Shown here: piece by piece, positions 1 through 64,000 of the stretch
Layout of the letters: the number at the start of each line of letters is the position of its first letter
How positions within the stretch are numbered: position 1 is the first letter of the stretch
NCBI GenBank assembly: GCA_964252035.1
Contig: OZ176201.1
DNA: 64,000 nt
Strand: one strand, 5' to 3'
Origin: Podarcis erhardii
Lineage: Eukaryota
Notes under the pieces: model-generated
Databases searched by the model: none
Told to the model about the DNA's origin: nothing
Seen by the model: the letters and a program-made list of their open reading frames with translations, nothing else
Position numbers and translations under genes: made by a program

Positions 1-1036
1 AAAAGGTTAATTAAACTCTGAAAATACCCTTCCCCCCACCAAGCATGAGACTGTTAATTTTCTCTTTATATTGGTATTTAATTAATTCCTGCAAAGACTC
101 TGACTATTTTTTATATAATTTCTCCCTTTGTTTCCTTCCTTTCCTCCCTCTCCCCCCTCTCTCTTTCACTCTCTCATTGTTAATCCTCCCATATTCAGGG
201 TTTTCCCCCTCCCTCTTCTGTCTTCCCCAGATTTGAAATTCTATTACCATTTCAGAAGGCAGGCGTTTGAAGAGAAAATTGAATACCCGTCCAGTCTTGA
301 TAAGAAGGGACACTTGGTACTAGCAGCAATTTGTGCAGCACCCCCCCTTTTTTTTTTGCAAAGACCCCATTCCTCCATTCCCATTCATAATGCTTGTAAT
401 GTGTAAGGGAGAGAAAATTAAAAGGGGTGTGTGTGTGTGTGTGTGTTGGGAAGAGGAGGTGATGGGGTGGTGGTGTGGGCTGAAACGGAATGAATTGTCA
501 CATCTCTCTTTGAATTAGCATTCCCTGTCTCCTTTCTTTCCATAGTAAATGTGTCATGGCAACAAGGCGTTGTACTTCTGCCTGGTGCTCTGTGAATAAC
601 ATATTGTGGCTTCTATGACAAGCTTTGGAGGGATCTGCCTGCACTTTCACTGGTCCAAATACTCTCCTCCTCCTCTTCTTTCTCTCTTGCACACACTTTT
701 TCTTTTACTGGAAAGGCTTCCCATCTCTCAGGCACACACCTGGAATAAACACCACTCTGTAGCCAGGGCTGACCATTTCTTCTCCATTTGTGCAGGGAGG
801 CTTTTGAAGGATCCAGAGGCCCTTGAACCATATTCCGTGGCCTCCTCCTCCCTCCTCCCTCCTCTGAATCAGGGCTCCCCAAATCCATCTGTATTGATAT
901 GAACACAGGCATTTTCTCTTGTCCTGCTAATTTCACACTACATTCCTGTATACCTGGTTATTCTGCCCTTGATGTTGCTCGGGATTTAATATTATAATTC
1001 TTCTGCAAATAGAAATCACATTTGTTTGTAATGCTT

Positions 1037-1137
1037 TAGCATTGAGTGGGGGGCCTACGACCCTCCAGCTGTTGGGAGCATAATTCCCATCTTCCCTGAC
1101 TTTGACCATGCTAGCTGGGGCTGATGAGAGCAGCCAC
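1037..1137. mobile_element. Degenerate hAT MITE (palindromic CAGGG-type family)
   Basis: Carries the family core CCTCCAGCTGTTGG...TCCCATC...GACCATGCTAGCTGGGGCTGATG seen in better copies at 14241 and 60195; ends are eroded. Confidence 0.55.
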
Positions 1138-1252
1138 ATACAGTTGCCAAAGAAAGAGGACCAAAGAGGGTATATTTGCATAAGATGCCGTCTGTCCTCA
1201 GTTAAAGCTATGCTCAAGGCAGCTTACAACATGAAAAGATTTACATAATCAC

Positions 1253-1319
1253 CAGTGCTATTTTTCCAGAAAAAGAAGTGCCGAAACTCAACATGAACTC
1301 CAGGTGAAAAAAAGCCCTG
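1253..1319. mobile_element. 67-bp hAT MITE
   Basis: TIRs CAGTGCTATTTTT / AAAAAAAGCCCTG; 8-bp TSD ATAATCAC (1245-1252) / ATAATTAC (1320-1327). Confidence 0.8.
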
Positions 1320-1439
1320 ATAATTACAAACATAACAAAAGTAGTCATGAACAATAAATGAAACACATCGAAACGCGCATAACCATGTTGCATGTATAGA
1401 TTCAAATTCAGGAATAATTACTATAATTTAAATAGAACC

Positions 1440-1680
1440 GCATCTCACTAGAGTGGGGAAGACTGTGGCCAGGTGCCTGCCTGCTCAGTCTGCTGTCTAG
1501 TTAATGGGAACGTCAAGACCCCTCTTGCTTGCCCTTCTTGGAGTTATTTATTTTTTCAGCCAGGCTTGGACCAGACAGCCCTCTGAAAAACAGGACATCT
1601 GAAGACAGAGGATTAACCTCTGGCCATCTTTCCACTAGAAGCCTGTCCTCTGTAAAGTGGTCCACCGGGCCAACTTTACA
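1440..1680. repeat. Unclassified dispersed repeat, related to 29350-29580
   Basis: Collinear shared motifs GAAGACTGTG(G/A)CCAGGTG, AGGATT..CCTCT and CACTAGAAG(C/T)CTGTCCTCT in both places. Confidence 0.55.
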
Positions 1681-3810
1681 AGATTCTTTGCTCAGGGAGG
1701 AAACCGGGCCCATCTTCCTGGTGCTCTCAGGCCAAATATGTCACAACAGGTACCCTTGAAGGAGAGCAGCAGTGTGCGCATGATATCTCTCTGGATTTAC
1801 AGTTGTTAGTTACAAATGTACGGTAGCTTTCTTCACTTTGTGGATGCATGCTAGTGGAAGTGTTGTATGATAGGTAGTATAATAGGTAGACCCGGCCTAC
1901 ACAGCCTGTGATCCCCCTGCAAGGCAAACACAGTCCATGGATGGGTTGGCTTTGGCTTGTTGAGTCACAGGTTATACACTGGACATTTTCCATATGCTGG
2001 CCAGACGCATGGCATTCCAATGAAAGGAGTGAATAATTAACAAGCAAATATTTTTTGTTATCAACAATTTTCTTATAATAAAACACATATCAATGCATTA
2101 TACAAAATTTTGTGCTGAATACAAGAATAACAAAAGGCACGTATCATAACCAAAAGTTTTCTTAGCACCTGCCAAAGCAGGTTGTTGTTTTTTTTTTAAA
2201 AAAACCAGACTGTCTATTGTTATTAAAACACAATAAAAGCATATAATTTACAGTTTAAAAAGTGTGTTGCTAAGCTGAGAGAGGCCATAAAGTTTGTAAC
2301 CTTTTCTAGAACTTCAAGGTCCCACATTTTTAAGAGCTGGTCCTAGGATATTTAGAGGTGTTTTCACACATTACAGTAAGCTGATGTACAATCTGTGTAC
2401 ATACGGTAAATAGTTGAGCTGTATAGTATTCACATGTAACATTCAATGAGTGTACTATCTCTGTACGCAACAGTTTGGCCATACAAATCAACAAGGGTGC
2501 ACTCTTTGTCATAAACACTTGTACTTATATAGAGACAGCTTGCACATATATTCAGTATAACATGTGAACAATCTGGAAAGCTCAAATGAAAGGACCTCCT
2601 TAGGACTGTGAATTGCATACACACAGAATTTTGAACTGGGTTCAACATTAATTGTTCCAACAATGTTGGTGTTCATTTTATTTCTTTGTGCATCATCCAC
2701 ATGGTTTTTCTATCCATATGTTTCCACAGCGGTGTGGGAAGAAGCCACAGAGAAATGCCACCCATATTGCTCCAGTGCTGTGTTAGGTAGCCTCATGACA
2801 TGAACTCTGATGCAACAGTTGCAGGATCCCTGTGGCACCAAACAACCTAATCCACTGCAGCTTTGATATAAATGCAGACTCTGCCAGCTAGGCAGCTTGA
2901 GTGCCACTTCCATTGTTGGGTGGATATATTGTCATCTTGGAAGTTGCCCTTAAGCTGTTTCCTCAGAATATCTGGGAGCTTTCTTAGTGTAAGAAGAACA
3001 CTCACATTTTTGCTTTCGTCATTGCAATAAAAAGCAGATTGTGTGGTGTGGTCAGGGAAACTATATTAAAGTTTCAATTTAAATTGCAATTTAAGAAAGA
3101 GGAAGTATATTTGCAATTTTAAAGAAACAAAACTTTGGACAATCTCTGGTGAGTGTAAATATGGAAGAATCTCTCCCCCCCCCCCTCTCTTGGAAAGTGC
3201 TTTTTAGGGGCTACATCTGGTCTGCAGCTTCTCCCTGGTTCCATACAGCAGCCTGCTTGCTAATTGCTTGGATTATTTGCCTGGTAGTGCTTGTCACAAG
3301 AGTCTAGCCACGTGGAGGGCCTGTGCTGTCCTTTGCTGTTTTGACATTGGCTCAGCCATGAGACTCTTTCCCTACATCCAAGAGCTGCGTTTCCACCTCT
3401 TATTTCCCTGCTAACAGCTTTCTCCCGAAAGGGAGCACATTAGGGAAGTGAGAAGTTCACCCTGACTGCACCGGCTGGGAGCACACACAACAAGCTACCA
3501 AGTCACGTTGTTTTTGTTTTTGCTGTTGCCGCTGATCAGCTCTCAGTGAAGGGCCTTCCACTCCTGCTGCACATGCTTTCTCTAACTTCTTCTTTATTTG
3601 CTGGGATCTCATCAGTGAGAGGCAGCTGTCAATTCAGCCAACAAAATTGTCAGGCCCAAAGGAGAATCAGGGCTTCAGTTCCCACTCTTGATTTCTGCTC
3701 ATAACCCAACAGGTGGCTCTGTGGCTGCTGTTTGCACCCTTCCTTAAATGTTTCCTATGACATTGCAGTGGTTGTGAAAATGTGTGAAACAAGGGGTGGC
3801 ATTGAGCTAA

Positions 3811-4021
3811 GGCTGTGCACACATTACTGACTTTAAATGCAGCTAGGTTGTTGTTTTTCTTAATTCAGGTTGAAGCTGGTTTGAGGAAGTGTGTCAAAAC
3901 ACAGTATTTCATAAAAAAAAGACAGGTTATATATGGATTGTTTCTATCATGCGTACACTGCTTCCCAAACCAGTGGTGGGAACATACCGGATGCAGAGTA
4001 AACAGGCGTGTGTACACAGCC
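3811..4021. mobile_element. PIF/Harbinger MITE
   Basis: TIRs GGCTGTGCACAC / GTGTACACAGCC (11/12 match) flanked by the 3-bp TSD TAA on both sides. Confidence 0.8.
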
Positions 4022-4024
4022 TAA

Positions 4025-4200
4025 GAGTTACTCAGTATACACCCACTGAAATTAATGAATGTGACTAAGTTAAGTTGTGAATTTCAATGAGTGATATTCA
4101 GCTAAGTTTTATACAGAATAGACTCACTCATATTATGCAGCATGACTAAGTTAGGTTCATTCATTTCAGTGGGTCTGCTCTGAGTAAAGCTTCATTGAAT
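4025..4200. mobile_element. Two adjacent degenerate palindromic MITE-like elements (CCCATTGAA...TTCAATGGG family)
   Basis: ACTCAG..ACCCACTGAAAT...ATTTCAATGAGT and ATTTCAGTGGGTCTGCTCTGAGTAAA match the cleaner hairpin copy at 41336-41417. Confidence 0.55.
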
Positions 4201-4236
4201 ACCACCTGATTATTGCCAAAGACCTTGCACATGATA

Positions 4237-5306
4237 GATTGGTTGGCATCTGTCTGTCTCGGGAGACAATGGAGGAGGGGGCCTTTGGTAGTGAAGTCAA
4301 ACTGCAGGAAGGTTTTGCACATGCTGGAGAGAAATAATTTGTTGCAGCTGGAGCAGATGAAGGCATCCAGTTGTGCTGCTGCAGATGCACCATGGCGTTT
4401 CTTCTCTCTGTATTCCTCCCAGCAGTCATTCCTTCTCTGGTCACTGCTATGGATGCACGACCTGACTGTCTATCTCCAGGCACTGTGATTGTCTGCAAGG
4501 GTGGGGTTGATGTTGCCAGCCATCATGTCATGTTTGTAGACATCTTTCTGATGCAGAGTTGGTTGGCTAACGGGCCTGATGCCTGAAGCCAGCTCCCTGT
4601 AGAGCACATCCTTGTGGATCCTGTCATCTATGTCAAGGCAGCATAGACATTGCTGAGATAAGAGTGCAAACATGTTGGGAATATGGGCTTGGGAGAGCAC
4701 ATCTTTTGTCTACTTGGGTTCCACCATAACAGGCAACCTCTCCATCAACACTGAGCTGGACAAGCATATTGGCAAGGCAGCTATGGCGATGGCTCGCCTT
4801 TCTAAAAGGATATGGGAAAATGCAATGCTAATATCCAATACTAAGATGAAGGTCTACCAAGCTTGTGTGCTGAACACGCTGCTTTGTGAAAGTGAGTCGT
4901 GGGCAGCTTAGAACCAACAGGAGCGATGCCTCAACGCCCTCCACATGCGCTGCATCCAGAAGATTCAAGCTGAAATGTCAGGACCCTGTGTCCTGGCTTA
5001 TCTACCAACCTGTCACTGAAGACAGCCGTCATTGACCATGAGCTGAAAATGCTCAACACAGATGTTGCTGCTCTACAGGAGACCAGACTCGCTTCAAATG
5101 GCTGCTTCTGAGATAAGAACTACAACTTTTCCTGGCAAGGAAAGCACCCAGAACCACCACGTATTCACAGTGTAGACTTCTCAGTGAGGAACGCCCTTCT
5201 GTCTGCCACAGAACCACTAATCAAGGGCTCAGAATGCTTGCTTTTCCTCTGCCTCTCAACCACCTCTGGTCCCGTTAACATCTTGACCATCTACACTCCC
5301 ACTATG
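4237..5306 (-). mobile_element. RTE-clade LINE, rearranged three-part insertion
   Basis: 4237-4703 (minus): RTE C-terminus DVLSQAHIP...RIHKDVLYRELASG and 3' end GAGACAGACAGATGCCAAC. 4704-4966 (plus): FVYLGSTIT...KVYQACVLNTLL...HMRCIQKI. 4967-5306 (plus): degraded APE (NVRT...DVAALQETRL...). 11-bp TSD TGCACATGATA at 4226-4236 and 5307-5317. Confidence 0.9.
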
Positions 5307-6483
5307 TGCACATGATATAGAATTACATAAATTATGAACCAGCAATGGACCAGTAACAAATATTTTTTCTTTTATTTTCTTTTGCAAGTATCCAATTTTC
5401 CAGTATCTGCTACCCTCTCAAGGATGAGCAGATCCTCAAAACAGAGCACGGAGTTAAAGAAATTGCTTTCCCAAGGCCAAAGCAAGAAAAGGCATCAGTG
5501 CCAGAAACTGAACTCAGTCCCTTTTCATCTTGTGATGGCTTCATAACCACATGAGACCATTTCTTCAGTCCCCTTCCCCCTCCCCAAATCACATGCTAAG
5601 GGAGTGGGAGAGATGAGCTGCTGGCAAGACTCCCTCACCCACTTCCCCATTTTTAAGGGAACTTGGGCCAGCGGAAGGCTCTGTGAAAACAACCTGCCTG
5701 GTGTGAGCCCATTTCTGAGCTGGGAGGGAAGGAGTGAGGGGGAGACAGATGGCTCCCTGAACAACCGCCAAGATTCTAGGGAAAGGTTCCTCAAGAAAAC
5801 TGGCAGATACAAGTAGCTGCCCTGCCTGTGGGGATGATTTTTCTAATCGTGGAGAGATGTACAGAAATACGTTAGTCTAGTCCCGGAGTTAGTGCCTGCT
5901 TGTATTTGAAAGAAGCACCTTTTAAAAATTAAATGAAATCCTAAGTTAACAGGAGGATACACCCCCACAGAGTCTTTACTTTTTTCCAACTTTGCCATGG
6001 AAGGTAGCTGTGCATGCCAAGGACACAAGTGCTTTCGTAATGCATTTTGAGCCCAAAGGGATTGATGCGTATGGCTGGCTTGTTAAGTGACACTTGTGAC
6101 AGGTGTCCTGTAGGATCTGGTTGGTAGCGTATGTGAGGGTCTACAGGGCCAGGTGAGATTGCTTGTGGTTTCCACCGAGTCCTGATGGAGTTAATGGTGG
6201 GTCAACTTTATTCCTCTTGATTCAGAATTGGCTCAATATTTCTGAGCTTTCTTGGAGAGCATTTAAAAAGTTCTCTTCTGGTTCATAATGCTTGTACCTT
6301 TGTGCTGGTAGTGCTGTGCTCGTGTGCATTTCCTGCTGGGAACTGCAGATCCTAACACCAATCACAGGGAGCTGCTTGCAAATTCACCCTGCTACCACCA
6401 CCTCCTGCAGTAGCAGAAGGTGTGGTGAGGCAGAAGTATAGACCTCCCCTCTCAACACCAACATTGCTGTAGCTTACCTCAGT

Positions 6484-6516
6484 GGGGGTGGGGCAGGGGG
6501 TGGGGTGGGGTGGGGG
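6484..6516 (+). other. G-quadruplex-forming motif
   Basis: GGGGGTGGGGCAGGGGGTGGGGTGGGGTGGGGG: six G4-G5 runs with 1-2 nt loops. Confidence 0.7.
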
Positions 6517-7425
6517 TGAGGTCCACACCGCACAGATGCACCAGTGGAGTCAATCCAGCACTCCCAATCTTGCCGCTGCCTTGCCCCGCCCTGCAGCAAT
6601 GCTGATGTCAAGAGAGTGGCTCTGCCTCATCACATCAGCTGCTGCTAGGAATGAGATAAGACTGTATTTTAGATCTGAATTGGAGCTAGCAAATCAGGAA
6701 AAATATTTGCAAGGAGCAATCAAGAACGAACTCAGTTAGGGGGAAGATTGCTCACCAAGGGAAAGACTGTGTGGTAGGTGGTCTGGGTGCATAGTTCACA
6801 ACAATCCAAAAGAGTTTCATTGAGAGTAAGGACTTGAACATTAAATCATGTTTGCACATGCCTCTGAAAAGCTGCTGGGTTTGTAGATCATATCGTTTCA
6901 CAGCAATCAATGAGAATTTTTTTGAGAATCAGGTGGGGTGGAGCTACAGCAATAGCCACTTGACCCCAGCATTGCTGCCACTTACCAGAAAAGAGAGGCA
7001 GGGGCATCTGAGGTTTGAGCTGTGCAATTATGCACCAGTGGGAGCATCATATCACTGCTGCTTTGGTCCTCCCTGTCCTGATATGCAGTGACACTGCAGC
7101 CAGGAGGCTATTGTTGCAGCTCTGCCCTGTCAAGAGCTAACATTAAAGGACTTTTCCACATGGACCTACAAAGCAGCTTGGTCAGCCTGAGCTGGTGGAG
7201 CATAGTGGCTAAAAGACTGAGCCATGAATCAGAAAACCTCAGCCAACATGCATGTCCTTTGGATGACATTCCCCGTTAAATGGAGCCTACCAAACAAGGC
7301 TAGCAGTGGCCGCACTAGAGACTTCTACAGTCGTAGTGCCGGGGGTGGGGGGGGACTTGTCTTGCATCCTGGGGGTAAGGCTGAATCCTATAGCTCCTCA
7401 GCTTTTATTACAGGAGTCTGTAGTA

Positions 7426-7680
7426 GAAGAGAAGAAGAAGAAGAGTTTGGATTTGATATCCCGCCTTTCACTCCCCTTCAGGAGTCTCAAAGCGGCTAAC
7501 ATTCTCCTTTCCCTTCCTCCCCCACAACAAACACTCTGCGAGGTGAGTGGGGCTGAGAGACTTCACAGAAGTGTGACTGGCCCAAGGTCACCCAGCGGCT
7601 GCATGTGGAGGAGAGGAGACGCGAACCCGGTTCCCTAGATTACGAGACTACCGCTCTTAACCATTACACCATTTTGGCTC
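7426..7680 (-). mobile_element. Young tRNA-derived CORE/MIR-type SINE with (TTC)n tail
   Basis: Minus strand begins with a tRNA-like A box (TGGTGTAATGGTTAAGAGCGG) and B box (GGGAACCGGGTTCGCG), then the CORE motif GGGTGACCTTGGGCCAGTCAC, an L2-like tail and a TTC repeat. Confidence 0.85.
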
Positions 7681-8428
7681 TTAGTACTTAGTACAGTACT
7701 GTACTTAATTCTCCTTGTATCATATCTGCAAGAGTTATTCCCATTTTATAGATGAGATATATTTACCTGCCTAAGATGTGAATCGACCCAGATCTCCTAT
7801 TTTTTCCTTATCCATCTAAGGACTTTTCACACCTTCAGGATTGTGTCTGGTGTCCTCTTTTCTGACGTCAACAAATTATTCTGATGGTTACAACATTACC
7901 GAACCAGGACTTGCTGCCTTTTGCAGAGAACCTGCGCATGAACAGTCTCTATGCATGGAAGCTTTATTTGGGCCTTCAGAGGAATGCACAGAAGACAGGA
8001 CAGTGGGCAAAATTCCAGTCTCCCCTCGTCTGTGATCACTGAACAAGTGAAAAGGGCTTTAGAAGTCTGGTTTGAAGGAGGCTTGAGGGCACTTCTTTCT
8101 CTCACTGTAAACACTCCTGTACATGAGCAAGATTATGTAGAAGGTCACTTTATGTTTCTACTTGTATATTAGTAGGTAGATGAGTGTACGCATGCATGTG
8201 TATAGATGCACGCAGCAGAGGAAAGGTTTTTTTTTAGCACTATATGTCTATAAAGCAGGATGAGATTATATGCATGGTCCGATTTACAGAAAGGCGTATT
8301 TATATGTACAAAGGTATATGTGCATGTGTTTGACAGAGACTGTGTACATGTTTCTATGTGTATGAAGGAAAATAAGTGGTTTGTGGAAGGGGATGCAAAT
8401 GTTTATCACTTTAAATGTGCCAGAAATC

Positions 8429-8927
8429 GACCAGAAGGAGGAGGAACAACACGAAGAATGGAAGAAATTTAATGATTATTTAGTTAAATTTGTTAAGCTA
8501 AAATAACTGGAAATAGCGTCCAGATACTTAAAGGGCTTAGGATTGTATCTATGTTAACTGATAAAATAATATGTTTAATACAAGAAGGAGAGATTTAAAG
8601 ATGTTAATGTTTAATTTCAAGGGTATCGTTCTGCCCGGACACTGAGGTCCAGCTCCGAGGGCCTTCTGGCGGTTCCCTCACTGCGAGAGGCCAAGTTGCA
8701 GGGAACCAGGCAGAGGGCCTTCTCGGTGGTGGCGCCCGCCCTGTGGAATGCCCTCCCATCGGATGTCAAGGCGATGGACAACTACCTGACATTCAGAAGA
8801 CATCTGAAGGCAGCCCTGTTCAGGGAAGTTTTTAATATGTGACATTTTAGTGTATTTTTTATCTCTGTTGGAAGCCGCCCAGAGTGGCTGGGGAAACCCA
8901 GCCAGATAGGCGGGGTACAAATAATAA

Positions 8928-8974
<47 letters not shown>

Positions 8975-9184
8975 TATTATTATTATTATTATTAAAATTG
9001 GGATTTGGAAAACCATAATAAGGATATGAAATTCAACTAAGGGGAAACGAGGAAGTCGTTTTACAAAGTAAATAACTGTTATTTTCAATAAGGTTATGAT
9101 TTATGTCTGCTATGTTTTGTTTGTTTTATGTTTTTGTTTGTCATCGATATTGTAAAAACTAATAAAATTTTTGCAAAAAACAAA
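8429..9184 (+). mobile_element. 5'-truncated L1 (end of ORF2 + 3'UTR + A-tail), interrupted by L2
   Basis: Encodes DQKEEEQHEEWKKFNDYLVKFVKLK*, similar to the L1 ORF2 C-terminus at 20840; AATAAA then A-rich tail; 16-bp TSD AAATGTGCCAGAAATC (8413-8428, 9185-9200) at a TT/AAAT site. Confidence 0.88.
8624..8993 (+). mobile_element. Young L2 3' fragment with (TTA)n tail nested in L1
   Basis: Typical L2 3' end (AGGGCCTTCTCGGTGGTGGCGCCCGCCCTGTGGAATGCCCTCCC...GGAAGCCGCCCAGAG...GGCGGGGTACAAATAATAAA), CpG-rich, ending in about 60 nt of TTA repeat. Confidence 0.88.
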
Positions 9185-10704
9185 AAATGTGCCAGAAATC
9201 TATTCTAGTCTTTGACCAGCAGATGGCAGTCATGGCTCCAGAGAAAGCCTTCATTGCAATCAGTCCCCAACAGTCCTTATCTTGTACTTTGCCACTCTCC
9301 ATTTGTCCATTTCCCATCCCTTTGTCTGGCTTCCTCCCTCCGCATCACACCTGCTCTCCCTTTTGGAAACCCTGTCCTGTGGAAAGATGCCCGACTCCAT
9401 TCTTATGCCTTAGAGCTGCAACCCCCAAGGCACTGATTTGATTGTTTTTTTGCGTGCTATTGCAAAGGCAGCCTTGCTCAGTCAGGATGAGCGTATCAGT
9501 TCTGGAAGCAGCCAAAAGAGGCCTCTTTCTAATTGCAAATCAACCTTGATTACTGCATCATTTCAATTCCGCAATGTATCTACAGCAGGTTATTAGATTT
9601 TTAGTATTGAATCCATTCGTAAAATGTAGTAATAATGATTGTTTGAAGTGGGATGGAGAGAAAAATTATATTAAGAAAGCAAATTGGAAAATTGAAATCA
9701 GTTGCAGGTATTCATAATACGATCTCCCATCAACCCAACTCCAATTATTGCAAAAGCACGTTAACAACATCCTTGAACACAGGAGCCTTTCAGAGACCTC
9801 TGCCAACATATTTTCAGATACCCTTCTAAAAAAATCCAAAACCGTGAAGACTAGACTCTTGCACTTGAATAGACTGAAAGTCTGCGCTAGTTACCAGAGT
9901 ACATCAAGGAAGAAGAATGGCTTTGACCACTAAAACAGTGCTGGATAGCTTCAGATGTTCATGAGGGTTTGTTATCTCTGTTTTAGACCACTTTGGCTTT
10001 AATGCTAGCATTAATTATTCAGTCTTGAGAAGCAGGGTGAGGTGTCTAGCGCTGCAGGTGTTTTTACACGCCAGAAACTACCTTGCCTTCCCAAGAGTGT
10101 TCCGTTATGGACATTGCTAATTGATCACATCAAATATTAAAGTGACTAATACCCCCTTCCAAGATCCCAGCGATGACTCAAGAAGACACTGTCTCTGAGA
10201 TGACTCAGCCTGAGTATTTACATAATGTCAACCAGATGTCATAAAAAAGGATCTGGTGTTCTGTGAGATGTTTTCAGGATGCAGGCATGCTCAAGGGAGC
10301 TGTTGTCCTAGTCAAGATGGTTTCCATCTCACTTTTGGATATGATGCTGAAAAAGAAAGGGGAGTTTGCTGGTGATCGCACTGATATTTGGGCAAGTTCA
10401 GGAAAAGGATTTACATTGCCTCCAAATCTACTTGCAGTTGCTTCCATGCCTTGACCCTCCTGCCTGTTAATGCTGTGTAAGCAATAGTCCCTCTTCCTGT
10501 TTTTAGTATCTATGTGTCTCTGTTCTTACCCCTCATGAGAATGGGCCTGATAGACCCTTTAAGACTGCTCCTTCTTGTGCCAGATAATTGACCATAAATT
10601 CCGACTGACCACTGGTTTTTCTTCCTGTGCCCACTGGGCCAACATGTGCAATGGTACCTCATTGTATGAAACGATGAATCACGAAAGATGCTCTAGGACA
10701 GAAA

Positions 10705-10815
10705 TGGGGGACCTGTTTCCCTCCAGGTGTTGCTGAGCTACAACTCCCATCACCCTTGACCATTGGTCCTCATGTTGGTGGGAGTTAGAGTTCAACAGCA
10801 TCTCGAGGGTCCCCA
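10705..10815. mobile_element. Degenerate hAT MITE (palindromic CAGGG family)
   Basis: Inverted core CTACAACTCCCATCA...TGGTGGGAGTTAGAG. Confidence 0.6.
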
Positions 10816-11109
10816 TCCCTACTTTAGAATCTACTGGTGTGCCATGTGGAGACATGTGACTTCTAAGGTACTGTTTAGAAAAGCCTGCTGTAGATTCCAT
10901 CTGTTCTCTCACAGGGATACTTGCCTGTCTTTTTTCTTGTTTCATCATGACCCAGAGCCATCTTGGAAGTTCACAGAGCCTGCTGCTATTTGCTAGCTGC
11001 TTGTCTCTGCTTTAAAAATATGGAACCAATAGGCAGCATTATACCAATCGTAGCCTGTAGTAATAAGATCCCAGGGTAAGAAGAGCACTAAGCAAGAAAT
11101 GTGTCTTCA

Positions 11110-11639
11110 GGTCAGACCTCACCTGGAGTACTGTGTCCAGTTCTGGGCACCACAGTTCAAGAAGGACACTGACAAACTGGAACATGTCCAGAGGAGGGCA
11201 ACCAAAATGGTCAAAGGCCTGGAAACGATGCCTTATGAAGAACGGCTAAGGGAGCTGGGCATGTTTAGCCTGGAGAAGAGGAGGTTAAGGGGTGATATGA
11301 TAGCCATGTTCAAATATATAAAAGGATGTCACATAGAGGAGGGAGAAAGGTTGTTTTCTGCTGCTCCAGAGAAGCGGACATGGAGCAATGGATCCAAACT
11401 ACAAGAAAGAAGATTCCACCTAAACATTAGGAAGAACTTCCTGACAGTAAGAGCTGTTCGACAGTGGAATTTGCTGCCAAGGAGTGTGGTGGAGTCTCCT
11501 TCTTTGGAGGTCTTTAAGCAGAGGCTTGACAACCATATGTCAGGAGTGCTCTGATGGTGTTTCCTGCTTGGCAGGGGGTTGGACTCGATGGCCCTTTTGG
11601 TCTCTTCCAACTCTATGATTCTATGATTCTATGATTCTA
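11110..11639 (+). mobile_element. Young CR1 LINE 3' fragment
   Basis: Uninterrupted ORF2 C-terminus [19 protein letters not shown]...[14 protein letters not shown], 3' hairpin GTTGGACTCGATGGCC...TCTTCCAAC and (ATTCTATG)n tail. Confidence 0.95.
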
Positions 11640-12144
11640 GGTTTCTTCTGCTTGCTTTGATTAATCATGGCTCTGCTTTTCTATTACTGATAAAGAAAAC
11701 CTATCTTTTAAAGCACAAATATCTTATCCTGTGGTTGTGCTGAAAATAGGGGGCCTACCTACAAAATTTTAGCCTCATTGCTATTATCATCTTTCAAAAT
11801 GAGGAAGGGGAATGATTGAGCTCGGAGAAACCCCTATGCTATCATATAATCTGGGAGACATGAGACTCCTAATTCATTTCAAGATTACTTCTGAATAAGG
11901 TTATTGACTGTCCAGGAGTGAAATGCACAGTAAATTGGTTGCAGACATTACCCGTGGGAGCTGTAGGTGCCCCTTGTAAAATATGGTGATCATAGCAGGG
12001 TGCCCAAGTGCAATGGAGGAAAACCCTTTTGCATCTTTAATGGTCGTGTAGAAGAGGGTATTTCGCAGTGCCACTTGCATGAGAAGTTGAAGAAATTCCT
12101 TCTTGCATGCATCTTCTAATGGCATAGAAACTCTTCTGCCTCTA

Positions 12145-12332
12145 GCCATATGGAAGCTGCCTTGCACTGAGTCAGCCCACAGGTCCATCAAGCTCAGTAT
12201 TGTCTTCACTGACTGGCAGCAGCTTTCTTGAATTTCAGGCAGGTGACATTCCCAGCCCTGCCTGGACATGCTGGGCATTAAGCCTGGGACCTTCTGCATG
12301 TGGGGCAGGTGCTCTGCCGCTGAGCTACGGAG
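12145..12332 (-). mobile_element. tRNA-derived SINE (Squam3-like)
   Basis: Minus strand: GTAGCTCAGCGGCAGAGCACCTG...GAAGGTCCCAGGCTTAATGCCCAGCAT head, then CTGCCAGTCAGTGAAGACAATACTGAGCT...AAGGCAGCTTCC tail; naming from memory. Confidence 0.75.
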
Positions 12333-13219
12333 CTTCTCCGACCTGGTTAAGAGCACAACCTGGTATTGGAGCCCATTTCATAATCACAACTGCACTGCTG
12401 GTGTTAAAGAGAGAGAGAGAGGGGGGGGGAGGCTGGCTCGTGCTTTCAGAGCAGCCTGCCTTTTGTGATGGATGCCAAGTGTGATTTGTTCATAGCTAGG
12501 ATGGAGGCTGAATAACATTCTTTGTTGCTGCCACTACTAGAAGTGAGTCGTATTCTGTTGCAGATTGGGCTTTGTGGAGCCCATCTCAGAACCTCGGCTG
12601 ATCTGAAAGGGTCATTCCCAAGACAGAAGGATAACAATTGGATTCGGATCAGAGTGGAGCCAACAATCCTGAAGCAAGAACCTGGCATGGCTTTGCAGGG
12701 TCCCCCTTGAGCCTTTGGGCATCTTGAAGCATTCCTTCCTTCTCTCTCCCTCTCTCCCTCTCCCATTGTAACCTGCCCATTGTGCTGGGCATTCAGAACA
12801 GGTTTTACTGCTAAAGCTGCCAAGCCCTTGGATGTGGTATTCTCTCTCTCTCTCTCTCAACCCCCCCTCCCATCACTCCATGCAGAATGCTGAATAAATC
12901 AAGATGGTTTGGACTGAGCTGAAGTGAAATATTCCTTGTTTCCTTGCCCAGATTTGCTGTTTCCTTCCAGCTCTGAGGCACTGGCCCATATTGCACATTT
13001 GAATTTAAAAGCAGACATGCACTTGGGCTTTTTTCTTTTTTTAAAAAAAGAACTAATGAAATGGGATTGGGGTGGAGAGAGAGAGACAAAGAGAGTGAGA
13101 GACTTTTTTTTTTTTAAAAAAAAGACTTCTAGCTCCTGTGTTGTAGCCACTTTCCACGTACTCTCTCATTAATAGGGAATGTAAACCTTTTGCAAACTTT
13201 GCCAAGCAGAGCAAGGAGC

Positions 13220-13460
13220 TTTTGATTGGCGCCTGCTCCTGGGGAGCATAAGTGATTCAGCCAGGTGGGTGAAGAGTGGTGAAGGCAAGACGAGCGAGTG
13301 GGTTGCGAGAAGCAGAGGAGGGGAAGAAGGGCTCCCCGGTGAGGCCATCCCGCTGCTTGTTTATGCTTTTACCAGCCGAAGGATACAAGTGTGGTTTAGG
13401 AGTCTGGCTGGAGCACTGCGTTTGCTGACCAATTGGGCGAGGGCGGGGTGAGTCATTTTC
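13220..13460 (+). promoter_or_regulatory. Candidate promoter or first-exon/enhancer
   Basis: ATTGG 13225-13229, palindromic CCAATTGG 13429-13436, GC box GGGCGGGG 13441-13448, AP-1 TGAGTCA 13449-13455 overlapping a GG/GTGAGT donor-like site; locally CpG-enriched and TE-free. Confidence 0.4.
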
Positions 13461-14240
13461 TTCCAGCCAACTGTGCTTGTTTGCCATTATAAGCACTTTA
13501 CATCAGCAATCAGTGCTAAGTGTGCTTATTTTATTTTCTTGTCTAATGGCTGGAGTTAGATCTTCTTTCTGGTCTGTGTCAGCACTAAGGGTTGGGAGTC
13601 TTGGGACTGTTCCATGTGAGCTTCAAAATATGTTTGACCTGTTTGCTCTACAAAACCAAGCAGCTGTTCCGCTCTCACCCTACAGCCACCTAATGATGTT
13701 TGTAGCTTTAAGGCAGGATCTGTAGGGAAAGATTATTGCTCTGCTGCAGGAACCACGAGTGTGTGGCTCCCCATACTATTGCTGCACAGCGGCTGATGGG
13801 AGCAGTTGTCCAAACACATCTGGAGACTCACAGGTTCTCTACCTCTGCTCCACTGCATTTGATGTTAGCCACATACGATCATTGCATGATATGCCTGCTT
13901 GTTTAGACAGGTATGAAATTTGAAAAGCAAACTGGAGGGGAATGGGCAAGTGGACACGTCCTTTGATCACCTGTACCTATTTGGGCTGACTCCATCATTT
14001 CACAACTTATGAAAAAAATAAATAACTTCTCGTATGCAGAGTTACTCAGGAACTCTAAGAAGCCCAAAATTCAGAACAGTTTTGAAATCAGTGATTATAA
14101 TCAGTGCAGTTTTTAAAAAGGTTCAGTCTGCCATCTTGATTTAAAACAATGTTTGACTGTATCCAGTCAGTGGAAGAGAGAGGGGAAAGTCCTGTTGTGC
14201 TTGCAGGAGTTCTTGTGCTGTCTTCTGTCTTGTGTTAGCT

Positions 14241-14376
14241 CAGGGTTTCCCAAACTTAGGTCTCCAGCTATTTTTGGACTATAACTCACATCATCCCTAG
14301 CTAGCAGGACCAGTGGTCAGGGATGATGGGAATTGTAGTCCAAAAGCATCTGGAGACCCCAGTTTGGGAAACCCCG
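14241..14376. mobile_element. hAT (Charlie/Buster-type) MITE
   Basis: TIRs CAGGGTTTCCCAAACT / AGTTTGGGAAACCCCG, fully palindromic body, 8-bp TSD TGTTAGCT / GGTTAGCT. Confidence 0.9.
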
Positions 14377-15032
14377 GGTTAGCTGAATCTGCCCTGCTCC
14401 TTTGTTTTCAGTCTGTGCATAACTTCCTGCTGAAATCCTGCAGCTTTCCATACAAAGAATACTGTCATTTATCCCCTTTTTATCCCACTTTTGATGAACT
14501 ATATCTCAAGAATGGCCCTGCAGACAGCAATAATGAAATAACTATGGGGAAGCACTGCAGAAAAACGAATGAAGTAGATTGATATGTGGACGGTCCATTA
14601 TAAATCCACTCCTAAAGCACTATTGTTGTATCAATGACATGCTGCAGAATACATGCATGGCAGGGGAACCCACCAGTCTGGAGAGCCCTACATCACAGAA
14701 CTTTCAGTCTACTGCTTTCTTGCTTTTTGTTTTCTTCCATTCTTCTATTTCCACTCATCCTATGGTCTCTCTCCTCAGCCTCTTCATCCTACTGGCTTCA
14801 CAACCCCAATTCTGCCATGAAGCTCATTAGGTCGTCAGGGCCATTAGGAGGCCTCCATTGCTCAGCCTCAGTGGGTTGCTCCTGAGGAATAACCTCAGGT
14901 TGACAGGCATGGAGTTCTTGTAGCAAGGGCAGGATACAAATAGGATAAATACATACATATTATGTGGATATGTGCATTTCTACTTCATTTATCCTTTCAT
15001 TTCTCTCACTCGTCCTCTTCCGTTGCATTCTT

Positions 15033-15173
15033 NNNNNNNNNNNNNNNNNNNNNNNNNNNNNNNNNNNNNNNNNNNNNNNNNNNNNNNNNNNNNNNNNNNN
15101 NNNNNNNNNNNNNNNNNNNNNNNNNNNNNNNNNNNNNNNNNNNNNNNNNNNNNNNNNNNNNNNNNNNNNNNNN
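15033..15173. other. Assembly gap (141 N)
   Basis: Run of N; ORFs spanning it are artefacts. Confidence 1.
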
Positions 15174-16387
15174 CACCCACCCAGGTACTTTATTCCGAGA
15201 AATGTCAGCATCCATCTGCCAGGCTGAAAAATCATTGGGGACTTGTAAACAATTCTCCCCTGACATTTGGAATTTCCCTGCCTGCCCCTGAGACCCTTGA
15301 GAGCACTCTTGGCTGCTAAAGCTCAATGGCTTTCTCTTTAAAATGATTGCTTTAAATGGCATAACATGCCTGAACTCCCGAAAGCCCCACAGGAAAAAAA
15401 GAGAAAAGAAAAGCTACGCTGTTTGAAGCCCTCCCCTTCCCAAAGCAAGCACCACACAGAAGCCTGGCCTTCTCGAGGCCTTGCAGAAATATTCACCTGC
15501 TAAATGAATAATAAAATAATTACCACCTAGCGCAATGTCGTGATTAAGAGGTCTGTTCAGGAAGCAGGCCTGTAGAAATAAATCCGCGCTGCAGCAATTT
15601 GCAGCGAGAAACAATGCACAAAGCATGATGGAGAGGGAGTTCCAAGGAAAAGGCTTAAATAAGAAACATGGTGCCTGCTTCTGTACGGTGTATGAATGAT
15701 GCTGCCCCTTAGTAGCTGCCAATTCAGGGCCTGAACAAATAACCTCTGAGTGTACAGTGGAAGGTGCTTGAAAAGCATGTGTGTGAAAACTCCCCTAAGC
15801 CCAGGGAGGGGGAAGCTGTGACCACTTGCACCCCAATGCTGCTGAACTACAAGCCCATCACCCCTGGCTATGCTGGGTAGAGCTGGTGGGAGTTGGAACC
15901 AAACTACCTTTGGAGGGCCACAGCTTCCCCATTCCCTGTTCTAGGCACAGGTTGTGATTAGATGGGTCCACATAAGGATTTGACTTTCTTCAAAATATGG
16001 CACCTCCCAATGAAAGTCGAAAGCCATGGCAGCAAGTTGCAAAGCAGGTTCACCATGAACCTGCTAAGGTGGACACTAATTGTCCTGAAGGATTTCTCAC
16101 AGCTTCCACAAGGTCATAGAGAGGGCCCTCAGTGGGGCCACAATGAGAGGTGGCCATTTTGCCCGTGGTTTGGGACGTGAGGGAACATCACTGACAGAAA
16201 TCAATGAGGCCTGTGCTTTTCACTGGGAGTCAGAAGAACATGGCCGTAATCCTTTGATCTTTTGGCTCCATTCAGTTGCAGAAATGGCCCTTCAGAGAGT
16301 TGTTATAGCCAAGCGTCAAGTCCCAGATGCTCTAAACAGTGGGCAAGTACCGTGATAGAAGAGCAGGAATAATGGCTGTGCAGATTT

Positions 16388-16388
<1 letters not shown>

Positions 16389-16432
<44 letters not shown>
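16389..16432. repeat. (AAT)n microsatellite
   Basis: Perfect AAT array. Confidence 0.95.
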
Positions 16433-16433
<1 letters not shown>

Positions 16434-17229
16434 ACCCTATGTTGAAAGGCCTCAGGACTGAAGCTGTTAAACATAAACTTTAGAAACCCACCTCTTTCTC
16501 CACTACCACCCAGCAGTCAAAGGCATTGTGAATCACACACCCTTTTCTGGCAATCAACACACTGGGAATAGTTGTTAGGGGAAGTAAAGAATTCTGAAAA
16601 TGTAAAGCATGACATATATTTGGAGGTTAGGATTTGTCTCAGTTGCTGGGTGGAGGTCAGTTATTCCCTCCCAGCTCAGACCTACCCAGTGATCCTCCTC
16701 CTTGTTAACAACAGGAAAATTAATTCTGCACCAGGATTTAATTCTATCCAGAGCTTAGTGCTGAGCATTGGAAGAATTGTAGTTGTAATGGGCTCCAAGT
16801 GCTTATGGGAGTTTCAAAATCAGAGGATGTACCTTCCAGGAAAGTTTGAGCTCCAGGAACTACCTGCTGGGCACTCTCCCTGCTCCCTATCCAAACTCTC
16901 CTAATGGCAAGTGACTTAGGAAGGACGCCAGGAGGCTGGAGCCAAGATGTACTTCAGGTTGTGCTCCTGGTTCCATTCAGAAATGCTTAGGGCTTGATCT
17001 CATGGGACTTGGGGAATGAGAAGATCTAGCCATGTGCTTAGCAGACAGGGCTGCTACGGAAAAATACAGGAAGATAGGAAGCTGCCTTAAACCACATCCA
17101 TTGTATGTACTGGCAGTGCCTGTGCAGGATCTCTTGCTGCCTAATTATTTTCATCCTATCATACCATCCAACATTCCTCTGATGAAAATAGGAATGTAGT
17201 AGTAGTTGTAGTAGTAGTAGTAGTATTGT

Positions 17230-17510
17230 AGTATTTATACCTTGCCCATCTGACTATGATGCCCCAGCCACTCTGGGCAACTTCTAACATATATAAAAAC
17301 ATAATAACACATTAAACATTTATAAACCTCCCTATACAGGGCTGCCTTCCGATGGCTCGGGGGTTGGATAACTCCATTCCTTCCAATATTTCTCTGATGA
17401 AAATAGGGACTTCCTAAGGGAAAGTCGGACATTCTGGCATCAAATTAGAAACCGGGATGTCTTCTGTAAGTCCAGGACTGTCCCTGGAAAATAGGGACAC
17501 TTGGAGGGTC
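17230..17510. mobile_element. L2 3' tail (minus) fused to a hAT-like MITE fragment; same family as 61680-61822
   Basis: TATTTATACCTTGCCCATCTG...CCAGCCACTCTGGGCAACTTC is the reverse L2 tail; GAAAATAGGGAC...CTGTCCCTGGAAAATAGGGACACTTGGAGGGTCTG is shared with 61680-61822. Confidence 0.7.
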
Positions 17511-17534
17511 TGTCCTATTAAGAAGCCAGCGATT

Positions 17535-17610
17535 GAACCTGGGACCTTATACATGCAAAGTGGGTGCCTTACTCCTGAGCTACTCCCCTAGGGATTTGCA
17601 GTTGGAGTGG
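17535..17610 (-). mobile_element. tRNA-derived SINE head fragment
   Basis: GATTGAACCTGGGACCTT...TGAGCTAC: reverse complement of degenerate A/B boxes. Confidence 0.6.
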
Positions 17611-17784
17611 GACCAAGGCTGGAGAGATGTTCCAGAGAGGGCTAGTTCAACAGATTTGCTGGGCAGTGAAAGGAAGAGCAATGTCATTGAGAAGCTCAAA
17701 CCACATGCCTACTTTCTGGGGAAGCTATTTCTAGGTATCCTCCATTTTATCTGCATGCTGCCAAAGCAATTTGCAAATGGACAT

Positions 17785-17915
17785 AGAATCAGAGAGTTGG
17801 AAGGGACCTTGAGGGTCATCTAATCCAACCTCCTGCATTGTAGGAATCTCAACTGATGTATCCACAACAGATGGCAATCCAACCTCTACTTAAAAACATC
17901 CAGTGAAGGAGAAGA
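17785..17915 (-). mobile_element. CR1 3' end fragment
   Basis: CATAGAATC..AGAGTTGGAAGGGACCTTGAGGGTCATCTAATCCAACC: reverse CR1 hairpin and octamer. Confidence 0.8.
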
Positions 17916-19347
17916 GGTCTGCAACCAAGCACATGCTCAGTTCTCTGTCTTGAAGAAAGAACCAGCCTCCTTGTCTTTTAACGATGGGTCACTCCAGATG
18001 TCCTTCTTCTTGTGCATTCATGATTATTCATGCTTATGTTGGTATCAAGCCAGTTAAACACAATCCCACTTTTAATACTTTTTGCACCTATTTGGGGCCA
18101 ACAATGGTACTTCATTTCCAATCTGTGCATATCAACTTTTGCATTTAATACCATGAACTTTTTATACCATGGACGCTCCAGATTGTTTGTTTGTTTTGTT
18201 CTGCTTTTGTTGCACTCTAGTACAAGAGCATTCCTCTGGACAGCAATAATGCAGTAACATTGGGAAAGCACCGAAGAACCCGACTAGAGCAGACTGATGT
18301 GTGAACGATACAGTATAACCTTACCACCGATGCACTATTCTTGCCTCTATGACACTTGCAGAATACACCCCTGCAAAAAAAACCCACAAAACACTAGTCT
18401 GCAGCGTTCAGTGAAAAACAAAAGGAATTAGAGAACAAAAGGACCAAGCAAGCTGGGGTGTGTGTGTGTGGCTATGAATTGGCACAATGATGTACTTCTG
18501 AGCCCCAAAGTGCAGGAATGCATCTGTTGTGCTGCACGTGCCTACTGGCATTCAAGAGGTTATTAACAAGGATTAATTGTGGCCTGCTTGGTCCTGGCCT
18601 GCTTTGCCTCCACCCGTCTCTCTCGCTCTCTCCCTCCTACACTCACAGGGTCCCCCAAGCAGGTAATTTATGCAGGCGGCAATGTGGGTAGCTGCTTGCT
18701 GATTGGCAGCTTTGCCATTGGGCACCTGTGCCGCGTTTGAGGCAATAAATAATCCTATCAGCCACGCTCCATCAGGCAGGATATTAGCTGGAGATTGTTA
18801 AGGATGTTGTGATATTGTGCTATAGTCACCTGCACCGGTGAGAGTTTTGCTCTTCTCCAGCTTCTTCCCTGGCCGTAGCCCGAAAATGGTTTACAGATTG
18901 TATGTCACTGACCTGTATGAGGGACTTTGTCAGATCTGCCAAGACTGTGGAATTTTAAATCAGATCTCCAGGAATGCCGTTTACAGAGGGAGCAGATTCA
19001 GACCACACGTAATGGCACCTGGTTATTATGAAGTCTAAAAAGGAACCACAGCAAATGCTCTTAAAATGCACAACTTTTGTGGCTTAATCTTGATTCCTGC
19101 ATTGCAGGGGGTAGGACTATTTGACTCTCAGGGTGCTTTCCAATTCTATGATTCCATATACAAGATCTGGGCTTTGAGTTCTGCAGTGAATCTTGTCCTT
19201 TCCCCTGAATTCTGAAATGAGCCCCCTGCAGATCTGTAATCTTAATGGCTCTTTGCTGTTTATAATGCTCCAGATTTCCCCCTAACCCAGACAGTCTTCT
19301 AATAAGTCTCCCTCACACACACTCCAACACCTCCGGCTATAGGGTGG

Positions 19348-19348
<1 letters not shown>

Positions 19349-19407
<59 letters not shown>
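19349..19407. repeat. (AAT)n microsatellite
   Basis: Perfect AAT array. Confidence 0.95.
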
Positions 19408-20560
19408 TTGTGCCACTCTGTGCAGGTATAATTCTTTCTCTTGGATTTCCTGTTCTTGTTTCCTCTCCCAGAATTACTGGCCGACACTAATCAAAACTCT
19501 TGCCCCGGGATGAAGAATCTCTAAACAAACAACAGGTGGTAAGGGAACCAATGGAGGGAGAGGGGTCTCTCTTGAGGGGCCCATGGCAAGACTAGTTGTG
19601 CAACACACAACCCTCCTCCCTCCATAAATCATTGCCTCCTCCCCCGCCCTTGCTAGCCAGGCAGCCACCTCCTCTGGGATTCAGGGAGTCAGTTCTATGA
19701 GAGCAGATGGCCTTTGCAGTTTCAAGCACAGATCTGTCAAAAGGACGGATACGTTCCCTAATTACTAACACCACGATTAAATGTCTAGAAGATCCACTGA
19801 TTGCCATTACATCTTGTTACATTGCAGCTTACATGGCACGTGACTGCAGGCGGCATTTGCTGCGTGCCTGTGGAAGCACGGCAGCATTGTAATTCTGAAC
19901 TTCGTTATATGTGCACAGACATATGTTTCTGCAATCTGCTCGGGGGGTGTTGTTATTTGGTATGTGTTTTGGGTCTTGCAGATTCAGGGCCTGCCCTTTC
20001 CCTCCTTTGCCCTAGATCCCTTTGCTCCCTCCTTCCCCAGTTTCATGTTTCTGCCTCTTCACGCAACATGTTACCTGGCATGACTTCCTGCCTCCCCGCC
20101 CCCCGGCCCTCACCAAAGTTGGGGACTCTCCTAAGAAGGCACCAGCTGCTGAAAATGGGTCTCAGCAGGTGGGGAAAGTGGCTGTGAAACTAATATAGCT
20201 GATCTCAAGGCACATTGGCTCATCTGGTGGCTGTGATGGAAAAGGAGCAGGAATAGCATAGACCAGAATCATGGTACTGACTGTATTGTACGATTTACCA
20301 AAGATGTACATTCAGGAGGATGAAGCTTCAGTCACTGCTTCTTTCAGAAAAGTGTCTGACCTAAAAGATTTTCCACGAGGAGAAAGAATCTGGTTAGCTC
20401 CAGATGGGTTTTTTGATGGGTTGTCCCCATTAACCAGTTGGTTGGTTAGTTGGTTGGCATGTAATTAAATGGGGCCGTCCAAACATACAAACCTAAAAAA
20501 TCATGCCTGAATGGGACATGTATGCAAGAGTCTACCTCCATGCATTTTAACCAGATTATC

Positions 20561-23303
20561 TTTTTTTTTTAATTTCTCTTTATTAAGTTTCATTCTTCAC
20601 ATACTCACAAAAAAGTAAAACACAAAACATTAAATAAAAGATAAAAGAGCACCATCGCAAAAAGAAAAAAAGGGGACAGGTCAAAAAAGAGAAAAAATAA
20701 AAAAGGGGAAAAAAATAAACATTAGACCAATACAAATCACACACTATCTGACTTCCTTCCCTATTGATTTCGGATTTCTAATTTTTTAAAATATCACTTT
20801 TGCCGCTGATATTGATTATTAGTTTGTACATCGGAAGTTTTATATTAGACCTGCTATAGTTGGTAGGTTTTTAAAGTTAGTTTCTATATATGCCATGAAT
20901 TTAGACCAATCGTTATTCAACTTTGTATTCTTTTGTTCTCTGATTCTCTGCGTCATTTTTGCCAATTCGACAAAATCATATAGTTTTGTTTGCCACTCCC
21001 TTACGGTTGGTATATGCGTACTTTTCCAATTTTGAGCGATTAACATTCTGGCCGCTGCTGTTGAATATTGGAATAAAGTTTTATCTTCTTTCCTAATTTC
21101 CTCCCCAATCATACCTAATAAAAAGGCCTCTGGCTTTTTAGGGAACGTGTATCTAAATATTTTTTTTAACTCATTATATATCGTGTCCCAAAATTTTTTT
21201 ATTTCCCCACATGTCCACCACATGTGTATAAAATTACCTTCTTTTATTTTGCATTTCCAGCAGGCCTTATTACCAGTCTTGTACATCTTATTTAGTTTCT
21301 CTGGTGTTATATACCATCTGTATATCATCTTCTCTAAGTTTTCTCTGATTGCAACACTCGCCGTAAATTTTATTCCCTCATTCCACAGCTTTGACCATTT
21401 TTCATATTCTATGTTGTGCCCCAGGTCTATCGCCCACTTCACCATAACTTCCTTAATTTCTTCGTCTTTTGTATCCCAATCTAATAATATATTATACATT
21501 TTGGATAGTAACTTAGATTTACTTTCTATTATTTCTGTCTGAAATTTCGATTTCTTGTCATTCATTCCAATTTTTTTGTCTTCTGTCCATATTGCGTTGA
21601 TTTGATGATACTGTAGCCAGCTTGTCAATTTCCCCTTCAGCTCCTCATATGGTCTTAGTTTCCAACTGTCTTCCGATCTTATCAATAAATCTTCATATGT
21701 TAGTTTTGGCTCCTCCATGTTAATTTTTTTAATTATTAGGATGTTTGTTGGGGACAGCCACCAAGGTGTTCTCCATTCCAACAGCTTTTTGTTTTTTTCC
21801 CAGGCTTCATATAATGGACCCCTGATAATATGATTTGAGAACCCCTTGTGGGCTTTCTCCTTATTTGACCATAGGTAGGCATGCCAGCCAAACCTATTGT
21901 CTGCCCCTTCCAAGTCCAATAGGTCAGAATCTTCCAATGTTATCCAATCCTTAACCCAACATAGGCAGGCGGCTTCATAATATAATTTTAGGTTAGGGAC
22001 TGCGAGCCCTCCTCTCTCCTTTCGATCCGTGAGTAATTTAAATCTGATCCTTGGCCTCCTTCCCTGCCATATGAATCTTGAAAGGGTTTTCTGCCAGTCT
22101 TTGAATAATTTAGACCCCCTAATTACAGGGATGTTTTGGAATAAAAACAGCATTTTTGGAAGGACATTCATCTTTATTGCCTCCATCCTACCCATCCATG
22201 AGAGATTAACTCTATTCCAGACATCCATATCTTTTTTGATTTCTTTCCATGTTGTCGAATAATTGTCTTCAATTAAATTTATATTTTTTGATGTAAGCCA
22301 TATTCCTAAATATTTTATTTTTTTTGCTACCAATATACCATATTTTCTCTCTAATTTTTCTTTTTCCACCTTTCCTAAATTCTTTATTAGCATCTTTGTC
22401 TTTAATTTATTCAATATAAAGCCTGATGATTTACCGTATTCTTCTAAAGACTCCAGCGCTTTACCAATGCTTCTTTGCGGCTCTTCCAGGGATAACATCA
22501 GATCGTCCGCATAGGCTTTTAACTTGTATTCCTTCAGTCCTATTTTAATTCCTTGTATTTCTGGTATCGATCTTAATTTGTTCGCCAGAACTTCAAGCAC
22601 CATGATGAATAAGAGCGGGGAGAGAGGGCACCCCTGCCTTGTTCCCTTCTCTATTTTAAATGTATTTGTAAGATTATTATTTATTACCAATTTTGCCAAT
22701 TGTGTTGAATATATTGCCTGTATTCCTTTTAAAAATTCTCCCTCTATCCCAGCCTTTTCCATAGATTTTATTAAAAACGCCCAAGAGACATTATCGAACG
22801 CCTTTTCGGCGTCTATGAAAATCAGTGCCGCCGGTATCTCATTGTTGATCTCTAAATACTCAATTATGTTTATAACATGTCTTACATTGTCTTTCAAAAA
22901 CCTGTTCGGGAGGAAACCCGCCTGGTCTTTATGGATTAAATTTGCTAAACACTTTTTCAGTCTACTTGCCATGATGTCTGCATATATTTTATAGTCATTA
23001 TTTAATAGAGATATTGGCCTGTAATTTTTAATGTTCAATTTATCTGTGTCCGGTTTTGGAATTAACGTTATAAATGCCTCCCTCCAAGACTCAGGTATTT
23101 TTCCTCCTTTCAGGATATTATTCAATGTCTTACAAAGCGCTGGTGTCAATTGACTTTCCAAAACTTTATAGTATTTTGCCGATAAACCATCCGGTCCCGG
23201 AGCTTTCCCTAACTTCATTTTTTTAATCGCCTCCTGAATCTCTTCTATTCTTATGGGTCTGTTTAGTTGAGATCTCTCTTCTTCTGTTACAGTCTTTCCT
23301 TCA
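20561..23303 (-). mobile_element. Very young 5'-truncated L1 retrotransposon (2.74 kb)
   Basis: Poly(A) as T10 at 20561-20570, about 270-nt 3'UTR, uninterrupted ORF2 fragment, perfect 18-bp TSD CATTTTAACCAGATTATC at 20543-20560 and 23304-23321. Confidence 0.97.
20840..23303 (-). CDS. L1 ORF2 fragment: reverse transcriptase + C-terminal Cys-rich domain, endonuclease missing
   Basis: Motifs KAPGPDG, NYRPISLLNNDYKI, DAEKAFDNV, GTRQGCPLSPLLF, YADD, KYLGI and CWKC...HMWWTC; no stop or frameshift; first internal ATG at 23218 (792 aa to TAA at 20842-20840). Confidence 0.95.
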
Positions 23304-23760
23304 CATTTTAACCAGATTATCAACAACAGCAGCAGCAACAAAATATATAACAATGAGAGAAGTTGAGTCTATTCAGTATTAAGAGGTGCCACTGCATTCT
23401 GTGATGTCCTTGAAGAATGTGCAACAAGTCAAAGTAGAAACTTGCTGGAATAATGGCTGCCTATAGATAGAATGCACAATTCAAAGGCTCTGCTGTTATA
23501 CACTGGCAAATGGTATTTGCAACACACAGGTTCTACAGAAAGAGTTCCCAAATATCTTATTAAGGATAATTTCCTGTGTTACGCATAATGCTACTGAATT
23601 AACCTTATAAGGACAGCTTTAACATATCTTCATGATGCTTATTATTTGCCTGACAGGATAGTAGTCTAGTAATATGTCAACTTCACCCCTGACCTACCTT
23701 CCTTCCTTCCTTCCCAGATATGTAATAAATTTAGCTCTGAGCTCACATATCATGAGAGGA

Positions 23761-23905
23761 AAGGCTGTAGCTCAGTGGTAGAACATCTGTTTAACATGCA
23801 GAAGGTCCCTGGTTCAATACCCAGTATCTCCAATACCCAACAAGTTGCTGCCAGTCAGTGTAGAGACACTATTGAAGTTAAGGTCTGACTTGATATATAA
23901 GAAGA
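23761..23905 (+). mobile_element. tRNA-derived SINE (Squam3-like), internally deleted
   Basis: GGCTGTAGCTCAGTGGTAGAACATCTG...GAAGGTCCCTGGTTCAATACCCAG head plus GCTGCCAGTCAGTGTAGA tail. Confidence 0.75.
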
Positions 23906-25061
23906 ACCATCAGTGGAATTTTGACGGGGGGGGGGGGCACCTTTACTGGCTGACACCCTAGCAATTATATCCTCTTGTCTCCAGCTACCATTGCTTACAA
24001 TTCGTAAGCAAGTCACCAAGATAATTTATTTAGTTTTATTTTTGCATCTTCAGCGCTATTTGGGGATTGCTTCCCTATAGAAAGGATGCTGTACCAAAGA
24101 CACTATCCCCACAACTGGGCCTTTGTGCGTGCCAGCCTCTGAACTATAATCTGAAATTTCAGGCAGAGTCTCTCTCTCTGAGCCCCTAAGCTCTTTGGGA
24201 CAACCTGGCAATCGTTCTCTGTCATTTTGCCAAGGAGAATTATATTTTGCATTCACATCAGCATGTTCACTTTTCACAAGAGAACCTGAAAGAAAGATGT
24301 TGAAACAAATCCAAGGGGTACATTCCAGCAGTCTTGCTAATAGGGTTGTTACCAAAACAGTTGGAGGAAATGGCCAGCATTAACAGAGAACTGAATTAAT
24401 TTAATGCTGAGAGAAGTAGGTGGGCAGAACAAGTTGATGGAGAGAAATCTGGCTCGGTTAAGATCATTTCTGCCTTTCCCTTCTTTCCAGACCTGCATTA
24501 CAACATCAAGCTAGTGCTGTAAATAATCTCAGACCCACCTGAGCTTTTCAAACCTATTCAATACTTCTTCCAACTAGGGTTGCCAGCTTTTTTCTCTGGC
24601 AGGGCTCCTCCACTTTCTATACCTGTGGGACAAGGACCAATTCATCAGGTGAACTTAAATGTTTTTTTATTCGGTTTGGACTAGATGGCCCTTGGGGATC
24701 CCTTCCAACTTTACAGTTCTCTTAATTTTCTCCTTACACAGTCAAAGGCACAGGAGCCCTGCTAAATAAACATTACTAGAGGGGGCAGTCTTTTGTCCCC
24801 CCTTACAACACCCCTGGGAATCTACATGGCATCATGATGATGTCGCATCAATACCATTGGGGCATATTATAGGACTGAAAAATGCTGATCTGCTGATTGC
24901 TACTTAAAGTGATAGCAAAGCTTTCTAAAGAGGGAAAAAAGAAAGACAATTTTGAAACCTGCACCCCACCCCTTATGAACATTTATAGAATTTGGCACCT
25001 TCTCCAGAAGTCTCCAAAAACACCTGCCCCATGAAACCCAGGTACATATGTGTATACATAT

Positions 25062-25095
25062 ACATTCACATACATACATACATACATACATACAG
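25062..25095. repeat. (TACA)n microsatellite
   Basis: Imperfect CATA array. Confidence 0.85.
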
Positions 25096-27045
25096 AGAGC
25101 CCAACTGGAGCAGACTGAACCTCTCCTGTGCTGTTGCTGTCCACTTCAAGCTTCTGATATTTTTTTGTCAAGACCAAGAAAAGAAGAAAGAAAGAAAAGA
25201 AACAACCACAAAACATTCATGGGCTCTATTTGAAGATAGGAGCTTCCCTGGAAAAGAGCCTGGACTCCTGTCCTGTTCTACGACAAGAACAGCCTGGGGG
25301 TTCAGTGGGTACCCCCTTGTTTTCGATCAAGCCAGCCACTTGGTCTGCTTCCTACCTTTGAGATGGTATTAAATCTCTTGCTCCCAGATAGCCCTCGCAT
25401 TTGAGACTCAGTGTGGTTGAGCTGCACAGCAATCTGCCAAGTGAATTGTGAAAGTTTGCGGTAGAATGGGGGTTTCCATTAATGGCACCAGGCTTTCCAA
25501 GTACTGACCTGTCCTCACTGAGGACGGCAAGCACCCAAGGAGTGGTGCCATTTTAGAACACAAGAGTATAGGCCAGTCGTTCTGAACCTGGTGCATGCCA
25601 GCTGTTTTGGAGTATAGTTGTGCCGGCTGGGGCTGGAGGAGGCTGTAGTCCAAAACAGCTGGAGGGAAGTCTGGTGGCGATGCTTTCTTGTTTCTGTGAT
25701 GTCTCCTACCCTTTACTTTAGTAGCTTCCAGATGACTTGTTTATTGTTTGCCTTCCAGATTTGTTTCCAGGAAGGCTTGCAAGGAGGTGAGACGAAACTG
25801 GATAATTACAGGCAGTTACTGTGATTCAATTGCAGAGAGGTTATGCAACAGTTGCATCATGCAGTTGTCGTACCATACTTCCCACCTCTTTGCCCTCTTT
25901 CCTGATCGGGGAAAAACAATCCAAACTTTTTGGGAAGTGGGTTTATTGGGCAAGGCCTCCCAATCAACTACAATTGCACAACCTGAATTTGTTGGTCTGT
26001 GGCTGTATCCCACCTGAAAACAGTGAGAGTCTGGAAGCGCCCTTTGCAACAAACCTTGAGATTTGAACCCAGGCCTTGTCAGCTGTGGTATGCTCCTTCC
26101 AGCCTCCGGCCTCTTTCCCTTCTCCCCAGGCAGGCTGTATTCTGGAGGGCGAGGAGGGGCCTCGGAGAGAGGGGTCGGCATCCTGATGGCTCAGCACTTC
26201 TTCCCTTTTGCTGGAGCAGAAAAAAAGCGGGGGGGGGGGGAGTATTTTTTAGCAGTTTGGTTCTCACAAACGGTAATTGGTTTCCGAGGGTTTTGCTGTA
26301 TATTCCTGATTGTACTTCACAGTTTGCTACACAGGAAAATGTGTTCTTTTCCCTGCTCAGCTCCTTTGGCGGTTTTTGTTTAAGCGGGTAACTCTATTGC
26401 GAGGTTGGACGGCATCCATGCAGACTGCCGGATCAGCAGACACCAGGCCTCATTAAAAGCTTTTCTTCCCAACCTAATAGCAGCCCTCTCCCTGCTCCTC
26501 CAGAAGCCCCCTCTGCCAATGCACGTAGGCACCCTCCCTCCTTCGCAGCCTCCCTCCTAATCACGCTCCCGGCAGCTGGGACCAGAAAGCATAAATTACA
26601 GGGCTGCTCACCGCTGGCCACCTGCCAGCCAGGCACCTCTTAGTGACTCCCATCCAGGTGCTGCAGGAGCAGCTGTCCACCCCCACCATGCGCCAATGGT
26701 CGTTGCTCGACTGCCTGGCCTTTCCCTGTTTCCCTGGCAAAATAGGAGCCCCCCCCCCTGAGTCCTCCTACATATATTTTGACACGGCCAGAGGTGTACT
26801 TAGCACATGGAAGTGGGTTTTTTGCTCCCCCACCTGGTTGTGGCACAGGGTATATGTGTATTTTCCCCCCCCCCCCGTGCTGTCAATTTAGGGCCCAAGC
26901 AAGCATGACACAGGGGAACTGTGATCTGAGATTCTTTTCCTCAGGGTGGTGGTTGGCTAGTATGATCAGGCAGCAAGGGGCAAGAGGGAGTGTTTAACCC
27001 TTTTGCAGCTTGCTCCATCTTAATTGCCTCCCCTCCCATCAGTGT

Positions 27046-27113
27046 TATTAGCTCAATGGGGGCAGAAATATGGATGGAGATGCACCTGTATTTCAGCCCC
27101 CATTGAGCTAATA
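27046..27113. other. Near-perfect inverted repeat (25-bp stem hairpin)
   Basis: TATTAGCTCAATGGGGGCAGAAATA (27046-27070) versus TATTTCAGCCCCCATTGAGCTAATA (27089-27113): 24/25 complementary, 18-nt spacer. Confidence 0.85.
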
Positions 27114-27340
27114 TTCCCCCCAATAGCAAGAGCTTTGGGGGCAGTTTAGATCAGACAAATAGTTCCCTTGGGGTGGAAGAGTTTAAACATGCCTTTCTGT
27201 TTTCCTGAGCAAGTGAGCATGCCTCTGAGGGGGAATCTGAGTGAACGAAACAAAACATTTGGAGAGCTCGTCAGAGGATCTCCCACATCATGTTTTTTTG
27301 GCCCTCAGTGTTTGTAGAACCTGAACTTGAAAAGACCATA

Positions 27341-27963
27341 CATTTTTTTGCAATTGTTTTCATTGATTTTCATATTATATATTTATACATTCTTACAATA
27401 TTAGTAACCTAAAACTCTCAGGATTACCACTTCCCTCTACCCCTCTTCTAGTTTTCTTGTTTCCACACTATAATGTTTACACATTGATTTATATCAGCAT
27501 ACTGTTCATATCTATACATGGTTCTTTCTATAATCTCATATAGAATGCTCCATCAATTATACATTGTAAGGTTTATCTCAGACCTGCCAGTGTTCTTATA
27601 TGTAAACAGTGTTTCTCAAGGTAAGTTATAAATTTCTTCCAGTCTTTTTGGAACGTCTGGTCGTCCTGCTCACAGGTTCGTCCCGTCAGCCTGGCTAATT
27701 CTGCGTACCCTACCAACTTTGTTTGCCATTCCTCAATAGTCGGCAGATCTTGATGTTTCCATCCTTGAGCTATCAAAACTCTGGCTGCCTTTGTTACATA
27801 CAGAAATAGTTTTTCGTCTTCTTTTGGTATCTCATCCCCAACCATTCCTAAAAGAAATGCCTCTGGCCTTTTAGGGAATGTATATCTAAACATTTTTTTT
27901 ATTCATTGTATATACTGTCCCAAAATGCCTTTTTTTTTTACACAGCTACCACATGTGGTAAAT
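27341..27963 (-). mobile_element. L1 3' fragment (older subfamily)
   Basis: Encodes FRYTFPKRPEAFLLGMVGDEIP...WQTKLVGYAELARLT...DWKKFITYLE, homologous to the C-terminus of the 20840 ORF; T-run at 27343; no clear TSD. Confidence 0.88.
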
Positions 27964-28735
27964 GGAGGGAAGCCCAGTGCTTTATATCCTCGGTGTGGAT
28001 GTGACCACAGCACTCCATGCCAACTGAACAAGCTCACTTTTTACTTGGCTGCTTTTTAATGGGACTCTTCTCCATTTGAGATCATATACAGGGCCAGGGA
28101 CACTTGTAGTGAGTCCCAGCAATATTAAAATCTTGGATTTCTCTTTATTTCTATGGACAGCTCTCAGTTCTGTCCCCATGGATGTTTGAAAAGAGCTCCT
28201 CAATGTAAATCAGGAAATGAACTATTCAGACAGCAATATAATTCTCTCTACCCTTTCCCATCTTTCTTCATTTTCCCTTTCCAACCATTACATTCACCCT
28301 CCCACCCACATTTGTGTGAGAAGCACCCAAAGACTTGGAAATAGAGGGAATGTTAATGATACACACAGGATTGAGTAGGTAGCATGTTCCACACTTTAGT
28401 CTCCTGTGGCATCATTTTATGAAGTTTGCAACCGTAAATATTATTACATGGTCTCAGAAGAGAAACTGACAGGAAAACAAGGAAGCAAAGATGAACCAGC
28501 TCATTCTCCTGGAATGTTGGTGTTTAAAGTAGAGGCGGCAGAGATCTGGAGGCTGTAGAAACACAAGCATTTGAGTAACACTGCACTGCAAGTGGAGCAG
28601 ATAAGAAAGATGAGAGACTTCAGTCAGCTCTATTTCTTCATATGGCAGGTGAAGATGCAAGATATAGATTGAATATTATTATTTCAGTTTGATGACGATG
28701 CAGATGCATCGTCTGTATAGCCAAAAGTAGGGTGG

Positions 28736-29257
28736 TGTCAAGAGCCAGAGTCAGAAGCAGGTCAGCAATAACTCACAAGGTGTCAGTGAAGGTAACTCTT
28801 TATTCAAAGAAACCAAAACAGTGCAACCCTAGTGATCACAGCAGCTGCAAGGACTGAAGGTCTCTGCTGTTCCAGCACTCTCTAAGGCTCCTCGCCTGGT
28901 TCATTCCGCAGAAGCCTAAGAGTGCTTCATCTTCTCTCTCTTTGCTCTGCCCTCTTCATGTACTGGGAGACCAGGGGAGAGGGGAGCTTGTCACAGCAGG
29001 AGGAGGAGACTCCCTGGATTCTTCAGCAGCCTGCCTCATCTCTGTCTCCTGGCCCCTGTCTTCTCCTGCCTCTGTCTGGACTGCCCTCTGCACAGCCTCT
29101 TCCTGCTCATTAAACCCTGTCACCTCTTCTGCTTCTGACACCTCCTATTCCCAGTCTGCTCCCTCTGGCCATGCACTGTTATCATACCACCAATCTCCTG
29201 GCTTCTTCCCTAGCTGGTGCCTCCCACCACTCCTCTGCAACCAGCCAGTCCATGACA
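28736..29257 (-). mobile_element. Solo LTR (Gypsy/ERV-like, TGTCA...TGACA)
   Basis: 5-bp inverted termini, perfect 5-bp TSD GGTGG (28731-28735, 29258-29262), AATAAA on the minus strand near 28800; homologous to 51756-52354. Confidence 0.92.
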
Positions 29258-29349
29258 GGTGGCTCCATACTCATGGACAAGGACAAAAGGACACAGATAT
29301 GCATCAAGTTTACATATCCTAATGTATGGATGCATATTTATAAATAATA

Positions 29350-29580
29350 ATAAATAGAAATGCATTGGGGTGAAGACTGTGACCAGGTGACCACCTCAGT
29401 CTGTGGCTCAGTTGCTCACTGTTGATGGCTGTCATCAAGGCATCTGCTCACCTTTCTGGGGTTTCTTTCTCTTTCATCTGGACTTGGATCAGATAGCAGC
29501 ACAGATACAGGATTGTCCTCTAACAGTACATCACACTAGAAGTCTGTCCTCTATACAATGGGGATCACACCTATTTAAGG
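29350..29580. repeat. Unclassified dispersed repeat, related to 1440-1680
   Basis: Shared collinear motifs (see the 1440 entry). Confidence 0.55.
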
Positions 29581-31204
29581 GTGAACATCTTTGCATTGAA
29601 AACGAAAAAAAGTTTTATGCAAAGCCTCACAATTCAATCTTCAGGGCCTGGTCCTTTCAGTCCAAAAAGGAAGGTGGGCAGGCTCCAGCATTTACTCACA
29701 GCAAAGCACTATGGAAGGTACCCAGTCCTTTGTGGGAGTGAGACGCACCTCCCCAAAGCAAAAACAAAAAATGTGTAAAAACAAGGCTGATGCAACCATG
29801 AAGTCAGCTGCAAGCTGTTTGGTTCATTTTTTTTCTCATCCTCAACTTGCCTGATGAAGAGTTCTGGAGGACTCAAAAGCTTGTCATGTGTTTTGTGACA
29901 TATTGGTGAGTCTCAATAAAAGTATTGTGCCCCACGGCAGATATTCATTTTATTTTTATGGACCCACAGAACAAGATCTGCTTTTTAATAAGCTTTGAAT
30001 TTGCAAGCTTACACCCACTTACTTGGATTGAACTCAGGGTGGCTTACTTTTGAGTAGACACGATTGTTGTCACATACGGGGGTGGGGTGTGTGTTTTCTT
30101 TCTTACTCTGAGTTCAAGTGCAAAGAGACAGACTTAAGTTCTGAATAAGCTGGTCTTATATACCCATGTCATGATGCCATTATTTGCCAGTCTCAGAAAT
30201 CAAGCAGAAGGGATCTCAACCAGCTACTGTGAATCATAGTATCTTGCATAGTATCTTGCAGATCTTACCCCAAAAAAATGCCAGTTTACTCAGATGCCAC
30301 ATGGTGGGATGGAAGTTTCAGAAGGTATCTGTAGGAAATACAGAATCATGGTATAAGAGCCAGGGTGGGGTAAGGATTCCAGATTCCATGTGTGAGAGTC
30401 ATTTAGAAGCTGAGCAATGCAAATGAGGGGCTTGAGAAGCTGTTTATTGGCCAGGCATGTGTGCTCAAATCTTGGTACAGTCATGTACCAGATGTCAAGC
30501 CTTCAGAAATAAATAGACTACATAGAGAACGTATGCTACCTCATGACATTCCAAGAAAGGCCTTGGCAGGCAGAAGCTAGGGATGGACTTTTTTGAATTT
30601 AAAGGAAAGACCGGCTTCTTCCGGATTATCACTGTTCAAAATATATGGAAGCACATTTGCTTGAGGATGCCACAAGTTAATCAGTAATCTAACATGGCAA
30701 TTTTATATTTGGAAGCTATGATATTCCAAAAGAGATTGTGAGAGGCACTACTTCATGATTTTCTTCCGGAGGCTTCAGAATGTTTGCAAAATAATGAGAC
30801 TTTGCAAAATAATAAGGACTGATAAGCTCTGTTTTCACGTAACACTAAGCCAAGCCTTGGCTTAGAGAGAATGAGCAAGTATGTAGGTTCCTACAGAGAA
30901 TATCACAGGGGCTCCATTCCTCAGTCCTGCTGCTGCTCTCCTACCCAGAACTAAACCATTGTTTGCCTTAGCAGTACCTGTGAATCTGGGCTTGTAGGTT
31001 GTCTTACTCCCCCAAAAACCATGAGCTGTATCCGAGGTATGTTCTTCATTTACTACTCATGGTTTGTTTTGGGGAGAAGCCACAAGCTCAGGTTCACACA
31101 TAATGGTAAGTCATAGGACTAGGAGCAGCTGGATTTTCTCCCATTCTCTCGTTCTTGCAAAGCCATAGTTTGGTTTAGATTTATACTCAGACTGGACCAT
31201 ATCA

Positions 31205-31380
31205 AGAAAAAACTTGGGACCCAAGCATGTGAAGGAACACCTTTACCAGTATCTGCCTGCCTGGGCTCTTAGATCTGAAAGAGCGGCTCTTTTTGTGATC
31301 CGACTGTTAAGGGAGATGCATCGTGGTGACACAGGACAGGCCCTTCTCTATGGTTGTGCCCTACTTGTGGAAAGCCCCTC
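31205..31380 (+). mobile_element. Degraded L2 3' region
   Basis: TTGGGACCCAAGCATGTGAAGGAACACCT...CAGGCCCTTCTCTATGGTTGTGCCCTACTTGTGGAA matches the L2 pattern at 8624. Confidence 0.65.
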
Positions 31381-31818
31381 TCCCTGGAAACACCACCGGT
31401 TTTTCCATGTCAGCACCTCTAGCAACTGGTATTCTGAGGCACTCTGCCTCTGACCATTCTCATGGAAGAACCCCAATACGTATGCTTCCGAACTGCAGGC
31501 TTCTCCAGGACACAGTTTGAAAACAACTAATGTAGACTATAATGAGCCACAGGCAGAGAGGAAGAAGGCTCAAGGAGCAGTAGCATTTCTGAAGTGCATG
31601 TAAGCAAAGGGATATGTCTGGTCAACCTAGAGAGCAGAACCTTGAGGATCAAAAGCTGGCAGCTCTTAATAGTCCTTCTGACTCCTTACAAAAGTAGCAA
31701 GGACCTTACTGGAAAACAAGTGCCCTAGTCTGTGCTGTGTTGCGTGGATGGCTTTTATGAAGCCTGAAGTTTGTAGGAAGCAAAGGCAGTGTAAATAGCA
31801 AGGTGATAATGCAATTCA

Positions 31819-32037
31819 GGGCTTATTCATACTTACCTTTTTCCCTGCTCTTTCCAGTTACAGGTCCACATTTAAAAGCATTTTGTTTTGTTTTTGCCTT
31901 GGAGCTTTCCTCATGAAAACCTGCTCAGTTGGAGCAAACACAAATTTTAAGCAGATTTCCATTTGCACTGGACACCGAGTTTTAAAGCATGGACTGTGCC
32001 TGGAAAGAGTGGAGGAAAAGCAAGTGTGGATAAGCCC
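31819..32037. mobile_element. PIF/Harbinger MITE
   Basis: TIRs GGGCTTATTCATACTT / AAGTGTGGATAAGCCC with 3-bp TSD TCA; a related copy lies near 53730-53808. Confidence 0.75.
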
Positions 32038-33026
32038 TCAGCTCATAGTTGTTCTGGGCTTTTTCTGAAAAGCCATATTGCCCTGCCAGTGGGTTGCTAT
32101 ATGACAGCGCTGCTTGCTCACAACAGCTGCTCTTGTTCATTTATCAATAAGTACCATCCATTGCTTAGGGTGGAAAATCCTCTCTTGCTCCTGTCTTCTC
32201 CACTTAATCTCTTGCCTGGACTTGGTTTGCTTGCCTACTCTATGCACTGTCACAAAGGCTCTTGTGGCCACCGTGATCCAGCAGTTCTGAGCCCTTTGTG
32301 GGCCAGATTGGCTTGTACATTGCTGGTTTTGGCAAAGGCTACTCCATCTGCTTGTTATTTCAACCCTTTCCCCATTCCCTCTGCCCCAAATTCCCAGTGA
32401 TGATGCCTGCAGCCAATTCATTTTCGTTGAGTCAGAGCAGGCGCTGCTGGCTGGTTCCGGCAGCCATATTGAAACCTGGCGGTTGAATTGGCTGACCTGC
32501 CATAGTGGAGATTTCTGTTACTACAGCATAAGGGGATGTCATGGGAATTAGGTAAGGAGGGGACAGTAAAACAGAAAGTTCTTTGTTAAGCATGGAATGG
32601 CAAAAGCATTTTTCAAGGGTAACCAAAATCAGAGTAGTATCCTGAAGCTGTCAAAGAAAACTGGGAGTTTAGGGGACGGTCCTGACTAGAAGGATAATTC
32701 CAGGCTCTGAGGATACTTTTGGTCACATCCACACCATGCCTTTAAAACACATTTAAAGAATTTGGCCTCCAAATAATCCTGGGAACTGTGTCCTTCATCA
32801 ATGTTATGGAGTAGTTTTATTTTGTTCACCACAAGGAAGACAGGCATATCTGCAAAATTTAAACTGGGCCCTTTACTTAGTATCACCAGCCTTTACAGGC
32901 TATAGCAGAAACAAGGAAGAAAGATGAAATAAAAAGAAAACCCATAACTCAGGAAGGCCACTTAAGCTTCCTGGGCCTAGATGTGTTAAGTCTTCAGCAG
33001 CTTTCTATCTCTGTCAGTACAGTGAA

Positions 33027-33358
33027 CAGGGTTGCCATATTTCAAACAGTGAAAATCTGAACAAAAAAATTGTTGAGCATTTTTTTTTGCCTACTCTAAG
33101 CCTTGTCACAAAGACTCTTGTGGTCACTATGATCCAGTTGTTGAGCTTTTTTTGGGGGGGGGGAGTTGTTAACCTTTTGGGGCAAAATTGCAAAAAAAAA
33201 GTCATTTTTGAGCTATTTTTGTGGAAAAACAATACTGCCAACAATGGCTGTCATGCATCTGGATTTTCCCAGACATTTTCCAGATTTCTGCCAGGACACT
33301 GCTGCTGACTGCAATTTTCTGGCTATGTCCAGTAAAATCCAGACGTATAGCAACACTA
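33027..33358. mobile_element. hAT MITE (AGGGTTGCCA type) with captured local sequence
   Basis: Ends CAGGGTTGCCATAT / GTATAGCAACACTA; 8-bp TSD ACAGTGAA / ACAGTGGA; internal 50 bp homologous to 32232-32281. Confidence 0.8.
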
Positions 33359-33696
33359 ACAGTGGATATTAATTAAAGGCTGACAAACCATTCTCTACTT
33401 GCCAAACTTTTATTGTATTTTTCCAGTTTTCAGCTGTTACAAGTTTGTTGCTGTTAATATGTTGCTGAATTGTTTTTTAAAGGGAGAATTAAACAGTTAC
33501 CTCCTAAAAGAATTGTCTCAGGATCTGGAATGTGCTTTTTGTTGGATTCTGTGTGTCACATTATGTAATTATCTTCCATAGCATCCCTCAGTCTTGACCC
33601 AGGAAGCCCCCACAGGCAGCAGAGAACTTAATGGGCTGTTTAGTTCCTGGCCTCCATTCACCAAAGCTGGGCCCATGCCAGCTGTGATAGTTCTCT

Positions 33697-33764
33697 CTTC
33701 TTCTTCTTCTTCTTCTTCTTCTTCTTCTTCTTCTTCTTCTTCTTCTTCTTCTTCTTCTTCTTCT
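33697..33764. repeat. (TCT)n microsatellite
   Basis: Perfect CTT array. Confidence 0.95.
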
Positions 33765-34236
33765 CAACGCATGTCCAATAGAAACTGCTGGGAAGCCCTC
33801 TGAAGAGCCAACAGATGGGAGTGCACCTCAGACATGAGTGTGCTGGCTACAGTTCAAATACAAAAGGGGTTAATGATGCATGTTTCACTACAAAGACATT
33901 CTTCTGGCTTTCAGAGAGACATTCAGCTTAAAAGCTTTTGCATTGTCTCTCCACAGTGCCCAGCACCAGGGTGGCAAGTTATGTTGTGAGCTGCCTTGAG
34001 CACCTGGGAAAGATGGGATAGCAATATTTTACATTAAATAAAGATGGTTGTGATCCCTTTCTGTTAGGACTGCTGAGATTTCGACAGCTCCATGACACAC
34101 AGAAATTCATCTAGTGCTGCTTTTTTCTAAAACAAAGATGTAGCAATAGGAGGAAGCCACTTCATCAGGTGAAGTTTTGCTTGTTGTGCTGCTGCTAAAT
34201 GCATAGGAGCTCCACCAAAGAGAATGGAAACCCCAC

Positions 34237-34910
34237 TTAAGAACATAAGACAGCCTGCTGGACAGTGGTGTAGCATGGGATGCCAGCGCCCAAGATTGTT
34301 AGGTGGGGTGGTAGGGTGGAAGGAAACTGTACGCATGCACATTCTACTTTGATGTCCATGTCACCCAGGAGATTGCAGCCTCAGAAATAAGAAGATCCCC
34401 TTGTCCGGAGAGGTCACTTCCTGGTTTGCATGGAGAAGCCATTTTCAATGGAGCCCAGCGTCAGAAATACACAGCTGTATTGAGGCAGTACTGAGTGTTG
34501 AAATTTTGCACCTCTAATAATTTTGTGCCTGGGGCAACTGCCCCTTTGATCGCCCCCACACACTATGCCACTGCTGCTGGATCAGGCCAATGGCCCATCT
34601 AGTTGTGCATCCTGTTCCCACAGGGGCCACTCAGATGCCTGTGGGAAACCCATGAGCACCGGTGCCTAACAGCACTCTGCCCACCTGTAACTCCCAGAAA
34701 CTGGTTTTCAGAGGCATAATGCTTCTCACAGAGAAGGTTGAACATAGCCATCATGGGTAGTACCTGCTGAGAGCTTTATCCTCCATTGGTCCTCCTTTAA
34801 AGCCATCCAAACCTCCTTTAAAGCCACCCCTGCCTCCTGTTGGAGCAAATTCCATAGTTTAACTGTGCGCTGCATGAAGAACCACTTTCTTTGTATTTGT
34901 TTTGAATCAG
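34237..34910 (-). mobile_element. CR1 3' fragment (TAAGAACATAAGA tail type) interrupted by a hAT MITE
   Basis: TAAGAACATAAGACAGCCTGCTGGA|TCAGGCCAATGGCCCATCTAG is contiguous once 34263-34581 is removed; continues to TTCCATAGTTTAACTGTGCGCTGCATGAAGAA. Confidence 0.85.
34263..34573. mobile_element. hAT MITE (CAGTGGCGTA type)
   Basis: TIRs CAGTGGTGTAGC / CACTATGCCACTG; perfect 8-bp TSD CTGCTGGA (34255-34262, 34574-34581). Confidence 0.88.
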
Positions 34911-36029
34911 CGTACGACTTCATCAGATGTCAGTGAGTTCTTGTGTTTTCAACATTCTCTCGGAGACTAGGGTACTTAAGACAACGCTCACTAGAGAGGC
35001 AGAGTGAGAGAATGTGTTCGTGTGTGTGCCTGCCCATCAAATGGGAGGTCATTGTATTAACCAGCCAATGACCTCAAGTTAGCTGAGGTCATTTGCCAGG
35101 GCTCCCAACTAGGCTCCCCTGCCAATCTGAGTTGAGGCAGGGGTCAGCCAGAGAGAGGGCATTTAAGGCCGTGGCACCCACATTTTTTGAACTGGCACCT
35201 ACACTGTTATCTTTTTAGCACCAGGCAAAGACTCCCAGGCTTCGCCAATGGCTCGAGGAGGTTTTATGCTGCTTTATATGGTGCTTTTGTCATATTATGA
35301 TGCTGATCTTTATTATTATGAGGTGTTTATTTTGAAAAATAATGATGATGATGCAATTTTGCAAACCAGACTGAAAATTGATGTGGAAAGGTGGTTTAGT
35401 ATTACTGTAATATAATTGATAAACTGTATAAATAAGGTGTGCAATGGCCCCTCCTCTCTTCTCTATCTCTGTCAAATCATGTAAGCAACTGAGAGTGGAG
35501 TTCCTGTGGATTGTTTTGAATTTTACGCTTGGCCTGTGACTGCTCTGAATGCTTTGTAAAAGTGCCTGGAGCCACTGGGGAGAGGGGTTTTTTAAAAATC
35601 TGAATAAATCCATCAGCCTGGTGAGCCACGGAATCCCTGAACTATATACCAAGGAGAAAGTGGGCTTTTAAAGAATTAGGCCAGATGCATATCAGTATCT
35701 CTTCCCCTGCCCCCAATAAGATGTGTGTCACCTCTTCTCCTGCTGTGGAGAGAAAAGGGTGGTGGTAGAAGATTGCTGAGCATCACCAGGCAGATCCTCA
35801 GAGATCATTGGAAAGCAGAGTTGACTCTCCCATGTGTACTTTTCTTGGGGGGGGGGGGCACTTCCAGATGACCTGTTTATTCATTCTAATTTCTTTGTGG
35901 GGAAGTTCAACGATGTTGTGTCAAGGCAATTGTTGCACTACACTTCCTACTGCGTTTCCTTATCTCAGAATGTCCAGTCTTTGCGGGGAAGCAGGTTTCT
36001 AGAGCAAGACCTCCTACCAATGATTATCA

Positions 36030-36200
36030 CAATTATTTATTAAATTTATAGGCTGCCTTTCATCCAAGGATCACAGGGCAATTTGCAATATAAAAATACA
36101 AAGATACATAGTATAGTAACAGACAAAACAACACACCCACACCCCACACAGTTTAATTAGCCAAAGGTCTGATGAAAGAGGAGTGTTTTTGATTGCACCT
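36030..36200 (-). mobile_element. L2 3' tail
   Basis: TTTATTAAATTTATAGGCTGCCTTTCATCCAAGGATCACAGGGCAATTTGC reverse L2 terminus. Confidence 0.6.
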
Positions 36201-37204
36201 TTCAACTATAATAGCACATTGAATCCCACCCAAAAATAGTGACAGGCTAGAAACACTTTTGGTTACTTTTCCTGATTTACCAGGAATGGGAAGGGGAGCC
36301 CACTCCAAGATTCTTCCTTTGTAGTTCTGCATACTTTGGAACACTAAAAAACCAAGGTCCTCCCGAGCAGCTGTTGTAGCATAGCAACCCCCACCCCTGG
36401 CAATGCCTTTCCCAGCCAGCCTGACCTCCCAGCTGGAAGGTTCCTTTTTTATGTGCGCATAAAGTCATTTTAATAAATGTTTAAACACCTCTTGGCACCT
36501 GATACCCCAAGGCCTCTGGGCGCCTTCTCAAAAACCACATTCCTGTAAAGTAGTATGCCATAGTAGAATATAGCCAGAGTTCAGGTCTCTCACCAATTCT
36601 GCTTCTCTGCTCTGGTTTTTGATCAACTCCTAAAATGGTTTCAAGTAGACATGGGAAGAGACCTGTGAGATTGGACCGAAGAGCCATCTGCACAGCATCC
36701 TGCTTCCTTCAGTAGCCAATTCATAGATGCCTGCTGAATAGCCACAAATAAGATCTGAAGGCAACAGCCAGCCACCATTGTTGCCTCCCTTCAGCTGGTA
36801 TTCTGAGGTACACTACTGCTGAATATGGAGTTTCCATTGTCAAAGTCACCGGAAGAGATACAAGCTTGACTAGGAGATTGGCAGTCAACAATCATGGTGG
36901 CTGTCTGTAAAAATGAGTGAAGTGGTATGCTGTCAGACCTCAATGCCTGAGATATATTCAGATCAGCATCCATGTACACACTGTTGAAATGACTTATCAG
37001 GAAAAGAATTATCCAAAACCCAGGTTCTCTCTTTCAAAACGGTAACATAGTGAACTCCTGTAAGACTTGGTTTTCAGCTATGGGAAATGAATGGAAATGA
37101 ATCACCATTATTATACAAATTTATAGACCACAGAATAAAGCTATTGAAGCAATGTACACAATACAAACACCACCACCACCTGGACCTCTACACTCAGCAC
37201 TGAA

Positions 37205-37430
37205 TCCAGGTGTACACCTAAGCTGCAAACATGAGGTTTTAGGGGGAGTTAACCCAATCCAGAGCAGCCTGACTTGCCTTTTGGCTGACCAGGAGCACCT
37301 TTGCCTTGACAGGATTGAGCTTCACTGTGTTAACCTTCATGCAGTCTACTACTGAGATAAGACCCTGGTTTATTACTTGAACAGCTTCCTCAAATTTAGA
37401 TTCAGATCCTTGATGTCCCAACATTCTGAA
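37205..37430 (-). mobile_element. Degraded L2 RT fragment
   Basis: Minus translation VKLNPVKAKVLLVSQKASQAALDWVNSP resembles L2 LKLNPDKTEVLLV. Confidence 0.7.
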
Positions 37431-39529
37431 AACTACCTGCTTCTTTTGCTATGGGCAACATTGTGTAGGATGTTTAAACCTGAGCACTTATTCCCTTCAG
37501 TTTAAAGATCAGGGTATAGATGTGCCCTCCTTTCCATATTTAATAAGCCTGGTAAGTTTTTTTAAAAAACCTATTCTTAGAACATCCGAAAATGAAGCTC
37601 TGAAATCTGAAAGATTTGCAGATTAATTTCATTTTAAGCAGATATGTTTTGTTTGTTGTACTTGCTAGCCCGAAGTTTAATTTCAGCAATGCCTTTATTA
37701 ATGAATAAATGTTTGAATTGCCCTGGAAGGAGAATGAGAAGCTCATCCAGTTTTTTAGCTCTCCAGTGTGTCCTGGAAATGTGGAACATAAGGCCAAAGG
37801 GTTGCTGGTAGCTTCTCAAATCCAGGCCCCAAGATGCTGCAGGCAGGTGCATAACTTTGAGTATTATTGATTATGTCTTCGCTGCACAGGTTTCCACATA
37901 ATGTTCCCTCGAGTTCCCAAAGGCCTATCCCAGCATGCACCGGGCTCAAAGCAAAGTTTGTGATGAGCTCCCGTGAGGGAAAGTTTCTTCTTTGGTTCTT
38001 CTGAATTGCTGAACAGGAACATAGAGGGCACGTCCTCAGAACATAGCAACTCCATCTTCACAAGCTCCTTAGCATGAAACCGATGTACCTCTAAGTCATT
38101 ACACAGGAGGCCATGAAAGGAGGCAAACACTGTTCTGTAATTGCAACACAATCAAACTGAATCACATACTGGCAATCTGCAAGGCATATTTCAATGGCTG
38201 CTTGCATTTCTGAATAGTATCCCTGAACAGGGAGGCGGTCCACTCTGGACATAGGATTGACAGGCAGAGAAGGTGGCATTTCATAGTGTGCCTGTTCTAG
38301 TCTCCTGTGTCTAGAAGTACAGTGGGTGGAGGGCAGGGCTGGCTCACCCATGAGGCAAGGTGAGGGGAATGCCTCAGGTGGTAAAATCCACAGGGGCAGC
38401 AGATCCAGCCTCCATGGAATTCATTGCCTGCTGTTGCTGCTACAGTGGCAGCAACAGCTGTGGCACAGTCCTTGGAGGCTGGATCTGTCATCTCCTTGGC
38501 AGCCCCCCCCCCCCACTGCTTCCACAGCCTCTTGGCAAATAGGAAGCACTGCTGGTCTCCTCCCATCCTTCCTTGTTCCCTATGTAGATTTTTATCCCCC
38601 CCCCCTTGTTCCTTATGTAGATCTTCACTCAGCCCTTCTTCTCAGGCTGGCAATATGAGAACATTTCCTTAACTTCCGTTATGCCATATCTACGCCATAT
38701 ATTTCAAGCACCATTATACCACTTTGATGGCCATGGGTCTCCTTCCTCCAAAGCATCCTGGGAACTGTAGTTTGCTAAAGGAGCTGAAAATTATCACCAT
38801 GTGAGGTATAAACTACAGCTCCCAGAATTCTTTGGAGAGGTTATCTCTTTGAAACTGGTCTAACAGTGCTACAGGAGTGGGCAATAAGGAGAGTACCCAC
38901 ATTGTCTGGGCAGCTGGACCAGTCTCCCTTTATTCCTGCACTGTGCAAGAAGGTAAGGAGTCACTCAGTTGCCAAGGCAATGCGTTAACATTTCCTCATC
39001 TCCTAGTGTGCTGCAGCTCAGGAAGAGATGGAAGCATTCCTTTGTTGCCTAGGCAATGCAGAGATGTACCCTTTCCCCTACAATAGGTGAACCCCATAGA
39101 TCTTCATGGAACTTCCCCAAGAATCACTGAAAACTCAGCCTCTCAGCCTGCAGATTAGGCTAGGAAGTTAAGGGCTGTGTTTTGGCTCAACTCTCTTCTC
39201 CACAGACAAGGGTGGGTCCAGTATTTTCAACACTTGAGAAGGTTTGGACAGAGGTTTCTAATAAAGAACTGCTTTGATACCTGTCTCTGGAAGTCAGCTA
39301 CAGGAGACTTGCCAGACTGTAGGTACCTCCAGATCTGGATCATTAATGGGAAATGCGCCCGAACCCCACAGCATACAAAAAGGAAGGCTAACTTTTCTAA
39401 AGTTTGGCATCCATTTATTGAAAGTAAAGCAACATGACTGCAGCCACCCTTTTTTCATGGATTCCTTTGGAAAACCATTCTTGGATAATATGCTCATGAA
39501 GGACAATTGTCTGGAACTATACAGTAGAT

Positions 39530-39897
39530 GCTTTTGAATTATGGTGCTGGAGGAGACTCTTGAGAGTCCCATAGACTGCAAGAAGATCAAACCTATCCAT
39601 TCTGAAGGAAATCAGTCCTGAGTGCTCACTGGAAGGACAGATCATGAAACTGAGGCTCCAATACTTTCACCACCTCATGAGAAGAGAAGACTCCCTGGAA
39701 AAGACCCTGATGTTGGGAAAGATGGAGGGCACAAGGAGAAGGGGATGACAGAGGACGAGATGGTTGGATAGTGTTCTCAAAGCTACCAGTATGAGTTTGA
39801 CCAAACTGCGGGAGGCAGTGGAAGACAGACGTGCCTGGTGTGCTTTGGTCCATGGGGTCACGAAGAGTCGGACACGACTAAACGACTAAACAACAAC
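39530..39897 (+). mobile_element. Bov-B (RTE) LINE 3' fragment
   Basis: AFELWCWRRLLRVP...EDSLEKTLMLGKMEG...VHGVTKSRTRLND, (CAA)n tail, 11-bp TSD ATACAGTAGAT (39519-39529, 39898-39908). Confidence 0.95.
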
Positions 39898-40162
39898 ATA
39901 CAGTAGATAACATTTAACTTGTGTGCATTCAGCTTTACACACTTGGAATTAAAATTAAAATAAGGGGGCAGTAAGGGGGTGGGCATCTGGGGAAAAAGAC
40001 TTTGGCAATTCCACCCATCATTGTACCCAATGTGTTTTGACTATACATGGTTTTAGCTTAATGCACTGTCCCTGGAATGACCAAAATAAAAATTACAATT
40101 ATGAAAAAAGAGAGGGCTTGGAATATCCCCACATATAAAGCTCTCTTGAGGGAAGAGAGACT

Positions 40163-40300
40163 CATAAGAACATAGGAGTCCTGCTGGACCAAGCCAAACA
40201 CCCTTCTATTTGAGCATCCTGTTCTAACAGGGCTCACAATGGGAAGCCTGCAAGCAGGACTCATCTTGGGTGCGGAAATAAGAGTCCATTCCCCCCCCCC
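40163..40300 (-). mobile_element. CR1 3' tail fragment
   Basis: ATAAGAACATAGGAGTCCTGCTGGACCAAGCC...GCATCCTGTTCT. Confidence 0.65.
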
Positions 40301-41335
40301 CCAGAGAATTGGCTTTCCTTTCAATTACCTGGAGCTAGAAGTGTGTTCCTCCATTTCCCAGAGTACCATGCAGCAAATCCTCCCATCTAGATGTCATGTA
40401 TCAGAAGAGGAACACCATTCTCAATTGATATGGGGAGTTTCTTCATCACATCTGTTGGGAAATGGTCCAAAATAACACTGATGGTAAACAGTACGCTCCT
40501 TATGCCTCCGGCATGTGCCAGGCCTGCAATGTTTATTTATTTATAATTTTATTTATAAAAGTATTTATATTCCACAGTATCATAAAAAATATAGCACAAC
40601 ACTTTACAAAACAATGTAAAAGCATAATGCTGAGCTCCTTAGAGGAAAGAAACGTAATGCAATAATAATAAATATTATCTGAATGCATGCAAGCTCTCTC
40701 CGGGGAATCTGTACCCTTCAATCCTATCCGTGATACTTCAAGATGAAGAAGTGGTTGTATGAATGGACACAAAAAGGAAACTGAATCTGGTGGGAGAGAG
40801 CATCAGCAATATCAGGTGTGTGTTGATGAACTGGAGATTTATAGAAGGAACTGCAGGTGGGCAGAGCTGTGGCAAAGGAAGGGCTAAGATCAAGGTAGAC
40901 GTTTATGAGACAGATGCACCTGGTTAAGAGTGAGCATTTGTGACAGGGCACTTTCTTAACAACTGCTTTTGTTTTTTTATGTTGCAGAGAGACTAAAGGC
41001 TTTGTAAGCGGCAGAGAAACATGCTGTATTTTATTGCAGGCTGTTCAATAGCTGCTTTTTATTTTATGGCTTATTAAGTGATTTAATTTACCCTGGGCCG
41101 TTTGCTAATCGCCTCCATGACTTGGCAGAGATTGTGCTATGCTGAGCATTCCCTGTTGCTCAGGCAATTGCAGCACCTCCCTGCCCCCCTGCACTTTGCC
41201 CAGCCTCCCCATGTTTCCTGGGGGAAGCTGTGTCTGAACTGGGGAGGCGACGTCAGAGTTCTGAGCCAGAGTTAGGAGTAATTTCCCAGTGAATCCTGGT
41301 GAGGGTTAAAGCGAAAGGGTTTTCTTCAACCACCA

Positions 41336-41417
41336 TTTACTCAGAGCAGACCCATTGAAATAAATGACCACGAACTAACTTAGGTCTGTTTACTTTGATG
41401 GGTCTACTCTGAGTAAA
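41336..41417. mobile_element. Palindromic MITE-like hairpin element
   Basis: Arms TTTACTCAGAGCAGACCCATTGAA / TTTGATGGGTCTACTCTGAGTAAA; related copies near 4025-4200 and 53520-53600. Confidence 0.75.
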
Positions 41418-41779
41418 GGTTAGTTGACTATTAGCCAGAGTTACAGCCAGAAGAGGGGCCTCTTTGAACAAGAAATTTATAACACAGAGTCCAGCTCAGT
41501 CATTCTTCCATACATATGATGAACAATGCCCTATGCCTGCAGGGATGTTTGAAAATGGGCTTCTCTGCATGGGCCTCTTTGCAGGACATCACACTCAATT
41601 CATGAAATTCCCAGGGTACTGTCCTTCTCTCCCCTGCCCCATGAATTTATTGTACAAGTGGAAAAATGAATGAATAGGGCTTATGAAGGGCAGAATGCAG
41701 AAACCACACCTACATCACCTTCTGGTTGGTTTTAAAAGGTAGCATGGGGGAAGGTTGTCCTTGACCCTCAAGTGAAAAG

Positions 41780-41870
41780 TCAGTATGGTGTAGTGGTTAA
41801 AGCACCCAGGATACTGGGATCCAAATCCTCTCTCAGCCATGAACTCACCTGGTGACCTTAGCGTCAGTCC
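41780..41870 (+). mobile_element. MIR-like SINE head
   Basis: CAGTATGGTGTAGTGGTTAAAGCA...AAATCCTCTCTCAGCCATGAACTCAC.TGGTGACCTT. Confidence 0.65.
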
Positions 41871-41884
41871 ATGTATGCCACCTT

Positions 41885-42560
41885 GAGCTCTGCTTTGGGT
41901 GGGGTTGCACTCCATCTGAAACAGTTGGTAAGCAGTATGTGGTACTCCTAGATCCAGCCTCACCATTCGAGGCTCAGGTAACCTTGTCAGCATGGAGTAT
42001 CTTTTACCAGCTTCAGTCAGCTGTGGCCATTCTGGACCATGATTGTCTGGGCACAATGATCTCTTCTATGGTAACCTCCCAGCTGGATTACAGCATTGCA
42101 TTATGAGCTGCTCAGAAGCTTCAGGGTTCAGCTGCCAGAATTATGATCCGTACACCTAGGTTCACTCATATTGCACCAATTTTAAAAGAATTTCACAGGC
42201 TGCCTGTTGTGCTTCTAGCCCCAATATCAGCGGCTGGTATTTACCTTTAAAGCCCTAACAGATTGGAACCCAGATCCTTCAAGGAGTGCCTCTTTCCTTA
42301 CCAATCTGCCTGTGACTTAAGAACTTCTACTGAATCCCTGCTCCAGTTGCTATCTCCATCTGAAATGTGTAATTCAACCAGAAGGGATAAGATTTCCCTG
42401 CAGTGGCACCCTGGCTTTGGCTCCACCCACTTCCAGGGGCTCACTTAGTGCCTAAGTTGGTCCTTCTGGTGCCAGGCTAAAATATTTGCATTGTCTTTGA
42501 TTCAGCCTGCATAATTGCTATCTTTTAGCATTTTTATAATTGTATAAAAATCCACGCGCA
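41885..42560 (+). mobile_element. Old L2 3' portion
   Basis: Degraded ...MVTSQLDYSIAL..., CAGAAGCTTCAG...GCAGCTGCCAGA and TTTACCTTTAAAGCCCT motifs of L2 ORF2. Confidence 0.75.
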
Positions 42561-42625
42561 CACACACCAGCTTTGGAATCTGAACTCGGTGAAGATAAGT
42601 CAATAAACATTTTAATAAATTACAC

Positions 42626-42675
<50 letters not shown>
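42626..42675. repeat. Compound (TG)n(AG)n microsatellite
   Basis: TG array directly followed by an AG array. Confidence 0.95.
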
Positions 42676-42679
<4 letters not shown>

Positions 42680-42914
42680 AGAACAAAGACATCTGTTTTG
42701 TTATGGGTACAATGCTAGGAAGTCACCACTTGTGCTTGGATTTTCAGCAGATATTCATCAGCTTGATACACAAGGAAACACCTCTGTGTGTGGTCACCAT
42801 ATGTGAAGAACTGCATGTGATTTTCATGCAGCCTTTCAGCACAGAGGCACTTTCCATGTCAGAAATGTGTAAATGTTTGAAATTGTTAGGCTGCAGGCCC
42901 AAATTGCCCTGTCC

Positions 42915-43053
42915 CAGAAATGGGGAACCTGAGAACCTCCAGCTGATGTTGGATTACAACTCGCATCATGCCAAAGTATTGACCATGGTGACTGGGGCTG
43001 ATGGGAGTTGGAGTTTGACAACACCTGGAAAGATCACAGATTCCTCATCCCTG
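42915..43053. mobile_element. hAT MITE (palindromic CAGGG family)
   Basis: CAGAAATGGGGAACC ... GATTCCTCATCCCTG with palindromic core; TSD degenerate (5/8). Confidence 0.7.
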
Positions 43054-43286
43054 CATTATCCCAATGGTGGAATGAGTCATCCTTAGGGAATCAGGCTTTA
43101 AAAAACATTGAGGACAGCCGCCGCCCCCCCTTGTGGTCAGCAAGGGACTTGAGAGTGTACTGGTTACAGACAGTCCAGCTGCAGAGTAATGCTTTGGCCA
43201 CATCATATTGGCATGGATCAGTACTAGGCACAGAATTGCACATTATATCCATTAGTCTCCCTCTCTCTCTTTAGATTCATTCATCC

Positions 43287-43288
<2 letters not shown>

Positions 43289-43333
<45 letters not shown>
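43289..43333. repeat. (CA)n microsatellite
   Basis: Perfect CA array. Confidence 0.95.
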
Positions 43334-43335
<2 letters not shown>

Positions 43336-46272
43336 ACCTGCAGCGGATGAGGCTTCATTTTGAAGCAGAAGAGCAAAGGGATGGGGAAGAATTTCTGAAC
43401 TGTTTTCCCTTGAGCCATTATTTCTTTCTTTTTTGGCTGGGAATTGCTCATGCACACAGTGAAAAGATACAGGTACCACTCGGTTGGCACAAAAGGAAGT
43501 GTTTGGCTCTCAGCTGTTATTGCAGGTGTCGTGCTGACTCCAAAAGCCTGCCTTTGCATGGTAATGTTTTCAGCAATGAGTTTGCATTTACAAGGTACCA
43601 GGAATATCAGGCATGCTGAGGGTAGGTAGGGATAGTGGAGGGGGCTTCACCTAACATAAACCGCCTAATGTAATTACAGGAGCACCTGGGGGTCTCTTGC
43701 AAAGAAAGTGGGCAAATAAATGCCAGGGGGCAGTTAGGTCAGCATGACTAGCTGCTTGTAGTAAGCTGGCTAGCTAGGTTGGTGCTTCTTTCCGTCTTTC
43801 CTGCTCTGAGATCATTCACAAGCCAATTAGACTTGTCTTTGGATATACATGTTGCCATTTAAATGTCAGATTTTGTAACCTGCCAAATAATTTGGGTTCA
43901 CCTTAAAAAAAAAAAGTCCTCAGAGATGTAGATATATCTTTAAGATATATTTTAAATCTTAAATTCGCTCTCCTGTGGGATTATTTATATATAAATACCT
44001 TTTCACTGGTCTTTCTTCACTCACATTCCCACCTTCTCACACAAAGCCAGCCCAGGGGACTATCAAACAGAGGATTATTGCCTCTTTTGATGTTATTCTA
44101 AACGATAAAAAAATTAAATTTAACCATTTTGCAGCTAAGCATTTTGCAGCTAGCATAGCTTTCCAGAATTTGATGCCCTCCAGATGTTTTGCACTAAGAA
44201 ATCTCTGGTGGGATTTGTAGTTCAAAACATCTGGCGGGTACCAGGTTGCTCTACTAACATGAGACTATTGGGGGTGGGGGAAAGCTGTAGGAGAGATGGG
44301 CTAATTGGGGCAAAGGGGGGGAAGGAGAATAAATTGTATGTGATGAACTTAGGTAGCTGTTTAAAACAACAACACTCAGAGCTACCAAGGTGGCCTATGA
44401 ATATGTGTGATGAACATATCTGAAGGATAAAGAAAGCATCAAAATATATGGGGTGGCTGGTGGTACTGACTTGTTTTTTTGTTCTGCTGTCAAGCTAACT
44501 GGACCAAGTTTATTGTGGAAAATGCTGCTCAGGTGATACCTCTTTGGGATCCAGACAGCTTCTCTGTGAGAGAGGGAGGGAGGGAGAAAGAGGGAGAGAG
44601 GAGGAGATAGAGAGTGCCAGCAGCTTTTCAAACCAAAGTGACTCAGATACTGCTTTTTTTTCTCTCCTCATGATGCTTTTACAGAAATTAAAAAGCTCTA
44701 ATCAATTCAGAACAGAAGCTTTTTCTCTCCCTTGGAATAAATTCTCATTCTGTTCCCCGCACAACGCACTAAAAACCCAGGGCACTGGCTGCCTGTCAAT
44801 GCAGCAGCAACTGGAGCCTTTTCTTCTGTCCCCACATTTCGTACTTCTATTGCGCCTTTTATCTCTCCCTGGCTCTTACATATCTATAAGTTATTTAATC
44901 AAGCTTTACATTGCAGATCTCAGTGAATTATTACACAGCAGTGGTTTTAAATTGGCCTGACTAGAGGCGAGTTAACAATTTTTGAGACCTTGGGCATGAA
45001 AAACCTGGGGATATATAAAGAAGATTTAAATCTTTCAGGGAAGCTCACTGGGAGGAACTTGGGAGAATCCATCACCTGAACCAACAAGACAAACAGTATC
45101 ACCTCCCGTACTTTTTTATTTCAAATCAGTGGATTGGTGAGCTGTTCTTTTGACATTTTTGGACCTATGATGTCTTAAAATAAAAGGTAACCTTTATGTG
45201 ATAAGATGTGAACCTCAAGTAGGTGTCAGCACTTGAAATAATGGATACCTTATGATGTTAGCAGAGGGCAATGAAAACACCAATCTAATATTTTGACTGT
45301 GTTGCTTTTGTGGCCAGAGCTGCCTAAGACAGAGTTGTTTTTCCATGTTGCACCAGGGCAAGGCACTCAAGAAAAGTCAAATGTTCTAAATGGAAAGCCC
45401 TCCTCAAACACTAGCTGTATCAATGCTTTATAAAACTGTTAATATGTTATTTAAATGTCAGTTCTTTATTAAGTGTGTAGATTTTTTGAGGTTTAATAAC
45501 CATGTAATTGATGGCATCTATTCCACTGCTAAACCTTGGCAAATATGTTTCCATAATTAGTTGGTATTTATTTAACATCCCATTAAATTTAATGATTTCG
45601 ATTAATAGGTACATAGGGGCTTTATTTTTAATGTCAATATGAATTCCTAAAGATGATTCCTGATAGCCTGCGCTCAGGAAGCTTAATTGCCTAGGAAGCT
45701 ATCGAGAGCAGAGGTCAGGCAGTAAAACCAAACTAGCTATACATCCAATTGGTGCTTGGATGGAGAGACATTCTAGGATCTCCTGCCTCTTAAAGAAAGA
45801 GCAGGTGTGCATAATTCAGTGGGCAATGATATTTGCTTTGACATGAGCTCCATTTAGCTCTTCCCCTGAGCGCACCGTTTATAAGGTGTGGACTGCTAAA
45901 TGTTTTACCAGGCTTCTAAAATGTTAACCTTAATAGCATTGCAATGCAATAAATGTAGTAATGATATTTATATGGTTTCCCCTCCTCTATATTGTAGTTG
46001 TGTAGTTAATGTTCCAGGCCACAGTCCAGTTAAAGTTAAGCGCTGCTAATCCCCACTGATTTCAGAAACTGCTCACTTGTAAGGGGGTCATCATGCTTGG
46101 AACTCGTGCACTCAACTGGTGGATGTCAGGGCAACACGTGACATTAACAACGCAAGTCCACCCTCCAAGTGGATAATTATCCACTTCCATAAGTGTGAGG
46201 GCAACTGTGCCCAGAAGTGGGAAGAGGCAAGTCAAGACTAAAGAAGGCAAACCTTAGAAATGGTTTAGAATA

Positions 46273-46515
46273 CAGTCGTACCTTGGATCCTTTGTGAGTC
46301 AAATGTTTTGGCTCCCGAACGCCACAAACCCAGAAGTGAGTGTTTCAGTTTGCGAACATTCTTTGGAACCTGAACGTCCAACACGACTTCTGCGGCTTCT
46401 GATTGGCTGCAGCAGCTTCCTGCAGCCAATCAGAAGCTGTACTTTGGTTTCCAAATGTTTTGGAAGTTGAACAAACTTCTGGAATGGATTCCGTTCGACA
46501 TCCAAGGTACCACTG
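46273..46515. mobile_element. Tc1/mariner (pogo/Tigger-like) MITE
   Basis: TIRs CAGTCGTACCTTGGA / TCCAAGGTACCACTG, TA TSD on both sides, internal 18-bp palindrome. Confidence 0.9.
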
Positions 46516-46648
46516 TACTAAGAAGCTATCCTTTTATTGTACGTTTTTGCCTACATATATAGTGAAGAAATTAATCACTTTTGAGAACCTCTCAACAGAA
46601 TTTCAGAGCCAGGTATTAGCTTTCTCTGGTAAATTTAGCCCTTAGATT

Positions 46649-46650
<2 letters not shown>

Positions 46651-46690
<40 letters not shown>
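46651..46690. repeat. (ATT)n microsatellite
   Basis: Perfect ATT array. Confidence 0.95.
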
Positions 46691-47640
46691 GCCCAATACC
46701 TACACTGACTGGATGGAATTGTCCAAGGTCTCATGCAAAGGGCTTTCCCAACTCTGTAGAGGTCCTGCATGTGCTGGTTCTGCTGAGTTACCACAGCCCT
46801 TCCCCATGCTCTGATGAACCTGGGTTGCTTCCGCACTACCTCTACCCACAGCTGCAAGGGAAATATTTGAGTGTGATTTGTCCCCCACATCCTTAAAACC
46901 ATTCATCATTTATGTAACAGCCACATGTTTTATGATTTGGTTAAAAAGAGGGGGATTAATAGGTTAGGGGGCAGTAATGAGAGACGTACCTTGTATTTTG
47001 AATGCATGCAGGATGGGGGTGACACACAAAATGGGGCACAAGGCAACGAGGTGATGAGTATAGTAGTTTTGCAAAGTTGCCTCTGCTTTAATGGACTTAT
47101 TGATCTTGTGTGTGTCAGGACATAATTTAGAATCAATCCTCCAGAGCCAATTAAAGGTCCTTCTAACAAAGTAAAATCCTAGTTTTATTAAGGTTTTCCC
47201 CTACACACAAGAGTCTCTATTTATACAGAGTATCCCAAATGAAGCACTACCTACATCTGACCCTCTAATCTCTGGTGTCTGTCCTATGGCTCTAGATACA
47301 GAGTTTTGATGAGCTAGCAGCAAATGGGGTTCAGCAATATTGGGCCACTCCTTATACTCCACCTTACCAGCCAAGACTGAGAAGCCTGGACATCAAGGGA
47401 TGACAGTTATGCCCACATCAGTGAGTACAAGAGGGAGGTCCTTTCATCTGGGCAGCCCAGGACCTCCATACACACTGCCCAGACTTGCACCCTGGGGAAG
47501 TCACTTTAGTGCTGTCAGTGCAGTGGTTTGACCTCATCCCCAAAAACTTTATGAATGGCCTTTTCCCAACTAACTGGAGATATGATGAAATAATTCCATT
47601 CAATAGAAAACCTTTAAATCTAGTGAATCATCCTTTAAAC

Positions 47641-47769
47641 TGAGGTTGGGAAACCTTCATCTCTCCAGATGTCATTGGATTGTGACTGCCACCATCCCTT
47701 ACCTTGGTCCATGCTGACTTGAAGTTGGAGTCCAACAACATCTGGAGAGCCGCAGGTTCCCCCTCCCTG
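47641..47769. mobile_element. hAT MITE (palindromic CAGGG family)
   Basis: Ends GAGGTTGGGAAACC / GGTTCCCCCTCCCTG; TSD CTTTAAAC / CTTTACAC. Confidence 0.75.
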
Positions 47770-48272
47770 CTTTACACCAGCTGGAACAATCTTCTAATTC
47801 TCTTGCGACCTGTAAACCCTCACTATTAATAACTGAAGCCAAGGGCGAAATTTCTGGTGCTGTGAAGTATTTATGCTTCTCTCATATTTTAACCAATAAA
47901 TCGCTGATTTCTTTTCTTTGTACTTTTCTTTGTTCTTGTTTAGTAGACCAAATCCAATCTGCTAATGGGACATCAACTCCCATCTGTTCAGTCAGCCAAG
48001 CTGCCAGAACAACTTGACTGGCTTTGGGTACTAAGCACCTAGGCTGGGGATGGTATCATTTGCTGTTCTGCCTCAGGCAGCAAAATGTCTTTGGCTGGCC
48101 CTGTCTTGTATGAATACAGTCCATGCTTATCCATCTCACTGGCATAAATTGTTTTACTCCAATACCAGTTAAGCCAGTGTGGTCTAGTAACACTGTAATT
48201 TGCCCAGGTTCAACCAGTCACTTTGTATTCTTGGAGTGGCCTTGGACAAATGACTACCTCTATCCTATAGTT

Positions 48273-48755
48273 CAGGGGTAGGCAACCTAACCCCTTCATG
48301 GATCAGTTGGACAGTCTTCATGGTTGGACAGTCTTCTCAAAGCTACGAACATGAGTTTGACCAAAATGCGGGAGGCAGTGGAAGACAGGAGTGCCTGGCG
48401 TGCTCTGGTCCATGGGGTCACAAAGAGTCAAACACGACTAAACGACTAAACAACAACAGGCAACCTAAGGCCCAGGGCCTTCTCAATCTGGCCCACAGAT
48501 GGTCCGGGAATCAGTGTGTTTTTACATGAGTAGAATGCGTTCTCTTATTTAAAATGCATCTCTGGGTCATTTGTGGGGGGCTGCCTGGTGTTTTTACATG
48601 AGTAGAATGTGTGCTTTTATTTAAAATGTATCGCTGGGTTATTTGTGGGTCATAGGAATTCATTCATTATTGTTTTTCCAAAATATGGTCCGCCCCCCCA
48701 CATGGTCTGATGGACGGTGGACCGGACCACAGCTGAAAAAGGTTGCTCACCCCTG
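48273..48755. mobile_element. hAT (Charlie-type) MITE containing a Bov-B insertion
   Basis: TIRs CAGGGGTAGGCAACC / GGTTGCTCACCCCTG; 8-bp TSD CTATAGTT / CTATAGCT. Confidence 0.9.
48291..48457 (+). mobile_element. Short Bov-B 3' fragment
   Basis: ATGAGTTTGACCAAAATGCGGGAGGCAGTGGAAGACAGG...ACGACTAAACAACAAC; 11-bp TSD AGGCAACCTAA (48280-48290, 48458-48468). Confidence 0.93.
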
Positions 48756-49088
48756 CTATAGCTGTTCCATAGGAGTAAATGTAATAGCTTATTGAAATCT
48801 AAGTTTTTGATTGTACAATACTTGGGGACCAAGATGAGCTCAAGGTCATCTCTACATTAGGATGTGTACATGGGAGCAGATGGCTTCTGGATTTTTGATA
48901 ACACAGTACGGATATCAATGGAAATGCTATTGTGCTATGTCAACTGAAGAGACAATCATCTTTTGTTTTGCTTGATTGCTTGCTAATGAGCACAGAAAAT
49001 CAGCTTATGTTTCTACAACTAACAGAAGATCGCTTCTTTGCTCAATCGCTTTTGATGGCTAAATTATGTTGTTTGAATGAACATAGAT

Positions 49089-49221
49089 CAGGGATGGCTA
49101 GCCTATGGTCCTCCAGATGTTGTTGGAATACAACTCCCATCAACCAACATAGCAAATGGTCATGGTATGATGAAAGTTGGAGCCCAACACAATCTGGAGG
49201 GCCACAGGTTCCTCATGTGTG
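49089..49221. mobile_element. hAT MITE (palindromic CAGGG family), degenerate
   Basis: CAGGGATGG...CCTCCAGATGTTGTTGGAATACAACTCCCATCA...ATCTGGAGGGCCACAGG; TSD not recognisable. Confidence 0.7.
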
Positions 49222-50639
49222 GTGCTGGTGGCTGGTGGTCACCTATGACACACCTCACAATCATGAATGGGGGAGAGGCTGGAGAGAAAGCAGTTGGGAG
49301 TTGCAGTGTGGAAATTAAAGGAGACGGAGGTCTGCATTTTGCTTCTGTCTAGGAAAAAGAGCTTGAAGGTGGTTCCTCAGTGACTGTGTACTGATGCTGA
49401 TTTACAGAGCAACACAGTCTGTCTTAGTACTTGCCTCCTTCCCTATGCTCAACATGTATGCATTTGAACATAAACTGATGTAACATAAGCACCCAAAGTC
49501 AAAGCACCCTGCAGCTGCCCCTGGAACTCTGGAAGTGAGGAGCCACAGCCATGAAACGATACCAAAGGAGCTTCAGATCTATGCACTTGGAAAGCACAAG
49601 CACTCTGCACACCCAAAAGGTCACAGACTCCAGTGTGTACAGAATCAGTCATTAGTCTTTATAAGCAAAAAGGACAAAGAGTGCTGCTAGAGTTTAACTA
49701 CGGCACGAGCATGTTGAGGCAGCAGCCTATTTTCTCTTGTGCACAAATCTTCCTAGCTCTCTTCAGTCATTCCTCAGACTTAACCATCCGCATGATTTCC
49801 GTCATGCTCCATTCCATGTTTTTGAGCAAGCAGAGCTATTTTGCATTCCCCTCACTCAAGCCATTTTCCATTCAGTTCCACTCTTCCAGCCTCAGTGAAT
49901 TCTTTGCTGTGATCCTGTAGTGATGTCAAAACACTGCATTTTACAACATCACAGGCAGACGTCAGCACTGCATGGTGCCAAGCAATTTCCTGGAAAAGTG
50001 TGTGTGCGTGTGCTCGCGTCTGTGTGTCTTTGCCGCATTAACTGACTGGCAGGCTCCTGATAGCCTTGCTTGAATCCAGTGTCTGATGAGAAGGGAGATG
50101 GTGCTACCTGGTTCCTGGGGCTGTTTCCAAGCCATCTCCACTTCTGACATCCAAAATGTAGCACTTATCCCAGAAATGGGTAATTGCTTAACATTAACGT
50201 GCTGTCACTGACAAATAATCCTGCTTAGAGTTGCCAGATCAAAGCTGCACAATAGCATGCCCTCCAATATTTGTCAAATGAAAATTGATAGATTTGGTTT
50301 GTATTAAACAAGAGGATGTGTGGAATAAAGAGCGGGAAGCATAAGAAAGCTGCTGTCAGAAAGGCCAATCCCACTGGGTGATTTTGGACACTTTTATCAA
50401 CACAATGCTAATTTCCTCGACACCGATAATTTTATTAAATTAGATATTGGTACCGAAGCAAGAAAACTTGTATTTTAAGCAATCAGACAAGTACTTTTCG
50501 ATTATCTTTCCAGTATTTGCTGCAGATTCAATCCACATTGTATGCAGGGTGAGACAGCAATTGCTGCATGTATGAATCAGCACTGAAAGATAGAAGAAGT
50601 ACAATGGAGAAGGGATGTTTTATCTTATTCAGAACTAAA

Positions 50640-50765
50640 AACTCTGCCTGAGACCCTGGAAAGCCAGCGCCTGTCAGTCAGAGTAGAGTAGCCAATGCTG
50701 TGCTAGATGGGTGAACAGCCTGGCTTGGTATAAGGCACATTCCCTGTGTATCCTGCATATTCCCC
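50640..50765 (+). mobile_element. Squam3-like SINE 3' part
   Basis: CTGCCTGAGACCCTGGAAAGC...GTCAGTCAGAGTAG...GCTAGATGG...GGTATAAGGCACATTCC. Confidence 0.65.
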
Positions 50766-51755
50766 TTCCCATTAATTGTAGCCCCATCTCTTGTTCCTTT
50801 GAAATGCCCTTCTCCGATAGGCAATAAAGAGATACAGTTTGAGCAAGTGATGCCTCTAGCATCAGCCCTTGCTCTGGCATTGTTCCAGTCCCCTTAAGAA
50901 TCCTGGAAAGCCCACAGAGGGGAAAGAGCAGCGGGCTTGAAGTCAGCAATACATTTCAAATGTTTTCCTAGTCCCATTATCCTTTTTGAGTGGGGGGAGG
51001 GAGGCTGGGTTGTAGTAAGTTAAAGGAAGCATCTGTGATTAATTGTCCAGATGCAGAAAGAGTTACCATATGCCTGTCTGCTAAGCGCCCTACATCAAAC
51101 ACCATGGCTTATCTCTCTCGCTCTCTGTCGGTGGATGACTTGTGTCTCTGATGTATGACAGTGACAGACCTCTGCATTGTTTATTTTAAGAAACAATTGC
51201 CAGCTTCCATGGTGTGGCATCTCTAGTGAGAGGAGGAGGAGGTGAGCAGGGTGGGGTGGGGGAAATAATGGAGGTGCTGTAATTAATAATTGGTAAATCA
51301 TAGGCTGATTGTGGTCATTCATTATTAAACATTGCGTTCACACAAGCATGAAATGTACTTGCCATCTTTAAGGCTGCTGTAAACGGAACAGTCTGGAAAT
51401 GGGGATGAGAACTGTGCTTAAAGATGTTATTTAGAGAGAAGATTGTGGCTTATAGTCCTATGGCAACAACAAAACTAAAGTGTGTGGTGTGTATGTGTGC
51501 AAAAGTATTGTGCTGATGTGCGGGTAGGCAGAATAGTGTTGATACATTGGACAGCTGAGGATAGCTTCCAGCACCACCTTTTCAAGTAGAGGGTGTGCAT
51601 CGGATCTGGACAAATCCCAAGTCAAATTGGGATGGTTCAGAAGGATTTCTGATACATTTGAGCTGAAGTGGGATGCCTCCAGTCTTTCCGTATCAGGGGA
51701 CTCCAAAGTGATTCAAGGCAATTCTGCACTTCCGTGTATCTCCCAAAGTGGAAAA

Positions 51756-52354
51756 TGTCATGGACTGGCTGGGTGCAGAGGAGTGGGTGGTGGGAGGCAC
51801 CAGGTGGGAACCCCCCAAGGGAAGAAGGCTCAGGGCCAGAGGATGGGTGGTGGGACGATGATGCATGGTTAGAGGGAGAAGAGGGACCAGACTGGGAGGA
51901 GGAGGTGTTGAAAGCTGAAGAGGAAACAGGGTTTAGTGAGCAGCAAGAGGCTGTGTCAGAGCAGTGCAGACTCTGAGGCTGAAGTGGAGGCTGGAGAGGA
52001 AGGGGGGCAAGAGGTAGAGATGAGGCAGGCTGCTGAAGAAGCCAGCGAGTCTCTCCTTCCTTCTGTGACCAGCTCCCCTCTCCCCTGGATTCCCAGAACA
52101 CACAGATAAATGAAGAGGGTGGAGCAACGAGAGACAAGACGAGGGAGTCTTAGGCTGCTGGAGAGGAGCCTTAGAGAGTGGTGGATGGTGGGGATCTTCA
52201 GTCGTCAGAACTGCCTCATTAGGGCAAGACCTACTGGGAAGAGTTGCTGTAATCACTAGGCCTGCGCTTTTTTGGGTTTCTTTGAATAAAGAGTAAACTT
52301 TGCTGACACCGGTGTTTTTTATTGCTGACCTAGTCCTGACTCCAGCTCCTGACA
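51756..52354 (+). mobile_element. Solo LTR (same family as 28736-29257)
   Basis: TGTCATGGACTGGCTGG...CTCCTGACA, AATAAA near 52286, 5-bp TSD GAAAA / GAAAC. Confidence 0.9.
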
Positions 52355-54194
52355 GAAACATTTGTCCTGCAGATTTAGAAAAACACCAATGGAAGTCAAT
52401 TGGAAATGAGACCTCAAGAAAATTAAGAGAGGACGGGTGTATGAACAAGGTCTACAATTTGACTCTATTTATTTGTGTAGATGATGGTTGAGTTACGTGT
52501 GTTGGTGTAGTTCAGGGTTAAGGAACAACCAAAGTATTTAATACAGATTATGGCCTATTTCCCCTTTTGTTAAATTCTCTTGTAAATGTGAAGTGAAATG
52601 CAATTTATTTATGCTAAGCAGCCATTGTTATTCAAACACAATAAAATCAAGTCTGTGGTCTTCAGATTTCAGCTACCCTCAACATCAGGCAAGTGGAAGT
52701 GTCATTACTGACACAGAGAGGGAAATAAGTATTTCGGGCCGGGGTATAGAACTGCTGTTAACAGCCTTTTTATTCTTATTCTCCCCCCCTCCTCAATTAT
52801 ATATTTCCTGCTTTCCACTGTTAATAATAATCATTTGGATTGTGAAAAGATTTGCAGCATTTTTCTTTCTATTTGTTTCACACTAACTGATCACCCTCAT
52901 GGCCCTACATAAATAATAATAACCGTATTAGTACATATGGTGTTTGCTTTGCCTTCTAAACACTTTGCAAATATTCCCTGACTGCTAATCCTTTGCATAC
53001 CTTCTGTGAGCCAAGCATTATCTCCACTGCAGGATAAAATGAAGAGCAGGGCACTCTCAAATGGCATCCTGTGTGGGCCTCAGTAAATCAAGATATATGT
53101 TTTTTGAGATTTCCTAAAACAAATCATGTAGCTGACAGCACTTTTATTGGTCAAAAATAGAAGGGACAAGATTCAGAGAGCCATGGAAGCAAAACCCCAA
53201 TGCAGCCTTAAGATCTATTTCTGAGAAATATCCCCCCCCCAAAAAAAAAATCTCATTGAATAAAACTGGTTTACTTCCTAGTAAGTGTGTTCAGAATCCT
53301 GCATAGGATTGTTCTGTTGGTTCTCAGCATTGTTGATCAGATCAACAAGCAGGCGAGAATACATTTGCTCACACAATATGTAAGGAAAGCACAGGAAATC
53401 AATTCTTCTTCAGGTATTTAAAATAATTTGTGAGGAGCGAGGCTCAGACCAGGTAGAGAGCATGCACACAGTGACCCCACCTCCTCTTCTCCTGATCTTT
53501 CTCCACCGACATCTCCATGTGCTGCAATCCTGTATACTCAGAAGTAAATCCCATTGAATTAAATGGGGCTTACTTTTAAGAAAGTGGAGCTAGGATTACA
53601 ATATTATTTATGCATTTATTATGTTTATACTCCACCCTTCTTCCATAGAGCATGGCCTTCATTTTACCATCACATCAGCCCCATGAGACCGGATGGGTTG
53701 AGAGAAGAGAGTGCCTAGGCTGACCTGGGGCTCATCCACACTTCTGCTTAGATACAGACCTGTGCCTGAAAAGCATGGCACAAGTGTGGATAAGCCCTAA
53801 GTCAAATTCTAGCTCTTTAATTTGTGCTTGTTGCCTTCCCAGAGCCATTGATTGATTAAGGTACGAAAGATAAAAACATGACCTAAGATCTTAAGACTCT
53901 CGTTGGATCAAACCAACGGCTTCTCTTGTCTAGCTCCTTGTTTTCCTCAGCGGCATATGAGATGCCTATAGGAAGCCTTTCTGCAAGGGACCATTTTTAT
54001 TCATTTGTTTATTATACAAGTGTATATACTGCTTAACATGAAAAAAAATATCAAAGTGGTGTCTAACGCAAGAGTACAGTAAAGCACAATATAAAAATTC
54101 AAAATAAAATGAAAGGACGTGGATCAGTAGTGCACGCCTATTCAGCTGCGGTCACACTTCAGGGGGAGGCTGAATGAATCCTTTTTAATTAGAT

Positions 54195-54260
54195 ATGCTG
54201 GGGATTGAACCAAGGACCTTCTGCATGCAACGCATGCGTTCTTCCCCTGAACCATGGCTT
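54195..54260 (-). mobile_element. tRNA-derived SINE head fragment
   Basis: GCTGGGGATTGAACCAAGGACCTTCTGCATGCA...CCCCTGAACCATGGC. Confidence 0.6.
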
Positions 54261-55444
54261 TCTTCCCTCATGGACATGTATAGGTTTGTTCTTCTTAAGT
54301 ACTTCCCAACCACTTATTATTGGCCCAGAAGAAAGGGCTTGAGATGGGGACTCCAACAGGGACTCAGGGAAGAATTCTCAAAACATGCTTGCTAACATTT
54401 CCTTTCCCTGTTTCAAGGGAAAGTTACAGAGAAGGGACATGTCCCAGGTTACAGCACTGATTCCTCAAGTCATTCCTGTCAGCAGCAGTACCTCCTCTCT
54501 CTGGCTGGCAATCTCCCAAGTCCCGCATTACATTGTCAGACACAGCAGTGCTCCCGTGTTGGGAAGTCGGAACGTGGGAAGCTGCCCTGATTACGTGGCC
54601 TGTTCACTGCTGCTGGAGCCAACAGCAGCAAGACAGCATCATTCCTAGGACTGAAGGAGAGCCTTGCCTCTCACCGGTCATGCTATACCTTCTGGTGCTG
54701 CCGATGATTCGCGTGGAGATTTTGTGTTCCGTAACAGCCTAACACAAGGAAATTGTCTGAAGTAATGGTTTTTATATTTTAATGTAGTATTTGTCATATC
54801 TTTTATTGGAATGAAATTAAGATGAAATTAGAAATGAAAATAACTTTAATTACGAATGGCATGATTCAGTCTGTTGTAAATCCCCTGGCATAATATTGTG
54901 CCATAAAAGTGCTATTTTCTGATAACTATTATTAAAATTAATGTGCTTCAAGTGCTAATACTGCAGGCTTGCATTGTCTCACAAAATCTCTCACTAAGGT
55001 GCTTAAGGATGCTGGGGGCATGTTGTGCATTCTGCCAGTCACTTCTGCAGCTTTGTACAAGTAGGTTTCAGGAGGCTGGTATAATAACACCACTATATAT
55101 ATAGCTCTTTAAATGGGCAAAGGGCATTGCAAAAGTCCTTGTGTTTTCCCTCCAATATTCCTGAGAGGTAGATCACTCCCATTCCCATTTTAAGGATGTC
55201 CAGCTGAGGCTGAGAGATAATCACTTGCCCAAATCCACATAATGCATCCATTCTGGAGATGGAACATAAATCCCTATGTGCCTTTTCTTGAGTACTGTAG
55301 TTATCTGTCTCCAGGTCCACACCTGCTGTCATAGAGATTACTTCAATAGTCACTGATGTCATTGGATTGTAGCTCTCTGTCATTTTATGTGTTTATTTAA
55401 CAACTGAGAAACTGAGGCATGCATTTGCACATTATTTGTCTGGT

Positions 55445-56810
55445 CCCATTTCAATTCTGGCTTCAGGTCTGGAACTCCAACAGCCTTGGTCAGCCTGATG
55501 AATGGCTTATGCCAAGAGAAGGACATGGGGGGACAGCAACACTGCTCATTCTTGTTGGCCATTTAGTGACTTGGAATACCAGTAACCAGATCATCCTTCT
55601 GGATAGGGTATCTGGGATGGGAATTGGCGTGTTGCATTCCTATGAGTCCACTTCTATCTTGAAGGCCATTTCTGGAAAGCGATGCCAGGAGCTTATCACT
55701 CTGCCTAATGGAAGACGTCCTATGAGTTCTATTTTGTCCTCTGTGCTATTTAACACCTATGTGAAACTACTAAATGATATCATCTGGAGATTTGGAATGA
55801 GGCGTTGACAATATGAGGATGATATCTAATCTCATGGTCTCCTTTTCATCAGATTTAGGTGAAATTAGCAGATGTGCTAAATATGTGGAGTCCCCAAGAG
55901 GGCCAGTAAAGTGAAGCTCAGTTGAGATAAGATGAAGGAACTCAATCTTTTCTGGATAGGGCTGCATTCCCCCTAAGGATCAGCTCCACAGCTTGGGTGT
56001 GTTGTTAGATCTGGCTTTCTCTTTGGAGGCCCAAGCAGCTTCTGCAGCTTAAAGCACCTTCTACCAACCATGGGTGGTGCAGCTGCTGCAACTAGGCAGA
56101 AATAGCCTGGCTATGGCTATCCATGCTCTGGTAACATCTTGTTTGGATGTGTATAGCAATTTGTATGAGGGGATATTTCTTGAAGACTACTAAGAAACTT
56201 CAGCTGATGCACAAAGCAACAGCAAGATTACTAATGGAGATTGGTTGGTTAATATTCCTTGCCACTGCAAACAACTGCACTGACTGCTGATCCCTTTCCT
56301 GCCATCATCCAATGTGTTGGTTCTCACTCCATTATCAAGAAACCTGGGATGGTCTGATGTGTTCAGTGTTATTACAACTAACTCCAAACAAAGCTGTCTC
56401 TTCCTGATGACATCACATGGGCTGCCCATCAAGGTTCTTGCATTGATTTACAAGGCCCTTAACAAATTGGGTCCAGGATACGGCAGAGATTGCCCAAACC
56501 GTTATATTCCAGCTCAGTCACTGAGATCATCTGCAGGAGTGTCTTTTGTCAATAGAGATTCAGCGGGTGCCCTCTGTGTCAACTTTTATCTGCCTGTTGA
56601 AAACGTTTCTGTTCCACCAGGCCTATGCAGGCAATTAAACCCCCGACAATGGTCTATTAATGTCTGCTCTTAATTTATTTTTGCTTTTAACTTTTTATGA
56701 TTTTATTGCTCGGTTTGATGTCTTATTTTGTTGTAAACCGCTACAATATATCTTTATGATACAGTGGGGTGTGTGGGTGGGTGTGGGTGTGTATTGAATA
56801 AACAAATTAA
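55445..56810 (+). mobile_element. Old L2 LINE, RT region to 3' end
   Basis: Degraded RT: ATLLILVGHL, ILSSVLFNTYVKLLNDIIWRFG..QYEDDI (YADD remnant), later VLALIYKALNKLGPGY and a TTGTAAACCGC tail. Confidence 0.85.
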
Positions 56811-58338
56811 AGCGCTTGGGATCCATGTACCTAAAGGACTGCATTCTTCTACATGAAAATGTCCAAGTTATAGGATAATTCACAGAGGCCCTTCACTAAC
56901 TCCCTGAATCTTCTGAAGTGTGGAAGAGCCTCTTCTGTTGTGGCACCCTAGTTGTAGAGCACTTTCCCCATCTAGGCTCTTTTCATTTGCCCATGACTTT
57001 CAGTGTAAACTCTTAGATCTCTTTTTATGTTGGGAATTTCCTGTCTTTTGCTGTTTTTAAATTATTAAAGATGTTATTTATGCTTATATCTTTTTAAAAC
57101 TTGAAGCCGCTCTGAAAGTATGTGGACTGAGGAATGGGATACAAATATCTGTAATAAAATTAATATAAATAAATAAAATGAAACATGAATGCTTTATCCC
57201 CACAAGAATCACTGTCTGAATGCCCCTCTCCCTGCACTGTTACACATTGTCAAAGGTTCATCTCTGCTGCTATGCATCAGTATAACAATATTATTATTTT
57301 TTAAAGTAACCATGTTAATGTATGTATAATCTCACAGAGGAGCTGGTTGTGGTTGTGAGTTTTAGCCCCCACTCCTAAGGCCATGCGATTCCCTCCCCTT
57401 GCATAGCAAAAATGCGGTTCTGCAGTCAGGAAAGTTCTCTGGAGACTCCCTGAGCAATTGAGAACCCTGATCTTCTAGGGTTGCCAACCAAGTAAGGAGC
57501 CTTCATGGAAACAAAAGATGGACAGGCCAGGAGATTTATGCGACCTTGGCAGAGACAAGGCTAAGGGTGAACCCCCATACCCTGGCTCAAGCCAAGGCTA
57601 TCCAATTTAACAGAAGAAAATGAGTCTTACTACCTGCATTGTGTAAAACAGCAGACTTTGTGCACTGAATCCTTTAGGATTCACTCACACTGCATGTGCA
57701 CTGAAGTCAGCATGGATCTATGGCCACACAGATATTTTACTTTGAGAGTTTTGAGGAATGGGTAAAAACACCAAGGATGCCAATTCTAGTGCATGTGTGC
57801 ACATGCCAACAAAATTTCAAAACTTTCATGTTAGTGCAGTTCTGGTTTATGGGTAGGAAAGTATGAAAGACGCCGCCAAATGTGTTTCCATTTTTAGACC
57901 TTTCTGGCAGGGTTCATACCACCTGCAGCAACTCTTGAGGGGTGATGCTGTTGCCCTATTGATGCTGTCAAATGGGCCAGTAGGTTTGGGGAATAGGAAA
58001 CTTGTCCCCTCCTAGTACCTCCAGGTGTCACATGCTTTTAATTCTAAGGCATGGTGCTCTCTGAGTGTTTTGGGAATGGAAAGGCACTAATGATAGAAAA
58101 CAAAACTAAATATAAATTATTATTCATAATTAACAATTGCTGCTTTTCAAACAGAACAATATGTAGCTTATAAATCTTCTCTCACAACTAGTAAACGGAG
58201 ACATGCCTCCTACACATACTCTCACTCATTCTGTCGTGTATTTGCTTGAAAGTCAATGTGAAGAAGACATATTGGCTGGAGAGGTGAATACTGGTGATCA
58301 GTGCTGGCCATCACCAAATACATGAAGTCTAGTTCTTC

Positions 58339-58344
<6 letters not shown>

Positions 58345-58373
<29 letters not shown>
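58345..58373. repeat. (GT)n microsatellite
   Basis: GT array. Confidence 0.95.
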
Positions 58374-58377
<4 letters not shown>

Positions 58378-60194
58378 CAGGATAACTTCCCATGTGTCCT
58401 CTGGTGTCCATGGACCTTAAAAATGTCCTTATGGGACCTGCCCAAAGATCCATCTATCTGTCCCAACACTTTGTTTTCAGCAGTGATAAGCAAGAAGGCC
58501 TTAGAAGTTCCTCAAAACCTCACAAGCAGGGCATAATGAAGATATTCATCCCCATGAGGGAAACAAGCTGTTCCATCATGGGGATACCCCAATTACCAAA
58601 CAGAATGGCACATACATGCATAGTGTTTTTAAAAATCAGAGAGAGCATGGCTATACCATTATCTTTTGGTTCCTTTAAACATATTAATTATAGTAGCAGA
58701 AGAAGAAGAAGGTGGTGGACAGGAAGGATGACCATACCATTTTCAAATGGCCCAAAGCAGATGATTTTGCTCTGATTACAAGGATGGGAATACAAGACTG
58801 CAATAAAATGGTGCCTTGCAACAGAAAAGGTCATTCCAGCATTGTCTCATATATATGTTTGTTTATAAGGTGACCATTGCAATATTCAGCCAAGGAGTGA
58901 ATCGGCATCTGAGACACTGTGTGATGGGCCAGTATTGGAGGGAGCCTCTCACATTGGCATGAGCTATATATTTTTTTATGGGGGAGGGAATGGAAAATCT
59001 GGCCTCTGCATTTCTTCCCTCATGTATGTGGGAGGAGCCCATACCAATTGGACTCTTAACAAATTACCCATTACCTAAGAGCCTCTGGTATGTGAGTCTA
59101 GATATACTTGAATGACAGGAAGGGTTGTAATCACATGCTTTTAACTATGACCCAGCTTTCCCTTAGACATATGTGCACATTCAGCAATGATAACAGCAGC
59201 ATGTGGGTGAAATTTTTAAGGGAAAGGTCACTTTTTTTAAAAAAAGGAATATTTTCTTTTTGTTTCATAAAGAAAAATGGAAACCAGGCACAGAGAGTTT
59301 CCTAGCAAACAAAGGGGCAAACTACATGTTACATACAAATATATTTTAATGAACCACTGATGTTTGTCTGTTGTTAATGAAAAGGCGTCTCAGGGATCTG
59401 TTATTTGGAGGGGAGGGATGTTTGACTTTCCCTGCAGCTGGTTTTTTCTGCTCAAAACCTCCCAAGCAGCTTCCATCCTTCCCCTGACATGCTTCTGGAA
59501 TGCAGAGCTTGCATTTGGAAACCCACAAGTGGTGTGGGTGGGTTTTGTGATCTCGCAACAGTGGAGAGAACTGTGTGGCTGTGATCCCTGTGAGAGGAGT
59601 GGGGATAAGTTAACAAAAAAACCTGTATTTTGGCAGCAAGCAGAAATTTCAGAATTGATAAGTTTGGGCTCAGCAAATAATAGCCCCACCACTTTAGGAA
59701 TAAGATGGCTTTCCTCGCAGTCTGCTCTTTCTTGCCATTTTTGACTGGATATATCCAGTTCTCTCTTTGATTTCTAGTCCCAACAGCAATGCAGCAACAC
59801 AGAAAACCATGTTCCACTTTCCTCTTGGTATTAAGAAAACCCTCAGCAACTGCAGATTGAGCTGAAAGGTTTTGAGGGCTCAGCTCAATTAGATCTGTCG
59901 TTGTTCACACATAGCATCTCCCATCCCCTGTCTTCAATGATGCCTTACCTCACCATCTTGGCAGAACTATTAGTTTATGCCTAAATAAAACATGCTAACT
60001 ACAAAAATCTCAATATTCATATATTATGAATTAGTGGCTTTTAAAAAAATCCCCTGAAAATATCTTAAGAACCTGTTTAAAAAATCTGCTGTAATTCACT
60101 AGTTGAGAATTGCACCCTCCTAGCCTTTTGACAGTCCCACAAACTGCAGCTACAGACACCATGTTGGGAGACGTGGACTTGTGCCATCTTAAAA

Positions 60195-60333
60195 CAGGGC
60201 TACAGTATGAAACCTGTGGTCCTCCAGACATTGTTGGACTACAACACCCATCCTCCCTGATCATTGGATGGACTGGCTGCTGATAGGAGCTGAAATTCAA
60301 CAACATCTGGAGGCCAGGGTTTCCCCACCCCTG
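60195..60333. mobile_element. hAT MITE (palindromic CAGGG family)
   Basis: CAGGG...GGTTTCCCCACCCCTG, palindromic core GGACTACAACACCCATC...; TSD TCTTAAAA / TATTAAAA. Confidence 0.8.
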
Positions 60334-60949
60334 TATTAAAACAGTGACAAATATGGAGAACGCAATGGATGAGGTTTCCTTCATGCCCTGCATCTGTCTG
60401 AAAGCTCATACAAAAATCTCCAAATGGGTCTGAACTTCAATGTCTAAAATCCCTGGTAGAGGACAAGGATCCAGAGATCACACTAAGGGTGGCCAAATTC
60501 TGTGCGACTGCCATAAAACTTAGGGAACAATCTGTGCTACCATAATGACTAAGGCCTTAGATGACAATTTTAGGTTATATTTTAGTGGTTAAGATTTAAT
60601 TTATATATTTTTAACTGCTGTTATATCTGTATTGCCCCTGTTATACCCAACTGCAAATTCAAATGTATCCCTATCATGTTTTATGATTTCCCTGATATTA
60701 TATGTGAGCTGGAGCTGGTCTGTGACCAAAATTAATAAATTCTATTCTATTCTGTTCAGTCTGAAAGCTCTGTTCAGAAGTGAGAAATAATTTCCCATCG
60801 ATCAGATAGGTTAAGGGACTGTGGTTGCAAACTTATAAGCATTTAAATTGGAGTAAGGACCATTTAATTCAATCATATTTATTTCTAAGTGGACATGCGT
60901 AGAATGTTGGTGTGTGCGTGTGTGCATGTGTAAATGTATAGAATTATAA

Positions 60950-61475
60950 AACCATAGAAATCATCTGGTCCAACCCTCTGCAATGCAGGAATCTCTGTAA
61001 AGCATCTATGACATATGACCATCCAACCTTTGCTTAAAAACTCTCCAATGAAGAAGAGTCCACCACCTTCTGAGGGAGTCTGTTCCACTGTTGAACAGCT
61101 CTGTCAGAAAGTTCCTCCTGATGTTTAGTCAGAATCTCCTTTCTTGTAACTTGAAGCCATTGGTTCAGGACTGCAGCTCAAGAAAACAAGCTTGCTCCAT
61201 CTTCTATGTCACTGCCCTTTAGGTATTTGAAGATGACTTTCATATCTCCTCTCAGTCTCCTCTATCCTAGGCTAAACATATCCAATTCCCTCTACTGTTC
61301 CTCATAAGACTTGGTTTCCAGACCCTTCATCATCTTGGTCACCCTCTGTACACATTCCAGCTTGTCAATATCTTTCTTAAACTGTGGTGCCTAGAACTGG
61401 ACACAGTACTCCAGGTGTGGTCTGACCAAGGCAGAACAAAGCGGTACTATTACTTACTTTGATCTGGACACTATG
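60950..61475 (-). mobile_element. CR1 3' fragment (older copy)
   Basis: Reverse complement of the same CR1 region as 11110-11639 (GGACACAGTACTCCAGGTGTGGTCTGACC; CTGGTCCAACCCTCTGCAATGCAGGAA), with indels. Confidence 0.9.
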
Positions 61476-61679
61476 TCCGGATGTATGCCTTTCCTTCCAG
61501 TGTATAGTTGGGCCAGCTTGCTATAGACATCTGTCTATAGGCATCTATCTATATTTCTGTAGAAACCTTTTGTGCACAGATACAGGCCTCCCCTGTAGGC
61601 TTCTGCTACCGGGGGGGGGGGAGCAGAACCTCAGGTACTTGAGTACTTTCAATGCTTTTCAATATTATTTGAAAGGCTG

Positions 61680-61822
61680 CCCCCCCCCCCGGCTACTCCC
61701 ATGCATATCCTCCAACATTTATCAAATGAAAATAGGGACATCCTTACAAAAAGCAGGACATTCTGGATCAAATCAGAAATCCAGGGCTGTCCCTGGAAAA
61801 TAGGGACACTTGGGGGGTCTGG
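61680..61822. mobile_element. hAT-like MITE fragment, same family as 17370-17510
   Basis: GAAAATAGGGACATCC...CTGTCCCTGGAAAATAGGGACACTTGGGGGGTCTG. Confidence 0.65.
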
Positions 61823-62504
61823 ACTAGCCTTTATACTGTCATGTGCCTTCAGGCCATTTCCCCCCCAGGAAAAGGTCTGAAGGTACAAGAAACACACTGC
61901 CACACATTTGCTGAAGCAAAGCAGGTCTGGGCATTGGTCAGTGGCTGGGTGGGTGACCCTCTGAGAATCACGTGTATGCCACCTTAGGTTCCATGACAGA
62001 AGAACAGTGTGATATAAATGTAATGAAAGAAATGGTTTGAATACCTCCACTCCCTTCTACCTCTGTGAGTTTGTGATTAAAAATGCTGGCAGTTCCTGTC
62101 AGGAAGGAAGCGGTTAACTTCAAGCATGTCATGAACATGGTGTGAGAAAGCCACTGAGGAGAAAACACCAAGTTTTATCTTGCCTCTCCACATTGCAGTC
62201 CCCAGTATCGGAATATTGGAGACTGAGGAGCCAGTGTTGCATGTGCCTTCCCCGTACCGCTTCAGTAATGTCAGAAGCAGCAACTTCAAACATGAAGTCA
62301 GCCTGACACATGTGCATGTCCAGGTCTATTCCAAGGTTGAACTCACTGTGCATATGGACTGGAAGCAGGGGCTGCCATCACAATCCTGCTCCTTCCCCCA
62401 GTTATTCAAAGCCTGAATGTCTGAAAGGGGCCTAATTCTTATGGCCACTTGTCATGCATCCACACAACATCTGCGCGGGGAATTTATTTTTGAGGGACAT
62501 TGTG

Positions 62505-62807
62505 GCCCCCATCTGCACTATTCCTTTAAAGCAGTATCATGGCTTCCACCAAAGAATCCTGAGAGCTGTAGTTTATTAAGGGTACAAAGAGGTGTTAGGA
62601 GACCCCTATTCCCCCTCACAGAACAACAATTCCCAGAGTTCCCTGGGATTGTTTGTTTAACCACTCTGGAAATTGTTGCTCTGAGGGGAATAGGGGTTGC
62701 CTAACGCCTCTCAGCACCGTTAAGAAACTACATTTCCCAGGATTCTTTGGGGGATGCCATGGCTGTTTAAAGTGGTATGATACTGCTTTAAAATGTATAG
62801 TGCAGAT
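62505..62807. mobile_element. Palindromic Harbinger-like MITE
   Basis: Termini ATCTGCACTA / TAGTGCAGAT and nested inverted repeats (CCCTATTCCCCCTCACAG / CTGAGGGGAATAGGGG); related piece near 38680-38840. Confidence 0.7.
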
Positions 62808-63739
62808 TACATTCATACACTATAGATTATAGTGCTACATTTAGCATTCCTTCTAGCATACTGGACAGGTGAGTGCATAGCATGCCTTCAGCTGAACCTT
62901 TGTTTTGCAAATAGCAGTATGAACAGACATTGGAACAAAGAGCAGGAATGGCAATTGTCGTAGGCAGTTGGAGTATGATATAAGTAAGATGCAATCAAGG
63001 ACAAGGAGAAATGGAAGAGCCATCCATGTCTGGAACATGTCTTGAATGGGGTTACCACCTCCACTTATGTTGGGAGTGGAAAGAAAGCGCAAGACTTGCT
63101 GCTGCTTTTTTGCATATGCAAAGTTAAACAAACAAATCCCTATGGTCTAAATGCTAGGCATAATAAAAAGGCTGAGTGGCAAACGCCCAAGCAAAATGGG
63201 TTGATTTTAACTGTCATAGGCATGGGGGCAACACAAATGATTTGCTCAGATGAGCCATTCACACCCCACCACTAGTGCGGTTATTAGGTGCTGGGATATC
63301 AAAGATCGTTCCAGTATTTATAGCAAGCAGTTTTAACCTGACACACTCCTCCTGCTCATGACTAATTCATTCTGAAAAGAGGTACCTGTCCAGCTCACTT
63401 AGAGTGCCTGTGCTAAGAACCTGCTGCAGCACATTATGTTTGAGTTAAGGTGTCCTTAGGATTATGCCTCTTAATCATAGTGAGATTTCACCTTAGGCAG
63501 GTGAACAGCATCACACAGCTGACAAAGAAATTAAAAGCAGTAACTCACTGGGCAGGGGGAGATAGGAGAACATAAAGAAACAGGCTGTTTGAAAGTGTTT
63601 CGGGGCTCTGTTTGGAGGCAGAAAACCTTATTACTGCTAACTGGGGGTTGAAGTGGTGATGCCCAGGAGGTTCTCAGGTGACTCTTAAAATTTACTTATT
63701 TTGACAATTTGTATACTGCTTAATTACACGGAGTCATGT

Positions 63740-63930
63740 GCGAGGGATAGGCCACAGGTGGAGGTTTCTTCCCCTTCCTTATCAAAAGTATGCTATGTCA
63801 CAGCTATGGAGACGGCGTTTTTCTGTGGTGGCTCCTCGGTCATGGAATACCATCACTAAAAAGGTGCACTAGGCAGCCTTCCCTACTATTTTTTCAGTGC
63901 TAAGACACTTTGTTCTTTCAGGTGTTTGAA
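63740..63930 (+). mobile_element. Old L2 3' fragment
   Basis: GGCGTTTTTCTGTGGTGGCTCCTCGGTCATGGAATACC resembles the L2 3' motif. Confidence 0.6.
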
Positions 63931-64000
63931 TTTGTGCACCACCTTAGTCTGGTGCATTTTTTTTTTTTAGCTGCTGAGTCATGTTATTGTTAATGCTGCG

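Follow-up and report, generated by a model that had tools for sequence, protein, structure and literature searches.

Does a solo long terminal repeat (LTR) in a lizard genome contain a gene of its own and, if not, what is the reading frame that opens almost at its first base? The question is raised by one LTR in the window, that is, in the whole 64,000-nucleotide stretch of Podarcis erhardii DNA that was analysed. The original prediction proposed that this LTR family carries an accessory open reading frame (ORF). The relevant features of the window are the following.

28736..29257, minus strand: solo LTR of family 1 (LTR A), 522 nt, with TG...CA ends
29258..29262, minus strand: upstream copy of the 5-bp target-site duplication, CCACC on the minus strand
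28731..28735, minus strand: downstream copy of the 5-bp target-site duplication, CCACC on the minus strand
28882..29256, minus strand: decayed frame running from LTR nt 2 to a family-wide TAG (28884-28882), probably the C-terminal tail of Pol/integrase
29251..29253, minus strand: ATG at LTR nt 5-7, probably an internal methionine codon and not a start
28960..29250, minus strand: acidic, Trp-rich and then Pro/Ser-rich part of the LTR A frame
28909..28959, minus strand: basic C-terminal segment, MKRAEQRERR*STLRLL in LTR A
28799..28804, minus strand: AATAAA polyadenylation signal, LTR nt 454 of LTR A
51756..52354, plus strand: second solo LTR of family 1 (LTR B), an independent insertion, 599 nt, duplication GAAAA/GAAAC
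51757-52174, plus strand: LTR B reading frame, with two shifts and one in-register stop

LTR A has the attributes of a solo LTR, namely TG...CA ends, a target duplication that is perfect over 5 bp at both flanks and a polyadenylation signal, with no internal region. The span first assigned to it, 28731-29262, contains a real LTR, but the LTR proper is limited to 28736-29257 and the remainder consists of the two 5-bp duplications. The ATG announced at LTR nt 5 is present at nt 5-7 (window 29253-29251), and all the peptide pieces quoted with it were located in LTR A. Relative to the columns shared by the family, LTR A displays length changes at LTR nt 53, 97, 167, 184, and 299. The frame is broken by those at nt 53, 167-184, and 299, and two in-register stops are present at 29147-29145 and 28929-28927. 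This copy itself does nothing now. The upstream junction of LTR A (window 29209-29500) is spanned by contigs from four runs carrying four organism labels. Since the runs are labelled as four different organisms, the insertion is old and shared. Elsewhere in the window, the minus strand of 20843-23368 holds an 842-codon open frame that resembles, by eye, a fragment of a LINE ORF2 reverse transcriptase. LTR B had been regarded as the partner LTR of the same element. Its location on the opposite strand and its own duplication indicate a separate solo insertion, and its peptide, described as lying in one register, is interrupted by the shifts and the stop listed above.

Family 1 was represented by 3,770 and 4,044 first-look candidates in two genome searches (about 4,000), with 40 candidates scored from each. 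The alignment comprised 79 copies displaying a pairwise identity of 79%. A 5-bp target duplication matching at 4 or 5 of 5 bases was detected for 20 of 56 copies, and full matching at 4 or 6 bases for none of the 56. Family 1 is an old family, and the named database matches, both to it and to the younger family 2 described below, are Podarcis lizards. Read from LTR nt 2 (Val, then ATG), the 79 copies share a register of 138 codons devoid of any shared stop, defined as a stop common to at least 40% of the aligned copies, until column 416. Over the same span, the other two forward frames contain 7 and 3 shared stops, and one antisense frame is likewise open. Thus, the frame of about 135-150 codons proposed to cover most of U3 is real at the level of the family, with about 140 codons. 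Under a first-order Markov null based on the composition of the family 1 copies, a given frame remained open in 0.6% of cases (15,000 trials), at least one forward frame in 1.8%, and at least one of the six frames in 19%. Purine-rich low-complexity composition, which the original prediction had named as a possible refutation, is therefore a poor explanation of the given frame (P = 0.006), although not of an open frame in any of the six. Of the 66 copies that cover nt 5-7, 51 have the ATG there. Decay is general: none of the 60 copies spanning the frame was free of shifts and stops, the means being 2.0 shifts and 2.2 stops per copy. In the natural copy L015, the acidic part comprises 101 residues, including 32 D+E, 5 K+R, and 7 W.

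Selection on family 1 was assessed with transversions, which sidestep CpG effects. Transversions common to at least four copies were synonymous in 15 of 50 cases versus 15% expected (p = 0.006). The corresponding proportion was 14% for singleton transversions, and 7% and 10% for the shared ones read in the shifted frames. The coding selection sought among shared changes was accordingly detected as a synonymous lean confined to the nt-2 frame. The N/S ratio was about 1 for single-copy variants, as expected for decay after insertion, and about 0.7 for variants present in at least four copies. An excess of minor alleles at third positions did not reach significance (p = 0.07 and 0.12). With respect to length, the recurrent multi-base variants located in the frame were +12 (14 copies), -9 (12 copies), -3 (6 copies), and +12 (19 copies), and the large recurrent variant located 3' of the stop was +8 (12 copies). 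The recurrent multi-base variants located in the frame are thus all multiples of three, but single-base variants recur there too: -1 in a C run (17 copies), +1 (7 copies), and -1 (6 copies). Together, the 138 codons without a shared stop and the synonymous lean of the shared changes indicate that the reading frame of family 1 once coded; it is dead today.

The internal region of family 1 was not found by three pattern searches, a DNA search, and a protein search. A tblastn search of young Pol against the flanks of family 1 copies also gave no match. A guessed self-priming PBS pattern led to 19 matches, none beside a family 1 LTR, and these were attributed to chance since the reversed control gave 8. 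Several candidate bodies were rejected. L261, L271, and L275 have purine-rich flanks without a pol remnant, and the PPT-like flank of L261, ranked 5th of 43, did not stand above the others. L062 resembled a PPT-linked copy, but the DNA upstream of it belongs to a different old repeat into which it had inserted. At L273, the possibility of a family 1-related LTR attached to a Mag-like pol was discarded since this pol is flanked by different LTRs of its own and terminates more than 1 kb away. L273 nevertheless provided the best DNA match of family 1 outside itself, an unlinked LTR at position 6846 (E = 7e-14). This diverged LTR (L273:6846-7445, G000:C1:91471345) is preceded by a purine run, and neither a pol remnant nor a target duplication was found there. 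At the protein level, a search of 1.84 billion representatives with the family 1 tail yielded no more than 8 short fragments derived from gene calls. Longer proteins sought with the natural copy L024 were absent from 1,936 candidates. A Pfam scan of three tails matched no family, and a protein family for the LTR product, which the HMM databases might have held, was thus not recovered from Pfam.

Judged from sequence, the closest sister family of family 1 with a link to pol is family 1b. Comparison of the two profiles in register gave a probability of 94.7 (E = 5.9e-8) end to end, over columns 1-130 versus 1-97. Six mixed-frame control pairs scored 0.24 or less, and two same-shift pairs 66.6 and 2.4. 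The 1b DNA profile matched 38 of the 79 family 1 copies at E < 0.01, versus none of the 79 in five local shuffles. The two families are thus homologous. At 14 old 1b-type loci linked to a chromodomain, LTR nt 2 was in the frame of the chromodomain in 8 cases, shifted in 3, and unplaced in 3. The codon at LTR nt 5-7 of 1b is mostly Arg. The nt-2 register is devoid of shared stops over 106 codons in 1b and 130 codons in family 2. Scores of family 1 against single tails of family 2 or of a third family, Y, did not exceed those of shuffles, and kinship with these two families is therefore limited to register and layout. Profile A2, which covers only the acidic part, was rejected as a test of relatedness because it did not separate related tails from shuffles.

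Family 2 is a young chromovirus family discovered in the flanks of family 1 copies (L054:272-830, L089-L118, L206-L211), with 2,849 first-look candidates and 797 matches to a PPT-plus-LTR pattern, overlapping matches being counted repeatedly. Its LTR starts with TG-TG-ATG, the same layout as in family 1. In five of the six elements fetched, a chromodomain, G-D-G, and V-M-A-W-D-S ... RRSARL were read in a single frame through the PPT, the open frame beginning in the integrase or the chromodomain; in the sixth (L209), the frame is broken upstream. Since the chromodomain and RRSARL are read in one frame, the ATG of family 2 is an internal methionine codon of Pol. The Pol of L210 contains the Pfam domains RT, RNase H, integrase, SH3_Tf2-1, and Chromo, and a UniRef Pol of 1,240 residues named for Podarcis muralis holds the family 2 tail at 96% identity. 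Among 30 solo LTRs of family 2, an open frame of 128-130 codons that terminates after a RRSARL-type motif persists in 22; premature stops occur in 4, and the other 4 remained unplaced. A TATA-like GATAAA contains the Pol stop codon of L208. The tail is under purifying selection, its acidic part included: dN/dS between natural copies was 0.37-0.61 (about 0.4), as compared to 0.08-0.10 for the integrase and 0.97-1.4 for the tail DNA read in shifted frames. An ESM Atlas search with the tail returned no usable match. An AlphaFold model of the chromodomain plus tail, based on 5 near-identical rows, had a mean pLDDT of 46 with the chromodomain unfolded, and the helix predicted over the basic segment carries no weight.

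The search was extended with PF24626, the Tf2-type integrase SH3 domain, and 30 loci were examined. In-register read-through across the junction into the 3' LTR at nt 2 was found in 12 of the 30, and many of the remaining loci are broken. In one chromovirus lineage (L134), Pol halts before the PPT, indicating that read-through is not universal. Half of the 30 loci, and many protein-search rows, lie on contig C19 of G000. Such crowding of older chromovirus bodies is expected of a low-recombination or sex chromosome. A very young member of family Y (L149, G000:C6:803500-810500, minus strand) has identical 396-nt LTRs and a pol frame of 1,376 codons ending at nt 290-292 of the LTR, a pol length recurring in many rows of the PF24626 search. 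As Pol ends past the predicted self-primer, the whole of U3 is coding in family Y. The basic part of the Y-lineage tail has a pN/pS of 0.33 (p = 2e-7), and constraint between Y lineages is strongest there. The codon at the position of the family 1 ATG is mostly Arg. Pol thus runs into the LTR in families 2, Y, and 1b. Families 2 and Y match the Tf1/sushi group by their domains, including Pfam Chromo and SH3_Tf2-1, and by a self-complementary PBS (10-11 nt of PBS/LTR complement in 4 of 4 elements). The domain set of the relatives comprises a Ty3 capsid, protease, RT, RNase H, integrase, SH3_Tf2-1, and chromodomain, with 5-bp duplications. Several lineages (L124, L126-L133, L140, L142, L291-L305) have a long acidic tract with repeated FEGF/FRGF-like words between the chromodomain and the PPT. 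The acidic linker is therefore coded before or inside the LTR, depending on the lineage. A further LTR family, open in the nt-2 register and with a basic end, was seen on the minus strand of L046 (about 1385-870), and L288 carries a tail similar to that of the L046-type LTR, linked to a chromodomain.

We consider, with a probability of about 0.75, that LTR A, a solo LTR now dead, once coded in its first ~415 bases for the C-terminal tail of Pol, and hence of the integrase, of a Tf1/sushi chromovirus. In intact relatives, no stop separates the chromodomain from the LTR and the U3-coded tail has 70-130 residues; by eye, the tails have a common layout in which a linker that is acidic or rich in Pro is followed by an S/T-P site and a basic run. 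In these relatives, the frame is therefore continuous with the internal region. No body was found for family 1, and we infer Pol read-through in family 1 itself from its relatives. The source element would have had a pol frame leading from the integrase through the SH3 domain, the chromodomain, and the polypurine tract to nt 2 of the 3' LTR and beyond. The Pol of family 1 would thereby have gained about 140 residues, comprising an acidic linker rich in Trp and Pro, followed by an S/T-P site and a basic segment, and its tail would be the longest of the set. Of the two LTRs of an element, the 3' one alone is translated, and recombination between the LTRs gives rise to solo LTRs. Translation would thus have involved the 3' copy only, reverse transcription would have placed the sequence at both ends, and recombination would have produced solo LTRs by the thousand, each retaining a fragment of pol that lacks its head.

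The explanation initially put forward, a stand-alone accessory ORF comparable to sag or nef and read from the nt-5 ATG of a spliced or internally started 3' LTR RNA, accounts for the ATG in 51 of 66 copies, for a frame spanning U3, and for the lack of a pol link in family 1 itself. It does not account for the relatives, in which the same register continues Pol and the ATG position is occupied by an internal Pol methionine codon (family 2) or mostly by Arg (1b and Y), so that neither a conserved start of its own nor a stop separating the frame from pol is seen. Four of the first five bases also belong to the integrase attachment end TGTCA, and in a 5' or solo LTR, U3 is situated upstream of the LTR's own start site. 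The only protein matches were the 8 fragments mentioned above, with no Pfam match. We regard this explanation as improbable. Chance opening of a frame in purine-rich low-complexity DNA is by far the least credible possibility and is largely refuted. The strong G/A skew, the 19% of Markov trials with some open frame among six, and the open antisense frame speak for it. They are outweighed by the use of this exact register by Pol in three related families, by the low probability for the given frame, by the restriction of the synonymous excess to it, and by the opening of 1b and family 2 in the same register.

Another alternative is that the tail was already a vestige, family 1 being non-autonomous or LTR-swapped and its inherited Pol tail remaining untranslated during the burst. 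No body was found for this family of ~3,800-4,000 candidates, whereas a like search linked hundreds of family 2 LTRs to a PPT, and the selection signal of family 1 is weak (N/S of about 0.7 for shared variants). On the other hand, the synonymous fraction of shared transversions is double the expected one, exclusively in the nt-2 frame, and the large length variants of the subfamilies leave the frame intact, indicating that translation took place while the subfamilies of family 1 diverged. With copies that are only 79% identical pairwise, bodies may have been lost or missed by exact patterns. A vestige is unlikely, if slightly less so than an accessory ORF. The Pol-tail reading remains the one that we adopt.

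What might such a tail do? Our best guess, held at roughly even odds, is that the basic segment served in nuclear import of the integration complex or in its docking to chromatin next to the chromodomain. The resemblance of the basic end to the RRSxRL motif, raised in the original prediction, is unevenly distributed. The literal motif was found in 2 of 75 family 1 copies and in 15 of 30 family 2 copies, and was not seen in 1b or Y. Family 1 reads SLRL, preceded by two codons that are variable, as methyl-CpG sites are. Young family 2 has an exact RRSARL followed by K or Q and then A. RRSxR words also follow a linker, acidic or rich in Pro, at the end of the integrase in a Copia element (L064, LRRSDRKRQKP) and in the Mag-like Gypsy element of L273 (VRRSSRSCRTP). 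Such a word may thus be a general feature of integrase tails, as it is present in two unrelated young LTR elements. Binding of the tail to the nucleosome acidic patch is putative and, in our estimate, rather doubtful. Equally tentative is the broader idea that lizard Tf1/sushi chromoviruses code a second chromatin-docking integrase module within their own promoter, with RRSxRL engaging the acidic patch and the chromodomain reading histone marks. If this were true, the LTR of each lineage would be a dual-coding unit swapping promoter and targeting tail together.

The Pol-tail reading would explain why thousands of solo LTRs resemble genes and have seeded short false gene calls, such as the 8 fragments found among the protein representatives. 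Like plant CRM, vertebrate chromoviruses code an integrase tail in the LTR; it occupies 48-74% of the LTR and is subject to purifying selection. To our knowledge, chromatin access and site choice of vertebrate chromoviruses have been little studied. The young families with identical LTRs supply natural tail peptides, one of them with an exact HMGN-type RRSARL, which are directly testable.

The viral precedents for coding in U3, sag of MMTV and nef of HIV, are also read from the 3' LTR; they are separate genes, with their own start and a spliced RNA, whereas the frame of the lizard relatives is continuous with pol. The literature covered, with Repbase, Dfam, and some key papers outside its scope, provided no description of Pol read-through into the LTR of a vertebrate chromovirus or of an HMGN-like motif on a retrotransposon integrase. 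The HMGN nucleosome-binding motif is RRSARLSA, and HMGN-like motifs have been reported in Dsup and Dot5 (PMC13347269). Three arginines of the RRSxRL pattern are essential. The family 2 tails, with RRSARL followed by K or Q and A, are similar to the HMGN motif; family 1, with SLRL after variable codons, and families 1b and Y, devoid of the motif, differ. The Tf1/sushi group of chromoviruses (bioRxiv 10.1101/2022.12.06.519325) shares with the relatives, rather than with any body of family 1, the domain set, a self-complementary PBS of 10-11 nt, and 5-bp duplications, but extension of Pol over half to three quarters of the LTR is not described in the cited part of that source. The young families match the Sushi LTR start, TGTYANR (PMC3601003), and family 1 nearly does. 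Among plant elements, Bingo1-4 and Bingo7 of Beta vulgaris have an ORF extension into the flanking LTR, which Bingo5 and 6 lack (PMC3605345). This mix of lineages is also found in the P. erhardii genome, although the Bingo elements are those of a plant and the cited part of the source does not address how long the extension is, its composition, selection on it, or its function. A further parallel is group A of plant CRM, in which the coding sequence runs on into the 3' LTR, as in the lizard relatives, and the CR motif is located there (PMC3059260). In CRM group A, the CR motif replaces the chromodomain and priming relies on tRNA-Met, whereas the lizard relatives have retained a chromodomain ahead of the PPT and are self-priming, which places them outside this group. 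They add a tail of 70-140 residues that is likened to CRM by its arrangement and not by the sequence of the CR motif. Extension of Pol into the 3' LTR is thus known in kind from plant chromoviruses, and the lizard case is a variant of it.
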